Shown here: positions 1-64,000 of the stretch, piece after piece
How the letters are laid out: each line of letters opens with the position of its first letter
How positions within the stretch are numbered: the first letter of the stretch is position 1
NCBI GenBank assembly: GCA_963769425.1
Contig: CAVYLP010000003.1
Span: forward strand, 192,001-256,000
DNA from: Candidatus Bathyarchaeota archaeon
GTDB lineage: Archaea > Thermoproteota > Bathyarchaeia > TCS64
Reading direction: 5' to 3'
DNA: 64,000 nucleotides
Translations under genes and position numbers: made by a program
Notes under the pieces: model-generated
What the model was told of the DNA's origin: nothing
The model's input: only the letters and a program-made list of their open reading frames with translations
Database searches by the model: none

Positions 1-801
1 CTGGGATCGACGTGTATCCCAACCCGATGATAAATGAACCCATGCCATCACCGATCGATGGTGAGGTACTTCAGGTGAGGCGTGTTAGGGCACCACTCGG
101 TCACGGCTTCGACGCGCCCAAGTTCGACGTGGTAACTATAATCAGAAGCGGCGAAGACCCGGAGAGAATCGTCAAGATCCTCCACGTCGAAACTAAGGCG
201 AAGGTAGGGGAGTCGATTGAAGATAGGGCAAAGTATGGGTCCACTCATCCGCTCCGGGTACTTCGGATACCAGACGCCACTCCACGCCCATATAGAAGTA
301 CGGCCCCCCGGCGATCCCCTGCGCGTCAGGGGCGGGTATCCTATCGACAGCTTCCTCAAGCTCAAGAACCTCGAATTGACTAGGGCGATCGCTGGAACTG
401 TAGTAGCGTCGAGACCCGGATATGCCCTGATAAAGCTGGATCTGGCCACACCCGGGATCGTAGCCGATGTCGGCGGCGCACCGGGGATACTAGATGGGGG
501 GATACCCATCTACGGCTGGTTTGGTGCACACGTTGAGAACCCGGTTAAGGATTCACCTGTGAAGCTACTCGGTAGGACTATTGGATGGACCACAAACGTG
601 GCGCCGAGGACATGCGTCGCGGAGTGCACCAGCTTCACTGTGATGCTCGGCTCCGCTCCTGTGGATGCCTTCTTCATGCTCCTCCCAAGCGGGGAGCCCA
701 ACGTTGTGGTGACTTCTAGGGGGCAAGGCGAGTTAAACCTCGAACAAGGCGCCGAGGTAAACCTGACAATCGAGAAGAATGACCTAGCCCAATACATATA
801 A
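1..801 (+). CDS. Putative M23-like peptidase/hypothetical protein, 5'-truncated by window edge, frameshift near 220
   Basis: Frame 12..383 (GIDVYP...PSPIDGEV...KILHV) continues in frame 217..801 (KIGQSMG...HAHIEVR). The GxD...SPxDG...HxH pattern resembles M23 peptidases. Confidence 0.5.
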
Positions 802-834
802 GGGGAGGGACGCGACCTAAACAGACGAATCCAG

Positions 835-1200
835 ATGTCTGACCTCAGTCAGCTCCCCCCGAACGTACAGGAGAGGATAGCACGCCTCCAGCAGCTACAG
901 AACACAATGCAGCAGCTACAGGCCCAGAAGCAGAGACTCGACGCCGAGAAGTCCGAGACCGAGCGGGCGCTAACCACTTTAAATGAGACGCCCGAGGGCG
1001 CCAAGATCTACAAGAGCGTCGGCGCCGTCCTCATCGAGAAGGAGAAGGCCACCGTCGTGAAGGAGCTGGCCGAGAGGAAGGACTTCTTAGAGATGAGGGA
1101 GAAGGTCCTAGAGAAGCAAGAGGAGAAGGCTAAGGAGAAGCTTCAGGGGCTGCAGGAGACCCTGCAGAAGGAGCTCGGCCTCCCCCAGCAGCAAGGTTAA
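835..1200 (+). CDS. pfdB: Prefoldin beta subunit
   Basis: 121-aa coiled coil with the KIYKSVGAVLIE beta hairpin. Confidence 0.9.
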   Translation: MSDLSQLPPNVQERIARLQQLQNTMQQLQAQKQRLDAEKSETERALTTLNETPEGAKIYKSVGAVLIEKEKATVVKELAERKDFLEMREKVLEKQEEKAKEKLQGLQETLQKELGLPQQQG

Positions 1201-1898
1201 TCCTTCTTAAACACTCTACCGAACCCAGTTTGCTTCTGTTCCGTTTTCTTGGGCTCACCTGTCCCACGGAGCGGGGAGGTGTCCACGCCCAGCTTAAACA
1301 GCTTATTAATCACCTCGACCCCGTCGGCGGAGCCAGTGTAGTCGATGCTCGTCAGCTTGGTCGTGGGGATGAAGAGGCAAGCGTAGGGGAAGCCCCTCTC
1401 GGCGCAGTCATCGAGGATGCAAGAGTTGATTCCGGAGATCGCGCCTTCCCTAAGCAGCGGGTACCCGAGTTTGGTGAGATCTATCTTGTTGGAGTAGGCG
1501 AGAGCCTTGACCTCTGAGGAGATTGTGCTGAACGGCAGCCCGTCGATCGCGTAAATCTCAGTGGTATTCTTTTCCCTCAGCCACTTGAGGAGGGCCTCCG
1601 CGATAGGCCTGCATCCCTCCGCGGGGACGAGGCTCTCGGTCACCACGAATATGAGCTTATCCTCCTCGTCGAAGTGTATCCTGAAGGAAGAGATAGGTTC
1701 TCCGTTTGAGATGAGGGTCATTGGCGGGACGTAGTCGGATTTAACGTGGGCAATAATCGGGAACATCTTCGCCCTGATAGAGAACATCACAGAGGTGTTG
1801 CCTATGAAGCCGGCCCCTGCTAAACCTAGGATGGCCTTGTACTCCCCCCTCTTCAGGGGGGTCGTCTCAACGATTGAGGTGTTGTTTCTCGTGGACAT
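1197..1898 (-). CDS. PAC2-family proteasome assembly chaperone
   Basis: AILGLAGAGFIG N-terminal motif, later GAISG motif, 233 aa. Confidence 0.75.
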   Translation of the reverse strand: MSTRNNTSIVETTPLKRGEYKAILGLAGAGFIGNTSVMFSIRAKMFPIIAHVKSDYVPPMTLISNGEPISSFRIHFDEEDKLIFVVTESLVPAEGCRPIAEALLKWLREKNTTEIYAIDGLPFSTISSEVKALAYSNKIDLTKLGYPLLREGAISGINSCILDDCAERGFPYACLFIPTTKLTSIDYTGSADGVEVINKLFKLGVDTSPLRGTGEPKKTEQKQTGFGRVFKKD

Positions 1899-1989
1899 TG
1901 TTCTTTAGTTGTTGGTGGTGGATTTAAGATGCTGCTCGGGTTTGTGAATCAATTTGGTGAAGTTTTCGTTTTAATACGAGGACTGACTA

Positions 1990-3012
1990 ATGTTTCCGAG
2001 GATGTTGGGGCCCGTGGATTTCAGCGATCTCAAGGACCATCTAAGGGGCAAGGTCTCAATTCTGTGCCACCACAACGCGGACCCGGACGCCATCGGGGCC
2101 GCATACTCGATGGAGAGACTAATCCACACCCTCGACCCAAACGCCGTGACGGAGATTCTCTACCCAGATAGCGCCAGTCTGCTAGCGGAAAGGATGATAA
2201 GCCACTTCAAGATCGAGGCCTCGCCTCACCCAAAGATAATGGGCGCAGACGTCGTCCTGGTAGTTGACACTGGGAGCCTGATCCAACTGGAGGTGCTCCA
2301 ACCCATGCTAAAGACTGGCGCCGCACGGGTCTTCATCGACCACCATGGAAGGGACGACGAAATTGCGAGAATCGCCGACGTTTACATCGTCGACGAGTCA
2401 GCGGTAGCGACTTGTGAGATCATCTACCAGTATTGGCGCTCCCTGGGGCAGAGTCCATCGAAGGACGTAGCGGAGGCACTGCTTCTAGGGATAGCCTTCG
2501 ATTCCAAACACTTCGCCATTGGTACGCCGAGGACTTTCAGGATCATCGCGGAGCTTATGGAGTTGGGGGCGACCCTGAGCGGGGCGCGTGAACTTCTCCA
2601 GGGCGTGATGGATGTCTCGGAGAGGCTCGCCCGCCTAAAGGCAGCGCAGAGGCTCACCATCTACCGGATGGACCCGTGGATCGTCGTCACGTCCAACCTG
2701 GGTTCATTCCAGTCCTCAGCCGCGAGGGGCATACTCAACCTCGGCGCAGACGTCGCTATCATAGCCGGGAATGAGAAAGAAGAACTCAAGGCTAGCCTAC
2801 GATCCACGGAGGAGTTCTATCGGAACTCCGGGATTCACCTCGGGGAAGACGTTACAAAGCCACTATCCGAACCCTATAAGGGAGCGGGTGGAGGACACCC
2901 TACTGCAGCAGGGATAAACGGCTTTGGTGAGGCTGAGAAATTCCTCGTGGATGCGGCTGAGACTATAAAGGCGAAGCTGGGTCAGCCAAAGAAGGACGTA
3001 GTATCCTCTTAA
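1990..3012 (+). CDS. DHH/DHHA1 family phosphoesterase
   Basis: HHNADPDA, VVDT, IDHH and GGGH motifs. Confidence 0.9.
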   Translation: MFPRMLGPVDFSDLKDHLRGKVSILCHHNADPDAIGAAYSMERLIHTLDPNAVTEILYPDSASLLAERMISHFKIEASPHPKIMGADVVLVVDTGSLIQLEVLQPMLKTGAARVFIDHHGRDDEIARIADVYIVDESAVATCEIIYQYWRSLGQSPSKDVAEALLLGIAFDSKHFAIGTPRTFRIIAELMELGATLSGARELLQGVMDVSERLARLKAAQRLTIYRMDPWIVVTSNLGSFQSSAARGILNLGADVAIIAGNEKEELKASLRSTEEFYRNSGIHLGEDVTKPLSEPYKGAGGGHPTAAGINGFGEAEKFLVDAAETIKAKLGQPKKDVVSS

Positions 3013-3111
3013 ACTTGGGCAAGCTTTGAGGACTCCTTCAATTCACTATTATATGTGTAACTATTATATCTCGGGTGTAAGACTAAGAAGAAGAAATCGG
3101 CGGTTAGTCCC

Positions 3112-4845
3112 ATGGGCAGAGTCAGCGTCGAGGGCCTGTGTTATAGCTACCCGAACACCCCCGATCTAGCCCTGAGGGACATCAACCTCCAGATAGAGGA
3201 AGGCGAATTCATCCTACTCACCGGTCCAAGCGGATGCGGCAAGACTACTTTTTGCCGATGCCTCAACGGTCTCATTCCCCACTTCTACAGCGGCGAGATG
3301 AAGGGGGACATAAAGATCGACGGCCTCTCCACAAGGGACCACCCCACATATGAGCTAGCCAAGCACGTCGGTCTCATATTTCAGAACCCCGACAACCAAA
3401 TCTTCTCCCTCACCGTCGAGAAGGACATAGCCTTCGGTCTAGAGAACATGGGTGTGCCAAAGCCGAAGATGGTCTCGGAGATAGACTGGGCGATGGGGCA
3501 GGTCGGGATCACATCACTCAGGGAGAGGGGTACACACGAGCTATCCGGAGGCCAGAAGCAGCGCCTCACAATAGCCAGCATTCTCGCGATGCACCCCGGC
3601 GTCATTGTTATGGACGAGCCCACCGCCTTCCTAGACCCCGTCGGTGCCGAGAAGATATTCAACGTGCTCAAGACCCTCAACCGGGAGCATGGCATAACCA
3701 TCCTCCTCATAGAGCACCGGATGGATCTCGCAGTCAAGTACTGTGGCAGGATAATCGTATTCAACGAGGGCCAAGTAGTAAACGATGGGAGACCCCGAGA
3801 TATCTTCACGGCGGACGAGACTCGCCTCATCGGCGTCGGCATCCCCCGCATGGTCGAGCTCGGCAGGAGACTCCGACAGAGAGGGTACCAGCTAGAAATC
3901 CCCCTAGATTCCGACGAGGCATACGCGAGCCTCGTCCCCTACCTGAGGAAGCAAAAGGCACTCAAGCCCCGCAACGAGATCGAGGACCTGAACACCTTCG
4001 TCGGTGAGTACTCAAACAGCCCCCTCATCCAGCTGAAAGATGTTACCTACTCCTATTCAAACGTAGAAGCCCTCGGGGGCGTCTCCCTTTCAATAAACCG
4101 GGGAGAATACGTCGCCATAATGGGTGAAAACGGCGCAGGTAAGACTACTCTAGTGAAACACTTCAACGGACTCCTCCGCCCCAAGAGTGGAACAGTCACG
4201 GTCGACGGCGAAGACGTGTCCACGAAGAGCATCGCCACCATGGCGCGCAAGGTGGGCCTCGTATTCCAGAACCCCGACGACCAGCTATTCGCCGAAGACG
4301 TGGAGGAGGAGATCAGCTTTGCCCTTCGGAATTTCGGTTACGAGGAAGCCGTAATAAAGGAACGTGTAGACTGGGCTCTAAACCTCCTCGACATAGAGCG
4401 CTACAAGAAGTCCAGCCCCTTCATCCTCAGCGGCGGGGAACGGAAACGTGTGGCGCTCGCATCGATCCTCGCGTGGAACCCCGATGTCCTCGTCCTAGAC
4501 GAGCCCACCGTAGGACAGGACTATGGGCAGAAGGAGAGGCTCAAGCACTTCCTCATGCAACTGAGGACCCAAGGGAAGACTGTCGTTATAGTAACCCACG
4601 ACGTCGAGTTCGTTGCAGAGAGCCATCCCCGCATCCTCCTAATGTCCCAGGGTAAAGTAGTCGCGGACGGCCCGACGAAGAGGATAATGACTGACTCTAA
4701 GAGCCTCGAGGCCAGTAGCGTGGCGCCTCCAGAAGTCACGAAACTCTTCACCAAACTCGCCTCCTATGGCCTCCCCGCTGATGTTCTCGACGTCGACGAG
4801 GCCATCGAGCTGCTCACTAAGAAGATGAAGGGGGGGCAGAAATGA
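3112..4845 (+). CDS. ecfA: ECF transporter ATPase with fused EcfA-EcfA' domains
   Basis: Two ABC domains: GPSGCGKT/LSGGQ and GENGAGKT/LSGGE, each with an FQNPD Q-loop. Confidence 0.9.
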   Translation: MGRVSVEGLCYSYPNTPDLALRDINLQIEEGEFILLTGPSGCGKTTFCRCLNGLIPHFYSGEMKGDIKIDGLSTRDHPTYELAKHVGLIFQNPDNQIFSLTVEKDIAFGLENMGVPKPKMVSEIDWAMGQVGITSLRERGTHELSGGQKQRLTIASILAMHPGVIVMDEPTAFLDPVGAEKIFNVLKTLNREHGITILLIEHRMDLAVKYCGRIIVFNEGQVVNDGRPRDIFTADETRLIGVGIPRMVELGRRLRQRGYQLEIPLDSDEAYASLVPYLRKQKALKPRNEIEDLNTFVGEYSNSPLIQLKDVTYSYSNVEALGGVSLSINRGEYVAIMGENGAGKTTLVKHFNGLLRPKSGTVTVDGEDVSTKSIATMARKVGLVFQNPDDQLFAEDVEEEISFALRNFGYEEAVIKERVDWALNLLDIERYKKSSPFILSGGERKRVALASILAWNPDVLVLDEPTVGQDYGQKERLKHFLMQLRTQGKTVVIVTHDVEFVAESHPRILLMSQGKVVADGPTKRIMTDSKSLEASSVAPPEVTKLFTKLASYGLPADVLDVDEAIELLTKKMKGGQK

Positions 4846-5636
4846 GCCTGCTCGAGGGACTCAGATTCACGAGGGGGGACTCCCCGCTCCACAGGCTCGA
4901 CCCACGCGTCAAGTTCCTGATGACGATAGTCATCTTCGCCCTCTCGATAATCTTCTTCGACCTCATCCCCTTGCTGCTGGTTTTCACCTTGCAGATTCCC
5001 TTGATCCTCGTCGGGCGGATATGGAGAGAGTGGCTGAAGACCCTGAAGGGTGCCGCCTTTTTAGCGATTATTATCTTCGCCACGAACTTACTCAGCTTTT
5101 ACTTCTTCCAAGGCATGCACCTGACCGGCGCAACGGTGGAGTACAGCCTCACCCTAACACTCAGGTTCCTCGCTCTCATAACAAGCTTCAGCCTCTTCTT
5201 CCTCACAACATCCCCCGACAAGCTCAGCCTCGCCCTAGAGAAGGCCCGTGTCCCGTACGAGTTCAACTTCGCCTTCATAACCGCGATAAGATTCGTCCCT
5301 GTCCTCGCCGAGGAGGCTCAAACAATAATGGACGCCCAACGATCAAGGGGGCTAGAGTTAGATAAGGGCGGCTTCCTATCCCGTATAAGGAAATACATTC
5401 CGGTCCTCCTCCCACTCATCGTCAACTCCATCCGAAGAAGCCTTGAACTCGCCGAGGCCATGGAGTCGCGCGCCTTCGGGGCGACGAAGAATAGGACAAA
5501 CCTCTATGAACTCAAGATGGCGAAGAGCGACTACATTGTACTAATCATAACAGTCTCCGTTCTCATTGTGGCTGTATACGCCCGCCTATTCCTGCCACCA
5601 TTCCCGAAGGTACTGGGGGGGATCGTATTTATCTAG
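4842..5636 (+). CDS. ecfT: ECF transporter transmembrane T component
   Basis: LHRLDPRVK, AQRSRG and AMESRAF motifs; overlaps ecfA (ATGA). Confidence 0.9.
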   Translation: MSLLEGLRFTRGDSPLHRLDPRVKFLMTIVIFALSIIFFDLIPLLLVFTLQIPLILVGRIWREWLKTLKGAAFLAIIIFATNLLSFYFFQGMHLTGATVEYSLTLTLRFLALITSFSLFFLTTSPDKLSLALEKARVPYEFNFAFITAIRFVPVLAEEAQTIMDAQRSRGLELDKGGFLSRIRKYIPVLLPLIVNSIRRSLELAEAMESRAFGATKNRTNLYELKMAKSDYIVLIITVSVLIVAVYARLFLPPFPKVLGGIVFI

Positions 5637-5735
5637 ACCAATCCTTATAGTCATTTCATAACCCTTAAATAATTACTATAGAGACTAGAGTCGATATCAA
5701 GGGGTATCAGTAAATACTGTAAGGGAGAGCCATGC

Positions 5736-6791
5736 ATGGAACCTAGGCGAATACAGAAAGTCGGATACTCAACCCTCTCAGTCAGCATCCCCATGAACTG
5801 GGCCAAGAAGATGAACGTCAAGAAAGGCGATATCGTCTTCCTCAGCGAGGAGAATGACGGCGCCCTGCGCATCGCCCCAGAGCCCAGTAAGGCGGAGGAC
5901 ACGAGTGTCTACGTAGTAAATGTCGACCAATGCGACAACACAACCATACTCGCTCGTGTCATAGTCGGTAACTACGTCCTCGGGCGCAATATGATACGCG
6001 TCGAGTCGAGCCGCCGCCTCATGAGGGAGCAGATCGAAAGTATAAGGGAAGTCACCCAGAGACTCCTCGGCATAGGCATAATTGAAGAGAGCGACAAGCA
6101 CTTACTTCTCCAGTGCAGCATAGACCCCAAGAACTTTCCCCTCGAAACAGTCGTCAAGCGCCTATATGTCATAACGAGTATAATGTTTAAGGAATCAATC
6201 GATAGCCTCATCGACGAGGACCACGAGCTCGCGAAGGATGCCATCACCCGCGAGTACGAGGCCGATACAATCTACTGGCTACTATCACGGCTCCTCGCCT
6301 CAGCGCAGCAGAGCCGCGTCGTCTCCGAGAGCATCGGAATCGTCGATCCTATGGAGATCTCCGAGTACAACCTAATCGCCTGGTACTTGGAGATGATCGG
6401 GGACCGCCTCAACTCCGTCTGCGCCAACATCCTCAAGCTCGAGAATCACAAGAAAAACACTGACGGCGACCTGATAGAGCGCCTCGGTCAACTCGCCCTC
6501 GTCAGCTTTACTATGTTTGACAAGGCGATGAAGAGCATAGTCGATAAGGACATAAAGGTTGCCAGCGATGCCGTCGACCTCTATGATGCCGTCCAGATAG
6601 AGGAGGAGAAGCTCCTCAGCGAGTTCCACACCACTAACTCGGAACTCACCATCCGCTTCAACATGATCGCTTGGGAGTTCAAGATAATCGCGGAGCACAG
6701 CGCGGCCATAGCTGAGATATCCATAGACAACATCCTCCGCGGCGAGAACAAGATCTGCCGCATAGAGGAAGAGTCGACGGAAGAAGAGTAG
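5736..6791 (+). CDS. phoU: AbrB-PhoU phosphate uptake regulator
   Basis: RRIQKVGYSTLSVSIPMNWA AbrB domain followed by PhoU helical repeats. Confidence 0.85.
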   Translation: MEPRRIQKVGYSTLSVSIPMNWAKKMNVKKGDIVFLSEENDGALRIAPEPSKAEDTSVYVVNVDQCDNTTILARVIVGNYVLGRNMIRVESSRRLMREQIESIREVTQRLLGIGIIEESDKHLLLQCSIDPKNFPLETVVKRLYVITSIMFKESIDSLIDEDHELAKDAITREYEADTIYWLLSRLLASAQQSRVVSESIGIVDPMEISEYNLIAWYLEMIGDRLNSVCANILKLENHKKNTDGDLIERLGQLALVSFTMFDKAMKSIVDKDIKVASDAVDLYDAVQIEEEKLLSEFHTTNSELTIRFNMIAWEFKIIAEHSAAIAEISIDNILRGENKICRIEEESTEEE

Positions 6792-7157
6792 ACTCGCCCA
6801 CCGCATTTTTTAGGGCTATAAAATCGATATGGTAATCAATCTCACCATTAATATAACGCTTCGCAGAAAAGGAAAATCATAGTATATACTCAGGCGAGCG
6901 TTCGTTTGAATAGCAAACACCCACTATTCTCGATGAATAATATATTCCCGGACGCATCCACTGACTGAACAGTGAGTGATGGCCGATCTCCTTGACCGGT
7001 TCACGCTTATAAACGAAACAACTGTTCCAACCAGTACAGTTTTTTGACTACTAAACCAGAGTACTAGCTAATCATTACTGGGGGCATAGGATAAATAGGT
7101 TTATAGGAGCCTTTTTTCTGTCTATAGACAATTCGCTAAAAGGGATTTGAACCATCC

Positions 7158-9368
7158 ATGGTACGTTACAAGCAGACGGGCGACATCCTGAAGCTCATGC
7201 TCGACAAGGAGCACATCAGGAACATAGGCATTATCGCGCACATCGACCACGGCAAGACAACAATGAGCGACAGCCTCCTAGCGGCGGCTGGGCTCATGTC
7301 GCCGGACCGCGCAGGTGAGGCCCGCGCCCTCGACTACCTAGAGGAGGAGCAGGCGAGAGGCATCACCATCAAGACGGCAAACATCAGCCTACTGTATGAG
7401 GATGAGAAGGGTCAGCCCTACGTTATCAACCTCATCGACACCCCGGGGCACGTCGACTTCAGCGGAAAGGTCACGCGCGCCATGAGGGCGCTCGACGGAT
7501 GCATTCTGCTCGTAGACGCCGTGGAGGAGTTCCAGATCATGACCGAGGTACGCCTTAGACTAGCCCTCGACGAGGCCGTCAGGCCGGTCCTCTACATCAA
7601 CAAGTTCGACAGACTTATCAAGGAGCTCAAGATGGACGCCGAAATGGCGCAGGCGAAGATACTGCGTATCATCGGCCAGTTCAACACCATCGTCCAGACC
7701 TTTGCGTCTGACGAGTTGAAGAACGAGTGGACCGTCAACGCGGGCCTGGGCCAGGTCTGCTTCGGCTCAGCGCTCGACCGCTGGGGCTTCACACTCCCGA
7801 TGCTGCAGAAGAAGGGCATAACGTTCAAGCAACTCGTCCAGATGTATCAGGACGGGAAGCTCGCGGAGATTCAGGAGAAGCTCCCGCTGGCCGAGGCCAT
7901 GCTCAGCATGGTCACCCAGCACCTTCCCAACCCCATCGTCTCCCAGCCTAGGAGGCTCAGGACGATCTGGAAGGGTGACCCCGAGAGCCCGATGGGTAAG
8001 GCGATGTACGCCATCGATCCCAAGGGACCCACCGTAGTCTGCATCACGAACATCATCATCGACCCTCAGGCTGGAGTCGTCAGCACGGGCCGTGTATTCA
8101 GCGGCACCCTCCATAAGGGTCAGGACTTCCACCTCGTCGCCGCCAAGAAGGATCTCAAGGCGCAGCAGGTCAGCATATACATGGGCCAGTTCAGGGAGAT
8201 CGTTGAAGAGATCCCGGCTGGGAACATCTGCGCCCTCCTAGGCATAGCTGAGGGCAGGGCGGGCGAGACCCTAGTAGTGCCAGAGCTGAAGGAGGGTGCC
8301 GTCGGCTTCGAGTCGATAAAGTACGCCTCCGACCCAGTCCTCACGATCGCGGTCGAGCCCAAGAAGCCCACCGACCTACCCAGACTCATCGACGCCATGC
8401 AGAAGATGAGCATACAAGACCCCAACCTAGTCACCACAATCAACCAAGAGACAGGTGAGTACCTGCTCGCGGGTATGGGTGAACTCCACCTAGAGATCGC
8501 CCTAAAGGACCTGAAGCGCGAGTACAACCTAGACGTGACGGAGAGTGAGCCCACGGTCGTCTACCGTGAGGCCATCCGTGACAGCGTAGGCCCGTTCATG
8601 GGTAAGAGCCCCAACAAGCACAACAGGGTCTACTTCAAGTTCGCCCCCCTCGACCCGGTGATAATCGAGCTCATCCGCAACGGTGAGATCAGCGTCATCA
8701 CGAGCCAGAGGAAGATGGAGGAGATCCTCGTGCAGAAGGTCGGCTGGACCACTAAACAGGCCCGCCAGGTCTTCGCCATCAACGAGAACGCCAACATGAT
8801 GGTCGACAGCACAGTCGGCATCCAGGGCATACGCGAGGTCAAGGAGCACATCTCAGGCGGTTTCGCCTGGGCCCTACAGCAGGGCCCGCTCGCGGGCGAG
8901 ATCGTCCGCGGAATAATGGTCGACATGGTGGACGTCGCGCTCCACGAGGACCCGGTCCACAGGGGTCCGGCGCAGATGATGCCCGCGGTCAGGGGCGCAA
9001 TGTACGCTGGCATGCTCTCCGCGCGGCCGACGCTCCTTGAGCCCATCTACAAGATACAGGTCCGTGTCCCCGCCCAGTGGCTGGGAAACGTCACAGGTCT
9101 CCTCAGTAGGAAGAGGGGCAGGGTCCACGACATGGACCAGCAGGGCGCCGTAGCCGTCGTCACGGGCTTCGTCCCCGTCAGTGAGACCATCGGCTTCAGC
9201 GCCGAGATGCGCGCTGCCACGAGTGGTAGCGCCTTCTGGCAGAGCACATTCGACCACTGGGCCTCGGTCCCCGACAGCCTCCTGCTCGAGGTCGTGAAGA
9301 AGATCCGCACGAGGAAGGGCATGACGCCCGACCCGCCAACCGCGGCTGAGTTCCTAGTGAGGGAGTAA
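7158..9368 (+). CDS. fusA: Archaeal elongation factor 2 (canonical or paralog)
   Basis: AHIDHGKT, RGITI, DTPGH, NKFD, GMGELHL and the diphthamide loop HEDPVHRGPAQ. Confidence 0.93.
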   Translation: MVRYKQTGDILKLMLDKEHIRNIGIIAHIDHGKTTMSDSLLAAAGLMSPDRAGEARALDYLEEEQARGITIKTANISLLYEDEKGQPYVINLIDTPGHVDFSGKVTRAMRALDGCILLVDAVEEFQIMTEVRLRLALDEAVRPVLYINKFDRLIKELKMDAEMAQAKILRIIGQFNTIVQTFASDELKNEWTVNAGLGQVCFGSALDRWGFTLPMLQKKGITFKQLVQMYQDGKLAEIQEKLPLAEAMLSMVTQHLPNPIVSQPRRLRTIWKGDPESPMGKAMYAIDPKGPTVVCITNIIIDPQAGVVSTGRVFSGTLHKGQDFHLVAAKKDLKAQQVSIYMGQFREIVEEIPAGNICALLGIAEGRAGETLVVPELKEGAVGFESIKYASDPVLTIAVEPKKPTDLPRLIDAMQKMSIQDPNLVTTINQETGEYLLAGMGELHLEIALKDLKREYNLDVTESEPTVVYREAIRDSVGPFMGKSPNKHNRVYFKFAPLDPVIIELIRNGEISVITSQRKMEEILVQKVGWTTKQARQVFAINENANMMVDSTVGIQGIREVKEHISGGFAWALQQGPLAGEIVRGIMVDMVDVALHEDPVHRGPAQMMPAVRGAMYAGMLSARPTLLEPIYKIQVRVPAQWLGNVTGLLSRKRGRVHDMDQQGAVAVVTGFVPVSETIGFSAEMRAATSGSAFWQSTFDHWASVPDSLLLEVVKKIRTRKGMTPDPPTAAEFLVRE

Positions 9369-9425
9369 TCCCTCCAACCCTTTTTTAGAGCAGAACCACA
9401 CACCTCTACCCTAGGTGGCACTGGG

Positions 9426-10806
9426 GTGAAGTTCCTCAACGAAGATCACATCATCGCCAACGGATCTGGGGTCTACTCCAAACTGCGTGGCGACGCCCTA
9501 GAGATATTGGGATCGGCACTCGACGCGGTCGATCCGAAGAAGGCCATCTATGAGCAAGGTGAAGGTTAAGGACGGCAGGCTCACCGTCGAGGGTAAGACT
9601 TATGATCTGACCCGATTCAGGCGAATCTACCTGGTGGGCGGCGGCAAGGCAGGTGGTTCAATGACGGAGGCCGTCGAGGCCCTGCTCGGGGACAGGCTCA
9701 CGGGTGGGGTAGTCAACACCCTGCAGGGTACCGAAGGAAAGTATCATGTTAACCGGGTAGAGCTAGTGGGTGCATCCCATCCAGTCCCAAACGAAGCGGG
9801 GGCACACGGTGTCGCCAAGATGCTCTCGATGGTCACGGGACTTACGAACAAGGACCTCGTCATCGTGATAATCTCCGGCGGTGGCTCCGCCCTGATGCCT
9901 AACCCCGCCGAGGGGATAACGCTCGACGACCTACAAGCGATAACAGGGAGGCTCCTGAAGAGGGGGGCAGCCATAAACGACCTCAACGCCGTCCGGAAGC
10001 ACCTCGACTCCTTCAAGGGGGGGCAGCTCGCGAAGCGATGTCAACCCGCCGAGGTTTTGAGCCTAATCCTATCGGATGTCGTCGGAGACCCTCTCGACAC
10101 AATCGCGTCGGGACCCACTGCTCCGGACTCTACCACGTGGGGAGACGCTAAGGGTGTCCTTAAGAGGTATGATTCGTGGGATGGTGCTCCCGAGCCCATT
10201 CGGAAGAGAATAGAGAAGGGGTTAGCTGGGGAGCTACCCGACACGCCGAAGGCAGATGACCCAGCTTTCTCCAAGACCCGTAATGTACTAGTCGCCAACA
10301 ACTCCTACGCGGCGGAGGCAGCGTCTAAGAAGGCGACCGAGCTCGGGTACAGCTCGATGATCCTGTCAACAATGGTCGAGGGGGAGGCACGACAAGTTGG
10401 AAGCGTCTACTCTGGAATCGCACAGGAAATTGTGAATAGAGGTAGACCGATCAGTGTCCCCGCCGCGATTATCATAGGCGGCGAGACTACGGTGGACGTT
10501 AAAGGATCAGGGAAAGGAGGGCGCAATCAGGAAGTTGCCCTCGGCGCAGTCAAGAAGATAGCCGGGACACCATGTTTGATCACATCCCTTGCCACCGACG
10601 GTTTAGACGGCCCAACCGACTCGGCGGGAGCAATAGTAGACGGATCCACCCTGGGGAGAATCGTTAAAATGAATCTCTCGATCGACGCCACCCTCCGGGA
10701 GAACGATGCCTATCACCTCTTCGAGAAGGTTGGCGACCACCTCATGACCGGCCCGACAGGGACGAACGTGAATGACCTCGCTCTTATACTCGTGGCCGGG
10801 GAGTAG
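9426..10806 (+). CDS. Glycerate 2-kinase (MOFRL family), frameshift near 9553
   Basis: GTG start at 9426 (MKFLN...ALDAVDPKKAIY) joins frame 9550..10806, which carries GGGKA, HPVP, SGGGS, GGETTV, GGRNQE and TGTNVND. Confidence 0.85.
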
Positions 10807-10810
10807 CGAG

Positions 10811-11209
10811 ATGCCCACCCGAAGCGAGAGGCAGAGTGAGGCCCTGGAGAAGATGGAGGCAGTACTGAGGGGGGAGGATGAACCAATAGAGTTCATACTA
10901 GTAGAGGGGACGCGGGACGTAGAGGCACTCAGGTTCCTCGGCGTTACTGCTCCCATCGATGTCAGCTCCCACGTCAGGAGAGCAGAGCCCGCCATCGCCG
11001 ATAACATCTCAAAAAAGACCCGTAGTGTGCTCGTCCTCACCGACTTCGACGAAGCGGGGAGAACCCAGGCAAAGCGCTTGACCGAACTATTGACCGCGGA
11101 GGGGGTCCGCGTTCAGATCGAGCTGAGGAGAAAGATAGGTCGACTTATGGGCATCCTTGATCTGAAGACCATCGAATCCATCGATAATCTGGTCATGAGG
11201 AAAGATTAG
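10811..11209 (+). CDS. Small TOPRIM-domain protein
   Basis: ILVEGTRD and LTDFDEAG TOPRIM motifs; ATG at 10811 just after the glycerate kinase stop. Confidence 0.85.
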   Translation: MPTRSERQSEALEKMEAVLRGEDEPIEFILVEGTRDVEALRFLGVTAPIDVSSHVRRAEPAIADNISKKTRSVLVLTDFDEAGRTQAKRLTELLTAEGVRVQIELRRKIGRLMGILDLKTIESIDNLVMRKD

Positions 11210-11438
11210 GATGCGTTGACGGTCCATAATCTTGAAGCTTCATATTATAAAGGCGTAAAACATTTCAGGGACCGGGAAGCCCGAAACGGGGTCCTTTAAC
11301 CCCTTATGGGCGTGGAGCGTGGCCATAACCAACTTTTTCCCCGATACCATTCACCAAATGGGACAGGGTTTCCATCCATGATCGGAGTGTTGGAAACACA
11401 TAATAGTGCTCGAGAAGAAGTGTTGGGAGGCGGCGAAA

Positions 11439-12524
11439 TTGACGAAGATCGTTGTACTCTACGACACGTGGTCGAAAGCGGACGCCAAGCAGATCTGGGA
11501 GGGGATGCTGAAGGCGAGCCTCGGCCCCGACTACCCCAAGCACGAGATAATCTACCTCGAAAACCGAGCGGGGGCATTCAAGTGGTCGACGGACGTCAAG
11601 GAGAACGTGAAGGAGGCGTTCGGTGACCCGGATTTCATCAAGCAGAACATCAAGGGGGCGGAGGTCGTTCTAAGTGGCTTCGCGCCGATGACCGCCTCGG
11701 TCATGGACTCGGACCCCGCCTTGAAGGTGATAGGTATAGCCCGCGGGGGACCGGTGAACGTCGACGCTGCCGCCGCCACGAAGCGTGGAGTGATGCTCGT
11801 TGGCACGGTTGGGCGGAACGCTATCTCTGTCGCGGACCAGACGATGGGCTTCATACTCTCCGAGTCGCGCCACATCGCCCGCCACAGCATGGCACTCAAG
11901 ACCGGTACATACTTCACCGAAGTCGCGAAGATGGGCAGAAAGTACCTCGAGGGGTACGCCTTTCAGGAGCTTGAGGGCAAGACCCTCGGCCTCATAGGCT
12001 TCGGTGAGGTGGGGAGACGCGTAGCGAAGAGGGCGCACGCCTTCGACATGAAGGTACAGGTCTTCGACCCCTATATCACTGCAGAGGCGCTGATGAAGGA
12101 CGACTGTACGAAGACCGAGCTGGAGCAACTACTAAGGACATCTGACTTCATCTCGATACACGCCAAGCTGACCCCAGAAACGACCCACATGCTCAACAAG
12201 GAGCGCATCGCCATGATGAAGCCATCAGCCGTCATAGTCAACTCCGCGAGGGGAGAAATCATCGACGAGAAGGCGCTCTACGAGGCGCTCAAGGAGAAGC
12301 GGATAGCCGGCGCCGCCCTCGACGTATTCGAAGAGGATCCAGTCAAGCCCGATAACCCCCTTCTAAAGTTAGATAACGTCACCGTGACCCCACACACCGC
12401 TGGGCGATCCCCCGAGGTTGAGAGGCGCGGCTACCAGCAGGTCGCTGAGGCGACGGCAAAGTACCTCCGGGGTGAGGAGATCCGGAGGGCACAGATAGCC
12501 AACCCCAAGGTCCTGGAGCGTTAA
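11439..12524 (+). CDS. D-isomer-specific 2-hydroxyacid dehydrogenase
   Basis: GLIGFGEVG, NSARG, ALDVFEEDP and TPHTAG; TTG start preceded by GGGAGG. Confidence 0.85.
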   Translation: MTKIVVLYDTWSKADAKQIWEGMLKASLGPDYPKHEIIYLENRAGAFKWSTDVKENVKEAFGDPDFIKQNIKGAEVVLSGFAPMTASVMDSDPALKVIGIARGGPVNVDAAAATKRGVMLVGTVGRNAISVADQTMGFILSESRHIARHSMALKTGTYFTEVAKMGRKYLEGYAFQELEGKTLGLIGFGEVGRRVAKRAHAFDMKVQVFDPYITAEALMKDDCTKTELEQLLRTSDFISIHAKLTPETTHMLNKERIAMMKPSAVIVNSARGEIIDEKALYEALKEKRIAGAALDVFEEDPVKPDNPLLKLDNVTVTPHTAGRSPEVERRGYQQVAEATAKYLRGEEIRRAQIANPKVLER

Positions 12525-12530
12525 GAATCC

Positions 12531-14018
12531 TTGCCGAGTGCCTACCTGATGGCGATCGACTGCGGCTCGGGTGGCGTGAAGTGCTTCATAGTCGACATCC
12601 AGGGTAAGATCATCTCCCAGGCGGGCGTGGAGTGGGACAGAGATGCGTGGGACACCGAGGTCGGGTGGCGATCAATAAAGAGGGCGATAAGGAAGACTCT
12701 GACCTCTTCCGGAATCCGGCCCGATCAGGTACTCGGAGTAAGCACAACGAGCATGAGGGAGGAGTTTGTACTTCTCGACAAGCATGGACGCGAGATCAAA
12801 TTCGAGGTCAAACCAGACATATACTCACACGGGGACAAACTAAACAAGAACCTCGGTGAACGCATGTACCGGACCTCGGGCCACTGGCCGGTCCCTGGAT
12901 GGATAGCCGCCGCGAAGCTCGCCTGGCTAAGGGAAAAACACCCAGAAATCATAGACAAAACCAACCTCTTCCTGATGATTAGTGATTGGGCCGGGTACAT
13001 GCTAGGTGGCGTACCGTACACAGAGGCATCGAGCGCCTGCGAGACCAGCCTATTCGACGTTACAGAGGGTGACTGGTCCTGGGATTTATTGAGTGACATT
13101 GGACTCCCCGCCGAAATCTTCCCAAAGGTCGCAAAAAATGGGGTTCAAATCTCACAGATTACAGGTAAGGCGGTTAAGGGTACATCACTCCTAGAGGGGA
13201 CGCCTGTCGTCGTGGGTGGGGCGGACACGCAGTGCGGCCTACTAGGCTGCGGCGCCATTAACAAGAGTGATGTAGTTGCCGTGGGTGGTACGACGACCCC
13301 TGTTCAGATGGTCACAGATAAGCCGGTCTTCGACGCGAAGGGCAGGACGTGGACCAACGCCCACGTCGTCGATGGAAGATGGATCATAGAGAGTAACGCC
13401 GGCCGCACCGGTTGGGTCTACAGATGGTTCAGGGACAACATCCTCTGCGAGAAGCCATCGAACAAGGTCTACGACTCGATGAACGCCCTCGCCCTCGTGT
13501 CGCCACCCGGCTCTAACGGCGTCAACGTATTCTTCGGTCCCCACATCTTCAACTCGGGCCCACCATACTGGGATGGGGACAACCTAGGCGACATCCCCGT
13601 GCCGCCGACCATCGTGGGCTCCTCTAAATTCACACGTGGAGACCTCGCGAGAGCCATCATCGAGGCGAACTGCTACGCCGTCAGGGCGAACCTTGAGCAA
13701 CTATGCGAGATAACCGGTCTTAAGGTGCAGCGGCTCGGCTTCTGCGGTGGCAACTCTAAATCCGAGCTGTGGAACGAGATACAGTCCGCGGTCATCGACA
13801 AGCCGGTTATTGTACCAAAGGAGAGGGACGCCTCCGCCGTTGGGGCGGCGATATGTGCTGCGGTAGGTGCAGGAATCTACAAGAGCATACCCGAGGCGAC
13901 CAAGGCGATGGTTCACCTCGAAGAACCCGTGCAGGCCAAGAAGGAACTCTCTTCAACCTACGACAGTCTCTATAATTCGTGGATCAAGACCCGCCACCAC
14001 CTTTCGGGGAACTTATAA
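12531..14018 (+). CDS. FGGY-family carbohydrate kinase (LsrK/xylulokinase-like)
   Basis: AIDCGSGGVK, TTSMRE, GGADTQ, GGNSKS and ASAVGAA motifs. Confidence 0.85.
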   Translation: MPSAYLMAIDCGSGGVKCFIVDIQGKIISQAGVEWDRDAWDTEVGWRSIKRAIRKTLTSSGIRPDQVLGVSTTSMREEFVLLDKHGREIKFEVKPDIYSHGDKLNKNLGERMYRTSGHWPVPGWIAAAKLAWLREKHPEIIDKTNLFLMISDWAGYMLGGVPYTEASSACETSLFDVTEGDWSWDLLSDIGLPAEIFPKVAKNGVQISQITGKAVKGTSLLEGTPVVVGGADTQCGLLGCGAINKSDVVAVGGTTTPVQMVTDKPVFDAKGRTWTNAHVVDGRWIIESNAGRTGWVYRWFRDNILCEKPSNKVYDSMNALALVSPPGSNGVNVFFGPHIFNSGPPYWDGDNLGDIPVPPTIVGSSKFTRGDLARAIIEANCYAVRANLEQLCEITGLKVQRLGFCGGNSKSELWNEIQSAVIDKPVIVPKERDASAVGAAICAAVGAGIYKSIPEATKAMVHLEEPVQAKKELSSTYDSLYNSWIKTRHHLSGNL

Positions 14019-14049
14019 GAGCGAAGACTCGGAATCGTATTGACCAAAG

Positions 14050-14712
14050 ATGGACCCCGTCGAAAAAGACCTTAGGGAACGCCTCGCCAAGGTGGGGCGA
14101 CAGATATTCGCGGAGGGACTGACACACGGCGCGTCAGGGAACATAAGCGCCCGCATCCCCGGCACAAACAAGTGCGTGATCAAACCATCCGGCTACAGCT
14201 TCGCAGACCTCGAGCCCCAGCACTTCATAGTCGTCGACATCGAGACGAGAAAGGTACTTGAGGGCAAGGAGAAGCCGAGCATCGAGACCCCCTTCCACAC
14301 GAGGCTCTACAAGCAATGGCCCGAGGCGGGGGGCGTCGTTCACGTTCACCCTCACTACTCGACCATACTATCCATCATAGGCACGGAGATAATACCGATG
14401 GGGATTGAGATCACAGAAGCACCGGCCCTCGCAAAGGGTATACCTGTAGCGAAGTTCGCTCCACCTGGCACAGACGAATTGGCGGACAATCTCGTTGATG
14501 CAATGAAGGATCACGTCGCCGCCCTGATGCCCCACCACGGGATAACAACAATCGGCAAGACAATTGAGGAGGCCGCGACCAACTCCCGCATGGTGGAGTT
14601 CCTCGCGAAACTCCACTACGAGGTCATGCTAGTCGGCAAGCCCCACCCACTTAGGGAGGACGTGCTGAAGGGACTCGTCGAGAGGGCGAAGCAGAAGGGG
14701 CTACTGATCTAG
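14050..14712 (+). CDS. Class II aldolase/adducin family protein (FucA-like)
   Basis: GNISAR, KPSIETPFH, VHVHP and HHG metal ligands. Confidence 0.88.
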   Translation: MDPVEKDLRERLAKVGRQIFAEGLTHGASGNISARIPGTNKCVIKPSGYSFADLEPQHFIVVDIETRKVLEGKEKPSIETPFHTRLYKQWPEAGGVVHVHPHYSTILSIIGTEIIPMGIEITEAPALAKGIPVAKFAPPGTDELADNLVDAMKDHVAALMPHHGITTIGKTIEEAATNSRMVEFLAKLHYEVMLVGKPHPLREDVLKGLVERAKQKGLLI

Positions 14713-15747
14713 CGACTTCCCGCTGTTCTCCCGCTTCTTCATATCAGAGAGCCTGTCAACCAGGCTCATTCCTGGTTGATAATCGCTCAGTGGTTTGACG
14801 TCTATTAATCCCGCCTTCTCCGCAGCATCTAGGGCAGCCTTCCCCTTCTCGGATCTGACTAGGACCGTGGACCACCCCTCGGGTGAGCCGATGTTCCCAA
14901 CGGATAAGTCCGCGAGCTCCGATGTGTAGTCTAGGCAGACTCTGCAGCAGGGGCGGGACAGTTCCTTCAGTTTCCTTATTTTGACATCGAAGGGAGCATC
15001 CTCCCCCATGCGGGCTATAAATTTTCCGCTCCTGATCTCGAACTTGCTCACCTTCTCGGGGTCGACGCCTTGCTCCCTCAGGTAGGCCATCAGTTTTTCG
15101 TAGTCGAAGGTCTCCATGCAGAACAGACCTATGGCCAACGTCTTATTCTTCTTCTGCTGCTGGCGCCGCCTCAGCGCATGGATCTGGCAGGGCGTCCCCA
15201 CGAACGAGACCCTGTCGAGACCCTCCCTCTCGGCCTTCTTGAGCGCGAGGAGCATGGGGGCTGATGTATATTTCGTGCCGGCACACCCCTTGATCGTCTC
15301 CTCATCTCTGGCGAGGACTGGCACAGGATACCAAGCCTTCTCATCATCCAACCCAGCTACAACCACGCCACTTTCTACCCCGAGTAGGCCTAGAAGCAGG
15401 GAGGTAACCGCGCCCCCATCCTGGGCTTGCCCCAAGACGTCCGATCTCAGGGACCGAACAGCATAGGCACCCAGAATAATCCCGTTCACAGACTCCCCGG
15501 AGGTTCTACTTCTCCCCAGGGCATCTTTCTCCAGCTCGCCGAAACCATGCTCCGCACGGGGGCAACTCAGGTAGCAAGTACCGCATGCGGTGCATTTTCC
15601 AGTCAGCTTCGGCACGTCATCAACTAGACTGATGGCGTCGGTAGGGCAAATCGAGACACATGAGCCGCAGGCGACGCAGCGGCCCGGGCGGATGACCTCA
15701 GCAAGGAGGTTGCCGAAGACCTTTGGTTTAGCCGACAAGCCGATCAT
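14701..15747 (-). CDS. Coenzyme F420 hydrogenase/dehydrogenase beta subunit (FrhB family) with N-terminal ferredoxin
   Basis: Two CxxCxxCxxxCP motifs; AQDGGAVT, GTKY, GTPCQ, GLFC and ADLSVG. Confidence 0.85.
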   Translation of the reverse strand: MIGLSAKPKVFGNLLAEVIRPGRCVACGSCVSICPTDAISLVDDVPKLTGKCTACGTCYLSCPRAEHGFGELEKDALGRSRTSGESVNGIILGAYAVRSLRSDVLGQAQDGGAVTSLLLGLLGVESGVVVAGLDDEKAWYPVPVLARDEETIKGCAGTKYTSAPMLLALKKAEREGLDRVSFVGTPCQIHALRRRQQQKKNKTLAIGLFCMETFDYEKLMAYLREQGVDPEKVSKFEIRSGKFIARMGEDAPFDVKIRKLKELSRPCCRVCLDYTSELADLSVGNIGSPEGWSTVLVRSEKGKAALDAAEKAGLIDVKPLSDYQPGMSLVDRLSDMKKRENSGKSLDQ

Positions 15748-15931
15748 ACAGTAATTACCATTTTTATTTAACTAGTTTCTGCCCGAATCGTTCCCAGAAA
15801 CGGGAAAGGCGCCGGAATAAAACCCCTCCGAAGCAGACGATCGGGTGCCGACATGTATCCCGCATAGTCAACGTTTTTATTGGTAGGGCCGTATGAGTTG
15901 AAACGCCTTCGTAAAAGATAGGTGAGACGCG

Positions 15932-18034
15932 ACGGTAAAGCTGGAATCCATCTTCAGGCCCTCATCGGTGGCGATAATCGGTGCCTCGGCGACACCGAAC
16001 AAGGTCGGCTACATCCTCGTCAGGAACATGCTCAAGAGTGGCTACCAGGGGAAGATATACCCGATAAACCCCCAGGGGGGCCAGATACTCGGCCTCAAAG
16101 TCTACACCTCCGTGAAGGAGGTACCGGACAGCATCGACCTCGCTGTCGTCGCCATACCTGCTAAGCTGATCCCGCCGGTGACCGAGGAGTGCGGGGAGAA
16201 GGGGGTCAAGTCTATGATCATCATCTCCGCAGGCTTCAAGGAGACGGGGAAGGAGGGCGCGGAGCTTGAGATGCAGGTCGCGGCAATCGCCAAGAAGTAT
16301 GGCTTGAGAATCCAGGGCCCCAACTGCCTCGGTGCAGTAAATACGTGGACTCCACTTGACCTCAGCTTTGCAGCCGCCCTACCAAAGAAGGGGGGCATCG
16401 GTTTCATCAGCCAGAGCGGAGCCCTCGGCACCGCCATACTCGACTGGATCCTGAAGAAGGACATAGGGTTCCACAGCTTCATCAGCCTCGGCAACAAGGC
16501 TGACCTCGACGAGGTCGACTTCATAGAGGCGATGGCGGAGGACCCCGACGTGAAGGTAATTCTCCTCTACCTTGAATCGATTGAAAGAGGAGCCAAGTTC
16601 ATCGAGGTCGCGAGCCAGGTCACGAAGAGTAAACCCATCATCGTCGTCAAGGGCGGCACCAGCTCCGCTGGCGCGAAGGCCGCGGGGAGCCACACCGGCG
16701 CACTAGTGGGCAGCTTCCTCGCCTACCAGAAGGCGTTCGAGAAGTCGGGGGTCATCCTCGCTGACACGATGGAGGACCTCTTCAACTACGCTATCGCATT
16801 CATGGAGCAGCCCCTCCCGAAGGACGAGGGCATAGCCATAGTCACTAACGCGGGTGGTCCGGGAATACTGGCCACCGACCTAGTGGAGCGCCTTGGCGTC
16901 AAGATGGCCGAGGTAAAAGGGGAGACTAAGGAGAAGCTCAAGAAGGGTCTCCCCGCCGCGGCGTCGACGGGCAACCCGATAGACGTCCTAGGGGACGCGG
17001 GCGCAGACAGGTACGCCTTCGCCATCGAGGAGGCCCTCTGGGACCAGGGGATACACCTCGTCGTCGTCCTCCTCACACCGCAGGCGATGACGGACAGCAT
17101 GGCGACCGCCGACGCGATGGTAAGACTGAACGAGAAGCACCCGGAGAAGACGATGCTAGCCGTCTTCATGGGCGGGGAGCAGGTGGAGGGTGCCTCGAAG
17201 CACCTGAAGGATAAGGGGATACCCTGCTTCGACTTCCCAGAGAAGGCCATCAAGACAGCAGATGCCATCTACCGCTACTCCCGTTACCTCAAGACGCCCG
17301 AGCAGAAACCCACCATCTACACGATCGACAAGAAAAAGGTGGACACCATCTTCAAGGCGGTGAGGGCGGACGGCAGGAAGGTCCTGCTACCGACCGAGGC
17401 TGCTGAGGTCGCGCGCGTTTTCGGCATCGCAGCGCCCCCCAGCAAGCTGGCTGAGAAGCCAGAGGACGCGGTGAAGTACGCCCATGAGATGGGTTACCCG
17501 GTCGTCATGAAGATCGTCTCACCTGACATCCTTCACAAGACCGACATCGGGGGAGTCGTCCTCAACATCACGAGCCCCGAGGATGTACGCCAAGCATTCT
17601 CCGAAATAATGGCGAAGAGCAGGAAGGCACACCCGGAGGCGAAGATATATGGCGTCTCCGTGGACAAAATGGTGCCAAAGGGGAGGGAGATGATCGTCGG
17701 CATGAGCAGGGACCCTCAGTTCGGCCCCATGGTCATGTTCGGCCTCGGCGGCATATACGTCAACTTCCTAAAGGATGTCGCCTTCAGGATCGCGCCACTC
17801 AACGCGAGGGACGCGGAGGGCATCGTGAAGGAGACGAAGTCATACACCCTCCTCAAGGGGATCAGGGGCGAGCCACCAGCAGATATCGCGGCGCTGGAGG
17901 AGACGATTCTGCGCATCAGCCAGTTCGTCACAACCTATCCTGAGGTAGCGGAGATGGACATCAACCCCATACTCGTCTACGGGGAGGGCGAGGGCTGCCA
18001 GGCGCTGGACGTTAAGATCGCCCTCAGGTCTTAA
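15932..18034 (+). CDS. acdAB: ADP-forming acyl/acetate-CoA ligase, fused alpha-beta
   Basis: ESIFRPSSVAIIGAS, GPNCLG, SQSGA, AAGSHTG (phospho-His), TNAGG, HKTDIGGV and DINP; start codon uncertain. Confidence 0.88.
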   Translation, partial: TVKLESIFRPSSVAIIGASATPNKVGYILVRNMLKSGYQGKIYPINPQGGQILGLKVYTSVKEVPDSIDLAVVAIPAKLIPPVTEECGEKGVKSMIIISAGFKETGKEGAELEMQVAAIAKKYGLRIQGPNCLGAVNTWTPLDLSFAAALPKKGGIGFISQSGALGTAILDWILKKDIGFHSFISLGNKADLDEVDFIEAMAEDPDVKVILLYLESIERGAKFIEVASQVTKSKPIIVVKGGTSSAGAKAAGSHTGALVGSFLAYQKAFEKSGVILADTMEDLFNYAIAFMEQPLPKDEGIAIVTNAGGPGILATDLVERLGVKMAEVKGETKEKLKKGLPAAASTGNPIDVLGDAGADRYAFAIEEALWDQGIHLVVVLLTPQAMTDSMATADAMVRLNEKHPEKTMLAVFMGGEQVEGASKHLKDKGIPCFDFPEKAIKTADAIYRYSRYLKTPEQKPTIYTIDKKKVDTIFKAVRADGRKVLLPTEAAEVARVFGIAAPPSKLAEKPEDAVKYAHEMGYPVVMKIVSPDILHKTDIGGVVLNITSPEDVRQAFSEIMAKSRKAHPEAKIYGVSVDKMVPKGREMIVGMSRDPQFGPMVMFGLGGIYVNFLKDVAFRIAPLNARDAEGIVKETKSYTLLKGIRGEPPADIAALEETILRISQFVTTYPEVAEMDINPILVYGEGEGCQALDVKIALRS

Positions 18035-18905
18035 TGACCCTAAGCGCATCTTCGAGGTCTCTTTCTACCCTGAACTTCCTGTGGAAGAATGTGAGGATGT
18101 TCTTCACATCCCTCTCTAGTATCTCACCCGCGTTCGGGTGGTTTGAGGAGATGTACTGGGGCCAGTCGATTATGTAGACGACGCCCTCGTTTGAGACGAT
18201 GACGTTGAACTCGCTCAGGTCAGCGTGGATTATCCCCGCCTTGTACGCCTTGCGAATGTCCACGAGTATCTCGTCCATGTAGCCCTCTGGGTTGTCTAGG
18301 GTCGGAACATCGCCTAGCTGGTGCCCTTCGATGCGCTGCATTACTACTGTGTGCCTATTCTGGTAGATGGGCTTCGGGACTGAAACCCCTGCGTGGAAGG
18401 CGAGGGTTAGGGCGGTGTACTCTTTCTCGGCGGCGAGCCTCGACTGATAGAGCCACGAGACGTGGTGCCTCCCTGCGAGGTACTCCCGTTTCCGCCGGGT
18501 GTCTCTGAAGCTGACCCGCCCGAGCCTATGGAACTTCACCGCCACCCCCTCGCCTGATGGAGTAAGGGCTTCCAGTACGTCCGCTTCCTTACCCATGCCG
18601 AGGGGCATCCCGAGTGCGTCGATGATCTCCCCCCTGACGAGGGCGTTCAGGGCGAGGAGGTCGTAGCTGTTATAGTTGAGGATGAAGCCTACGTAACCCT
18701 CCGACTGCCTCCAGACAAGATCCTTATGGTCAAGCTCACCGAGCCAGTGCTTCACCTCATCTAGTCCCAAGCCGGTGTACTTCTCGATTGTCTCCGTCGG
18801 GACGAATTCATACTTGGCCATACCAAGCTCAATGCCCTGAAGTATCCTGAACTCACGAGGGTCGAGCTTAGTCAGAAGGGATGCAGCTTTCTCGGCGGAA
18901 GACAC
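18024..18905 (-). CDS. rio2: RIO2-family serine/threonine kinase
   Basis: N-terminal wHTH; GKEADV, VKFHRLGRVSF, HADLSEFN and IIDWPQ. Confidence 0.92.
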   Translation of the reverse strand: MSSAEKAASLLTKLDPREFRILQGIELGMAKYEFVPTETIEKYTGLGLDEVKHWLGELDHKDLVWRQSEGYVGFILNYNSYDLLALNALVRGEIIDALGMPLGMGKEADVLEALTPSGEGVAVKFHRLGRVSFRDTRRKREYLAGRHHVSWLYQSRLAAEKEYTALTLAFHAGVSVPKPIYQNRHTVVMQRIEGHQLGDVPTLDNPEGYMDEILVDIRKAYKAGIIHADLSEFNVIVSNEGVVYIIDWPQYISSNHPNAGEILERDVKNILTFFHRKFRVERDLEDALRVIKT

Positions 18906-18930
18906 GGATAGAATGAGGAGTGTCGTCTAT

Positions 18931-19428
18931 TTAGAGCTTAATCCGAGTTTTTAGCGCCTGACTCACAGGTACTCCAATTATTCCTGCTACAACAACTTGC
19001 AAGAGATTAATAGGTACCTCCACTAAAGCAGCAGAAACACCACCAAAGAAAACGATCTCTACTAAAAAATACCCTATGACAACACAGACTCCACCGAGAG
19101 CCCAGCCTAATATTACCCTATTTAATTTAGATGTCGCAAGACGTCCTCCGATGTATCCTGCTACTAGTCCCTCACATCCCTTTATTATTAAAGTGAAAGG
19201 CGCATAGTAGAAGTAGGGACTCATCATGTCGGATATCGCAGAGCCTATTCCACCTGCAAGTCCTCCAACTAATGGGCCGAATAGTAATCCAGAGATAATA
19301 ACAAAAACGTCTCCTATGTTGAAGTAGCCGGATGTAGCTGGAATTGGTATCATTATCAGATAGGTACCAACAAAACATAGCGCCGCCATGACGGCTATCG
19401 CCGCTAGCTCTCGTGAACCTAGCTTCAA
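18931..19428 (-). CDS. ECF transporter substrate-specific S component
   Basis: IPIPATSGYFNIGD and GGIGSAISD motifs; hydrophobic 165 aa. Confidence 0.85.
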   Translation of the reverse strand: MKLGSRELAAIAVMAALCFVGTYLIMIPIPATSGYFNIGDVFVIISGLLFGPLVGGLAGGIGSAISDMMSPYFYYAPFTLIIKGCEGLVAGYIGGRLATSKLNRVILGWALGGVCVVIGYFLVEIVFFGGVSAALVEVPINLLQVVVAGIIGVPVSQALKTRIKL

Positions 19429-19486
19429 ACCATTTCACCTATGATAGTTAAAACTATAATAAGTTAGAACTATAATAAATCTTCGC

Positions 19487-20908
19487 CTAGAGGAGGACCT
19501 GAAGATCATCCAGCGCAGAGAGAGTTCGCCTGCCCCTTTCAGTTATCTCATAGTATCTGCGCTTACCACGTAGGTTGGACGAGATGAGGCCTTTCTCCTC
19601 GAGGTCGGCTATATGTTGGTAGACGGCACCGATGGTCATCCCCTTCCCTACGGCCTTCCAGATCTCGTATCCATAGGTCTCCCCAGCCGAGATGCGACGT
19701 AGGATCTTCTCCTTGGTAGTAAGCATGGAGCCCAATCCGGGGGACCTCTTATGTTTGGTAAGGCTCTGAAGGATGTCATCCGTCTTCAATCCGCTGCTCG
19801 TTATGAGGCAGATTACCTTATCACTGCGATCGATCTTCCCGCTCTTGACTAGTCCGCTGAGACTTGCCACTGTAGCGGCGCTCGCAGGCTCTGCGAAAAT
19901 GCCCTCAAGCCGGGCGATCTCACGACCCGCCGCAAGCATGTCCTCGTCGCTGACCGTGATCGCGAAGCCCTTGGACTCCCTCAGTGCTTTTAGCGCTAGT
20001 TCCCCGAATATGGGTCGTGAGACCCTGATCGCGGTCGCCTCCGTCTCGCCTTGATCCATGGGCTTCGGGGTGTCTGCGCCGGTGTCGAAGGCTGAGACGA
20101 TAGGTGAGCACCCCCTGGCCTGTATGCCCACGAGCCTCGGGAGCTTTCGTATGCGCCCCATGGTCTCCAGTTCTTTGAAGCCCTTCCACAAAGAGCTAAT
20201 TGTGACACCGCTACCCATGGCGACGAAAAGCCAGTCAGGTTCTCCCCCCTGCTCAACAATCTCGTAGGCGATTGTCTTCAGTCCCTCGATGGATAAGGGG
20301 TTTAACTCGGTCGTGGCCTGGTACCATCCCATCTCCCCCTCGAGTGTGATGGCTCTAGAGATCGATTCCTCGATTGTCTCCCCCGACTCGACTATCTCAG
20401 CGTTGTAGACCATCATCTGGGCTAGTTTGCCGATGTCCAATGCCTTTGGGACGATAAGGTGGCAGGCAATGTTCGCCTTGGCGGAGTAGGCAGCGACGGA
20501 GGCCCCGTGGTTTCCGTTCGTGGCGCAGACGAGCGAGCTGAAACCCTTCCCCGAGGCGTCGGATACGATGAGCGCAGCGGAGCGATCCTTGAAACTGTTC
20601 GTTGGGTTCCGCGTCTCATCCTTTAGGGAAAGATGCTTTAGTCCGAGAGCTTCAGCGAGCCTCTGCGCCTCCTGCAAGGGTGTGCCACCCTCGCCGAGGC
20701 TGATAGGCTTCTTCACTGAGGGGAGGACTGGCTTATACCTCCAGAACTTCAGCTCTCCCGTAAACTCTACCGTCTTGAGGTACTCCTCGTCCCAGACGTA
20801 CTCCAAGATGCCCCCGCACTTCTCGCACCTGTTCCTACCCGAGTCGCTCGGGAAGACGTAGCCGCACTCGGTGCAGACGAGGTTCACCCGGGGCTTCATC
20901 ACCTCCAT
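19487..20908 (-). CDS. thrC: Threonine synthase with C-terminal PadR-like winged-helix domain
   Basis: N-terminal Zn ribbon, SLGEGGTPL, NPTNSFKDR (PLP Lys), GNHG, EPASA, TSSGLK; extra ~70-aa wHTH. Confidence 0.85.
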   Translation of the reverse strand: MEVMKPRVNLVCTECGYVFPSDSGRNRCEKCGGILEYVWDEEYLKTVEFTGELKFWRYKPVLPSVKKPISLGEGGTPLQEAQRLAEALGLKHLSLKDETRNPTNSFKDRSAALIVSDASGKGFSSLVCATNGNHGASVAAYSAKANIACHLIVPKALDIGKLAQMMVYNAEIVESGETIEESISRAITLEGEMGWYQATTELNPLSIEGLKTIAYEIVEQGGEPDWLFVAMGSGVTISSLWKGFKELETMGRIRKLPRLVGIQARGCSPIVSAFDTGADTPKPMDQGETEATAIRVSRPIFGELALKALRESKGFAITVSDEDMLAAGREIARLEGIFAEPASAATVASLSGLVKSGKIDRSDKVICLITSSGLKTDDILQSLTKHKRSPGLGSMLTTKEKILRRISAGETYGYEIWKAVGKGMTIGAVYQHIADLEEKGLISSNLRGKRRYYEITERGRRTLSALDDLQVLL

Positions 20909-20977
20909 CTGGGCGCATCCACTCTTTAAGCGTTGAACCCAACTCTTTTATTGCGCCCACCGAAGGTGACGAGCGAC

Positions 20978-21292
20978 ATGACCCCCGCCCCCAAGATAAC
21001 CGAGCTCCACCCCGGGATGGAACACCTCGACTTCAAGGTCAAGGTCTCAAAGAAGAATGAGGTGCGTAAGGTGAAGACCTTCACAGGCGTCGAGCATATG
21101 ATTCTTGAGGGAGAGATAAGCGATGGGGAGGGCTCCATCTCCTTCGCCGTATGGAACGAGAAGATTGAGTTATTCAGGGACATCGTAGCTGGGGACATGG
21201 TCGAGTTAACAGACTGCTTCGTGACCAGTTACAAGGGGATACTGCAGGTCAACGTCGGCAGGGATAGTAACGTCGTCAAGGTGAGTGCGTAG
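20978..21292 (+). CDS. OB-fold single-stranded nucleic-acid-binding protein (SSB/RPA-like)
   Basis: KITELHPG...ISDGEGSISFAVWNE...YKGILQVNVG OB pattern. Confidence 0.8.
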   Translation: MTPAPKITELHPGMEHLDFKVKVSKKNEVRKVKTFTGVEHMILEGEISDGEGSISFAVWNEKIELFRDIVAGDMVELTDCFVTSYKGILQVNVGRDSNVVKVSA

Positions 21293-21865
21293 ATGAGTGA
21301 AGACACTCTTGCGAGAATGAGGGACGAGGTCCGACACTCGACTCCACCGTATGGCACACACGGTTACGAACACGTGGACAGGGTCTACAACACATGTCTT
21401 CACATTGGCAAGATCGAGGGAGTCGACATGAAGATACTCCTGCCCGCTGCACTCCTTCACGACGTGGCGAGGGAGGAGCAGAACCACGCCGAAGCCGGGG
21501 CGGAGAAGGCCAAGTCCATACTCAAGAGGTATGGTTATACATCCGACGAGATCGAGAAAATCGCCAACGCCATCTCGACCCACAGCTTCTCCGGAAAAAA
21601 GCCCCCCGTAACTCTCGAGGGAAAGATTCTCTCCGACGCCGACAAGCTCGACGCTCTGGGAGCCCTTGGAGTCTACAGGACGGCGGTCTACAGCGGCGAA
21701 CACGCGAGGCCCATCGAGGATTTCATGGCGCACTTCCACGATAAGCTGCTCAGGCTCGAGGGGCTCATGTTCACGGCTGAGGCGAGGCGGATGGCGAAGG
21801 ACAGGACGGAATACCTGAGAGAGTTCGTCAATCGATTGGGACGTGAGCTTAAACAGGAGTTCTAG
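21293..21865 (+). CDS. HD-domain phosphohydrolase
   Basis: H...HVDRV, ALLHDV, NHA, THS and DADKLDALG. Confidence 0.88.
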   Translation: MSEDTLARMRDEVRHSTPPYGTHGYEHVDRVYNTCLHIGKIEGVDMKILLPAALLHDVAREEQNHAEAGAEKAKSILKRYGYTSDEIEKIANAISTHSFSGKKPPVTLEGKILSDADKLDALGALGVYRTAVYSGEHARPIEDFMAHFHDKLLRLEGLMFTAEARRMAKDRTEYLREFVNRLGRELKQEF

Positions 21866-21976
21866 TAGCCATTCGGCCCTAATCGGCATTTTAACGACAT
21901 GTTTTAGGGTTAAATAGGTCAGGGTAAATGGGTTAAAAGTATACCGTTAATGACTAGAAATTAGGCTTCTAAGTGC

Positions 21977-22267
21977 TTACGGTGAGTCGTCGTCGTCCTC
22001 GCCCTTACCGGCTTTGCCCTTCGGGTTCGGCGGGTTGGCGGGGTCTATGCAGATGTAGACGATGTTGTTGCCGCGCACGAAGACGTCACCATAGTTGGCG
22101 ACTAGGCCGTTCTGATCATACTCCTTGGCGCCCTTGAGCATGATGTTCATGTATCCGTCTACGCGGGTCATCTTCCCCCAGTACTCCCCGTGGCCCTTGA
22201 GGTTGATTGTGACGTTGCTCCCGACGCTCTTGATGAGTACGTTAAGCGGCTTCTTGCTCGGCTCCAT
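21977..22267 (-). CDS. Sm/Lsm-like RNA-binding protein
   Basis: Sm1 (YWGKMTRVDGYMNIML) and Sm2 (VFVRGNNI) motifs. Confidence 0.9.
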   Translation of the reverse strand: MEPSKKPLNVLIKSVGSNVTINLKGHGEYWGKMTRVDGYMNIMLKGAKEYDQNGLVANYGDVFVRGNNIVYICIDPANPPNPKGKAGKGEDDDDSP

Positions 22268-22372
22268 TCGTTCTACACCCTTGGAGATTCATAGATAGAC
22301 CAAGGGGGAGATTATAAAAACCTTCTGAACAAACCAAAACGTGCGGGTTTTTCGTGTCAGCCCCGCTTCCGG

Positions 22373-22912
22373 CTACGCCTTGGCACACGCTATCCAGTCG
22401 TTCGTGCCCTCGTCCCCGACGATTTCAACGCTACTGAATCCTTTCCCCTCCAGCAGCCCGACGAGGTACTCCCTATTGAACGCCGCCTTCAACGCGGTAA
22501 TAAATAGAATAGCCTGAGCCCTCGACACTCTCTTCATCTCCGAAATGGCCAGCCCCTTATCAGGCAGGTTTTGTATGAGCGTCACCGCGTAGACGCCGTT
22601 GAAAACCTCTGCACGAAACGGTAGATGCTCGGAGTCGCCTTGCACTAGATGGTGGTTAGGCTTCAGCCTCTCCTTAGCGACTATGAGGAGATTACCTGAG
22701 ATGTCGAGTCCCACACTGGGGGAGTCTACATGTCTGAGGAACATACCTGTGCCGCACCCGTTATCGAGGAGCAGATCGTCTCCCCTCGGGCGGGTTAGCT
22801 GCAAGGCGACGTCGTACTTCCTCAACTGCTCCTCCTCGTACCTGAGGTCGTAGAGCCCCCCGCCCAGGTCGTCATAGTTCTCACGCACTTCGCGCTTGTC
22901 GAGGGGCTTCAT
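22373..22912 (-). CDS. Class I SAM-dependent methyltransferase
   Basis: LLDNGCGTG motif I, GLDIS and GDSEHLPF. Confidence 0.85.
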   Translation of the reverse strand: MKPLDKREVRENYDDLGGGLYDLRYEEEQLRKYDVALQLTRPRGDDLLLDNGCGTGMFLRHVDSPSVGLDISGNLLIVAKERLKPNHHLVQGDSEHLPFRAEVFNGVYAVTLIQNLPDKGLAISEMKRVSRAQAILFITALKAAFNREYLVGLLEGKGFSSVEIVGDEGTNDWIACAKA

Positions 22913-23332
22913 CGACTAGAGGGGGGACCAGCGACGTTATTCGCTTTTCTCCCCTTGGAAATCTAGTTGGACATAAAACCTATCCGACTGTGAGGCATGA
23001 ACAACCTTTAACACCTGATTTATGGATATGAACAATATCCGATTTCGGGAAAAGAGGCCTGGAAACAGCCCCGATGAGGATCGAGGACCCACCTCAATGT
23101 TTTACGCCTTAAAAGAATGAAGTATCAACATTATGGACACGGTTCACGGCCCCGCCATTACAATAAAAAAAGTTATTATAATGTTAAAATTCGCCGCTGA
23201 TGAAATGGGAAAACGCGCTGATTCAAAAAAGCGGGTTAAACACCATAAACGCGAGGTTATTGTTATCAACTCCATCGCACACGCGAAAACACCTCCCAAT
23301 CTATATATCCGCCAAACAAACCCTAACACCCC

Positions 23333-25021
23333 ATGACCGCAGACGTGCGACACAGGAGCTCGAAAGTCTACGACGGAGACGACCGCCTCAGTCAGAGAAG
23401 CCTCATGAAGGGAGTGGGGCTAACAGACGAAGACCTACGTAAGCCACTCGTCGCCATCGCTAACTCGTGGAATGAGATAAACCCAGGACACATTCACCTG
23501 AACGAGCTCGCCAAATTCGTCAAACACGGTGTGGCTCAGGCCGGTGGAACCCCCCTCGAATTTGATACCATCGCCGTCTGCGACGGAATCGTCATGGGAC
23601 ACGACGGGATGAAGATGAGCCTCCCAAGCAGGGAGATAGTTGCCGATAGCATAGAGATCATGGTTGAAGCACATGGTTTCGACGCCATGGTCTGCATGAC
23701 CACGTGCGACAAGATCGACCCCGGCATGCTCATGGCCGCCGCGCGACTCGACATCCCCACAATCTTTGTCCTCGGAGGACCCATGGAAGCGGGGTGCCCC
23801 GCCTGGGGAAAATACAAGGGCACCAAAATCACCGTCCAAGAGATGTTCGAGGTAACCGCCCTAGTCAAATCCGGTAAGATGAGCCAAGAAGAGGCAAAAT
23901 ACCTCGAAAACATCTGCTGCGGGAGCGCAGGCGCGTGTAGTGGAATGTTCACCGCCAACACAATGCAATGTCTCACCGAAGCCATAGGGATGACGCTCCC
24001 CGGAATGGCGACAGCGGAGAGCATGGGAAGCGAAAGGCAGAGACTAGCCACGGAAGCAGGCGCCAAAGTCATGGAGCTCCTCCAAAAGGGAATCACCCCG
24101 AGTAAAATCATGACCGAGAAAGCATTCAGAAACGCGATCACTGTCGATATGGCTCTAGGAGGCTCGACTAACACAGTCCTCCACCTCAAAGCGATCGCCA
24201 GCGAACTCGGCTACGATCTACCCCTAACACTATTCGACGAGATCAGCAAAAAGACCCCACACCTCTGCAACATGTCCCCCGCAGGACCCTACAAGATCCA
24301 GGACCTACATCGCGCGGGAGGAATCCACGGCGTAATGTCTAGGATACAGAAGAAACTCGACCTCACCGTCATGACCGCCACTGGAAAAACTCTAAAGGAG
24401 AACCTAAAGGGTGCCGCGATCACTGATGAGGAGGTTATCCGACCCCTCGACAACCCAGTGCACGTGCAGGGCGGGATAGCCATCTTAAAAGGCAACCTCG
24501 CACCAAACTGCGCGGTAGCCAAGATGGCCGCTATAAGTCCGAAGATGTGGACCTTCACGGGAACCGCCCGAGTCTTCGACCAGGAGGAACCCGCCGTCAA
24601 AGCCATCTACAACGACGAGATCAAGCCCGGCGACGTTCTCGTCATCCGCTACGAGGGACCAAAGGGTGGACCGGGTATGCGTGAGATGCTCGTCGGAACT
24701 AGCGCCATAGTGGGCAAGGGGCTGGGCGAGCAGGTCGCCTTAATCACCGACGGCAGGTTCTCGGGCGCGTCGAGGGGACCATGCATCGGCCACATCTCCC
24801 CCGAAGCAGCAGCCGGCGGACCAATAGCTCTCATCGAGGACGGGGACAAGATAATCATCGACATCCCCAACAGGAAACTCGAACTAGGCGTCTCCGAGAA
24901 GGAGCTCGCCAAACGGAAGGCGAAGTGGACTCCACCGAAATCAAAGGTGAAGAAGGGCTATCTCGTCAGATACGCCTCACTTGTAACCTCCGCCGACAAC
25001 GGTGCGATACTAAAAGTATAG
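23333..25021 (+). CDS. ilvD: Dihydroxy-acid dehydratase
   Basis: [34 protein letters not shown] and TDGRFSG. Confidence 0.95.
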
Positions 25022-25025
25022 AGGG

Positions 25026-26543
25026 TTAAACACCCTCTTTCTCTATCTTCTTCGTCAACGCTGCCACGTCGTACAGCGGTGTGTTGACCTTCGGGTCGAT
25101 CGGCCGAGCGAATTTCTTCTCAGTCGCGGCCCTATGTAGAGTGTTCATGGTGCAGAACGGGATGATCTTCCCATCCGGGGTAGCGTAGTGGACGGCGCAT
25201 CTCTGAACCCTCTCTATGTCGAAGTTGTATGGGTCCATGAAGTGCATGGTGCCGATCATGAGCATGTTGTGGTGGAGCTTGCTGAGACTCTGATAGCTCC
25301 CATCCGTGAGGACTGGGAGAAGGAACTTGCGGAAGGTACCTAGCTTCACGTTCTTCATTACTCCGCTAACAGCCGAAGCGGTAGCTCTCGCCTTGCTCCC
25401 TGATTCATATTTTTCGTTTGAATCATTAACGGATTTTAAAAGTCCCTCGACATTGAGATAGTGGGTGATCGGCTCAACTTTATTTCCCTCCATAACGAGG
25501 TAGGTGGCCATACCACAGTGAGGGTGAGTGCTGAAATCGATGTACTCCCTCTCCTTAATGTGACCCACGAACCTAGTAAACGGTACCGCTGTCGGAATCG
25601 GGAACCAATCGCTCTCCTTAATTAAGCCATCCGTCTGTTCGTTTGCGAGTCTCATCAAGTCGGGGATGGTTATACGCATCTGCTCCCTTTCCTTCGTGTT
25701 GATTCGCCCCGTGATTGCGACGGGCTGGAAGTTCACGCATCGGACGACGTCGCGGTTCTCTATAGCAAACCTTATGATGTCCCCGACCTGGTCGGTGTTG
25801 ACTCCACCAACCAGCACAGGGACGAGGACGACGCTGTGGAAACCTGCCTCCTTGAGGTTGCTTAGAGCCCTCTTCTTGATCGCGACCAAGTCGAAGCCCC
25901 TCGCCACCTTATAGGGCTCTGGCGTAACACCGTCGAACTGAAGATATACCGTGCTAGCTCCTGCATCCTTCAAGGTCTTACAGTACTCGACACTCTCCGC
26001 CATCTTGATGCCGTTCGAGTTGATCTCCACATGGTGGAAGCCCATGTCCTTGGCCATTTTAATCAGCTCTGGGAGATCCTCTCGGACAGTTGGCTCGCCT
26101 CCACTGAACTGCAGTCCCGGCGGGGAGATCGGTCTATTCGACCTGAGGTTCTCCATGATGCCCCGTATCTCCTCTTTCGTGGGCTCATAGAGGTAGCCTG
26201 CAGCTCCCGCGTGGGCGAAGCATATCGGGCAACGCAGGTTGCACCTGTTTGTGATGTCGATTATTGCCAGCACGGTGTGTGACTTGTGCTCAGGGCAGAT
26301 ACCGCAGTCGTAGGGGCAACCCTTCTCTGTTTTTGTCCGGGGGTTGTCAAGCTTCTTTCCATCTGCCGCGAACTCTGCCGCCCTGAGGTATTGATTATAG
26401 TCCCCCCAATAAAGATCGGACCACTCCCCGTGCTCGGGGCACGTCTTCCGAATGTAGACCTTACCACCCTCCTCATAGATCTCGGCGGGTAGGACCTTCA
26501 TACACTCGGGGCAGAGACTCTCGGTGTCTTTTATCTTATTCAT
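25026..26543 (-). CDS. tes: Tetraether lipid synthase (Tes/GDGT-MAS, MJ0619-family radical SAM)
   Basis: N-terminal CPEC...CPEHG, CPYDCGICPEH, radical SAM CNLRCPIC, HPHCG, C-terminal RC...IIPFC. Confidence 0.85.
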   Translation of the reverse strand: MNKIKDTESLCPECMKVLPAEIYEEGGKVYIRKTCPEHGEWSDLYWGDYNQYLRAAEFAADGKKLDNPRTKTEKGCPYDCGICPEHKSHTVLAIIDITNRCNLRCPICFAHAGAAGYLYEPTKEEIRGIMENLRSNRPISPPGLQFSGGEPTVREDLPELIKMAKDMGFHHVEINSNGIKMAESVEYCKTLKDAGASTVYLQFDGVTPEPYKVARGFDLVAIKKRALSNLKEAGFHSVVLVPVLVGGVNTDQVGDIIRFAIENRDVVRCVNFQPVAITGRINTKEREQMRITIPDLMRLANEQTDGLIKESDWFPIPTAVPFTRFVGHIKEREYIDFSTHPHCGMATYLVMEGNKVEPITHYLNVEGLLKSVNDSNEKYESGSKARATASAVSGVMKNVKLGTFRKFLLPVLTDGSYQSLSKLHHNMLMIGTMHFMDPYNFDIERVQRCAVHYATPDGKIIPFCTMNTLHRAATEKKFARPIDPKVNTPLYDVAALTKKIEKEGV

Positions 26544-26681
26544 AAATTATGCCCACTTGACCTGTTAATTATGAAAATCGACACTTCGTTTAAGAAGGTA
26601 TTCGTATTATTCACCTTCTAGGTAGTAGTTATTCCCACCGATAGAGGTAAATAAATCCCCGATTCTCTGTCTTCGATCGGC

Positions 26682-27458
26682 ATGTCGAGGACACCAGTTA
26701 GCGTGAAGGCAGAGAGGGCACTGAGAGATATCGGCCTAACCGAGTACGAGACCATGGCGTACCTCTCTCTCGTGAAAGCCGGCGAATTCACCGCCAACGA
26801 CGTGAGCTCCTCAACAACCATTCCCTACTCCAAGGTCTACACGGTACTGGATACACTCGAGAAGAAGGGCTGGGTAGAGGTGAGGGGGGGTCGCCCCAGG
26901 ATGTATTACCCAAGATCGCCGGTCGAGGCTATGAGATCCGAGAAGACGAGGCAGGAGGATAGGTTCGAGAAGAATAGGGAGATGGTCGTATCGGAGCTCC
27001 AGGCCGTCTACGAGCACAGGGAGATCAAGGAGAAGCCAGAGATCTGGATAATACGGGGCGAAGACAACGTCATCTCGAGGATCAGGGAGACCATCACCGG
27101 TGCGAAGAAGGAGCTCATGGTGGCTCTCCCAGTGCTCCCGATGCCATTAGTTATGAAGGTGATCCCGACATTCCAGGCACAGATGGACCGAAAGCTACAG
27201 GTCCAGCTACTGACTACAAGGGAAGCCGAGAAAGCCCTCCCCGACATGCTCGTACACCTGACCGAGGTTAGGACACGAGATGACATGTTCGGGGGAGGGA
27301 TCGTAGCCGATGGACACGAGACCCTGCTCTTCTTAAACCAAGGGATTGAACGAGAGGAGAGCCTGGCGATCTGGTCGGACCACGTTGGGCTCAACATGAT
27401 ATCCAGAGGCTACTTCAAGCACCTCTGGGAGACATCTAGCCCCGTGCAAAGAGACTAG
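26682..27458 (+). CDS. TrmB-family transcriptional regulator
   Basis: GLTEYE...YLSL and KVYTVLDTLEKKGWV wHTH plus PLD-like effector domain. Confidence 0.88.
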   Translation: MSRTPVSVKAERALRDIGLTEYETMAYLSLVKAGEFTANDVSSSTTIPYSKVYTVLDTLEKKGWVEVRGGRPRMYYPRSPVEAMRSEKTRQEDRFEKNREMVVSELQAVYEHREIKEKPEIWIIRGEDNVISRIRETITGAKKELMVALPVLPMPLVMKVIPTFQAQMDRKLQVQLLTTREAEKALPDMLVHLTEVRTRDDMFGGGIVADGHETLLFLNQGIEREESLAIWSDHVGLNMISRGYFKHLWETSSPVQRD

Positions 27459-28712
27459 AAAAGGGCATCTACTTTTTTCACGGTCGACTCGGATAACCCT
27501 AGAGTCGTGAGCCCTAAATGATCTGATAGCAAAGATGTCATCCGCCAGCTCCTTCATCGAATCCAATTCCACAGAGTTGATGCCGTCGATTGCCTCCTCC
27601 AAGGTCTTAGGCTTCTCCTGCCTGAGAGTTGATACACCCAACTGCATCATCCTGCTCTCTGAGCTTTCCGAGCGAAGTACGAATAGACCAGTAGTCTTGT
27701 GCTTGATCTTCTGCAGGGTTCTCTCTGATATGTTCCCTTTAAGGGCCTTGAGCTCCCTAAGCTCAATCCTCAGAATCTTCTCCACATACTGATCTTGGGT
27801 ACCGGCGAGTATGGCGAATATCCCGGCATCATTCATGGAGAAGCCTGTGCTGAAAATGGAGTAGACTAGGCCATACTTTTCCCTTATTTCCTGGAAAAGT
27901 TTCGAGCTTGCCCCTACCCCGAGATAGGATGAGATCAAGTTTAGGGCGTCCCGTTGAGGGTCGGCATAAGCTAAACCCTTAGATGTCAGGGCGATCTGCA
28001 CCTGACTCGTTTTACGTTGTACGTGCCGTTTAACAGGTCTGAATGAGGGCTTCTCGCGAGTCTCTACGCCATTGTACCGTTTGCTGAGGGTGAGGTTTTT
28101 CTCAATAATCGCAACAAGTTCCTCATGTTTCAAAGCGCCTGCACCCGTAACTATCATTCTGTCGGGCAGGTAATGCCTCTCGAAATAGGTACGAATCGAG
28201 TCGCTTGTTAGACCGCTTAGAGGAGTCTTCTCCCCAAGTATTGGGTGTGCTGCCTCGTTTTCACCCCAGGCTGACTCGAAGTAGAGATCGTGTATGAGGT
28301 CACCGGGATCATCGTCTCTACTGTCGATCTCGGAGAGGACAACAGTCCGTTCTTTCTCGACATCTTCCTGTCTCAGTAAGGGATTCTGAACTATATCGGA
28401 TAGGACCTCCAATGCGAGTTTGAGGTCCTTCCCCAGCACCTTTGCGTGGAAGCAAGTCATATCCCTGTCGGTGAATGCGTTGAGGTAGCCACCCCGCTCC
28501 TCTATCGCCTTCGATATCTCCTTGGCACTCCTTTTTGAAGTACCCTTGAAGAGCAGGTGCTCTAGGAAGTGTGTGCACCCGTGATACTCTTCACGCTCAT
28601 CCCGAGAGCCTACATTTACCCAAATTCCAACCGATGCCGAGCTGGATTCCTTGATTTCCTCCGTAACTATCTTTAGTCCATTTGATAGGTGTGACTCAGC
28701 AACTTCCCTCAT
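27455..28712 (-). CDS. M16 family zinc peptidase, frameshift near 27527
   Basis: HFLEHLLFKGT (HxxEH), NAFT, LFQEIRE; removing one base gives a C-terminus ...DHLGLTTLG...DALF* ending at 27455. Confidence 0.85.
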
Positions 28713-28949
28713 AGATGCATCGCGTTGTCAGTAAGACTCCACTTCATATATTCTTAACCATGAAAATTATTCATGGATTGTTTTCTTGTCTCAGTCTTTT
28801 TCGGTGCTTTTTAATTGACCACTCGGTTCATACTTTGGATGTTAAAAAGGCCATTCAATTAATCGTTTTTTTACTCAGATCTATCAATTCACAGGGGGAT
28901 TCGTGTATGCCTTATGAATAATATACATTCAACAATTGGGACACGAACC

Positions 28950-29672
28950 CTAGCTATCACTCGTTTTCTCCTTCGAAACTATTGCTTCCGCCATCTTCTT
29001 CCCATCGTCGGTAAGTTTGAAGGAAAGGTCCTGTTCGAGGAACCAGCCCATCAACTTGAAGACCCTCGACCTAAACGATGGCGGCTTAACGGTTATCTCG
29101 AAGAGTGGCTTGTCCGAGTGCGCAGCATCAGGCCAGGAATAGACCGCCAGCTTCTCCCGATCAATAGTCAACTCCCGTCTCACATCCTTGTAACCAAGTT
29201 GACCGCCCTTCTCGTAGAGAGTGATCAACAGCTTTGATGTCAAGTATAGATCCTCGATCTCGTGAATTGTACTAGGCGTGAGGTCAGCGAGCGAGGGTAA
29301 AGACAAGTCCTTTTCCGCCATTAAGCTAGGGAGTCTTCCCCCCACTATTAACCCTGTTTCAGTCAGTTTCCAGAGATCGAAAGTATATCTATCCTCGTAG
29401 TCTGATGCTATGGGTTTCCCCCTCTCATTCATCTTCGATATAAGCCCCGCTTCTTGAAGGGAGACTAGCCACCCATTAATCTCCTTCTTGTTTATGAATA
29501 GACCCTCGTCCTCTAGCTTCGTTTCGATGTCATGAGTCGTTATATGAGTGTATTCCTTGTTCTGGTAGAAAAATTCGTAGATTCGACGAGCGTTTCGACT
29601 ATGTAGTGGTTTCAGGACTCCCTCAAATAAGTTGTCTAGTGTATCCTGCGACGCTCCTTTCGTCTCATCCAA
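28950..29672 (-). CDS. Hypothetical protein, probable winged-helix DNA-binding
   Basis: 240-aa ORF with two wHTH-like endings (WKLTETG and FKLTDDG). Confidence 0.6.
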   Translation of the reverse strand: MDETKGASQDTLDNLFEGVLKPLHSRNARRIYEFFYQNKEYTHITTHDIETKLEDEGLFINKKEINGWLVSLQEAGLISKMNERGKPIASDYEDRYTFDLWKLTETGLIVGGRLPSLMAEKDLSLPSLADLTPSTIHEIEDLYLTSKLLITLYEKGGQLGYKDVRRELTIDREKLAVYSWPDAAHSDKPLFEITVKPPSFRSRVFKLMGWFLEQDLSFKLTDDGKKMAEAIVSKEKTSDS

Positions 29673-29783
29673 ATTGCATCAAGACCCTTAGAACAATATT
29701 CAGAAAAAAAAAGAATATTAAACTTGCTATTGATCTGCTGAAAAACGATAAAAAGAAAGAGGCTGTTCTTTAGAGGAATTGCT

Positions 29784-30773
29784 TTGACAGAGTCCAAGGT
29801 CTACGTTACAAGACAACTCTTCAAACCTGCAATAGACTTTTTAAAGAAGAGTAGTTCGGTCGAGGTATTCGAAGGAGACGACGACCCTGTACCAAGAGAA
29901 GTATTGCTAAGAAAAATAGGCGACATCGATGACCTTCTATGCCTAATAACTGAAAGGATTGACCAAGAGATATTTGACATAGGTAAGAAGCTTAAAGTCG
30001 TCAGCAACTACGCCGTTGGTTTCAACAACATCGACGTGAATGAGGCATCGAAACGAGGTATCTACGTCACAAACACCCCCGGGATACTCACTGAGACCAC
30101 GGCGGACTGCGCTTTTGCTCTCATGATGGCGGTATCACGAAGAATCGTCGAAGGCGACAAGAACATACGCGCCAAGAAATGGGTTCACACCTGGGGTCCG
30201 AGGATGTTCATTGGGTCAGACATCCACGGGAAGACGCTCGGTATAGTAGGGCTGGGTCGAATAGGCGTGGCCATGACGAAAAGGGCCAAAGGCTTCGACA
30301 TGAAGGTAATGTACTACGATCCAATCCGCCGAATAGACTTGGAAAAAGAGTACGGCATCACATATGCACCGTTGAATGATCTACTTACACAGGCAGACTT
30401 CGTATCGATCCACGTACCCCTAACCAACGAGACCGTACATCTCATCGGTAAGCAACAATTCAATATTATGAAAAAGACCGCTTACCTCATCAACACATCA
30501 AGGGGACCGGTAGTCGACGAAAAGGCCCTCTACGAGGCGTTAAAGGCGAAGAAGATCGCCGGTGCGGGATTAGACGTATTTGAGAAGGAACCAATAGATC
30601 CAATGAACCCACTCATCGATCTCGATAACATAATCATGACGCCCCATATCGCAAGCGCGAGTATTGACACACGCATGGCCATGGCAATGATGGCCGCCAC
30701 GAATGTTGTCGCGGTCCTTGAGGGAAGAGAACCACCAAACGCAGTCAACCCGGAAATAAAGAAAAAACATTGA
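29784..30773 (+). CDS. gyaR: Glyoxylate reductase
   Basis: NYAVGFNNID, TNTPGILTETTAD, GLGRIG, NTSRG and TPHIASA. Confidence 0.88.
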   Translation: MTESKVYVTRQLFKPAIDFLKKSSSVEVFEGDDDPVPREVLLRKIGDIDDLLCLITERIDQEIFDIGKKLKVVSNYAVGFNNIDVNEASKRGIYVTNTPGILTETTADCAFALMMAVSRRIVEGDKNIRAKKWVHTWGPRMFIGSDIHGKTLGIVGLGRIGVAMTKRAKGFDMKVMYYDPIRRIDLEKEYGITYAPLNDLLTQADFVSIHVPLTNETVHLIGKQQFNIMKKTAYLINTSRGPVVDEKALYEALKAKKIAGAGLDVFEKEPIDPMNPLIDLDNIIMTPHIASASIDTRMAMAMMAATNVVAVLEGREPPNAVNPEIKKKH

Positions 30774-30829
30774 AAACGAAAATATTGTCCAATTATAACG
30801 AGACATAAAACAGCATTTATCGTATTATT

Positions 30830-31793
30830 TTATAATTCTCCCTTTTGGTGGCGCTCACTCAACACCTCAAACATATCCTTGACCATAGCCTGAAGATTAA
30901 AGGTCGGTCTCCAGCCCCACTCCGCACGGGCAGCAGAATCGTCGAGGCTCATCGGCCAAGAATCCGCAATCGCCTGTCTATAGTCAGGCTTGTACTCGAC
31001 TACAAGATCAGGCATATGCTGCCTTGATTTCGGCTACCAACTGAGTAGGTGAGAAGCTTAAGGCGCCCAGGTTAAAATCGGTGTGATGTTTTAAACGAGA
31101 TAAATCTGCCTCAAGAAGCTCAACAATGCCTTTTAGACAATCAGGCATGTACATCATCGGCAGAATCGAATCAGGCTTCAGGAAGCACGTATATCTCCTG
31201 TTCTTAATAGCCTCGTAGAATATCTCAACGGCGTAGTCCGTCGTGCCACCCCCAGGCGGTGAGACATTACTTATTATCCCGGGGAACCTGACGCCACGAA
31301 CATCGACGCCCCACTTTTGATAATAATAATTCCCCAGAAGCTCACCCGTAACCTTGGTTATCCCATAGATGGTTCTCGGCTTCGTGACCGTCTCCTGCGG
31401 GGTATTCTCCCGAGGGGTCTCAGGGCCGAAGACCGCTATCGAGCTCGGGTTAAATACCCTCATCAGTTTTCGATTCCTCGCCACCTCGAGGACATTATAC
31501 AGTCCATTGATGTTCACGTGCCATGCGACGTTAGGCCTCTGTTCACCCGAAGCCGATAGGAGAGCAGCCAAATGAACTATCGAGTCTATCGCATGCTCTA
31601 CAACAATCTCATCGAGTTTCTTCGCGTCGGTAACGTCAAGTAGCTCGAAGGGTCCGTCATCTTTCATCGGGTTTCGTAGATCGGACGCGATCACATTCTC
31701 CTTCCCGTAGATCTCTCTAAGCCTAGGTGTCAACTCCGAGCCAATCTGACCGGAGGCACCAGTCACGAGAATCCTACGAATATCGCCGCCCAT
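30830..31793 (-). CDS. tdh: SDR-type L-threonine 3-dehydrogenase, frameshift near 31022
   Basis: GASGQIG, PSSIAVFG, YGITK, PGGGTTDY; C-terminus RQAIADSWP in the next frame; divergent from kbl. Confidence 0.85.
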
Positions 31794-31894
31794 CAGAAAA
31801 CCCTCAATGATCATCCTCAACTAAATCTAGATAACATCTTCTATCTACCAGAAAACGTAAAAGAACAGGAGCACAGAGTCAAATTAGAGGTTCT

Positions 31895-33091
31895 ATGAGA
31901 GATCCAATCAGGTTCCTATCCGTTGAGTACCAGGAGTTAGTCGATAAGGCCTTGGACTGGAGGCTGAAGACGATTCAAGGCCCCAGCGAACCTGTCGCAA
32001 TGATCGATGGTAGGGAGGTGCTGATACTCTGTAGCAACAACTACCTCGGGTTAACGACCCACCCGAAACTCAAGGAGGCCGCCATCCAAGCGACCCTCAA
32101 ATACGGCGTCGGCTCGGGGGCTGTGAGGGCGATCTCGGGTACCATGGATCTGCATATGGAACTCGAAAGAAGGCTCGCCAAGTTCAAGAGATCAGAAGCA
32201 TCGCTCACCTACCCGACCGGGTTCCAAGCAAACTCAGGGCTTATCCCCCAGCTCGTTGGCGAGCAAGACCTGATCATCAGCGACGAACTCAACCACGGCA
32301 GCATTATCGATGGAGTCCGCCTTTCGAGAGGGGAAAGAACAGTCTACAAACACAACGACATGAATGACTTAGCCAGAGTCCTAAGCGACGCCGAAAAGCA
32401 CGTCCCCCCGTACAGGCGGATCCTAATCATCACCGACGGCGTCTTCAGCATGGACGGAGATATAGCACAACTTGATCAAGTCGCTAAACTAGGCGCTGAA
32501 CACGGTGCCATGGTGTACGTCGACGACGCCCACGGCGAGGGTGTCCTAGGAGAAGGAGGCAGGGGAATCCTGAGCCACTTCCACCTCGACCATAAGAAAG
32601 TACACGTCGAGATGGGGACCTTCAGCAAGGCCTACGGAACTGTGGGAGGTCACATTTCCGGCTCAGAAGACCTTGTAAAGTTCGCGTGGAACAAGAGCCG
32701 AACATGGCTACTAAGCTCATCCCAACCTCCTCCAGTAGTGGCATCAACAATAGCCGCGATAGATGTCCTCGAGAAGGAGACGGAGCATGTTAAGAACCTG
32801 TGGGAGAACACACGATACTTTAAAAAAGCCGTAGAGGATCTCGGCTTCAACACTGGTATGTCGCAAACACCGATCATTCCGATTATTGTCGGTGAAAGTC
32901 ACGTGGCAAAGACGCTAGCGGATAAACTGTATGAGAGGAGCATCTTCGTGGTCCCCATAGTCTTCCCCATGGTATCGCGAGATAAAGCAAGGATCAGGGT
33001 CCAGATGAGCGCCAAGCTAAATAAAGGACAACTGGACGATGTGATATCAAAGCTCGAGACTATAGGACGAGAAATTAAGATAATCGGATAA
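31895..33091 (+). CDS. kbl: Glycine C-acetyltransferase (2-amino-3-ketobutyrate CoA ligase)
   Basis: CSNNYLGL, NHGSIIDG, DGVFSMDGD, DDAHG, GTFSKA; paired with tdh. Confidence 0.88.
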   Translation: MRDPIRFLSVEYQELVDKALDWRLKTIQGPSEPVAMIDGREVLILCSNNYLGLTTHPKLKEAAIQATLKYGVGSGAVRAISGTMDLHMELERRLAKFKRSEASLTYPTGFQANSGLIPQLVGEQDLIISDELNHGSIIDGVRLSRGERTVYKHNDMNDLARVLSDAEKHVPPYRRILIITDGVFSMDGDIAQLDQVAKLGAEHGAMVYVDDAHGEGVLGEGGRGILSHFHLDHKKVHVEMGTFSKAYGTVGGHISGSEDLVKFAWNKSRTWLLSSSQPPPVVASTIAAIDVLEKETEHVKNLWENTRYFKKAVEDLGFNTGMSQTPIIPIIVGESHVAKTLADKLYERSIFVVPIVFPMVSRDKARIRVQMSAKLNKGQLDDVISKLETIGREIKIIG

Positions 33092-33133
33092 ACTTCATCT
33101 TTTGTCTCAGATATTATAGACGTAAATTAATAT

Positions 33134-33914
33134 TTATTTGAAATACTCGGTTATTCGCTTGCCGCCCCTGAGTTTCAAGACCTCGGCACAATACTGGGGC
33201 GACAGTGCCTTGAACTCGTAACCCAAAGAGGCTAGGACCTCCTGTGCCCCATCGGCCAAGGTGGGGGCGACGAGGATTGCACGAACCCTCCGGTTAGAGT
33301 CGAGGTTTATGACGTCCATGTACTTCTTCAGCTGGAGCACCGCCTTCTTTGTCGCCTTGACTCTCTTTATTTCAATGACTGTCAGCACGTTGTCTCTGTC
33401 CACGCCTAACACGTCTATGAACCCGGGGTCGACCGGTTTCTCGCTGGTGATCGGCCTGAAACCCTCTTCGATAATGGATGGCTGGGTTAAGATTGCTTGC
33501 TGCATGTCGTTTTCGGTTGCATAGAGGTTGAACGCGCCGGAGTCTTTCAGGTCGAGTATTGAGACCAGCTTTAAGGCTGGTGAAGGTGATCTCCATGACC
33601 TCGTGGTCCTTCCTACGATAGACGCGTATGACAAGTTTATCGTTCCGAAGCTTCGTCTGGAAGAGGCTACCGGGGGGTTGCCAGTTTACCGGGGAATAGT
33701 CTTTAGGTCGGTGGATTAGGGCTGAGCCATCCGATTTGAGAATGATTAATCGCTCTCCTGGTCCGAGGCTTGAGCTAGCTCTACCCTCGTATTCTACGCT
33801 GCAGTTTCCAGCTAGGATCACCAGCTTCTTGTGAGATATCCCTGACTTCACGACGGTGAGCGCTTCTTCGAGGGAGGGTGCCTCGAGGATGGTCTGCCTC
33901 GGTGCCTTTTCCAA
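33134..33914 (-). CDS. nucS: Mismatch-specific endonuclease NucS/EndoMS, frameshift near 33570
   Basis: CSVEYEGRASS, KSDGSALIH, PVNWQP in one frame; GFIDVLG, IEIKR, QLKKY in the other. Confidence 0.88.
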
Positions 33915-33916
33915 GG

Positions 33917-34642
33917 TTAGCCCACGCTTGTCACTATCGTCGTCCAAGGTGCGTTCATCTTCAGGTCGGTGAGTTTCAGGTCCTCGATGGCTCCATTTAG
34001 CATGAAGGTGCCGTGGCCGGGGTATATTCGGTCTGGGCATTCAGCGATAAGTCGTTTCAGACTCGTCTTCCACGCAGCAAGATCGAACCCCGGACCATTG
34101 ATGAACCCGAGCCGTCCCGTGGTTGAAGCGATGTCTCCGGTGAAGATCGCTTTTTTTCCATCTCTTTCCGTCATACTAACTGAGATACAACCAGGTGTGT
34201 GTCCGGGGGTATGGATGATGCCGAGATGAGCTTCACCCACGTTTAGATGGTCATTATTCTCAAGAACTCCGTCTAGCTTTGGCGCATTGAACATGATTCC
34301 TCTGGCTTTTGCCATTTCCACGAGAACGCACTCATCGAGGTTAGCTATGGAGTCCGAATCGCTCTTGTGGGCTACCAGTCTACATCCCGTTAGCTCCTTG
34401 AGTTCGTTTGCACCACCGATGTGGTCGAAGTGGCAGTGAGTCAGGATTGCGGTTTTAATGGCTCTCGGATCGAATCCGTCCTCTTTCACATTCGCCAAGA
34501 TCCTCTTTACGCCGAGTCCGCCCCCGGCATCTATGAGGATCGACTCCCCCCCGCAGTCAATCAGGTAGACGTTGCAGTCCCCAGTCGCGGACAAGCCATA
34601 GGCGGAGCCTCCGACGAGATAAACGGAATCGGTCAGCTTCAT
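33917..34642 (-). CDS. MBL-fold metallo-hydrolase
   Basis: THCHFDHIGG, TPGHTPG, FTGD, PGHG; start taken at MKLTDS. Confidence 0.88.
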   Translation of the reverse strand: MKLTDSVYLVGGSAYGLSATGDCNVYLIDCGGESILIDAGGGLGVKRILANVKEDGFDPRAIKTAILTHCHFDHIGGANELKELTGCRLVAHKSDSDSIANLDECVLVEMAKARGIMFNAPKLDGVLENNDHLNVGEAHLGIIHTPGHTPGCISVSMTERDGKKAIFTGDIASTTGRLGFINGPGFDLAAWKTSLKRLIAECPDRIYPGHGTFMLNGAIEDLKLTDLKMNAPWTTIVTSVG

Positions 34643-34916
34643 TGAAATCGAATAAAGGTCGCCCGCGGAGGTTAAAAATCGTTGGCTGAGGTCGGAAAAT
34701 GTCATGGACGAGATTCTTGGCCAATGCCTCGCTTCGATCAACCGATCTGCCTATTGAGGCCACGTTCATCTTTCATCAAATTTGCACGCCGTAGGAAATA
34801 GTGTACGAGGATCGAGTCTAGATCGGTGGCCATTGCCTAGGCCTTATAAAATGTATACCTTCAAGATTAAGGCCACAAAATCTATCCAAGAGTCTAAAGA
34901 CCAGAAACTATCACAA

Positions 34917-35093
34917 CTATGTATCAGGGTTAAGGTCCCTAAACTGGGACGTCATCTTGGGAAGATGAACGGCGTTAAACTCCTCCAGCTTATCTGGGTG
35001 TGTTAGCTTAACGTGGAATCTTACGCCACCCGGGCTCGACGATTTCCTGGGGCAGTAAGGGCAGCTAAACTCTCTTGCCTGTTGAGTGCTCAA
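34917..35093 (-). CDS. 58-aa C2H2 zinc-finger microprotein (not in ORF track)
   Basis: TTG start with GGAGGG upstream; MSTQQAREFSCPYCPRKSSSPGGVRFHVKLTHPDKLEEF... gives F-x-C-x2-C-x12-H-x4-H. Confidence 0.8.
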   Translation of the reverse strand: MSTQQAREFSCPYCPRKSSSPGGVRFHVKLTHPDKLEEFNAVHLPKMTSQFRDLNPDT

Positions 35094-35193
35094 GCAAACC
35101 CTCCGATTTAAGTATAGTGACTATGGTCTATAACACTTTTTCTCGATCCCAACTTGAGTTTGGATTCGCTTACTCCATCGCTTGGAACATCCA

Positions 35194-35212
35194 CGGCGGA
35201 AAATCGTTATCC
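35194..35212 (+). promoter_or_regulatory. 19-bp leader, copy 1 (CGGCGGAAAATCGTTATCC), BRE/TATA-like
   Basis: Exact direct repeat of 35461-35479; close variant at 57611-57628 upstream of the C/D sRNA. Confidence 0.55.
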
Positions 35213-35398
35213 CATCCTACTAGGAACCCAACTCCAGCTACTAGGAACCAGACACCGCCACAAGGAACAAGACACCGCTACATGGAACACGTGACCCCGC
35301 TGCTAGGAACAGCCAGACACCGCCACACGGAACATTGACCCCGTAGCTAGGAACACATGACGCCGCCACTAGGAACAGTGACACCGCCACTAGGAACA
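35211..35398 (+). repeat. Tandem array A: 9 imperfect 20-23-bp units, consensus GACMCCGCYACWAGGAAC
   Basis: GGAA cores at 35223, 35244, 35264, 35284, 35306, 35329, 35350, 35372 and 35393. Confidence 0.92.
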
Positions 35399-35419
35399 CT
35401 GTCCCATCCACGGGGACAG
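35399..35419 (+). other. Hairpin closing array A
   Basis: CTGTCCC-ATCCACG-GGGACAG, perfect 7-bp stem. Confidence 0.5.
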
Positions 35420-35460
35420 ACTAGGCGAATGCTCCCTATACCCGCTGCCCGGAATTGGCG

Positions 35461-35479
35461 CGGCGGAAAATCGTTATCC
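35461..35479 (+). promoter_or_regulatory. 19-bp leader, copy 2
   Basis: Identical to 35194-35212. Confidence 0.55.
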
Positions 35480-35690
35480 TATGCTACAAGGAATCCCATT
35501 CCTAGCTACAGGGAAGAAACTACCAGCTACAAGGAAGAAAATACCCGCTACCAGGAAGAAAGTTCCAGCTACAAGGAAGAGACAATACCAGCTACTAGGA
35601 ATTGAATTCCAGCTACCAGGAAGAAACTACCCGCTACAGGGAAGAAGACAATACCAGCTACAAGGAAGTAAGTTCCAGCTACAAGGAATA
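35480..35690 (+). repeat. Tandem array B: 10 units of 21-24 bp, consensus TWCCMGCTACHAGGAAGAA
   Basis: GCTAC cores at 35483, 35505, 35526, 35547, 35568, 35591, 35612, 35633, 35657 and 35678. Confidence 0.92.
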
Positions 35691-35709
35691 CGAGTCAGAG
35701 GAGTGGGCC

Positions 35710-36018
35710 ATGCGAGGAAGTACATATTCTCAGACTCTGAGGCTAGGGGATTAACTCGCCGGGGAGACGGAGGACGAGTCATATCCCTACATGCACCCCT
35801 ATCTCAGGGATGAGAGCTTCATAGCCAACCTCTAGGCGAGGCAAACCGGCAAGGCCTTCAACGAGATGGCAAAGCTCCTGTACTTGGCCTCAAAATACAG
35901 GGGGAGCACCTCACTCGTCACGGCCCCCAAGTTCGACCAGGTCAAGAACATCAAGCATCTAACCGACCACCTCCGGCGTATGAAGGCCAGAGACCTGGGC
36001 CTCTTCATACATCGATGA
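35710..36018 (+). pseudogene. Decayed N-terminal fragment of a viral terminase large subunit
   Basis: One frame from ATG 35710: ...HPYLRDESFIANL*ARQTGKAFNEMAKLLYLASKYRGSTSLVTAPKFDQVK. It shows a terminase Walker A (xRQxGK) and a VxAPxxxQ strand, with in-frame stops at 35752 and 35833. Confidence 0.65.
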
Positions 36019-36086
36019 GCGGAACATGAAGCCACGGGAGAGGCTTTAATAATCTAATCGATTCTAAACCACTCCGGTGGCCCCTA

Positions 36087-36443
36087 ATGAGTGAGAAGGA
36101 ATCCAAGGTCATCTGGCTCACCTGCCCCGACTGCGGCTCGAAGATAGGGATAATCCTCTCCGTCGGGAAGGCTACAGCTATAGCCCACCACGTCGAATCG
36201 GAGACGGTTGAGGAGACTGAAAACTGGCCCCCCTCCAGCTTCGAGGAGAAACTCAAAGCAGCCGGCGTCGACACGAGTTTATTAAACATCGAGGACGGCG
36301 AGGAAATGATTCTGGTCAGCCCAAAGAAGTTTCTGGGTGACCTATGGGGTCCGATAAATGAGACCATGCGCTCCCTTAGTGGGTCATGGATAAGGGAGGG
36401 CAGAGATAGTCGATGGGAGATCAAGAAAAACCCAAACCAATAA
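36087..36443 (+). CDS. Hypothetical protein with N-terminal CxxC (Zn-ribbon-like) motif
   Basis: 118-aa ORF with LTCPDCGSKI; TATA-like TTTAATA about 40 bp upstream. Confidence 0.7.
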   Translation: MSEKESKVIWLTCPDCGSKIGIILSVGKATAIAHHVESETVEETENWPPSSFEEKLKAAGVDTSLLNIEDGEEMILVSPKKFLGDLWGPINETMRSLSGSWIREGRDSRWEIKKNPNQ

Positions 36444-36573
36444 TATCCATTTCTTTTTAACCCCCATTTTTAGATTATTTTCAACCCAGTTTAGGGTAGG
36501 GTAAACACTTCGAAACTTGCTCGAAAAAAGGGGCTTGACAAGACTTTATTCAGCTAAGGAGCACTTTAAAGCC

Positions 36574-37126
36574 ATGCAACAGGCCAACGCGGTCTACAAT
36601 AACCTCACCATACAAGTTCCTTCAAGAGGGGAGGCAGACAGCCTCCTGCAGGACGGCTACGGGCACATCAAGCGAGAAGAGGTGTTACATCCTAGAACCA
36701 TACGAGGCCCTGTATCTTGTTGAGAAGGAACGCCTCACAGTCATCGACGAGGAAGAAAGGCATATCCTCTCATTCCAGGAGATCCTGAACAGGGAACTAG
36801 TTAACGATCCCATGTTGTGGACGAGGTACATCATCTATAGGGACATAAGGGGGAGGGGATTCGTTGCCAAGTCGACAGCGAAAAATGACGTATCCTTCAG
36901 CGTTTACGAAAGGGGGGATTACCCGAAGAAGGCCCCCAGCTACGAATTATACGCACTGGTCGAAGGAATGCCCGAAACACTGGGACACATCGAAGAAAGG
37001 CTAGTCGAAGTCAGGGACTCCGGGCGGGCGCTTAAACTGGCCGTGATAGATAGAAGAGGAGAGCTTGTTTACTACGGACTTGATAGGCTTGAGCCTGAGA
37101 GACTAGGCGCCGATACACTCGAGTAG
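36574..37126 (+). CDS. endA: tRNA-splicing endonuclease subunit (probably structural, non-catalytic), frameshift near 36662
   Basis: DGYG...LEPYEALYLVEK, RYIIYRDIRGRGF, LAVIDRRGELVYY. Confidence 0.8.
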
Positions 37127-38395
37127 CTTGGAACGCTCAACCTTCACTTGGGCCCCAGTCTTCATATCCCGAATAGTCAGGCATCCTTCCGCGAGCTCAC
37201 GCTCACCGATTATCACGACCTTCCTCACGCCCTTCTTGTCAGCGTACTCCAACTGCTTCGAGAAGCGTCTACCGAGGAGATCGACCACCGTGGAGACTCC
37301 GACCGCCCTCAGGTCTTGAGCGACTTTTATCGCTTCACTTTTCACCGAGTCGGATATCGAGGCGATCAGCACGTCTACTCCGAGCTTGATTTCTTTGAAG
37401 CCTCCCTTTGTCTCTATCAGTGGGACGAGACGATCGATACCGAAGGATATTCCGGTTGCCGGTGTGCTCCCGCCGCCCATGAGATTAATGATCCCGTCAT
37501 ATCTCCCACCTCCAGCGATGCTTCCGTAGTCCTCGTAACCCTCTGCTAGAACCTCGAAGACTGGTCCAGTATAGTAGTCCAGACCTCTAGCGAGGCTGAG
37601 CTCGACAACGATGTACTCGGCGTAGCCAAAGGACTTCGCGTAATTAATTAACTCTCTAAGAGCCTTCAGACCGGCAAGTCCTTCAGGAGAATCAGTAAGT
37701 TTCCCCTCAGTCTCATCCAGAACCTTGGCAGGAGTACCGGTTTGGGCTAGTGATTCTAAGAGTAGATTAGCGGATTCCGCTTCCACGGACAGCTTCGCAA
37801 GCTCCTGGACAACTCCGTCTTTCCCTATTTTCAGCAGCTTGTCCACTGCCCGAATGGCTTCCAATGTGCGGTCCTGTGGAACCCCTGCTTTTTTGATGAA
37901 TGCCTCGAGTATTCTCCTGTCGTTGAGCTTTATCACGAAGCCCTCGAAGCCCATCTTCTTGAGGCAGTCGACCGCGGCAGATAGGACCTCTGCGTCAGCT
38001 ATTGAGCCACTTACACCAACCGTGTCGGCGTCGGCCTGCCAGAACTCTCTGAAACGCTTCTCGCTGGGGTTTTCGTATCTCCAGACGGTCCCCATCGCGT
38101 ACCTCTTGAAGGGCATCTGGAGTTCGCGATGCACGGCCACCACGCGTGCAAGGCTCGTCGTTAGGTCGAACCTGAGTCCAAGCTCCCTGTCCGCCTTATC
38201 CTTGAAGTAGTAGATCTGGTTTATCACGTCCTCCCCGCTCTTCAGCTTGAGTAGCTCCCAGCTCTCGAAGGCGGGTGTTCCCAGGGGCTCGAAGCCGTAG
38301 GCCTCGTAGACCCCCCGTATCTGGTCCAGGACCCAGTTCCTCTTGTACATCTCCTCGGGGAGGAAGTCCCGGGTACCGCGTGGTGGCTGGTACAT
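37103..38395 (-). CDS. hisS: Histidine--tRNA ligase
   Basis: PRGTRDFLP, LRFDLT, RFREFWQAD, LARGLDYYTG and GGGRYD. Confidence 0.96.
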   Translation of the reverse strand: MYQPPRGTRDFLPEEMYKRNWVLDQIRGVYEAYGFEPLGTPAFESWELLKLKSGEDVINQIYYFKDKADRELGLRFDLTTSLARVVAVHRELQMPFKRYAMGTVWRYENPSEKRFREFWQADADTVGVSGSIADAEVLSAAVDCLKKMGFEGFVIKLNDRRILEAFIKKAGVPQDRTLEAIRAVDKLLKIGKDGVVQELAKLSVEAESANLLLESLAQTGTPAKVLDETEGKLTDSPEGLAGLKALRELINYAKSFGYAEYIVVELSLARGLDYYTGPVFEVLAEGYEDYGSIAGGGRYDGIINLMGGGSTPATGISFGIDRLVPLIETKGGFKEIKLGVDVLIASISDSVKSEAIKVAQDLRAVGVSTVVDLLGRRFSKQLEYADKKGVRKVVIIGERELAEGCLTIRDMKTGAQVKVERSKLLECIGA

Positions 38396-38668
38396 TTTGA
38401 CCGAGCCTAGATTGAAGGGATACCAGAAAAAGGTTCCGCGTTCACTTGCCGCCGATGTGGTCCTGAAGAAGAGGTCATCTATTCTTTTCCATTAATGCTC
38501 GCTCTCCTCCGGCCTCGACGTAATAGCCTTGGTGATCTTCTCCATGATGTTCAAAACAAGAGCCGGGCTAGAATAGTTAATGACTATGCTAGGTTTAATG
38601 AATCAAAATACTATGTAAGAAAAACTAGTTTCTAAGAAAAAAACCGGGAGTCTCCTTGATCCTCGGTT

Positions 38669-40088
38669 TTACTCGAAGGCTCCGCGTAGGAAGGGGTATA
38701 GGTCCGCGACCTGTTCCTGCACCATCGTCTGGTAGTACTGGTATAGTATGCTGACTGCCAGCAGGGCACCCATTCCGCTTCCGAAGACTCCGAAGAAGTC
38801 AGAGATCGCCGCAAGTGCACCGACGATTGCTCCACCGATGATTGTGATCGTCGGGATGTACCTATTCAATAGGGTCACTATGGGCTGCTTGTTCCTCCTG
38901 AAACCAGGAACCTGCATCCCTGACTCCAGTAGCTGATCTGCCATATCTTCAGCGCCCAGACCACCAATTTCAAGCCAAGTTACACTGAAAATCACACAGA
39001 AGACTATCACGATTAACGCATAGACTAGGGCTCGGAGAGGGGCAGTCAAAACTCCTTGGAGGTACCGGGTGATGTAATATAGTAGACAAGTCCACCTGTC
39101 GCGACTGGTTGGCCATTTGATGCAGTAAGTGAATGTTCCGAGCCAGTTGAGCCAGTTGTTGTCGTTTGCGACGTTCCATTTACTCCAGAGGAATTGACCT
39201 ACCATCTGGAAGTTAGCGAAGAGGGCGTAGGCGAGTATTACGGGTATGTTGGAGACGTAGAGGAGCTTTATAGGCATCCTACCGCGGTAGCCCCGGTACT
39301 GGCTGTGACTTATTGGGTAGCTCAACACGCATGCCCTCGACGTATATCACGAAGAGGAAGACTGCGATGGTCGTGAAGAACCCGATCATGTCCGGCGCCC
39401 CGTTTGCCCTGAAGAACCAGCTGTAGATGGGTACCCTCGTCCAGATTCCTTGGAAGAATGCCACGATGGCACCGTATGCCCTACCATCGTAGTTGATGAA
39501 GCTGAAGCTCATCCACCAGATGTTCGCTGTGATGCCTCCTACGATGAAGAGGCTTATCCCGCTGCCGATACCCCAGCCCTTCTGCACCAACTCATCGAGG
39601 AGCATGATGATGAGTCCCGCGACAAGCAGCTGTGCAAATATCAACAATGCCTTAGTAAGGGTGACTGAGCCGTACTGGCCGCTGACGATGTATAGTGAGG
39701 CCTGGATAATGATCATGACTATGGAGAAGAATTTACTCGCGGTCGTGAATAGCCCGCGGTCCTCTGCGCTGCTCCTATCGAATGATATGATGTCTGAGCC
39801 GGCGAGCAGCTGGATTATCAGTCCAGCTGTCACTATGGGGCCTATTCCGAGCTCCATGAGGGTCCCTCTCGCTGAGGCGAAGATGACCCTGTACGCCGTG
39901 AAGGTGTCTCCTGACGTCGTTACGGGTATCCCGTAGAGCGGGATCTCGGACATGATGAAGTAAATAAGTAGGGCAAGGAGCGTCCAGATGAGCCTGTTTT
40001 GGAAGCTCACCTTTCTCTCCGGTGGCTTTACCTCTGGTATGACCCGGGAGATGGGCTTGAAGAGCTCGAGGAAGCGCAAAGCTATCAC
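38669..40088 (-). CDS. secY: Preprotein translocase SecY/Sec61alpha, frameshifts near 39315 and a compensating pair near 39128/39061
   Basis: GTLMELGIGPIVTAG, KGWGIGSGISLFI, PIKLLYVSNIP, QVPGFR, NRYIP; last gene of the r-protein cluster. Confidence 0.93.
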
Positions 40089-40510
40089 TCTACTATAGAG
40101 CCGCCGGCTTCCTCTAATTTATTTTTGGCACCAGCGGAAGCGGACTCGACCCGGACCTTGAGCGCTGTGGATATGCTTCCTCTTCCGAGGAGCTTTCCGA
40201 TGCCGACTTCGGCTAGGTCAAGTTCCATTCCACTCTTCAAAGCTTCTGCACCCATAAGCTTTACCGCGAGGTCCTCTAGTTCCCCGATGTTGATCGTGGC
40301 GGGCAGCGGCTTGAGCGACGATGGTGGCACGAAGCCGATGCGCCTGTATCTGTTCGGGTTGAACTTCACGGTTTGGATCCAGAAGTGCTTGTGGCCTCCG
40401 GCGTAGCCCTTTCCTCCTCGGCTGCCGGACTTGCGGTGCTGGCCGACCTGGCCCCAGCCGCAGTATCTCGATCCGCGGTATCTGCGTGTTCTTCTCAGAT
40501 CGTGAGGCAT
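40085..40510 (-). CDS. rpl15: 50S ribosomal protein uL15
   Basis: RGSRYCGWG...GSRGGKGYAGGHKH and KLLGRG. Confidence 0.95.
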   Translation of the reverse strand: MPHDLRRTRRYRGSRYCGWGQVGQHRKSGSRGGKGYAGGHKHFWIQTVKFNPNRYRRIGFVPPSSLKPLPATINIGELEDLAVKLMGAEALKSGMELDLAEVGIGKLLGRGSISTALKVRVESASAGAKNKLEEAGGSIVE

Positions 40511-40529
40511 TATTTTTCACCTATACTCC

Positions 40530-41003
40530 TTAGCACATTCTCTTGATGAGCTCGTTTATGGCCTCTCCCCTGTAGCCTAGCTCACCGTGGTCGTTGTATG
40601 GACGCTTGACTGTCCTCTTGAATCCCTTCTTTGGGGGGTGCATTCTGAAGAAGGGTTTAATTCCGTTCAGTTGACTGAACTCGATCTCACCGGAGACGAT
40701 CGCATTTGCGAGTTTGTCTAGGCTCTCGTACCCGAGTTCCTTAAGGGACTCCTCGGTGACTTTCTGGTCGCCTACTCGTTTGCCCCTCTTCTCGAGGAGG
40801 GTCTTGACGGTCTCTACGTCAGGCTCGCCCCATGTGAGGTAATCCTTAGCCTTTCTGAGCATGCCTGTGTATGATGAGCTTTCCCTGAGGATCGTAGCGT
40901 AGTTGTTACGTTCCATGCGCAACATGGTGAGGGTGGCCTCGACGGTTTTTCGGGCATCGACGCCGCCTCTTATGCGAACGACGAAGAAAGTTTTGCCTGC
41001 CAT
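40530..41003 (-). CDS. rpl30: 50S ribosomal protein uL30
   Basis: VVRIRG, KAKDYLTWGE, FRMHPPKKG and GELGYRG. Confidence 0.95.
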   Translation of the reverse strand: MAGKTFFVVRIRGGVDARKTVEATLTMLRMERNNYATILRESSSYTGMLRKAKDYLTWGEPDVETVKTLLEKRGKRVGDQKVTEESLKELGYESLDKLANAIVSGEIEFSQLNGIKPFFRMHPPKKGFKRTVKRPYNDHGELGYRGEAINELIKRMC

Positions 41004-41005
41004 TG

Positions 41006-41650
41006 TTACATCGTCCACTCCTGTGGGGTCATGATCTTACTGGTCTGCTTCAGCGCCTCGAATGTGGCGAATGCGAATGAGGTAGTTGTGGTTGTTGTAC
41101 CCGTTGCCTTGGACCAGCAATCCTTTACCCCTGCTAGCTGGAGGACGACCTTCGCTGTGTCGCCGACGACTAGGCCGAGCCCCTGAGGACCTGGTAGGAG
41201 GGTTAGGACAACGCTCCCAGCTTTTCCGCTTACACGGAAGGGTAGGGAGTGATTCTCACCGCAGCCGCATTCCCAGCTACCGCAGCCCCTCTTTATCGGG
41301 TAGAGGTTTAGCTTCGCCATTCGTATTCCCTTCTCAATGGCGTTGCGGACGCGCTTCGCCTTGCCGGTTCCCAGACCGATAAGTCCGTTGCCGTTGCCTA
41401 CCGCGACGACTGCGCGGAACCGTGAGTTCTCTCCGGCGTCCGTCTGCTTCTGGACCATAGCGATGTCGATTACCTCGTCTTTGAGGTCCTGGACTAGGAA
41501 GTCGATTACCTCGACCTCCCTGACCTTGTAGCCCTCGCGGAATATGTCCCCTATGGAGGTGATCTGGCCTTCTTTGACCATCTTGCCAAGCTGTGTGCGG
41601 GGTACCCAGTCCTCTAGCGAGGGGCCTTCTCTATCGTATTGTCTACTCAT
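41006..41650 (-). CDS. rps5: 30S ribosomal protein uS5
   Basis: WVPRTQLG, QKQTDAG and RGCGSWEC. Confidence 0.96.
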   Translation of the reverse strand: MSRQYDREGPSLEDWVPRTQLGKMVKEGQITSIGDIFREGYKVREVEVIDFLVQDLKDEVIDIAMVQKQTDAGENSRFRAVVAVGNGNGLIGLGTGKAKRVRNAIEKGIRMAKLNLYPIKRGCGSWECGCGENHSLPFRVSGKAGSVVLTLLPGPQGLGLVVGDTAKVVLQLAGVKDCWSKATGTTTTTTSFAFATFEALKQTSKIMTPQEWTM

Positions 41651-42234
41651 TTTGCCCAGTCCTCCTGGATCTTCTTCTTGGTCTCCTCGAAGTGCTCGGG
41701 GAGAGACTCTGGTCTAAGACCCTTCCTGAGGTAGACCGAGAAGTACTTCTCGTATCCCTCTGGGTCGATTACCTTCGCGTAGTTGGCGATATCTCCGCCG
41801 TTTAACCTCTCCGGCGGGGGTATGACGTCGCTGTCGCAGGGGATGTTGAGCCCCGCGTCGATGGCGCCCTTGACAACCGCGAATATCTTCGAACCCTTCG
41901 TTGGCCTCTTGAGCCCGAGGTCGAGATATGCGGTCTCCACACCCTCTTTGAGTGCTTTGTGGCCTGCGATCAAACCCAGCAGGTATCCCGCGGGGATGCT
42001 CTTACCGCTTGCCTGCCAGCCGTACTTGCTGATCAGCTCGTTTGAGGCGACCTGGGTCAGCACCTTGTCGCCGATTATCTCGGCTTTCACTACCTGTGCG
42101 AGTATACCGTGGTTGGAGGCTCGGACTACGAACCTTGGTTGGTCCGATGTGGCGAGTATCCGCCGGGCCTGGTAGTCAGTCTTTTGTTCCCTTCTTCGCC
42201 TGTATGCGAGTCTGTAGCGTGCGTTTTTAGCCAA
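41647..42234 (-). CDS. rpl18: 50S ribosomal protein uL18
   Basis: RRRREQKTDY and KGAIDAGL. Confidence 0.95.
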   Translation of the reverse strand: MAKNARYRLAYRRRREQKTDYQARRILATSDQPRFVVRASNHGILAQVVKAEIIGDKVLTQVASNELISKYGWQASGKSIPAGYLLGLIAGHKALKEGVETAYLDLGLKRPTKGSKIFAVVKGAIDAGLNIPCDSDVIPPPERLNGGDIANYAKVIDPEGYEKYFSVYLRKGLRPESLPEHFEETKKKIQEDWAK

Positions 42235-42685
42235 AGCTACGCCTCCTTAATTTCTGCTCGTTGATGTGCCGATCGAGCTCGGCGAGACTGCGGAATTCTC
42301 CGCCTTTTGCCTTCATGTATAGGCTACGGTATGTACTCACGGTGATTACGCGCTGGTCGCGGAGCTCGGTAAGCTTCCTCCTGAGTGCCCTTATGCGGTT
42401 CATCCAGCGGGTCTTCTCTGAAACCTCAGCGAAGGCTTTACCCTTCTTAGTACCCATACCGATTCTTCGTCCAGAGCGCTTCTTCTGCGCCAAGACTCTT
42501 GCGCGACCGCGACTAGTGCCCCTCTCGGGGAGCGCCTTTATAGCACCTTCCCGTATGAGCTTCCGGATCTCAGTCCGAGTGATGGCGCCCTCGACGTCGC
42601 TGATCTTCTCCGGGTCGATCCAGACGCGGTTTACTCCTATCTCGAGGAGGGATGCGGCTAGTCGTCTCTGGTTTGTGAGGTTCAT
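42227..42685 (-). CDS. rpl19e: 50S ribosomal protein eL19
   Basis: QRRLAA...RVWIDP, WMNRIRALR and LYMKAKGG. Confidence 0.95.
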   Translation of the reverse strand: MNLTNQRRLAASLLEIGVNRVWIDPEKISDVEGAITRTEIRKLIREGAIKALPERGTSRGRARVLAQKKRSGRRIGMGTKKGKAFAEVSEKTRWMNRIRALRRKLTELRDQRVITVSTYRSLYMKAKGGEFRSLAELDRHINEQKLRRRSFG

Positions 42686-43113
42686 TTCTTTTCCTCCTCA
42701 AGTTCTTCGAAGTCTGAGGGCTTCGCCTTTGGTCCTGCGTTGAGGATCTTTACGCCGAGCTTCTCGGCCTCTTCCAGTATCTGTGCCCTCTTTCTTCCAC
42801 CGACTGTCCCTCCTATGCGTGCGACCTGATTCTCCTTGTCGACGGCTGCTAGGTCGTTGGCGTTTTGGATTAATACCTCTTCCTTGCCGGTCGGGTGAAG
42901 CCCGCGTACAGCGGATGGGCCTCCCCATCCGATGTTGGCTACTTTTGGCCAGCCCTTCTCGTTTGTGCGCATCTTGTTATCGATGCCGCGTGGCTTCCTC
43001 CAACGTGGCTTTATCTTTATAAAGCGCCATGACTCGAAGGCGTTGAACTTGGGACGGCTCTGGCTGAGCTTCTTCCTGACCCTGAGGAGTCTTCTCTTTT
43101 CGGTGTCGCTCAT
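42682..43113 (-). CDS. rpl32e: 50S ribosomal protein eL32
   Basis: WRKPRGIDNKMR and RGLHPTG. Confidence 0.95.
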   Translation of the reverse strand: MSDTEKRRLLRVRKKLSQSRPKFNAFESWRFIKIKPRWRKPRGIDNKMRTNEKGWPKVANIGWGGPSAVRGLHPTGKEEVLIQNANDLAAVDKENQVARIGGTVGGRKRAQILEEAEKLGVKILNAGPKAKPSDFEELEEEKK

Positions 43114-43120
43114 CGTTCAT

Positions 43121-43654
43121 TTACTCCTTGCTGTAGACGTAGACGCCATCTAGGAACTTTCTCAGGTCCTTGTTGCGTATCTTTGCCCGCGTCTGTATAT
43201 TTGCGGCGGTCTGGCTGACATCGTCTATGTCGATGCCCTCGAGGATTACATCGTCTTGCTTGATGGTAACCTTCGTGTCGCCTAATATGTTGGCGATTCT
43301 GGCCTTCCTCTCGCCGACGAAGTTTTCTATGTGGACTTCCTTTCCAACTACCTTTACGGATGTCGGGAAGTGGACGAAGACTATCTTCATCTTGTAGACG
43401 AAGCCAGTCGATACGCCCTTGATCATGTTATTTACATGTGCACTGATCGTGCCGACGAGGGCGGCTTCTGTTCGCCTCGGGTTCTCGATGCTGAGTTTGA
43501 GGCTGTTGCCCTCCTTGACTATATTGAGCTTGGTGTGAGTGAAGTCCTTGATTATCTTTCCCTTGGGTCCCTGTACTGTTACCTTTCTACCCTCTAGGGT
43601 GAGCTGGATATTCTCCGGTATCTCGACGGTGTTTTCGACTATCTGTAGAGACAT
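43121..43654 (-). CDS. rpl6: 50S ribosomal protein uL6
   Basis: NMIKGV, HFP and DLRKFLDGVY. Confidence 0.95.
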   Translation of the reverse strand: MSLQIVENTVEIPENIQLTLEGRKVTVQGPKGKIIKDFTHTKLNIVKEGNSLKLSIENPRRTEAALVGTISAHVNNMIKGVSTGFVYKMKIVFVHFPTSVKVVGKEVHIENFVGERKARIANILGDTKVTIKQDDVILEGIDIDDVSQTAANIQTRAKIRNKDLRKFLDGVYVYSKE

Positions 43655-43663
43655 CTTTCTCAC

Positions 43664-44047
43664 CTAGTAGACGTAGGCGATCACGACGCCGCCGACGTTG
43701 AACTCCTTCGCCTGGCGGTGGTCGATGACGCCCTTGGGGGTTGATAGGATGACTGCACCGAGGTCTCGGCTGGGGAGGAAGCGCTTCTCCCACTTTTCCA
43801 TCTCCTTGACCTTCGTGGAGTATCTGGGGTGAACTGCCCTGCATTCGTTGATGCGGCCGAAGAGCTGTACGCGGAACTTTCCCTGCCTTCCGTCGTCTAT
43901 GAACTCAATCTCGCCTATGTAGCCTTTCTGCTGTATGAGGCGGAGGACCCTGCCAACGAGGCCGGAGGCGGGTGTGATTATGCACTCTTTCTTTCGCCTG
44001 CCCTCGTGATTCATTATCGTATTAAGAGCGTTTACTAGTGGGTCCAT
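43664..44047 (-). CDS. rps8: 30S ribosomal protein uS8
   Basis: DPLVNAL, GYIGEIEFIDDGR and STPKG. Confidence 0.95.
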   Translation of the reverse strand: MDPLVNALNTIMNHEGRRKKECIITPASGLVGRVLRLIQQKGYIGEIEFIDDGRQGKFRVQLFGRINECRAVHPRYSTKVKEMEKWEKRFLPSRDLGAVILSTPKGVIDHRQAKEFNVGGVVIAYVY

Positions 44048-44052
44048 TCAAA

Positions 44053-44208
44053 TCACCTGTATTTCCTGAAGCCCATCGCGGGGGCCACTTCCCTGAAGCA
44101 TTTCCTGCAGATGTTGAGTCCGTAGCGCCTGATGAGGCCGTTGTGGGTTCCGCATCTGATGCATGCCCTGCTGCCTGGTCCGGTTGTGCGTTTCTTCTGC
44201 TCACTCAT
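44053..44208 (-). CDS. rps14: 30S ribosomal protein uS14, Zn-binding type (51 aa, not in ORF track)
   Basis: [51 protein letters not shown]; expected position between L5 and S8. Confidence 0.93.
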
Positions 44209-44740
44209 TGGCTACTCCCACCTCGATGCCGAACTTTGACTTTACGAAATCCATTGACTCCTCGGGTGTAACCTTGTGGCTCTTCCCGATCTTTGCTCTG
44301 GCGTGCTTCTTCTCATCTATGTGGTACCCTGCGCGCTCTACCGTCACCATCACATCCATGCCGGTGATGCCGAGGTTCGGATCGTACCTCGTTCCGGGGA
44401 TGTCGATGTGCTCCTTTATCCCGAAGGCGAAGTTGCCCCACTTATCGAAGCTGCGTTGGTTGATCTTCTTGTTAACGGCTGTGAGCGCCTTCACGAGGAA
44501 GGTTTCTGCACTCTCTCCGCGGAGCGTGACCATGCACGCTATGGGTTCCTTCTTGCGAATGTTGAATCCCCTGATGGTCTGCTTCGCGAATCGTTGACAG
44601 GGTTTCTGCCCTGTAAGCTGCTCCATGATGGTTTGTGCGTGGTCTAGGGGGTCGCCCGAGGCGCCCACACCCATGTTGACCACGACCTTACCGATCCTTA
44701 GAGCCCTCATGGGGTTGGTCTCTACGATTTCGGTTGTCAT
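44201..44740 (-). CDS. rpl5: 50S ribosomal protein uL5
   Basis: [14 protein letters not shown] and [15 protein letters not shown]. Confidence 0.96.
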
Positions 44741-44741
44741 C

Positions 44742-45473
44742 TCATTGACTCTCCGGTAATGATATCAGCGACTGTGCGACGCCGATGGGGAAGACGTACT
44801 TTGTCAGTGTGCGTATGTCCTCGCCCTTGGCTGTCCTCACGGTCGCCGTCTTCTTCCAGCCCGGCTCGTCGCCGAAGCCAATTATGATTCCTGTTTCACC
44901 CTGGGACCTGCCGCCCGTGATGACGGTCTGTAGCTGGTCCTTGAAGGGGATATGCTCGACTATTTCCTGGGACGGGACCTTGATCTTCAGGACATCGTTG
45001 ACCTTGTAGGGAGCCTCAGTCTTCACGTTGAGGGTCCTACCGTCGTGTAGCCTTAACTGTGTCACGTTGTTCCTAAGGGTTGTCTTGCCTATGATCCTGC
45101 AGAGTTTGAATCCGATCTCGTCTCCCTTGATCTGGTGTAGGGCTAGGCGTCCCCCCTTTGCGGGGAGGACGCGGTAGCTCTCACCAGCGTCGGGCAGGGA
45201 TATGACGTCCATGAGGCCCACGGGGAACTTCTCGTCGAGGCGTGCTTTACCGTCGATCTTGATCTTCCCCTGCTTGGCGATCATGGAAGCCTCCCTGCGT
45301 GTTGAGGCGTATCCAAGCATGTCGCGGAGTAGAACCGTGACGGGTATGGATGTGCTGAAGTTGTGTGGCCCTGGACTCGTGTTTATGGACCAGACGTTTG
45401 CCTTCCTATGGATTGTCCAGAACGTCGGTGCCTGCTGCCTCTTCAAATGTCTTGTTGGTCCTTTTCTACCCAT
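44742..45473 (-). CDS. rps4e: 30S ribosomal protein eS4
   Basis: HLKR, PGPH, FPVGLMDVI and LHDGR. Confidence 0.95.
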   Translation of the reverse strand: MGRKGPTRHLKRQQAPTFWTIHRKANVWSINTSPGPHNFSTSIPVTVLLRDMLGYASTRREASMIAKQGKIKIDGKARLDEKFPVGLMDVISLPDAGESYRVLPAKGGRLALHQIKGDEIGFKLCRIIGKTTLRNNVTQLRLHDGRTLNVKTEAPYKVNDVLKIKVPSQEIVEHIPFKDQLQTVITGGRSQGETGIIIGFGDEPGWKKTATVRTAKGEDIRTLTKYVFPIGVAQSLISLPESQ

Positions 45474-45475
45474 CT

Positions 45476-45859
45476 CTACTCCTCCTTAGCCTTGAAGCCC
45501 TTCCTCTCGAGGATCCTCTTCCTCCAGTCATCGTCGAGGTCGAGCTTCGTGATCATTACGTTCTCGGCGCGTATCGGTATCTGCACGGTTGATCCGTCTA
45601 GGCGGGTCCTTGTGACTCCCTCGACGTAGACGCGGGAGCTCTTGGTGTTTACCCTGAGGACCTTTCCCTCGGTGAGCTTCCGGTCACCCTTCGTGATAGC
45701 GACGGTGTCGTTCTCGATGACTGGCATCGTCCTCGCGCCGTACTGGGTCTTGAGATTCGGTGATAGCGGGGCAGAAATGTACCGCCTCCTAACCTGTACA
45801 GGGGCATTTCTCTGCTGCTTCCTGACAGTCGAAGGCTTTGTGTTGCCTACTTTGTTCAT
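45476..45859 (-). CDS. rpl24: 50S ribosomal protein uL24
   Basis: SAPLS...YG, KOW motif, NVMITKL. Confidence 0.93.
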   Translation of the reverse strand: MNKVGNTKPSTVRKQQRNAPVQVRRRYISAPLSPNLKTQYGARTMPVIENDTVAITKGDRKLTEGKVLRVNTKSSRVYVEGVTRTRLDGSTVQIPIRAENVMITKLDLDDDWRKRILERKGFKAKEE

Positions 45860-46282
45860 TTAGACTACCACCCTCGCTGTTGTTCCGAGGCGCGCGAAGC
45901 GTTCAACTGCTTCCTTTGCGACTGGTCCCTTGACGTCCGAGCCCCTAAGGGTTCCCTCGGGTGTGAGTATGACGGCTGCGTTGTCCTCGAATTGGATCCA
46001 GGTGCCATCCTTACGCAGGTATGGCTTTCTCTGGCGGACGATGACCGCGTTGAACATCTGTCGCCTCATCTCGGGCGTACCCTCGCGGCAGCTTACCATA
46101 CAGAGATCGCCTACGCTAGCTATCGGTAGCCTGCGGCGTCGACCTTTATAGCCGAAGACCTGAATGAGGCGTAGTACACGTGCACCACTGTTGTCAGCGC
46201 AAATGAAGACGGAGCCTGATGTGAGGCCTCCGCTTATCTTTCGACGAGGTATAATTTTTCTCTTCCCCGTTCTCTTACTCAT
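45860..46282 (-). CDS. rpl14: 50S ribosomal protein uL14
   Basis: CADNSGA, VRQRK, FEDNAAV and GPVAKE. Confidence 0.96.
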   Translation of the reverse strand: MSKRTGKRKIIPRRKISGGLTSGSVFICADNSGARVLRLIQVFGYKGRRRRLPIASVGDLCMVSCREGTPEMRRQMFNAVIVRQRKPYLRKDGTWIQFEDNAAVILTPEGTLRGSDVKGPVAKEAVERFARLGTTARVVV

Positions 46283-46286
46283 TCAT

Positions 46287-46604
46287 TCACGCCTCCTCGC
46301 CTAGTTTTTCTACGACGCAGAAGGACTTGGTCTTACTGAGTGGTCTGCACTCAGCGACGCGGACCCTTTCGCCCTTCTTTGCGTCGATGCATGGGGGGTT
46401 GTGTGCGGTGATGCGGCTGCTCGCTCGCGCGTAGCGCTCGTATTTCCTGTTGAATCTGGTGTAGTCGATGCGGATAACGACGGACTTTGACATCCTGTCG
46501 CTAACCACCACACCGTCCAATACCCGCCCCCTCACCGCTAGGGAGCCGTGGAATGGGCAGTCTGGGTCACTACACTCGTTCTCGGGTCTTTTAAGACTCA
46601 TCAA
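46287..46604 (-). CDS. rps17: 30S ribosomal protein uS17
   Basis: DPDCPFHG, KYERY and ECRPLSKTK. Confidence 0.96.
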   Translation of the reverse strand: MMSLKRPENECSDPDCPFHGSLAVRGRVLDGVVVSDRMSKSVVIRIDYTRFNRKYERYARASSRITAHNPPCIDAKKGERVRVAECRPLSKTKSFCVVEKLGEEA

Positions 46605-46616
46605 AACCTTTTCGCC

Positions 46617-46901
46617 CTACCAATTTCGTCTCGGCTTCTTCTTTACGCGGTCTTCTGGTCGACCGATGAGGTTCTTTCCCTCTACCTCAACCAAGGTTCC
46701 GCCCAGGTTGAAAATGAATGACGCCTCACCCTTAGCGATTATCTTATCGACTCCTTTCTGATTGAGTGTGAGGGTGTTGCGCGTCTCGTCTGTGATTATT
46801 CCCTTAATTCTCTTCTGACTTTTGTTGGTGCCACCGCTGATCCTCGCGTCGAGCCCGATGAGCTCGTGGCGGGTAATGTTGTCAGCGGTGAGCGGCGTCA
46901 C
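46617..46901 (-). CDS. rnp1: RNase P protein component 1 (Rpp29)
   Basis: HELIGL, DETRNTL and GRPEDRVKK. Confidence 0.92.
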   Translation of the reverse strand: MTPLTADNITRHELIGLDARISGGTNKSQKRIKGIITDETRNTLTLNQKGVDKIIAKGEASFIFNLGGTLVEVEGKNLIGRPEDRVKKKPRRNW

Positions 46902-47104
46902 TGCTTAGACGCCTCCTCGTGGATGATGGTCTCCACTCTGGCGACTGCCTTTTTCAGCGCCTTGGCCCTTCCGGGGTTCTCAACTGAGCCACCCGCGTTA
47001 ATCAGTGTCCTGATCTTTGATAGCTCGGTCTTAAGCTCCACGAGCTTCTCCTTTCTCTGCTCGGGGGTCATCTCTCTAATCTCTTCGAGCCTTAATACTG
47101 GCAT
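46898..47104 (-). CDS. rpl29: 50S ribosomal protein uL29
   Basis: EIREMT, ENPGR and VARVET. Confidence 0.93.
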   Translation of the reverse strand: MPVLRLEEIREMTPEQRKEKLVELKTELSKIRTLINAGGSVENPGRAKALKKAVARVETIIHEEASKQ

Positions 47105-47989
47105 TTACTTTTCCTCCTCGTCTTTCTCTGGATCAGACTCGGGCTTCTCCTCTGTCTTTTCCTCGGCGGGGGGAGTCTCCGGCTCGGTCTTTGGCTCCTC
47201 TACCACTGCTTCCTCAGTGGTGTGGACTTCCGGCTCGGAGGGTGTCTCCTCTGTCTTTACCTCTTCAGGAGTCTCTACAATAGCCTCGGGCTGCTCAGCG
47301 GGTTGGGCCACCTCTTCAGTTACAGGCACCTGCTCCACGTCTGGTTCAACGCCCTCTGGCATGTAGACTTCCTCCTCTGGGTACTCGATCTCTGGGAGGT
47401 CCTTTAGTGAGATCTTGTCTGGGAACTTAGCGTCTGGCGGGATGATGTTGACCGTTACGCCTAGTATGCCCCTCTTTTGTTTGACGTGTATCGTCGCGTG
47501 GCGGAGGTATCTCTTGGATGGTTCGCCAGCCTTCGGGATGTATCCCTCGCTCACCTTCTCGAATCTCGCCCTTGCGCTCCTTATCGGGCCTTTGAGTATG
47601 ATTTCGCAGCCTAGTGCGCCGCTGTCCATGATCCTGCGAAGGCTCCAGAAGATGCTCCTGCGGAAGTGGACACCACGCTCGAGGGCGTTGGCGACCCTAG
47701 CTGCCATGATGTGAGGGTTGAGCTCCGGAACCTCGATCTCCACGACGGTGATCTGGGGGTTGACTAGGCCTAGCTTGTGTTCAAGTTTCTCGGAGGCGTC
47801 CTTGATGGCCCTGCCTCTCTTGCCTATTACTCTTCCAGGCCTCATCGTGTAGAGGTTGATCTGGGCGCCTAGCGGCGTCTTTGTGAGTGTGATTCCGCCG
47901 TAACCGGCCTCTTCGAACTCCTTAGAGAGGAGTTCATCGACCGCCATGCGCTCCTTGTTGTCCCGGATGATTCTCTTGACTACTGACAA
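47105..47989 (-). CDS. rps3: 30S ribosomal protein uS3 with acidic C-terminal tail
   Basis: AGYGG, RPGRVIGKRG (KH), PELN and GALGCEI. Confidence 0.95.
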   Translation of the reverse strand: MSVVKRIIRDNKERMAVDELLSKEFEEAGYGGITLTKTPLGAQINLYTMRPGRVIGKRGRAIKDASEKLEHKLGLVNPQITVVEIEVPELNPHIMAARVANALERGVHFRRSIFWSLRRIMDSGALGCEIILKGPIRSARARFEKVSEGYIPKAGEPSKRYLRHATIHVKQKRGILGVTVNIIPPDAKFPDKISLKDLPEIEYPEEEVYMPEGVEPDVEQVPVTEEVAQPAEQPEAIVETPEEVKTEETPSEPEVHTTEEAVVEEPKTEPETPPAEEKTEEKPESDPEKDEEEK

Positions 47990-47991
47990 GC

Positions 47992-48453
47992 TTACACTTC
48001 CTCAACCGCGACCTCGATGTGGGTCAGGTGCCTGAAATATGGCGATGCCCTTCCGAAGGCCCGCGGTATGAACTTCCTTATTCTGCGACCCCTATGCGCC
48101 GCGATGTGTGTGATCTTTAAATTCTCGGTGTCTAGCCCCTTGAACTCGGCGTTCGCCTCTACGGCGTCTAGAACTCGGAGGATCTCCCCCGCGGCTTTCT
48201 GCGGGTATCTGCCTGCGTCAAAGCCTTGTGCCTCTGCTCTGTGTGGCACTTTGAGCTTGTACCTATAATATGGTACTGGTTTCTTGAGCTCAACGACATC
48301 TTGCAGCGTCTCCTTTGCTTTATCGAGCTTCATGCCCTTTATGTAATTGCAGATTTCTCTGGCAGCCTTTGGCTTAATTCTAAGATCCCTGCCGCTGGCT
48401 ATTGCTGTCTTGTCCGGATCTAGACCTGTGACCGAGTATCTCCAGGATGGCAT
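47992..48453 (-). CDS. rpl22: 50S ribosomal protein uL22
   Basis: GRYPQKAA, ANAEFKGL and PRAFGRA. Confidence 0.95.
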   Translation of the reverse strand: MPSWRYSVTGLDPDKTAIASGRDLRIKPKAAREICNYIKGMKLDKAKETLQDVVELKKPVPYYRYKLKVPHRAEAQGFDAGRYPQKAAGEILRVLDAVEANAEFKGLDTENLKITHIAAHRGRRIRKFIPRAFGRASPYFRHLTHIEVAVEEV

Positions 48454-48486
48454 ATGCGCACCGTTCGCCTTACTTGAAATCGGGAC

Positions 48487-48498
48487 TTTATATAAAAA
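48487..48498 (-). promoter_or_regulatory. TATA box upstream of rpl22 (internal promoter)
   Basis: TTTTTATATAAA on the minus strand about 35-45 bp before the rpl22 ATG, inside an AT-rich 226-bp gap. Confidence 0.6.
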
Positions 48499-48679
48499 CG
48501 TTATCTAAATTCGTGTGAGAAGCGATCATATAGAGGATTATTATCGGTTCTTTCTATTATGTGTCTGTGAGGGGTTTTCTAATGATTATTTTGAAGTTTT
48601 TATCATGCAGTTATTTATGAATAATATTAATGTAGATAATTTTGAAAATATTAACTGAATAAAATAAGCTGAAGTGAAA

Positions 48680-49063
48680 TTACTTCAGCGGGATGTACAT
48701 CGAGCTTCTGGACGCGCCGATGCCTGGCTTACCGTGGCGGACTAGCTTGTTTGTAATAACGAACTCGCCCAAATAGTGGCCTAGCATCTTCTCGTTGATC
48801 CTGATCTCGACGAAGGCTTGGCCGCTGTGGACCAGGATTATCTTTCCTATCATCTCGGGTAGGACGACCATGTCCCTTGCGTGAGTCTTTATTGGTTTGC
48901 CATTGTCCTGCCTGAGGCGCTCGAGCACGATTCTCTGCTCATTACTGAGACCCCTGCGTAGGCTCCTCCTCATGCGGCTAGGCAGGAGGTTGATGAACTC
49001 GTCCATTGACATGGCCTTCAGGTCGTCTACGCTTCGTCCCCGGTACATGAAGTTCTTTGGCAT
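48680..49063 (-). CDS. rps19: 30S ribosomal protein uS19
   Basis: KTHARDMVVLPEM, GHYLGEF and HGKPGIGASRSS. Confidence 0.96.
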   Translation of the reverse strand: MPKNFMYRGRSVDDLKAMSMDEFINLLPSRMRRSLRRGLSNEQRIVLERLRQDNGKPIKTHARDMVVLPEMIGKIILVHSGQAFVEIRINEKMLGHYLGEFVITNKLVRHGKPGIGASRSSMYIPLK

Positions 49064-49104
49064 TCGTCTTCACTCCATCATGTCGCTTTATTTAATCGTG
49101 CCGG

Positions 49105-49842
49105 TTACTCCCTCTCCCTCTTACGCTTTGAACCGCCCTTGCCCGAGGTTCTCGCGGCGATGAGTCCGACTTTAGCTCCTGGGGGCATTCTGCGTCCTAC
49201 CGTCGTTGATTTGCCTGGGCGCCTGTGGCGGCCACCACCGTGCGGGTGGCTCGCGGCGGTCATCTTTACGCCGTGCGCTGTCGGGAAGACCTTGTTGTTG
49301 GCCATTGCGGCGTGGTATACCTCGCCTGCCTTGAGGCGTGGCTTCTCGAGGCGGCCTCCGCCCGAGATGACTCCGACGGTCGCGCGTGAGTCTGCGGATA
49401 GAAGTATGCTCTTCTTTGATGGGAGCTTTACGACGGTCTTGCCCATGTTGTGGGCGATGACTGTCGCGTATGCTCCTGATGCTCTTACGATCCTTCCTCC
49501 GTCGCCGGGCTTGATCTCTAGGTTGTTGACGAGTGTTCCCTCTGGTATTTTTCCGAGTGGAATTACGTTCCCGACCGAGAGAGGGGCGTCTGCGCCTATA
49601 ACGATCTCCTGGTCGACGTGTGTGCCCTCTGGGGCCGCGGAGTAGAATGTCTCGCCGGTCGTCAATTGGATGACGGCCAGGGGTGCCATGCGCCCGGACT
49701 CGTGTACGATGTCCTTGATGGTTCCTCGCATCGACTCGGTTGAGACGGGGGGGTATCTTGCCTGTGCGATTTTGCCCGTGTGTGCACTTTGGAAGACGGG
49801 TGTTCCGCGTCCTCTACGTTGGACCTTTATTCGTTTTCCCAT
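49105..49842 (-). CDS. rpl2: 50S ribosomal protein uL2
   Basis: MGKRIKVQRRGRG, RASG, HPHGGG and PPGAKVGLIAAR. Confidence 0.96.
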   Translation of the reverse strand: MGKRIKVQRRGRGTPVFQSAHTGKIAQARYPPVSTESMRGTIKDIVHESGRMAPLAVIQLTTGETFYSAAPEGTHVDQEIVIGADAPLSVGNVIPLGKIPEGTLVNNLEIKPGDGGRIVRASGAYATVIAHNMGKTVVKLPSKKSILLSADSRATVGVISGGGRLEKPRLKAGEVYHAAMANNKVFPTAHGVKMTAASHPHGGGRHRRPGKSTTVGRRMPPGAKVGLIAARTSGKGGSKRKRERE

Positions 49843-49851
49843 TCATCACAC

Positions 49852-50112
49852 CTACAGTATACCGAGCTTTATGGCGACCTCTGAGGCGCTGAAGCCTTCC
49901 GTGAGTTTCACGAAAGCCTTCTTCTTACCCTGCCTGTCGATGAGGGTATTAATCTCCTTCGTCTCGACCTGGTAGAGTTCCTTGATTGCTTTGGCGATGT
50001 CCTTCTTCGTTGCCTCGCGGTTAACTATGAAGATGAGCTTGTTCTCGTTCTCGATCATGTATACGCTACGCTCTGTCATCGTCGGGTACATTATGACGTC
50101 TTGTGCCTGCAT
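49852..50112 (-). CDS. rpl23: 50S ribosomal protein uL23
   Basis: TE...NKLIFIV and KKAFVKL. Confidence 0.95.
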   Translation of the reverse strand: MQAQDVIMYPTMTERSVYMIENENKLIFIVNREATKKDIAKAIKELYQVETKEINTLIDRQGKKKAFVKLTEGFSASEVAIKLGIL

Positions 50113-50114
50113 GT

Positions 50115-50879
50115 TTATTCCTCCCAGGTCTCGTCGAGGGCGGTGAAGGCTGACTTGGCCCAGATGACTAGTCTACCGGGGTTTGCCCCGGGGGCTAGGA
50201 GCTCGGCGTTAAGGTTTCTGAGAACGGTTACATCTACGCCTGGTAAGTTCCTCGCGGCCTTTGTAATGCCTTTATCCTCGGATATGATGATGAGTGGGCC
50301 CTTGCCTATCTTTTTACCCCTTCCCCTCATGTTCCCCCTGCCGGCGCGTGTACCCTTCCGGTCGGCGCGCTCGACGTCAGCCCATACGCCGATCTTTGTG
50401 AAGATGTCCTCGACCTCCTTGGTCTTCTGGACATCTTCGAGGGAGTCGTCAAGGACGAGGGGTAGTTGTGTGACGCCTGCGATGTTGTGTCCGCGTGCTG
50501 CGACGATCTCCTTGTTGGCTGATGCTGCGATGCCGGAGCGGATCGCTAGGCGGCGTTCCTTCTTGTTGATCCTCTTGACTGTGACCTTCTGGGACATGGG
50601 CGGGGTAGATTGGTGGCCACCGACTGCCTGTACGGCGAAGTCGGCTTTCCCGCTCTGCTTGAGGCGGGGCAGCCTCGCCTGACCGTGGCCGGTCCCCCTG
50701 CTGAGTGCTGTGTTTCTCTTGCCCGCGAGAGGGTCCCTGCCCTGTGGCTGGAAATCGTGGCTCTGCTGGGCAATGACGGCCCGCCTTATTACCTCCGGCT
50801 TAATTGGGGTGTCGAATATCTTTGGGAGGTCGATCTCATCGATCTTTTCGTTGGCGAGGCTTAGTACTGGGACCTTCAT
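50115..50879 (-). CDS. rpl4: 50S ribosomal protein uL4
   Basis: GTGHGQARLPR, KINKKE-like motif, RAGRGNMRGR and LAPG. Confidence 0.95.
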   Translation of the reverse strand: MKVPVLSLANEKIDEIDLPKIFDTPIKPEVIRRAVIAQQSHDFQPQGRDPLAGKRNTALSRGTGHGQARLPRLKQSGKADFAVQAVGGHQSTPPMSQKVTVKRINKKERRLAIRSGIAASANKEIVAARGHNIAGVTQLPLVLDDSLEDVQKTKEVEDIFTKIGVWADVERADRKGTRAGRGNMRGRGKKIGKGPLIIISEDKGITKAARNLPGVDVTVLRNLNAELLAPGANPGRLVIWAKSAFTALDETWEE

Positions 50880-51886
50880 TGCGTGTTCTTCTCCTTACCC
50901 CACTCTGTTCCTATGTATGTTACCTGTGGAGCGGTCTTCGGGTAGGTCGTCATCCTTACGGCTTTCCTCATGCGGATGAGCCTCTTGGGAGTTCCCTGGA
51001 CGCTTCCCTTTATGACGACGTATTCGCTCTTGATTGGGCCGTATCTGTTGAAGCCGCCTGCGGGGGATACTTTGTTGCTGTCGTTGCCGAGTAGTAGGAT
51101 GCGTTTGTTGAAGTCGACGCGCTGGTGGCTTCCCATCTGGCCTGCGCGTGCTACGTGTGGGTGGATTGTCCTAGGGGCGACTGGTGCGATTGAGGCGACG
51201 CTCCTGACGGATTTACGGGACTTGTTCTGTTGGATGCGGACTCCGAATCTTTTGACTGGGCCCTGGAATCCTTTGCCCTTTGTGACTCCGGAGAGGTCGA
51301 TAGATTCACCGGGCTTGAAGACCTGTGAGGCTGACACGGTTTTACCGAGCAGTCCCTTGGCGTACTCAAGTTGCTGGTCGATGCTTCCGCCGCCGACCTT
51401 TATCTCGACGAGGTCGGGCGTGTTCTTCGCCATAGAGGCAAGCTTGGGCTGCGTGGCAGCTAGGATCCTGATCTCCTTAGCCTTGTCGATGGAGGAGGCG
51501 AGTTTCTCAAGCTCCTTTGCGGTGTCGGAGGTCTTCTTGATCTTTGTCGCCCTGATGAGATCCTTTGTGGGATCGGTCATCCAGGCCTCCGTAATGACCT
51601 TGTAGCCGTCGTATGTAGCTCGGTAGGAGCGTATGGCGCATACAAGCATCGGTGGGGCCTCGATAACGGTTGCCGCGACCTTTACTTCTTGTCCGAACTC
51701 GGGGACCTTTGCCCTGTCCTCTAACTGATATAGGTGGGTCATCCCCGCCTTGTAACCTGCGAAGCCTAGGAGCTGGGGACCTTCTGTGACCTCCGGCCAA
51801 TGCTGGATGCGTCCATTAAAATGGCTTGCCCTGCGTCTAGGATAGAATGACTTTGATCCTTTTCTAGGTGAACGTGGCCTAGGCAT
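50876..51886 (-). CDS. rpl3: 50S ribosomal protein uL3
   Basis: GYKAGMTH, TKGKGFQGPVKRFG, AGQMG and KGSVQG. Confidence 0.96.
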   Translation of the reverse strand: MPRPRSPRKGSKSFYPRRRASHFNGRIQHWPEVTEGPQLLGFAGYKAGMTHLYQLEDRAKVPEFGQEVKVAATVIEAPPMLVCAIRSYRATYDGYKVITEAWMTDPTKDLIRATKIKKTSDTAKELEKLASSIDKAKEIRILAATQPKLASMAKNTPDLVEIKVGGGSIDQQLEYAKGLLGKTVSASQVFKPGESIDLSGVTKGKGFQGPVKRFGVRIQQNKSRKSVRSVASIAPVAPRTIHPHVARAGQMGSHQRVDFNKRILLLGNDSNKVSPAGGFNRYGPIKSEYVVIKGSVQGTPKRLIRMRKAVRMTTYPKTAPQVTYIGTEWGKEKNTQ

Positions 51887-52007
51887 CGTAGCCTCTCCTT
51901 ACTTTTATTAGCTGTATGGAATCAGCGAGTCTTGCATTTAAATGATTCGTATATTATGTTACAATCCACTTTATCGCCTCTTTTGGGTGGAGGTGGCTTG
52001 TATGTGT

Positions 52008-52625
52008 TTATTTTGGTTGTTTATGCTCGTTTTCGGCCCTTTTGGGGTATGGGCAAACATCGTTTAGCGGGCATTCGTGGCATTTAGGGTTGAGTGCCCG
52101 GCACACGTCTCGCCCGAACTGGATGAGCTTGATGTGGGTATCGAGGAACTTGTTTGGAGTAGTGGCATCCTCTAACGTCAATCGGATAGTGTCGTAGCCG
52201 GCGTTGCTTGGTACAAGCTCCAATCTCTTCGCTATCCTTGCTATGTGGCGATCGACGGGGAGGACGTCCTTCCCGGCGTTGAAGAGCAGGACGACGTCCG
52301 CGGTCTTCTCGCCCACACCCGGGAGGGACATGAGCGCCTCACGAGCCTCGGGGTAAGGCTTAGCGACGACTGCTGAAAGATCACCGTCATAGAGTTCCAG
52401 GACCTTCTCCGATACCTGCTTAATGGTTCTACTCCGCTGGTTGTACATCCCGGCGGGCCTGATGGCGTTGGCTATATCCGATTGGCTTGCCCTCGATAGG
52501 TTTCGCGGAGTGACGCCGACGCTCTCTTCTAGTCGCCTGTAGGCCGTTTCCTCGTTTCTCCAGTTGGTGTTCTGGCTTAGAATCGTCCTGATGAGAGACT
52601 TGAAAACGTCACCACCGCTGGGCAT
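52008..52625 (-). CDS. nth: Endonuclease III (HhH-GPD, FeS); true start possibly upstream at 52706
   Basis: ILSQNT, LPGVGEKTAD, PVDRH and C-x6-C-x2-C-x5-C. Confidence 0.9.
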   Translation of the reverse strand: MPSGGDVFKSLIRTILSQNTNWRNEETAYRRLEESVGVTPRNLSRASQSDIANAIRPAGMYNQRSRTIKQVSEKVLELYDGDLSAVVAKPYPEAREALMSLPGVGEKTADVVLLFNAGKDVLPVDRHIARIAKRLELVPSNAGYDTIRLTLEDATTPNKFLDTHIKLIQFGRDVCRALNPKCHECPLNDVCPYPKRAENEHKQPK

Positions 52626-52668
52626 CCAGCGCCGAGGGTAGAGCTCCTGGACCCTTAGGAGGGCCTTC

Positions 52669-53913
52669 TCAGCCCTCTTCGTCCTCGTCTTCGTCGTCTG
52701 TGTCAGGGTCTCCCACTACCTCTTCGGGGTCCTCTATCGGCTCGATTATAACGGGTGGCTCGACTGGTTCCAGTGGCCTGTCCTTAAGGTCCTTGATCTT
52801 CCACGCGATTAAATCCAGTAGTCCGTTGAGGTTTGTTCTCTTGTCTGCTGATACGGTCGTCCATGGTATGTCGTAGTGGTCGAGGCTTAGCTCTTCCTCG
52901 ATGTTTTTCACTGTGTCTGCTGGCGCCTTGTCCACCTTGTTGAATACGAGGATGACGCGCTCTGTCGGGACGCCGATGTCGCGTAGCAGGCTGATTCCTT
53001 CGCTGAGTTTGAGCTGTAGGGTGAGCGGTGGGTCGGTTATCTCGAATAGCAGGATGACGACGTCGGCGCTTCTTATGTCCTCGAAGTTGATCTGGAAGCT
53101 CTTTATTAGGCGGTGGTCGAGGTCGAGTACGAAGCCAATCGTGTCGATGAACATGACGGTTGTTTCGGGGTCGATGTACCGTTTCGAGTATTTGCTGCTG
53201 AGTGTTGTGAATGGGCGGTCGCTTACTGGTTTGTGTTCGCCGGTCAGTGCGTTGAATAGGCTGGTCTTCCCAGCGTTGTAGTAGCCAGCGATGCATATCG
53301 TGGGGTAACCTAGCTTCTTGCGGTTCTCTATCTGTTGTTTCTTCTCGACGACCATAGCTTGTATGTTTTCCTTGATGTCTGACTGGCGTCTCGATATCTC
53401 CCTTAGTTGTCCGCGGAAGCCGTACTCGCCGCCGCTGTGGAAGAAGGGGCGGTCGTGGGTGAAATGTATGTTTGCTGAGAGCTTGTAGAAGGGCGCGAGC
53501 TTTTCGAGCCTAGCGGACTCGATCTGTAGCTTGCTGAGGTTGTCCGATGCCATCTGGTCGAATATCTCGAGCGTCAACTCATATCGATCGATGACATCGC
53601 AGGCCGTTCCCTGTATAAGGTTGAGTTTCTGGCTACTCTTGAGCAGGTTGTAGAAGACTACGAGTTGAACGTCGTGTTTCTCCGCCTGTCTCTTGATCTC
53701 GCCGACTTTTCCCTTGCCTATGCAGTATTTCTCGAAGGGGCGGTATCGAGTTTGGACTACTTCGCCGACGACCTCTATTCCGAGTGCTTGGACGAGTGCT
53801 TTTAATTCGTCAAGTCTGACTCGATAGACCTTGTGGTCGTGGACGTTTGTTTTTAGCATGACGATAATGGCTCGTCCCTTGAGGGCGTCCCTTGGTCGGA
53901 CTTCTTCAGGCAA
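52669..53913 (-). CDS. hflX: HflX-family ribosome-associated GTPase
   Basis: ELKAL, IGKGK, IDR..L.LEIF, GYYNAGKTS, FTTL, DTIGF and NKVD. Confidence 0.88.
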   Translation of the reverse strand: MPEEVRPRDALKGRAIIVMLKTNVHDHKVYRVRLDELKALVQALGIEVVGEVVQTRYRPFEKYCIGKGKVGEIKRQAEKHDVQLVVFYNLLKSSQKLNLIQGTACDVIDRYELTLEIFDQMASDNLSKLQIESARLEKLAPFYKLSANIHFTHDRPFFHSGGEYGFRGQLREISRRQSDIKENIQAMVVEKKQQIENRKKLGYPTICIAGYYNAGKTSLFNALTGEHKPVSDRPFTTLSSKYSKRYIDPETTVMFIDTIGFVLDLDHRLIKSFQINFEDIRSADVVILLFEITDPPLTLQLKLSEGISLLRDIGVPTERVILVFNKVDKAPADTVKNIEEELSLDHYDIPWTTVSADKRTNLNGLLDLIAWKIKDLKDRPLEPVEPPVIIEPIEDPEEVVGDPDTDDEDEDEEG

Positions 53914-54281
53914 TGTTTGTGTAGTGGTGTTGGTGAACGTTTCTTAAAAAGCATCCATCGCTCAGCGAGTTGGACATTTATTACATCTTTATGTAATAGG
54001 TCGTAAATTTGTTTAGCCAAACTTTTATTTGAGATATTTTAAAACTTCTTTTCCGTGTAAAGAAATTATTGGCGCGTGTATAAGATTACCTCCTTCCCCC
54101 TCGTTATTTTTAGTTGTTTCACAATCCAGTATCTATTGATAAAATATTTCAAGTCTATGAAGGATATATGGAATCATTAGAAAGGATATCTGGTAATCTC
54201 ATGCTACCTTTGCATTTTCGCTCATCTGATTATACTCCGTGTCCAGAAGCTAATGGAAACAATCGGGAAATTAGAGGTAGT

Positions 54282-55502
54282 CTAGTATGTAGTGTGAATA
54301 TGGGAGTTCCACTTTGGAAATATAATTTCGATGATCTGCCTATACTCGGGCTTAATCATGACATCAGGATACTCTACCTCTAATTCGTCTATGCTTCGGT
54401 AGCCGAGGAGCATCTTAGGGAAAACGCGAGGGTTCACCCTGATATCCTCTCTCTGCTCACTCTGGCTTTGATCGACTTTTACGACGATGCCGTTCTCGAA
54501 TGTCAATGTAATGGTGAAAACGTAGAGGTTGAGCGGGATTGAGCCTGTGTATCCATGTAGAGGAGAGCGTTTGATCCTTTCTTTGAACACCTGCTTGATC
54601 TTCTCTAGGAGTTGTATATAGTTGATAACCTTCATCTGCCATGCGTATGGACGTCTCTTCGAGGCGCTGAGATCAAAGAGATACTTGCTGAACGGCTCGC
54701 TGTATCCCTCACGAGAGACGAGTCCAGTCGCTCCGTTTTCTTCGCCAAGTCTTCGGAGGAACGCTGCGATCATCGCGGATGTGGCCTTGTTTGCTTCCGT
54801 AATCTCGTGTAGGAGAACAGCCTTTCCCTCGATGCCTGCTCTAAAATAGGCGATAATTTCGTCACTAATCCTCACGGCGTAGGTTGTGCTCTTATGCTCC
54901 CCGACGATTCCAGCTTTCTCCTGTGTTGCCCACTCCCGGGGGCTCCTCATGCTGTGAATCAGATACTTTCTCTGAGACGTTTCGAGGAGGTTCATGGCCA
55001 CTGGAATCTCATCAGGCTGTAGGGGGGAGATATTGGATGTCGTTTGAGTCGGTAATTTAGCTAGGGGGATCGTCACCCCCTCGTCTAGCGTCACCGAGTA
55101 CTCATACCCGAACTGTCTATAGAAGTAAGGTATCCCCTCAATCGCCGCGAGGTCGTACCCGTCCTCCCGGGTGCGTTTATCGAACTTCGCGTTGAGCAGT
55201 CTCTGGAGCCCCCTATGCCTATAATCGGGATGTGTGGCGACAAGCCCCATCTCAGCTACACTGAGGGGTACGTCCCCGAGGCTCCAAGTCATCGGTATCA
55301 GGTTCAGCGTCGCCACCATCCTGTCGCCATCCCAGAGTGAGAAGAAGTTGCGAGGGGTCATCCCGGGATGAGTATCGTAGAGGCGCCTGCCTAGGACATC
55401 TACCCCCTCATTGGGGAACGCGAGACGCAGCAATGAGGCGTACTTTTCGAGGGCGTGCTCGCCTTCGATATAGCTGAACTTGTATTGGGTCGTCCCGGGC
55501 AC
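54282..55502 (-). CDS. GNAT acetyltransferase (Eis-like)
   Basis: VATHPDYRHRGL and GIPYFYRQFGY; C-terminal SCP2-like region. Confidence 0.8.
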   Translation of the reverse strand: MPGTTQYKFSYIEGEHALEKYASLLRLAFPNEGVDVLGRRLYDTHPGMTPRNFFSLWDGDRMVATLNLIPMTWSLGDVPLSVAEMGLVATHPDYRHRGLQRLLNAKFDKRTREDGYDLAAIEGIPYFYRQFGYEYSVTLDEGVTIPLAKLPTQTTSNISPLQPDEIPVAMNLLETSQRKYLIHSMRSPREWATQEKAGIVGEHKSTTYAVRISDEIIAYFRAGIEGKAVLLHEITEANKATSAMIAAFLRRLGEENGATGLVSREGYSEPFSKYLFDLSASKRRPYAWQMKVINYIQLLEKIKQVFKERIKRSPLHGYTGSIPLNLYVFTITLTFENGIVVKVDQSQSEQREDIRVNPRVFPKMLLGYRSIDELEVEYPDVMIKPEYRQIIEIIFPKWNSHIHTTY

Positions 55503-55527
55503 CGAATACGCTGAGGTGGGTCCGAGT

Positions 55528-56850
55528 TTAAGCCTTTATCAATTCATTGACCCTGTCGAGGAGCCTTCTCGCTATCTCCTTCTTCGATGTGAGGGCGATA
55601 TGGAGGACATCCCGCTTCGGGTCAATTATGTAGACCTCGTTCGTGTCGACGTTGAAGCCACGGTTCTCCTTGGAGACGTCGTTGGCGACTATGAGGTTCA
55701 TCTTCATCTCCTTGAGGCGCTTGTAGCTCCTCTCGATCAACTCCTCCTCGGTAATGTCATACTCGGCCTTGAAGCCAACGAGGAAGACCTTCGGATCGGC
55801 CTTCTTGACCTCGGCTATCACCTTGGGGAGGGCTTTGAGTTTGAGGGTCCACTCCCCCTGGTTAGAAGGGGTCTTCTCCATTTTCCTGTCTGCGGGTCCC
55901 CAGTCGGAGGCTGCTGCGGATAGTATGGCGGCGTCGTACTTCTTCGCCTTTAGCTCGCCGACGACCGCGTTGAGCATCTCCTCCGTTGTCTCAATCTTGA
56001 CGACCTTTGCGTTCGGCGGGGGTTGGGCCGTGGCTGGGCCATAAACTAGGGTGACCTCCGCACCGCGTTCTAGGGCGTCTTCGGCGATGGCTACACCCAT
56101 CTTCCCGGAGCTCGGGTTGGTGATGTAGCGGAAGGCGTCGATATAGGCACGCGTCGGGCCAGCGGTGATTAGGATTCGCTTCCCCTTGAGGTCCTGTAGC
56201 TTCGTCAGCTTCTTGACCACGGCGGCGACGATCTCCTCCGTTCCGGGTATCTTCGCTTTTCCCTCCTCGAATCGGGGCATCAGCACCTCCACGCCTATGC
56301 TTTGGAGTTTGCGGATATTCTCGTTGACTATAGGGTGCTTGTACATACTCGCGTGCATTGCGGGGGCGATTATCACGGGGATGCCCGCACCGATGGCAGT
56401 AGTGAGCAGCGTCGTCACGGGTGTGTCGTCGATGCCCACTGCGACCTTTCCGATCGTGTTGGCGGTGGACGGCGCGACGAGTATGAGGTCCGCGTGTTCA
56501 CTGTGCTCGCCGCCGTATTGAACGTGCTCGATTTCCCCCGTCAACTCGGTTACGACAGGGTTACCCGTTGACCAGTGGAACATATCTGGGTGGACGACGT
56601 GCTCCGCCATCTTCGACATGACCACGTAGACGTCCGCGCCGAGGCGCATCAGCTCCCGAGCGATGTCCGGGCTCCTGATCGCGGCGACGCTACCAGTCAC
56701 GCAGAGTACAATCTTCTTCCCGAGAAGAGCGTGGGACTTCGTCCCGATGATCGACTTAGATGTATGCTCTCCGAATGCCATCCCAGTCTCATGGCTTACG
56801 GCAACGGGTCTGTCTTTTAACTTTTTACAACAAATCTCCCTTTGGCTCAA
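55528..56850 (-). CDS. coaBC: Bifunctional phosphopantothenoylcysteine decarboxylase/ligase (start may be the later MAFGEH)
   Basis: TGSVAA, EIEHV, PSTANT, PAMH, TAGPT, NPSSGKMG, VGFKAE and ANDV. Confidence 0.93.
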   Translation of the reverse strand: MSQREICCKKLKDRPVAVSHETGMAFGEHTSKSIIGTKSHALLGKKIVLCVTGSVAAIRSPDIARELMRLGADVYVVMSKMAEHVVHPDMFHWSTGNPVVTELTGEIEHVQYGGEHSEHADLILVAPSTANTIGKVAVGIDDTPVTTLLTTAIGAGIPVIIAPAMHASMYKHPIVNENIRKLQSIGVEVLMPRFEEGKAKIPGTEEIVAAVVKKLTKLQDLKGKRILITAGPTRAYIDAFRYITNPSSGKMGVAIAEDALERGAEVTLVYGPATAQPPPNAKVVKIETTEEMLNAVVGELKAKKYDAAILSAAASDWGPADRKMEKTPSNQGEWTLKLKALPKVIAEVKKADPKVFLVGFKAEYDITEEELIERSYKRLKEMKMNLIVANDVSKENRGFNVDTNEVYIIDPKRDVLHIALTSKKEIARRLLDRVNELIKA

Positions 56851-56862
56851 TTGGGGTGAGGT

Positions 56863-57000
56863 TTAGAGGTTCTCCAGCTTCTCTTCGATCTCGCTAAGGC
56901 GCTCCATGATCTCCTCGAGCTTTTCCTCGATGGTGTCGATCTTGTCGATTAGACCGGCTACCTCGACCTCGAGGTCGTTGACCTTTTTTTCCTGACTCAT
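56863..57000 (-). CDS. 45-aa acidic coiled-coil microprotein (not in ORF track)
   Basis: MSQEKKVNDLEVEVAGLIDKIDTIEEKLEEIMERLSEIEEKLENL with heptad I/L periodicity and host-like codons; TTTATAAA about 40 bp upstream. Confidence 0.7.
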   Translation of the reverse strand: MSQEKKVNDLEVEVAGLIDKIDTIEEKLEEIMERLSEIEEKLENL

Positions 57001-57070
57001 GCACACTAGTCTCCGGTTCTGCGTTGATTGGCTCTCTTTATAAATTTAACTGGGTTAGGGTCGGCTGCGG

Positions 57071-57568
57071 CTAAGTGGTCCTCTTTGCGTTTTTGAGGGC
57101 GTCGGTGTACCACTTGGTGTCTTCCTCCGCGTAGCTGGACACGTTGGATCGAAGGGACTTTCCCTCGTTGCTGAGGATCACGACCTCCTTGATCTGGCTG
57201 TTCATTATCTTGCGGCGGCAGCGCTGGCAGGGGACAGCCATCGTTAGTTTGCCGTCCCTGTCCTTGCCTGCTATATAGAGTGTGGCTCCGATGCGGTCCG
57301 AGCGGTTGCTGTTGATTATGGCGTTCTCCTCCGCGTGGACGGCGGGGCAGTAGTCATACGCGGCGCCCTGCGGTGACTCCATCTCGTCCTTTATGCAACC
57401 GACCTCGTAGCAGTTTACGACGCCCCTTGCGGTGCCGTTGTAGCCGGTCCCCACGATGGTGCTGTCCTTCACGATGACCGCCCCAAACTTACGCCTCGTG
57501 CACGTTGAGCGCTCCGCAACGCTGAGCGCGATGTCTAGGAAATACCTATCCTTATCCGGCCGATCCAT
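57071..57568 (-). CDS. dCMP deaminase family protein
   Basis: RSTC.RR, GYNG, HAEENA and PCQRC zinc motifs. Confidence 0.88.
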   Translation of the reverse strand: MDRPDKDRYFLDIALSVAERSTCTRRKFGAVIVKDSTIVGTGYNGTARGVVNCYEVGCIKDEMESPQGAAYDYCPAVHAEENAIINSNRSDRIGATLYIAGKDRDGKLTMAVPCQRCRRKIMNSQIKEVVILSNEGKSLRSNVSSYAEEDTKWYTDALKNAKRTT

Positions 57569-57610
57569 GGCTGAAGAATCGGAGGTTCGGATAAAAAGCC
57601 TTCCAGCCAC

Positions 57611-57628
57611 CGGCGGAAAACGTTTATC
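57611..57628 (+). promoter_or_regulatory. BRE/TATA promoter of the C/D sRNA
   Basis: CGGCGGAAAACGTTTATC ending about 25 bp upstream of the sRNA 5' stem. Confidence 0.55.
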
Positions 57629-57653
57629 GCTTAACCCCTCCCCCGAGTACTCA

Positions 57654-57716
57654 GGCGGGCGATGATGACTTTGCCCTTCTGAATCCGTGATGAGGATCTT
57701 GAGTTTGGAGCCCGCC
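57654..57716 (+). ncRNA. Box C/D methylation guide sRNA
   Basis: Terminal stem GGCGGGC/GCCCGCC; box C ATGATGA (57662), D' CTGA (57679), C' GTGATGA (57687), variant D TGGA (57706); guides of 10 and 12 nt. Confidence 0.85.
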
Positions 57717-57769
57717 GCTCACAACCTTCATAACATGAGTCGGGGAGACTGTATCCACGGTGAAAGAAT

Positions 57770-57952
57770 ATGCCGTGGATAGAGGTCAAATGGTACGCCG
57801 GTAGGGACAAGGCCACGAAGGCCAAGACTATGGAGCTGCTAACGAAGGCGATGTGCGAGGCCGTTGGGTGCAAGCCCGAGGCAGTCAGCGTCGTCTTCTA
57901 CGACGTCGAGAAGTACAACTGGGGCAGCGCCGGGAAGCCCTACGGCAATTAG
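57770..57952 (+). CDS. 4-oxalocrotonate tautomerase family protein
   Basis: 60 aa; catalytic Pro after Met (MPWIEV), GR, NWGSAG. Confidence 0.88.
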   Translation: MPWIEVKWYAGRDKATKAKTMELLTKAMCEAVGCKPEAVSVVFYDVEKYNWGSAGKPYGN

Positions 57953-57957
57953 TCCGG

Positions 57958-59554
57958 CTAACTCCCTCTTTTTAACCGCGTTCTCCAGCTCGGAGATCAC
58001 GCTCTCTTTTCCGATAAGCGAGATGTATGGTCCGAGCCTGGGTCCCTGGCTTTTTCCGAGCAGAACCCTGTAGACAATGGGGAAGACGTCCCGCGGCTTC
58101 AGGCCGTTCTCCTTCGCCGCGTTGAAGGCCACGCTCTGTATCTCCTCCGGCGTGTTCGCCTTCCTCAACTCAGCTATGACTGCCTTCACAATCATGGCTT
58201 CGGGTTCGGTTAGTGTAATCTCTGGGAGCTCTTCGGCGAAGTCCTCCACCCAGTTCATGGCGTAGCCTATCCGCTTCGAGAGCCCGTTCTCGGTCTTGTC
58301 TAGGTATCCGTACTCCCTGAGCTTCGACGTGATGAACTCGACCTCCGAGCCCCTCGGGGCGAGGCGCGCGAGCTTCAGCACGAGGTTGTAAGGGACATGT
58401 ACCTCAGGTTCCTTCGGGGGCTTTAGCATCCAGCAGTACTCGAATAAGCCGGATGACTGCGCCTTCTCCATCTCGTTCAAGGTCTTTGCCTTCCCAAAGA
58501 AGGCGTCCTCAGTGTCGTCGAGCTCGTCCATGTGGGTGGGTATGTCCTCGACGCTCCCGTTCTTCGTGCCGACGAAGCGCTTGAAGATGAGGAGATTGAG
58601 GGACTGGGGCGAACCATAGTGGTACCATACCTGCGGGGTGAATACGTTGCCAGCGGACTTGCTGATCTTCTTTCCGCCGCGGTCGGTGAACATCTCGTAC
58701 TGGACATGCATGGGCGGCTCCCAGCCGAGTATCTCGCGACATATCCTGTCGTTGACGCGTACACTGTCGGCGATGTCCTTGCCGTATGCCTCGAAGCGTA
58801 TGTCGAGGGCCCTCCAACGGGCGGCGAATTCTACCTTCCAGCTGAGCTTCCCATTGCCTGTGAGTATGTCTACCTCGCCCTTGTGGCCACAACCCTCCAG
58901 CCAGTTGCCGCGTACCTCCATCCCGTTGCACTCGTACTCGATAGTGTGGGACTCGGGGTGGTACTTCGTGGCGTGTGTGGTGTAGATTCGCCCGCACTTC
59001 TCGCAGACGACGAAGTAGGGGAGCTCCTCCGTGTACTTCTCTTGACCGATCTCGTCCTCGATGATCTTCCCAACCTTCTCGTGGTTGTTCATGATGGCGA
59101 GGATCTCATCGTCGAAGACGCCCTGCTTGTAGCACTCGAAGCCGCTCATGAAGTGGTAGTCGGCGCCCGCGGTGTCTAGGGCGGCGAGTAGCTGACTCGT
59201 CATGTGTGCTCCGAAGCTCTTGTGGCACTCGCCAGCTGGGTCAGGGATGGTGCTTACCGAGTAGCCGAGCCACTTCTCTAGTTCTTTAGGGAGCCCCGCG
59301 GGGACCTTCCTGAGACCATCTTTGTCGTCGCTGAATGCGATTAGCTCCGCGTCATATCCCTGGACCCTACAGCCGAGGGCGACAGCGTAGTTACGAAGTG
59401 CGTCGCCGAGGCTCCCGATGTGCGGGAACCCTGAGGCGCCGAGGCCGCTCTCCGTCCTGATAAGCTTTAGGCTTCTGCCGAGCTTCTTCTCCCTTTCTAT
59501 GAGTTCCGAGGCGGCCTTGTCGTACCACGTGCCTTTACCGATGATCTCAGGCAT
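57958..59554 (-). CDS. lysS: Class I lysine--tRNA ligase (probable indel near 57970; called ORF runs on to 57839)
   Basis: SGFPHIG, GKLSWKVEF, EAYGKD, KISKS and GPRLG. Confidence 0.93.
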
Positions 59555-59628
59555 CCATCTCTACCTTCGAATACCTACCATGGATTGTTTTAAAAAGGGT
59601 TCGCCGCCCCGAATCGCTTAAAGGGATA

Positions 59629-60312
59629 GTGGGTGGATCGTTCTCCGTGAAGTCGAAAGAGGGCAGGCCGATCCTGACCTACGTCATCATCGCGGCGTCC
59701 GCGCTCGTGATGCTCCACGAGACGATCCTCCCCGCATCGGCGGCGAGCCTACTCTATGACGAGTACGCCCTCAACCCAAGTTACGTCACCCACGGGATGC
59801 GGATCGTAAGCATCGTCTCATACATGTTCCTCCACGCGGACTGGGTCCACCTGATACTCGACAGTTTCGCGCTCTGGGGGGTCGGGACCATAATGGAGAG
59901 GGAGATCGGCTCAGCGAGGTTCGGGATCGTCTTCCTCGCCTCGGGCGTGGTCGCGGGCCTCTCACACGTCGTTTTAAACTCCGGCTCGACAATCGCCCTC
60001 GTGGGTGCCTCCGGTGCCGTGTTCGGTACCCTCGCGACTCTCTTCCTCCTCAGCCCATTTAAGAAGACCACCATCTTCGTCGTCCCGCTCCCTGCAATCA
60101 TGGTCGGCGTACTCATGGTCTCAGTCGAGCTAGCGAGCTTCGTCTGGGCAAGCGGGACACTCGCAGCCAACGACGTTCAGGTGATCGGCTTCGTGACCGG
60201 CGCTGTACTGTCTTTCTGGATCGACGCGAAGCGGGCGCTGAAGTGGCTTGTCATAGGGGTGGGGGTCGCGATAATTATTTACATGCTCGGGATGTACCTC
60301 GGCGTCATCTGA
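59629..60312 (+). CDS. Rhomboid-family intramembrane protease-like protein
   Basis: MFLHADWVHL, E...G, VGASG; the usual TM6 His is not evident (ANDVQVIG). Confidence 0.8.
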   Translation: MGGSFSVKSKEGRPILTYVIIAASALVMLHETILPASAASLLYDEYALNPSYVTHGMRIVSIVSYMFLHADWVHLILDSFALWGVGTIMEREIGSARFGIVFLASGVVAGLSHVVLNSGSTIALVGASGAVFGTLATLFLLSPFKKTTIFVVPLPAIMVGVLMVSVELASFVWASGTLAANDVQVIGFVTGAVLSFWIDAKRALKWLVIGVGVAIIIYMLGMYLGVI

Positions 60313-60997
60313 GGCTGAGCAGCGCTTCGGGTAGATCTTGCATCGACTTGATCGTAGCGTCGGGCTTCGCTGCTTCCATCGCCACCTTGTTCGTGAAGTA
60401 GACTGGAATCGCGATAGTCCTAGCCCCCGCTGCCTTACCCGCCAGCACGTCGTTGTGGCTGTCACCCACCATCACGCCGTCTAGTGGGTCTACACCCATC
60501 TCCTTGAAGCAGGCCAGAACCTGGTCGGGGTGGGGCTTCATGAGCAGGCCAGGGGTTCTACCGACAACGGATTGGAAGAACTGGGAAACCTCTAGTCTAT
60601 CGAGAATCTCCTTCGCAACGCCACCCGAGTTCGAGGTGCAGACCGCCATTTTAACCCCCTGATCCCTGAGCCATCCCAGCGTCTCACGGGTCCCCGGCAT
60701 GAAACCGCACATCTCGATCCCCTCGGCCTCGTAGCCGTCCAGCACCCCCCATATTCTACCGCGCAGCTCCTCGATCTCCTCCCGAGACTGCGTAGTTGCG
60801 AGCCGGGTCTCCATCTCGTGGATCAGGTTGAAGAGACCCTTAGAGGTGCAGCTCGAGATCATTTCCTCGCTGCAACCGCACGCCCGGTAAGCCCCGACAA
60901 CTTCCTCCTGTGCCTCCCTCCACCTGACATGCTCACCAAGGTCGATGAGTGTGGCGTCCAGATCGAATACTATACCTTTGATCTTTAAGGGAGTCAA
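60305..60997 (-). CDS. HAD-family hydrolase (phosphoglycolate phosphatase-like)
   Basis: FDLDATL, CTSN, KPHP and VGDS.ND. Confidence 0.88.
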   Translation of the reverse strand: MTPLKIKGIVFDLDATLIDLGEHVRWREAQEEVVGAYRACGCSEEMISSCTSKGLFNLIHEMETRLATTQSREEIEELRGRIWGVLDGYEAEGIEMCGFMPGTRETLGWLRDQGVKMAVCTSNSGGVAKEILDRLEVSQFFQSVVGRTPGLLMKPHPDQVLACFKEMGVDPLDGVMVGDSHNDVLAGKAAGARTIAIPVYFTNKVAMEAAKPDATIKSMQDLPEALLSLR

Positions 60998-61037
60998 GAC
61001 GAATGCGGAGAGTGGGTTCAGGTTATTTATAGTTGTG

Positions 61038-61115
61038 TGGAGCCCCGGGCGGGATTTGGACCCGCGATCTTTTGCTTACCAAGCAAACGCTTTAGCCTGG
61101 CTAAGCCACCGGGGC
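61038..61115 (-). tRNA. tRNA-Thr(GGU), CCA encoded, no intron
   Basis: GCCCCGG acceptor stem; anticodon arm TTTGC-TTGGTAA-GCAAA; T arm GCGGG-TCCAAAT-CCCGC; 3' TCCA. Confidence 0.92.
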
Positions 61116-61431
61116 GAACAATCATAAGCACAGGGAGGATTGATTTTAAGCTTATCCCGCTTAGAATAGGGGTCTAAATGAAAAAGGAAATAGACGCCAG
61201 CCTTTCGTCAATGAGTGTGTTTTTCTAGTTACTAAATAACTGATATTATAGACTATTTTCCCTAACGCGGCGATTATCAACGTCCGTAAAAATCGTGTAA
61301 TAAACCCGAGTGAAACTGAGTGAAAATGATGCGAAAGTAATTTCTGATTAATGCCATTATATTTATATACTCAGAAATTATCCTATTTGTGGGGCTGATT
61401 AGTAGTGGCTCAGGTTGGTTCTAAGCGAGCG

Positions 61432-61641
61432 ATGGTCGAGCGCATCGTGCAGACGACCCGCGAGGAGGCGGCATCCAAACGCAGGAGCGTGGAGACCATC
61501 GACCCGATCATCAAGGTCGGGCGAAGGATGTACCCGTACCTCTCTGATCGTGATCTCCTCGACTGCGCATCTACCGCCCTTCGTGTCATCCTCAGCAAAA
61601 AGGGGTCAGATCCCCTCCAAATGACCCTTGTCACCTACTGA
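61432..61641 (+). CDS. Small hypothetical protein
   Basis: ORF with host-like codon usage downstream of a strong TATA (TTTATATA near 61362). Confidence 0.55.
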   Translation: MVERIVQTTREEAASKRRSVETIDPIIKVGRRMYPYLSDRDLLDCASTALRVILSKKGSDPLQMTLVTY

Positions 61642-62467
61642 GTCCGGCTAGTTCCCGCACCTTGTCCATGTTCTGGTAATCGCTGCGTCTGCTATCTATC
61701 GGCGTCTCCATTATCAGGGGTCTCTTGGCTAGTTGGCTCACGAGTATGCGGCGGAACCCTTCCACTCCGATCTTGCCGAGTCCAATATGATCGTGGTGGT
61801 CAACCCCTGAGCCGAGTTCACCAAAGGAGTCGTTTAGATGGACGAGTTTGAGCTTGCTGAAGCCGATTGTCTTCCTTAGTACCCGAAGCGTCTGGGCGAG
61901 GCCATCCTCTGTTGCTATATTGTAGCCTGCCGCGAACGTGTGGCACGTGTCAAGGCAGAACCCGAGCTTCTTGCTCCCAAGTTCGTTGATGAGGTCGGCT
62001 ATATAGCCGAAGTTTGACCCCATATGACCTCCCGAGCCTGAATCGTTCTCAAGGAGTATCATGGAGCTGTCCTCGTCGACTGCTTGTCCAAGGGCCTGTA
62101 TAAGACGCAGCCTCCCACCCTCGGCGCCCGAGCCCACGTGGCTCCCGATGTGGGTCACGATGTACAATATACCTAACTCCTTGCACCTCTCAGTCTCCTC
62201 GATGAGTGCGTCTACGGATTTCTTGTAGATGGTGTCGCTTGGGCTGGCGAGATTTGGGAGGTAGGGCATGTGGGAGAAGACAGGGCCTATCCCCGACTCC
62301 CTATGCTTTCGGCGGAACACCCTGACCTCATCTGGGTTGAGGGGCTTGGACTTCCAAGTCCTCGGGTTCCGGGTGAATATCTGGAAGGCTGTGCACCCGA
62401 GAAGTTGAGCCCTGTCGAAAGACTGGTCTATGGAACCGGATATTGAGACGTGAAAGCCCAGCTTCAC
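61631..62467 (-). CDS. nfo: Endonuclease IV (AP endonuclease)
   Basis: GFHVSISG, QIFTRNPR, HMPYLPNL, LEN, DTCH, HLNDS and DHH. Confidence 0.93.
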   Translation of the reverse strand: MKLGFHVSISGSIDQSFDRAQLLGCTAFQIFTRNPRTWKSKPLNPDEVRVFRRKHRESGIGPVFSHMPYLPNLASPSDTIYKKSVDALIEETERCKELGILYIVTHIGSHVGSGAEGGRLRLIQALGQAVDEDSSMILLENDSGSGGHMGSNFGYIADLINELGSKKLGFCLDTCHTFAAGYNIATEDGLAQTLRVLRKTIGFSKLKLVHLNDSFGELGSGVDHHDHIGLGKIGVEGFRRILVSQLAKRPLIMETPIDSRRSDYQNMDKVRELAGLSR

Positions 62468-62513
62468 GATTGAGATAAAGGTCTCCGGGGTATTAAAAGT
62501 GGGAGAAGAAGGG

Positions 62514-63857
62514 CTACGATGCCTTCTTGACCGCCTTCTCGAGGATCTCCATCCCAGAGTCTAAGATGTCGTCCTCGATGGTGAGCGGCGGGTGGAGGCG
62601 TACGCAGTTGTTGTAGAGCCCAGCCTTTAGGATCATTAGGCCGCTGCTGAGGCAGGTCTTGATGACCTTGCTGCTCGCGTCGGGGTTGGGAGTCTTGGAC
62701 TTCTTGTCCGTGACGAACTCCATCGCGAGCATTGGGCCTAGTCCCCTGACGTCGCCGATGATCTCGTACTTCTCCTTCATCTCCTCAAGCATCGGGCGTA
62801 GGTGCTTGCCCATCTTGGCGGAGTGCTCCACAATCTTCTCGCGCTTTATTAACTCAAGCACTTTAAGACCCGTTGCACAGGCGATCGGGTTGCCACCGTA
62901 GGTGCCGCCCATGCTGCCTGGGTAGGTGTCCTTCATCAACTCATCCTTAGCGACCACGCAGCTGAGGGGGAGGCCAGAGGCGATTGCCTTGGCCATGGTC
63001 ATGATGTCGGGCTCGATGCCGTAGTGCTCGATTGCCCACATCTTGCCGGTGCGGCCGAAGCCCGTCTGGACCTCGTCGATGATCATCTTAATGCCGTGCT
63101 CGTCGGCGAGCTTCTTCAGTTCCTTGAACCAGTCGAGTGGCGGTGTGATGAAGCCTCCCTCGCCCTGAACTGGTTCGGCGATTATCGCGCCGACGGTGGA
63201 GGGGTCGACCTGTGTTTTGAAGATGCTGTGTTCTATGTGTTCGATGCATGCGTGTCCGCAGTCTGGGTACTCGACGTGGAATGGGCATCTGTAGCAGTAG
63301 GCGTAGGGCGTGAAGTAAACGCCGGGTACAAATGGTCCGAAGCCTACCTTGTATGGGTCCCACTTGCCCGTGAGGGTCATAGCCATCCACGTCCTGCCGT
63401 GGAAGCTGTTCTCGAAGCTCAGTATGTTCGGCCTCTTAGTCCCCTGGCGGACGAGCTTTACCGCGTTCTCGACGGCCTCGCTCCCACTATTCAGGAACAT
63501 GGCCCTCTTCTTGTAAGTGCCAGGTGTGACCTTCACCATCGCCTCAGCGAGCTTCACGTATGGCTCGTAGTTGACGACGTGTATGCAGCCGTGGATGAGC
63601 TTGCCCGCCTGGTCGCAGATCGTGTCGACGATCTCCTGTTTGCAGTGGCCTAGGCTGACGACGCCTATTCCGCTCGTGAAGTCGATCAGGGTGTTCCCGT
63701 CGACGTCCGTTACTAATGCGCCCTTTGACTCGGCTACACCGATGGGCTGTGTGAGGTAGACACCCGGCGGCACGAACTCGTTTCTCTCCGCGAGCAGCGC
63801 CTTGCTCTTTGGGCCGGGTATCTCTGTGATGAGGTTAGGAACCTTCGCCTTCGGCAT
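62514..63857 (-). CDS. gabT: Class III PLP aminotransferase (4-aminobutyrate aminotransferase-like)
   Basis: DFTSGIGV, NSGSEAVENA, FHGRT, EPVQGEGG, DEVQTGFGRTG, AK and GGTYGGNP. Confidence 0.85.
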   Translation of the reverse strand: MPKAKVPNLITEIPGPKSKALLAERNEFVPPGVYLTQPIGVAESKGALVTDVDGNTLIDFTSGIGVVSLGHCKQEIVDTICDQAGKLIHGCIHVVNYEPYVKLAEAMVKVTPGTYKKRAMFLNSGSEAVENAVKLVRQGTKRPNILSFENSFHGRTWMAMTLTGKWDPYKVGFGPFVPGVYFTPYAYCYRCPFHVEYPDCGHACIEHIEHSIFKTQVDPSTVGAIIAEPVQGEGGFITPPLDWFKELKKLADEHGIKMIIDEVQTGFGRTGKMWAIEHYGIEPDIMTMAKAIASGLPLSCVVAKDELMKDTYPGSMGGTYGGNPIACATGLKVLELIKREKIVEHSAKMGKHLRPMLEEMKEKYEIIGDVRGLGPMLAMEFVTDKKSKTPNPDASSKVIKTCLSSGLMILKAGLYNNCVRLHPPLTIEDDILDSGMEILEKAVKKAS

Positions 63858-63930
63858 GTTCCATCGACTATGGTTCCTTGATTCAGCTAATAACGGTAAT
63901 GGTGAGTAAAAGTGGCGAGAGGGAGGGGGT

Positions 63931-64000
63931 TTATGCGACGGTGAGGGCTAGGACCGCCTTCTCAGTGTGCATCCTGTTCTCGCCCTCATCGAAGACTACG
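63931..64000 (-). CDS. C-terminal end of an ornithine/putrescine carbamoyltransferase (partial)
   Basis: VVFDEGENRMHTEKAVLALTVA*, matching the transcarbamylase ENRxH motif. Confidence 0.75.
   Translation of the reverse strand, partial: VVFDEGENRMHTEKAVLALTVA

Follow-up and report, generated by a model that had tools for sequence, protein, structure and literature searches.

The twin repeat arrays described here lie in a window of 64,000 nt (the whole stretch of DNA analysed) from a contig of Candidatus Bathyarchaeota archaeon, and they are part of a decayed tailed-virus-like element that is inserted in the archaeal chromosome. The ~21-bp unit of the arrays derives by multiplication from a short site, of which related genomes have one copy before a small gene next to that for the terminase large subunit (TerL). 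This gene is named YIFT here, after the motif MRxYIFT..ERRRL..WL of its product. It is tentatively proposed that the units are candidate binding sites for a predicted YIFT dimer at the YIFT promoter, and that they were multiplied in this lineage. An earlier note on this DNA had listed protein-binding sites among its readings; these remain the best reading, with the binding itself putative.

In three genomes of the same genus, G008, G002 and G012, the two flanks of the window lie only 16-25 bp apart, with positions 1-1250 and 2136-4501 of the query matching adjoining stretches. Because the flanks are directly adjacent in these genomes, the block between them is an insertion (Table 1). No target-site duplication was recognised when the window junctions were compared with the same-genus sequences. 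A Logan contig joint from 35104 to 36038 in run X3, with a side of 22, gives weak support for an empty site. Several other Logan joints, among them 35698 to 36016 in runs X1-X3, have sides of only 21-42 letters and probably derive from other copies of the family. The C2H2 and CxxC proteins encoded on either side had been put forward as binding partners of the arrays. They are products of host genes that lie ~110 bp apart in the same-genus genomes without the insertion, and are therefore unlikely partners.

Table 1. Features of the inserted block and of its flanks, in window positions.
Feature	Positions	Strand	Basis or remark
Host small C2H2-type ORF, left flank, outside the element	34917..35093	-	Conserved; adjoins the CxxC gene in relatives
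Inserted block, ~880 bp, boundaries +/- ~15 bp	35150..36030	+	Absent from same-genus G008, G002 and G012
Degenerate unit 5' of leader A	35171..35188	+	Repeat search, family comparison
Leader A, CGGCGGAAAATCGTTATCC, BRE/TATA-like box	35194..35212	+	Exact duplicate; resembles the tRNA promoters of the genome
Array A, 9 units, GGAAC-type arms, core CCGCYACNAGGAAC	35213..35400	+	Repeat searches, core motif scan; core starts 35217, 35238, 35258, 35278, 35300, 35323, (35344), 35366, 35387
Perfect-arm unit / hairpin CTGTCCC-ATCCACG-GGGACAG closing array A	35399..35419	+	7-bp stem
Unit 5' of leader B, ATACCCGCTGCCCGGAA	35438..35454	+	Repeat search (family D4), core motif scan
Leader B, identical to leader A	35461..35479	+	Exact-duplicate search
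Array B, 10 units, GGAAG/GGAAT-type arms, core CCAGCTACNAGGAAG	35480..35690	+	Repeat searches, core motif scan; core starts 35484, 35506, 35527, 35548, 35569, 35592, 35613, 35634, 35658, 35679
Remnant of a YIFT gene start, now dead, with the reading RKYIFSDSEARGL	35715..35753	+	No start codon left, sequence divergent further on; falls in the C-terminal part of ORF 35481-35813
TerL N-terminus pseudogene fragment with in-frame TAG	35776..36006	+	tblastn to TerL residues 17-96, 70% identity, E 2.9e-24
Host CxxC protein gene, right flank, outside the element	36087..36443	+	Own TATA-like box at ~36040-36052

The viral origin that the earlier note had entertained is borne out by the two gene remnants directly 3' of array B, the dead start of the small gene and the TerL pseudogene fragment, which starts 86 bp past the array. 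TerL is identified by a match to phrog_2 at 4.5e-34 and by Terminase_6N/6C. The counterpart of the window YIFT start in paralog C6:763165 reads RKYVFTDIERSRL. The YIFT HMM gave the window remnant a weak match (C3:227715, E 3.8) that is not significant alone. Between arrays A and B, the window spacer has no significant homology to the end of an ABC/GNAT gene (p 0.24-0.40); the spacers of paralogs C6_323 (p=0.02) and C5_80 do have significant similarity to the 3' end of the ABC/GNAT gene that lies upstream. A protein-coding repeat was also considered. The 110-aa ORF at 35481-35813 has no counterpart of at least 80 aa in a 95.5%-identical paralog, and the coding reading is rejected because the ORF is not kept there and because unit periods of 20-24 break the frame.

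Tandem Repeats Finder detects two arrays with a period of 21, one of 7.6 copies at 35240-35401 and the other of 8.6 copies at 35504-35688, and a second repeat search of the window returns the same two repeat families. The two modules of 9 and 10 units with an identical 19-mer, as first described, are confirmed, and so is the degenerate unit ahead of each leader. The 19-mer has exactly two copies in the window, at 35194 and 35461, and is matched in 0 of 100 shuffles. In most members of the family one unit likewise lies ~39 bp before the first unit that follows the leader. The core positions reproduce exactly the periods previously reported (21,20,20,22,23,21,22,21 in A; 22,21,21,21,23,21,21,24,21 in B). 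The helical phasing that had been read from them is weak: 112 spacings have a mean of 21.82, an sd of 1.02 and a range of 20-24. This spread fits tandem duplication of a ~21-nt unit better than strict two-turn phasing. The distal units had been thought to be homogenised within each module; whole-module copying explains them better, as the same unit-by-unit variants are found in paralogs C6:762648 (95.5%) and C6:900231 (95%). Of the two inverted repeats said to close the modules, the first is real and looks like a unit whose arms match perfectly. The second, at 35729-35741, is present in the window, where it sits within the decayed coding remnant of the YIFT start, but it is not conserved in the 95.5%-identical paralog C6:762648-763179. 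The arms of the window arrays pair poorly (mean helix 3.15 bp). The unit is thus asymmetric, which is unusual for the site of a symmetric dimer.

A CRISPR array likewise has a leader in front of partly palindromic repeats at regular spacing. As the earlier note had it, the window arrays have no unique spacers, which in CRISPR would be of ~30-40 bp, and they are rejected as CRISPR; the unit spacing of 20-24 bp is the repeat itself, and the 2-9 nt linkers recur between paralogs. The statement of the note that cas genes are lacking nearby also holds, since Pfam finds none among 75 flanking ORFs of 18 loci. Cas1-like fragments are found elsewhere in the genome (C4:211375 and C6:728135), and crude k-mer scans of the genome detect no CRISPR array. 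A role as Argonaute guides was likewise set aside, as no Piwi was found. The same flanking ORFs of 18 loci include no Rep, Orc or primase family, and an iteron-type origin is rejected because ~20 copies per chromosome are incompatible with a single origin.

About 20 such loci are present in the genome. The leader pattern has 19 genome copies against 0 for a control pattern, and a genome scan with the core motif returned 23 clusters, 5 of which were set aside as coding or chance. A logo from 158 units displays the shared core (T)CCC-N-G-CTAC-WA-GG-AA, and across diverged subfamilies this core is far better conserved than the linkers. Two further array-bearing regions are likewise missing from congeners: the block at C6_762 measures 877 bp compared with 238 bp in G002, and the C6_900 region 565 bp compared with 100-130 bp in G012 and G015. 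Of 24 array or YIFT loci, 7 have a tRNA gene no more than 3.5 kb away vs 2.45 expected (P about 0.009, with the threshold chosen afterwards). Complementarity of the units to tRNAs is limited to 6 chance-level CC..GTAG matches in 42 tRNAs. No flanking gene recognised by Pfam is shared among the 75 ORFs of 18 loci, the neighbours being unrelated housekeeping genes. In an all-against-all tblastx of 17 loci homology is confined to the arrays, among the matches listed. If the proposed reading holds, this array family explains the dominant tandem-repeat class of the genome.

A BLAST of the arrays against 40 relatives gave no match, and in the 70 other genomes of the family the leader pattern gave no true array, only one chance match with 1 mismatch. 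The earlier note had held that its proposal would fall if related genomes carried no homologous array; this does not apply, since G002, G017, G018 and G021 carry single units or shorter arrays. When 401 genomes of the class were scanned with a triple-core pattern, real arrays were seen in G002 and G021 and a coding match in G012, and the reversed control matched in 3 genomes, once each. Related arrays are also present in at least 5 metagenome contigs (L183, L190, L194, L206 and L210) of 31 pattern matches, and array-like pieces occur in Logan contigs of 4 DNA runs. L136, a Candidatus Bathyarchaeota MAG, holds an array of the family; it is the one archaeal record among the matches listed, nearly all of which are bacterial and uninspected. 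Viral contigs gave 0 matches to the leader pattern and 17 contigs with the triple-core pattern, none homologous; L329 is a look-alike in an unrelated phage. The literature consulted, including passages of PMC10848311, contains no description of such arrays; supplements may list repeats of Bathyarchaeia viruses.

These distributions bear on whether the arrays are simply inert debris without any present function. On this view a viral hairpin site would have expanded through slippage during replication, and the resulting arrays would have been dispersed by integration, by segmental duplication and by gene conversion. In favour of debris, the YIFT and TerL genes beside the arrays are mostly disrupted, congeners lack these insertions, the flanking genes offer no common partner, and no true array was detected with the leader pattern in the 70 other genomes of the family. 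Against it stand the conservation of the unit core above that of the linkers, the leader that is in register in all 20 copies before arrays, the persistence of arrays beside decayed genes, and the related arrays and array-like pieces in metagenome contigs and runs. All of these are also compatible with a recent spread without selection. Selection on the arrays is unproven, because most of the YIFT genes linked to them are dead. Overall the inert alternative is considered unlikely.

The preferred reading, that of binding sites for YIFT, draws on gene order in related genomes. In relatives an ABC-ATPase/GNAT gene is followed by one hairpin or inverted repeat with a GCTAC loop, then by YIFT, a coiled-coil ORF and TerL. 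This order is seen by Pfam and PHROG annotation in G071, and also in G041, where the cluster lies beside a tail-tube-like protein and a 1008-aa lectin-like protein and where the hairpin is the single one of its kind within 19 kb. A single hairpin with a GCTAC or GTTAC centre is found 10-80 nt upstream of about 10 of the 29 YIFT genes examined in relatives. The repeat unit is homologous to this single site 5' of YIFT in the virus-like clusters of relatives. In the genome under study, arrays followed by YIFT starts are present in the window and at C6_762, C2_143, C6_641, C1_184, C1_235, C3_378 and C4_352. In G018:C14 the same leader, GAAAAATCGTTGTTCC, stands before one unit, which is followed by a Shine-Dalgarno (SD) sequence and by YIFT. 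The corresponding stretch of G017:C18 starts with that leader and continues through a degenerate unit and a hairpin unit to an SD and YIFT, and G002 carries two units. The G018 and G017 layouts place the unit between a TATA-like box and a start codon, i.e., in an operator position.

The YIFT product is 60-100 aa long and begins with MRxYIFTxxERRRLxxWL. The family comprises 172 representative clusters at E<=0.001 and is present in 41 of the 71 genomes of this Bathyarchaeia family. An AlphaFold model (pLDDT 85.8) displays an extended N-terminus followed by two helices, the second of ~33 residues. A homodimer is predicted with an ipSAE of 0.78, the best control reaching 0.00; the partner has a pLDDT of 88 and the runs agree in at least 97% of contacts. 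The mark of 0.78 was reached by 20 of 30 solved homo-pairs and by 1 of 23 single chains. None of 77 members reaches a Pfam cut-off. There is no PDB sequence match, Foldseek returned nothing at E<=0.001, the best VIA match has a Z of 3.8, the Atlas gave nothing, and a word-index search found 1 homolog. As these fold searches are uninformative, the terms DNA-binding and RHH-like rest on the size, the strand-helix-helix order, the predicted dimer and the gene position. Operators of RHH repressors are comparable in kind, namely the 21-bp operators of Arc/Mnt, the tandem met-boxes of MetJ and the omega heptads. The modelled extended N-terminal segment, two helices and dimer of YIFT, with tandem sites at its own predicted promoter, would fit such a system. 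However the modelled helix 2 is much longer than in RHH domains, and the fold searches, uninformative as they are, found no RHH protein.

The leader was compared with a promoter PWM built from the upstream regions of the 42 tRNA genes of the genome. The 20 leader copies that precede arrays score 3.95-10.96, at the 99.4th to 99.99th percentile of the background and in the same register; leader A scores 4.84 (99.6th percentile). The tRNA sites average 11.8 on the same PWM. The leader thus resembles the BRE/TATA promoters of the tRNA genes and is a predicted promoter. It is always oriented toward the array and YIFT.

With a promoter-like leader in this orientation, a role at the RNA level, akin to the ncRNA alternative of the earlier note, is also to be considered. 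The array would form a long 5' leader of the YIFT mRNA, or a stand-alone non-coding RNA where YIFT is dead, and its GCUAC-centred motifs would bind YIFT or a host protein and so tune translation or stability, or act as a sponge. Among 10 relatives the two arms of the hairpin co-vary, with pairing in 80.8% of cells vs 63.3 +/- 3.4 in shuffled rows (reached by 0 of 500) and 29-44% in slid controls. Both sides have changed in 8 of 11 hairpin pairs, four of the 10 rows have a G-U beside the loop on the sense strand, and relatives conserve both the loop and the N-terminus of YIFT, which includes an ERRR stretch. Such co-variation of stems around a conserved centre suits a folded single strand (RNA) no less than a duplex operator and weighs against the preferred reading. 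However the co-variation test is partly circular, as the rows were picked because they form hairpins. The 158 units of the genome have no excess of sense-strand G-U (51 sense vs 75 antisense-type pairs), and the arms of the window arrays give only ~3 bp. Over all arrays the mean helix of the units is 3.62 bp vs 3.37 +/- 0.08 in an arm-swap control, and the hairpin potential is strong only in GGTACC-type arrays. Folds of whole arrays, for array A and array B on both strands, are no stabler than shuffles (z +0.10, -0.09, +0.74). There is no Rfam match, and cmscan of 33000-38000 at E<=10 gave 3 chance-level matches, none in the arrays. One unit lies upstream of the promoter box and would therefore be outside such a transcript. 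An RNA-level element is judged distinctly improbable.

Linkage to TerL raises a further alternative, that of a packaging site. YIFT, alone or with the coiled-coil ORF, would be a small-terminase-like specificity factor and the unit a terminase assembly site of the pac or cosB type; the arrays would be multiplied recognition sites and the dispersed copies relics or pseudo-pac sites. Terminase recognition sites include cosB R1-R3 of lambda with gpNu1 and the pac hexamer arrays of P1, and small-terminase binding sites repeated beside terS/terL are the rule in these phages. Here too, short sites stand immediately upstream of a small gene that precedes TerL, as repeats beside the terminase fragment in the window and as one hairpin in the gene order of G071 and G041. 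The uniqueness of the site within 19 kb of the G041 cluster also speaks for packaging, as do matches of 3 of the 77 YIFT members to Terminase_7, a small-terminase family in Pfam, although these are weak and not significant (best E 0.048). The genome also retains one intact YIFT-TerL pair, at C2:93277-95193.

This pair is at the same time an argument against packaging. Intact YIFT copies are located at C2:95193, C4:352123, C3:87514 and C3:131963, and C2:95193 (beside the intact TerL), C3:87514 and C3:131963 have no unit within 700 bp upstream, so that arrays are absent at the intact pair. No recognisable capsid genes are near it; a PF05065 search, which is insensitive for archaeal capsids, found none. 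In IMG/VR, 40 contigs with a related TerL (30-44% identity) have neither arrays nor YIFT. The intact YIFT copies without a unit and these contigs also count against the preferred reading of YIFT binding sites. Typical small terminases are longer than YIFT, which does not belong to a recognised small-terminase family, and there are 9-10 units here vs 3-7 in the lambda and P1 sites. The position of the unit between a TATA-like box and a start codon suggests transcription control instead. A packaging site is for these reasons regarded as an unlikely explanation.

Centromere-type systems have a similar arrangement. The parC site of pSK41 consists of 20-bp tandem repeats, that of R1 has 11-bp repeats flanking the promoter, and tubC-TubR is similar. 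As with parC-ParR and tubC-TubR, the repeats here are head-to-tail and of ~20 bp, the promoter (from sequence) lies within the set directly 5' of the operon, with one unit upstream and the rest downstream, and immediately after them come genes for a small, predicted-dimeric protein and for an NTPase motor, in this order. However the motor is a terminase and not the partition NTPase ParM, ParA or TubZ, the arrays are scattered over the chromosome in ~20 copies whose genes are mostly dead, and nothing points to a partition function.

Dispersed modular intergenic repeats, such as the pneumococcal BOX elements, REP/BIME and MITEs, offer another comparison. Shared with these are multiple intergenic copies, head-repeat-tail modules, a variable number of internal units and a lineage-specific spread. 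The differences are that no terminal inverted repeats or target-site duplication are seen and that the arrays derive from a viral gene neighbourhood. The REP/RAYT type was rejected: the Y1 (IS200/IS605-type) transposase PF01797 is absent from the genome, and control genomes gave matches.

Under the preferred reading of YIFT binding sites, the element would have carried a short cis-site, an inverted repeat or hairpin with a conserved (A/G)GCTAC centre, before YIFT, the coiled-coil ORF and TerL; in several genomes this cis-site lies directly behind a BRE/TATA-like leader. In the present lineage tandem duplication would have expanded the ~21-bp site, in the interval from the promoter box to the start of YIFT, to as many as about 10 units, and whole modules would afterwards have been copied to about 20 chromosomal places. 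Each unit would bind a YIFT dimer. Bound cooperatively along the array, at sites around and downstream of the promoter, YIFT may repress its own operon or adjust its expression. In the window both YIFT and TerL are dead, so this copy is no longer able to control a gene. Any remaining action could only be in trans, as a multi-site sink for YIFT from intact copies elsewhere. A more far-reaching version, which we consider very improbable, is that the ~20 promoter-bearing arrays and the intact YIFT-TerL pair would provide host-wide high-avidity sites for a virus-derived packaging or regulatory protein. Such sites might be pseudo-pac sites that start the packaging of host DNA, in the manner of gene-transfer agents or lateral transduction, or decoys, made of DNA or of transcribed RNA, that sequester the YIFT of a related virus on its entry as a form of antiviral defence.

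If the proposed reading holds, the arrays carry a caution for scans of other genomes, since decayed proviruses can leave behind a layout that resembles a CRISPR array devoid of spacers. A cis-site and an unannotated small-protein family, the latter spread over the 172 sequence clusters and 41 genomes given above, would then be identified, both from the vicinity of the packaging genes of uncultivated archaeal tailed viruses. The arrays would then show how a viral site gets multiplied and scattered over a host chromosome, and they would offer a handle on a virus group without a cultured member.

The twin arrays of the window, A and B, each lie behind an identical 19-mer leader, and their ~21-bp units were recovered by Tandem Repeats Finder (TRF) and by a second repeat search. 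The unit counts and periods given in the earlier note were exactly recovered from core positions (motif C[CT][AG]CNNGG), and the 19-mer CGGCGGAAAATCGTTATCC is duplicated as described, at 35194 and 35461; shuffles of the window gave zero matches. Of the inverted repeats thought to close the modules, the hairpin at 35399-35419 is real, and the one at 35729-35741 is present but is not conserved in a 95.5%-identical paralog. The argument for phasing by two helical turns is weak: family spacing is 21.82 +/- 1.02 bp (n=112), and a range as wide as 20-24 bp does not sustain it in a strict form. The observation itself is real and larger than first described, and its strangeness is mostly explained.

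Features of the window at and near the twin arrays
Feature	Position	Strand	Description
NucS_N domain ORF	33372-34040	-	
ORF resembling NucS C-terminal nuclease part	33134-33634	-	
Array A	35240-35401		~21-bp units
Array B	35504-35688		~21-bp units
YIFT dead start	35715-35753		reads RKYIFSDSEARGL; between array B and TerL fragment
TerL N-terminus fragment	35776-36006		residues 17-96, 70% identity, E 2.9e-24, in-frame stop

Further copies are found by blastn in the genome assembly (2.55 Mb; 6 contigs, C1-C6), of which the window is C3:192001-256000. C6:762648-763179 is another twin module (95.5% identity) and C6:900231-900482 a B module on its own (95% identity), and there are remoter copies on C2, C4, C5 and C6. 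A degenerate leader pattern has 19 matches in this genome vs 0 for the pattern reversed as a control; 70 further genomes of the family yielded no true match. A motif-cluster scan yielded 23 clusters, 5 of which were set aside as coding or chance, and TRF shows the array family to dominate the tandem repeats of the genome. Arm sequences vary by subfamily (GGAAC/GGAAG/GGAAT, GGTACC, GGTATA, GGATCA, GGAGTCGGAAC); the core (T)CCC-N-G-CTAC-WA-GG-AA (logo, 158 units) and the leader GAAAAAWCGTTATMC are common to the subfamilies. The A-spacer-B layout is also displayed by locus C6_323 (loci are named by contig and kb), which is just 77% identical; thus the twin layout is older than the recent duplications. 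Elsewhere in the genome, a 127-128-bp tandem repeat outside the window (C3:4668-6013; 10.5 copies, 91-92% match) is probably coding, and a second dispersed repeat class forms three short arrays, at C3:86754, C6:126307 and C6:314011, with 7-9 copies each of the 10-bp AGACAGAAAT or its complement.

Related arrays occur in 5 of the 31 metagenome contigs that match the leader pattern, and array-like pieces in Logan contigs from four DNA runs. One 186-nt Logan contig (runs X1-X3) joins array-B-end-like sequence to 36016 (35698->36016, 317 bp skipped); it may be another family copy or a shorter variant of the window insertion, and is ambiguous since its short side has only 24 letters. In G021, whose closed genome represents another genus, the 20-bp CCTACTAGGTACGACCAGTT is repeated in tandem as four perfect copies behind an AT-rich box (C1:~1008585; L039 1505-1575). 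Their core is identical to that of the array family, and their perfection suggests a very recent multiplication.

The arrays have no match in Rfam, and RNA folding of both strands showed them no more stable than shuffles. A coding function was rejected, the 110-aa ORF over array B being without conservation in the paralog. Genes flanking 18 array loci are unrelated housekeeping genes; among the 75 flanking ORFs there is no member of an integrase, transposase, Rep or cas family, in agreement with the earlier statement that there are no cas genes. In the genome as a whole, neither a Y1 transposase nor a Piwi protein was found, k-mer scans found no CRISPR array, and the single tyrosine integrase is distant from all arrays. 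Two Cas1-like frames are present in this genome (C4:211375-212170 and C6:728135-728584), one split in two pieces and the other with an in-frame TGA.

In the same-genus genomes G008, G002 and G012, only 16-25 bp separate the match to window 33900-35149 from that to 36035-38400 (83-86% identity in G008). Thus ~35150-36030 is an insertion that separates a small C2H2-type ORF from the promoter of a gene for a CxxC protein. These two are conserved host genes, and no target-site duplication was seen at the insertion. The array regions C6_762 (block of 877 bp vs 238 bp in G002) and C6_900 (565 bp vs 100-130 bp in G012 and G015) are likewise missing from congeners. On either side, the NucS endonuclease at 33134-34040 is in two overlapping frames, as would result from a frameshift, from an error in sequencing or from a gene that is split, and a 104-aa tRNA-intron endonuclease catalytic-domain ORF (36812-37126) converges on the histidyl-tRNA synthetase gene (37103-38395) with ~24 bp of overlap.

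The 300 bp 3' of array B have one further match in this genome, at C2:94456-94637, where a terminase large subunit (TerL) of 469-497 aa is intact (phrog_2, E 4.5e-34; Terminase_6N/6C). There TerL is preceded by an intact small gene of 79 aa that begins MRSYIFTDQERRRLRQWL, here named YIFT after its protein start (MRxYIFT..ERRRL..WL); the window retains fragments of both. The C2 module (C2:93277-95193; L230 9275-11194) also has small ORFs. Host genes flank it to left and right within ~2 kb, and no capsid or portal was recognised nearby; it is a terminase module on its own or else a provirus in deep decay. A second TerL, at C6:24-25 kb, is broken. YIFT starts, intact or decayed, are found 3' of the arrays at C6_762, C2_143, C6_641, C1_184, C1_235, C3_378 and C4_352, and array-free intact YIFT genes at C2:95193, C3:87514 and C3:131963. 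Most array-linked genes are dead, which leaves room for reading the arrays as inert debris, a reading that we judge unlikely. Of 24 array/YIFT loci, 7 have a tRNA gene at a distance of 3.5 kb or less vs 2.45 expected (P ~0.009, the threshold having been chosen afterwards), a pattern compatible with insertion of the integrase type and later decay. About six spaced copies of CATACCCTACNGGGTATAG in an IMG/VR contig of an unrelated phage (L329 350-530) resemble the GGTATA subfamily unit; with neither YIFT nor a related TerL nearby, they were judged a chance look-alike.

Though it is without annotation, YIFT is a real family. A six-member profile matched 172 representative clusters (E<=0.001) among 1.84 billion proteins, and the gene is present in 41 of 71 genomes of the family. 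Pfam has no family for it, 3 of 77 members weakly matching the small-terminase family Terminase_7 (best E 0.048); no PDB sequence match and no informative match in fold searches were found. The AlphaFold model (pLDDT 85.8) has an extended N-terminus (1-7) and helices at 8-20 and 25-57. A homodimer is predicted with ipSAE 0.78 vs 0.00 for the best control; 20 of 30 solved homo-pairs reach this mark, as does 1 of 23 single chains. At least 97% of contacts are shared between runs (pLDDT 88), and N-terminal residues are in the predicted interface. From its size, shape and gene position, we infer that YIFT binds nucleic acid.

In the relative G071 the gene order is a 482-aa ABC-ATPase/GNAT fusion, YIFT, a coiled-coil ORF and TerL. 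In the relative G041 the same module has as neighbours a tail-tube-like protein and a lectin-like protein of 1008 aa, which places the element among relatives of tailed viruses. Such viruses have been described for Bathyarchaeia (PMC10848311); the accessible part of that account makes no mention of arrays like these. The fusion of ABC-type ATPase and GNAT acetyltransferase (~485 aa) lies directly upstream of YIFT/TerL in both relatives (L285 22-1470 in G071; L319 11147-12610 in G041). Its conserved C-terminus reads ..SQTKAYLYWCRDW, and remnants of this end are found upstream of the arrays C6_641, C1_235 and C5_80. Resemblance to its 3' end is found in the C6_323 spacer (p 0.02) and upstream of C5_80 (p 0.000), and is not significant in the window spacer (p 0.24-0.40).

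In ~10 of 29 relatives' loci examined, YIFT is preceded by one hairpin or inverted repeat, whose arms of 7-10 bp enclose a GCTAC or GTTAC centre; within 19 kb of G041 there is only one such hairpin. In aligned rows its arms co-vary (80.8% of cells paired vs 63.3 +/- 3.4 shuffled and 29-44% in slid controls, with both-side changes in 8/11 pairs), in a test that is partly circular, the rows having been picked for forming hairpins. The window-array unit has the same centre and register, with pairing around CTAC at -4/6, -5/7 and -6/8 in 81%, 58% and 64% of units. On this basis we take the arrays to be tandem multiplications of the single hairpin site 5' of YIFT.

The leader resembles the tRNA promoters of this genome (gaaa-NN-TTTAWAW). 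A PWM was derived from 42 tRNA upstream regions, and tRNA sites average 11.8 on it; the 20 array-preceding leaders score 3.95-10.96 in one register, at the 99.4th-99.99th percentile of background. G018 belongs to another genus; its YIFT start comes after the same box, GAAAAATCGTTGTTCC, then a single unit with perfect arms and a Shine-Dalgarno (SD) sequence. In G017 the same box leads into a degenerate unit, a hairpin unit, SD and YIFT, and in G002 a T-rich box is followed by two units and YIFT. The simplest view of the leader, given this order, is that of a promoter for YIFT. The unit occupies the stretch from TATA box to start, which is where repressors of archaea act.

A role at the RNA level appears quite improbable: the leader promoter, the arm co-variation and a conserved loop would agree with it, but there is no sense-strand G-U excess (51 vs 75), the arms are only ~3 bp in the window arrays, and one unit lies upstream of the promoter. 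We tentatively prefer to regard the units as predicted binding sites of the YIFT dimer at YIFT's own promoter, which would have multiplied in this lineage, whole modules spreading afterwards; the window copy, its own genes lost, could act only in trans. The same facts underlie a pac-like interpretation, in which YIFT would be a packaging specificity factor, and which seems to us doubtful. The arrays are a virus-derived cis-site, multiplied and scattered. They are a variant of a known theme, that of a repeat array with a small binding protein and a motor gene; the theme is already known, and the array variant is new.
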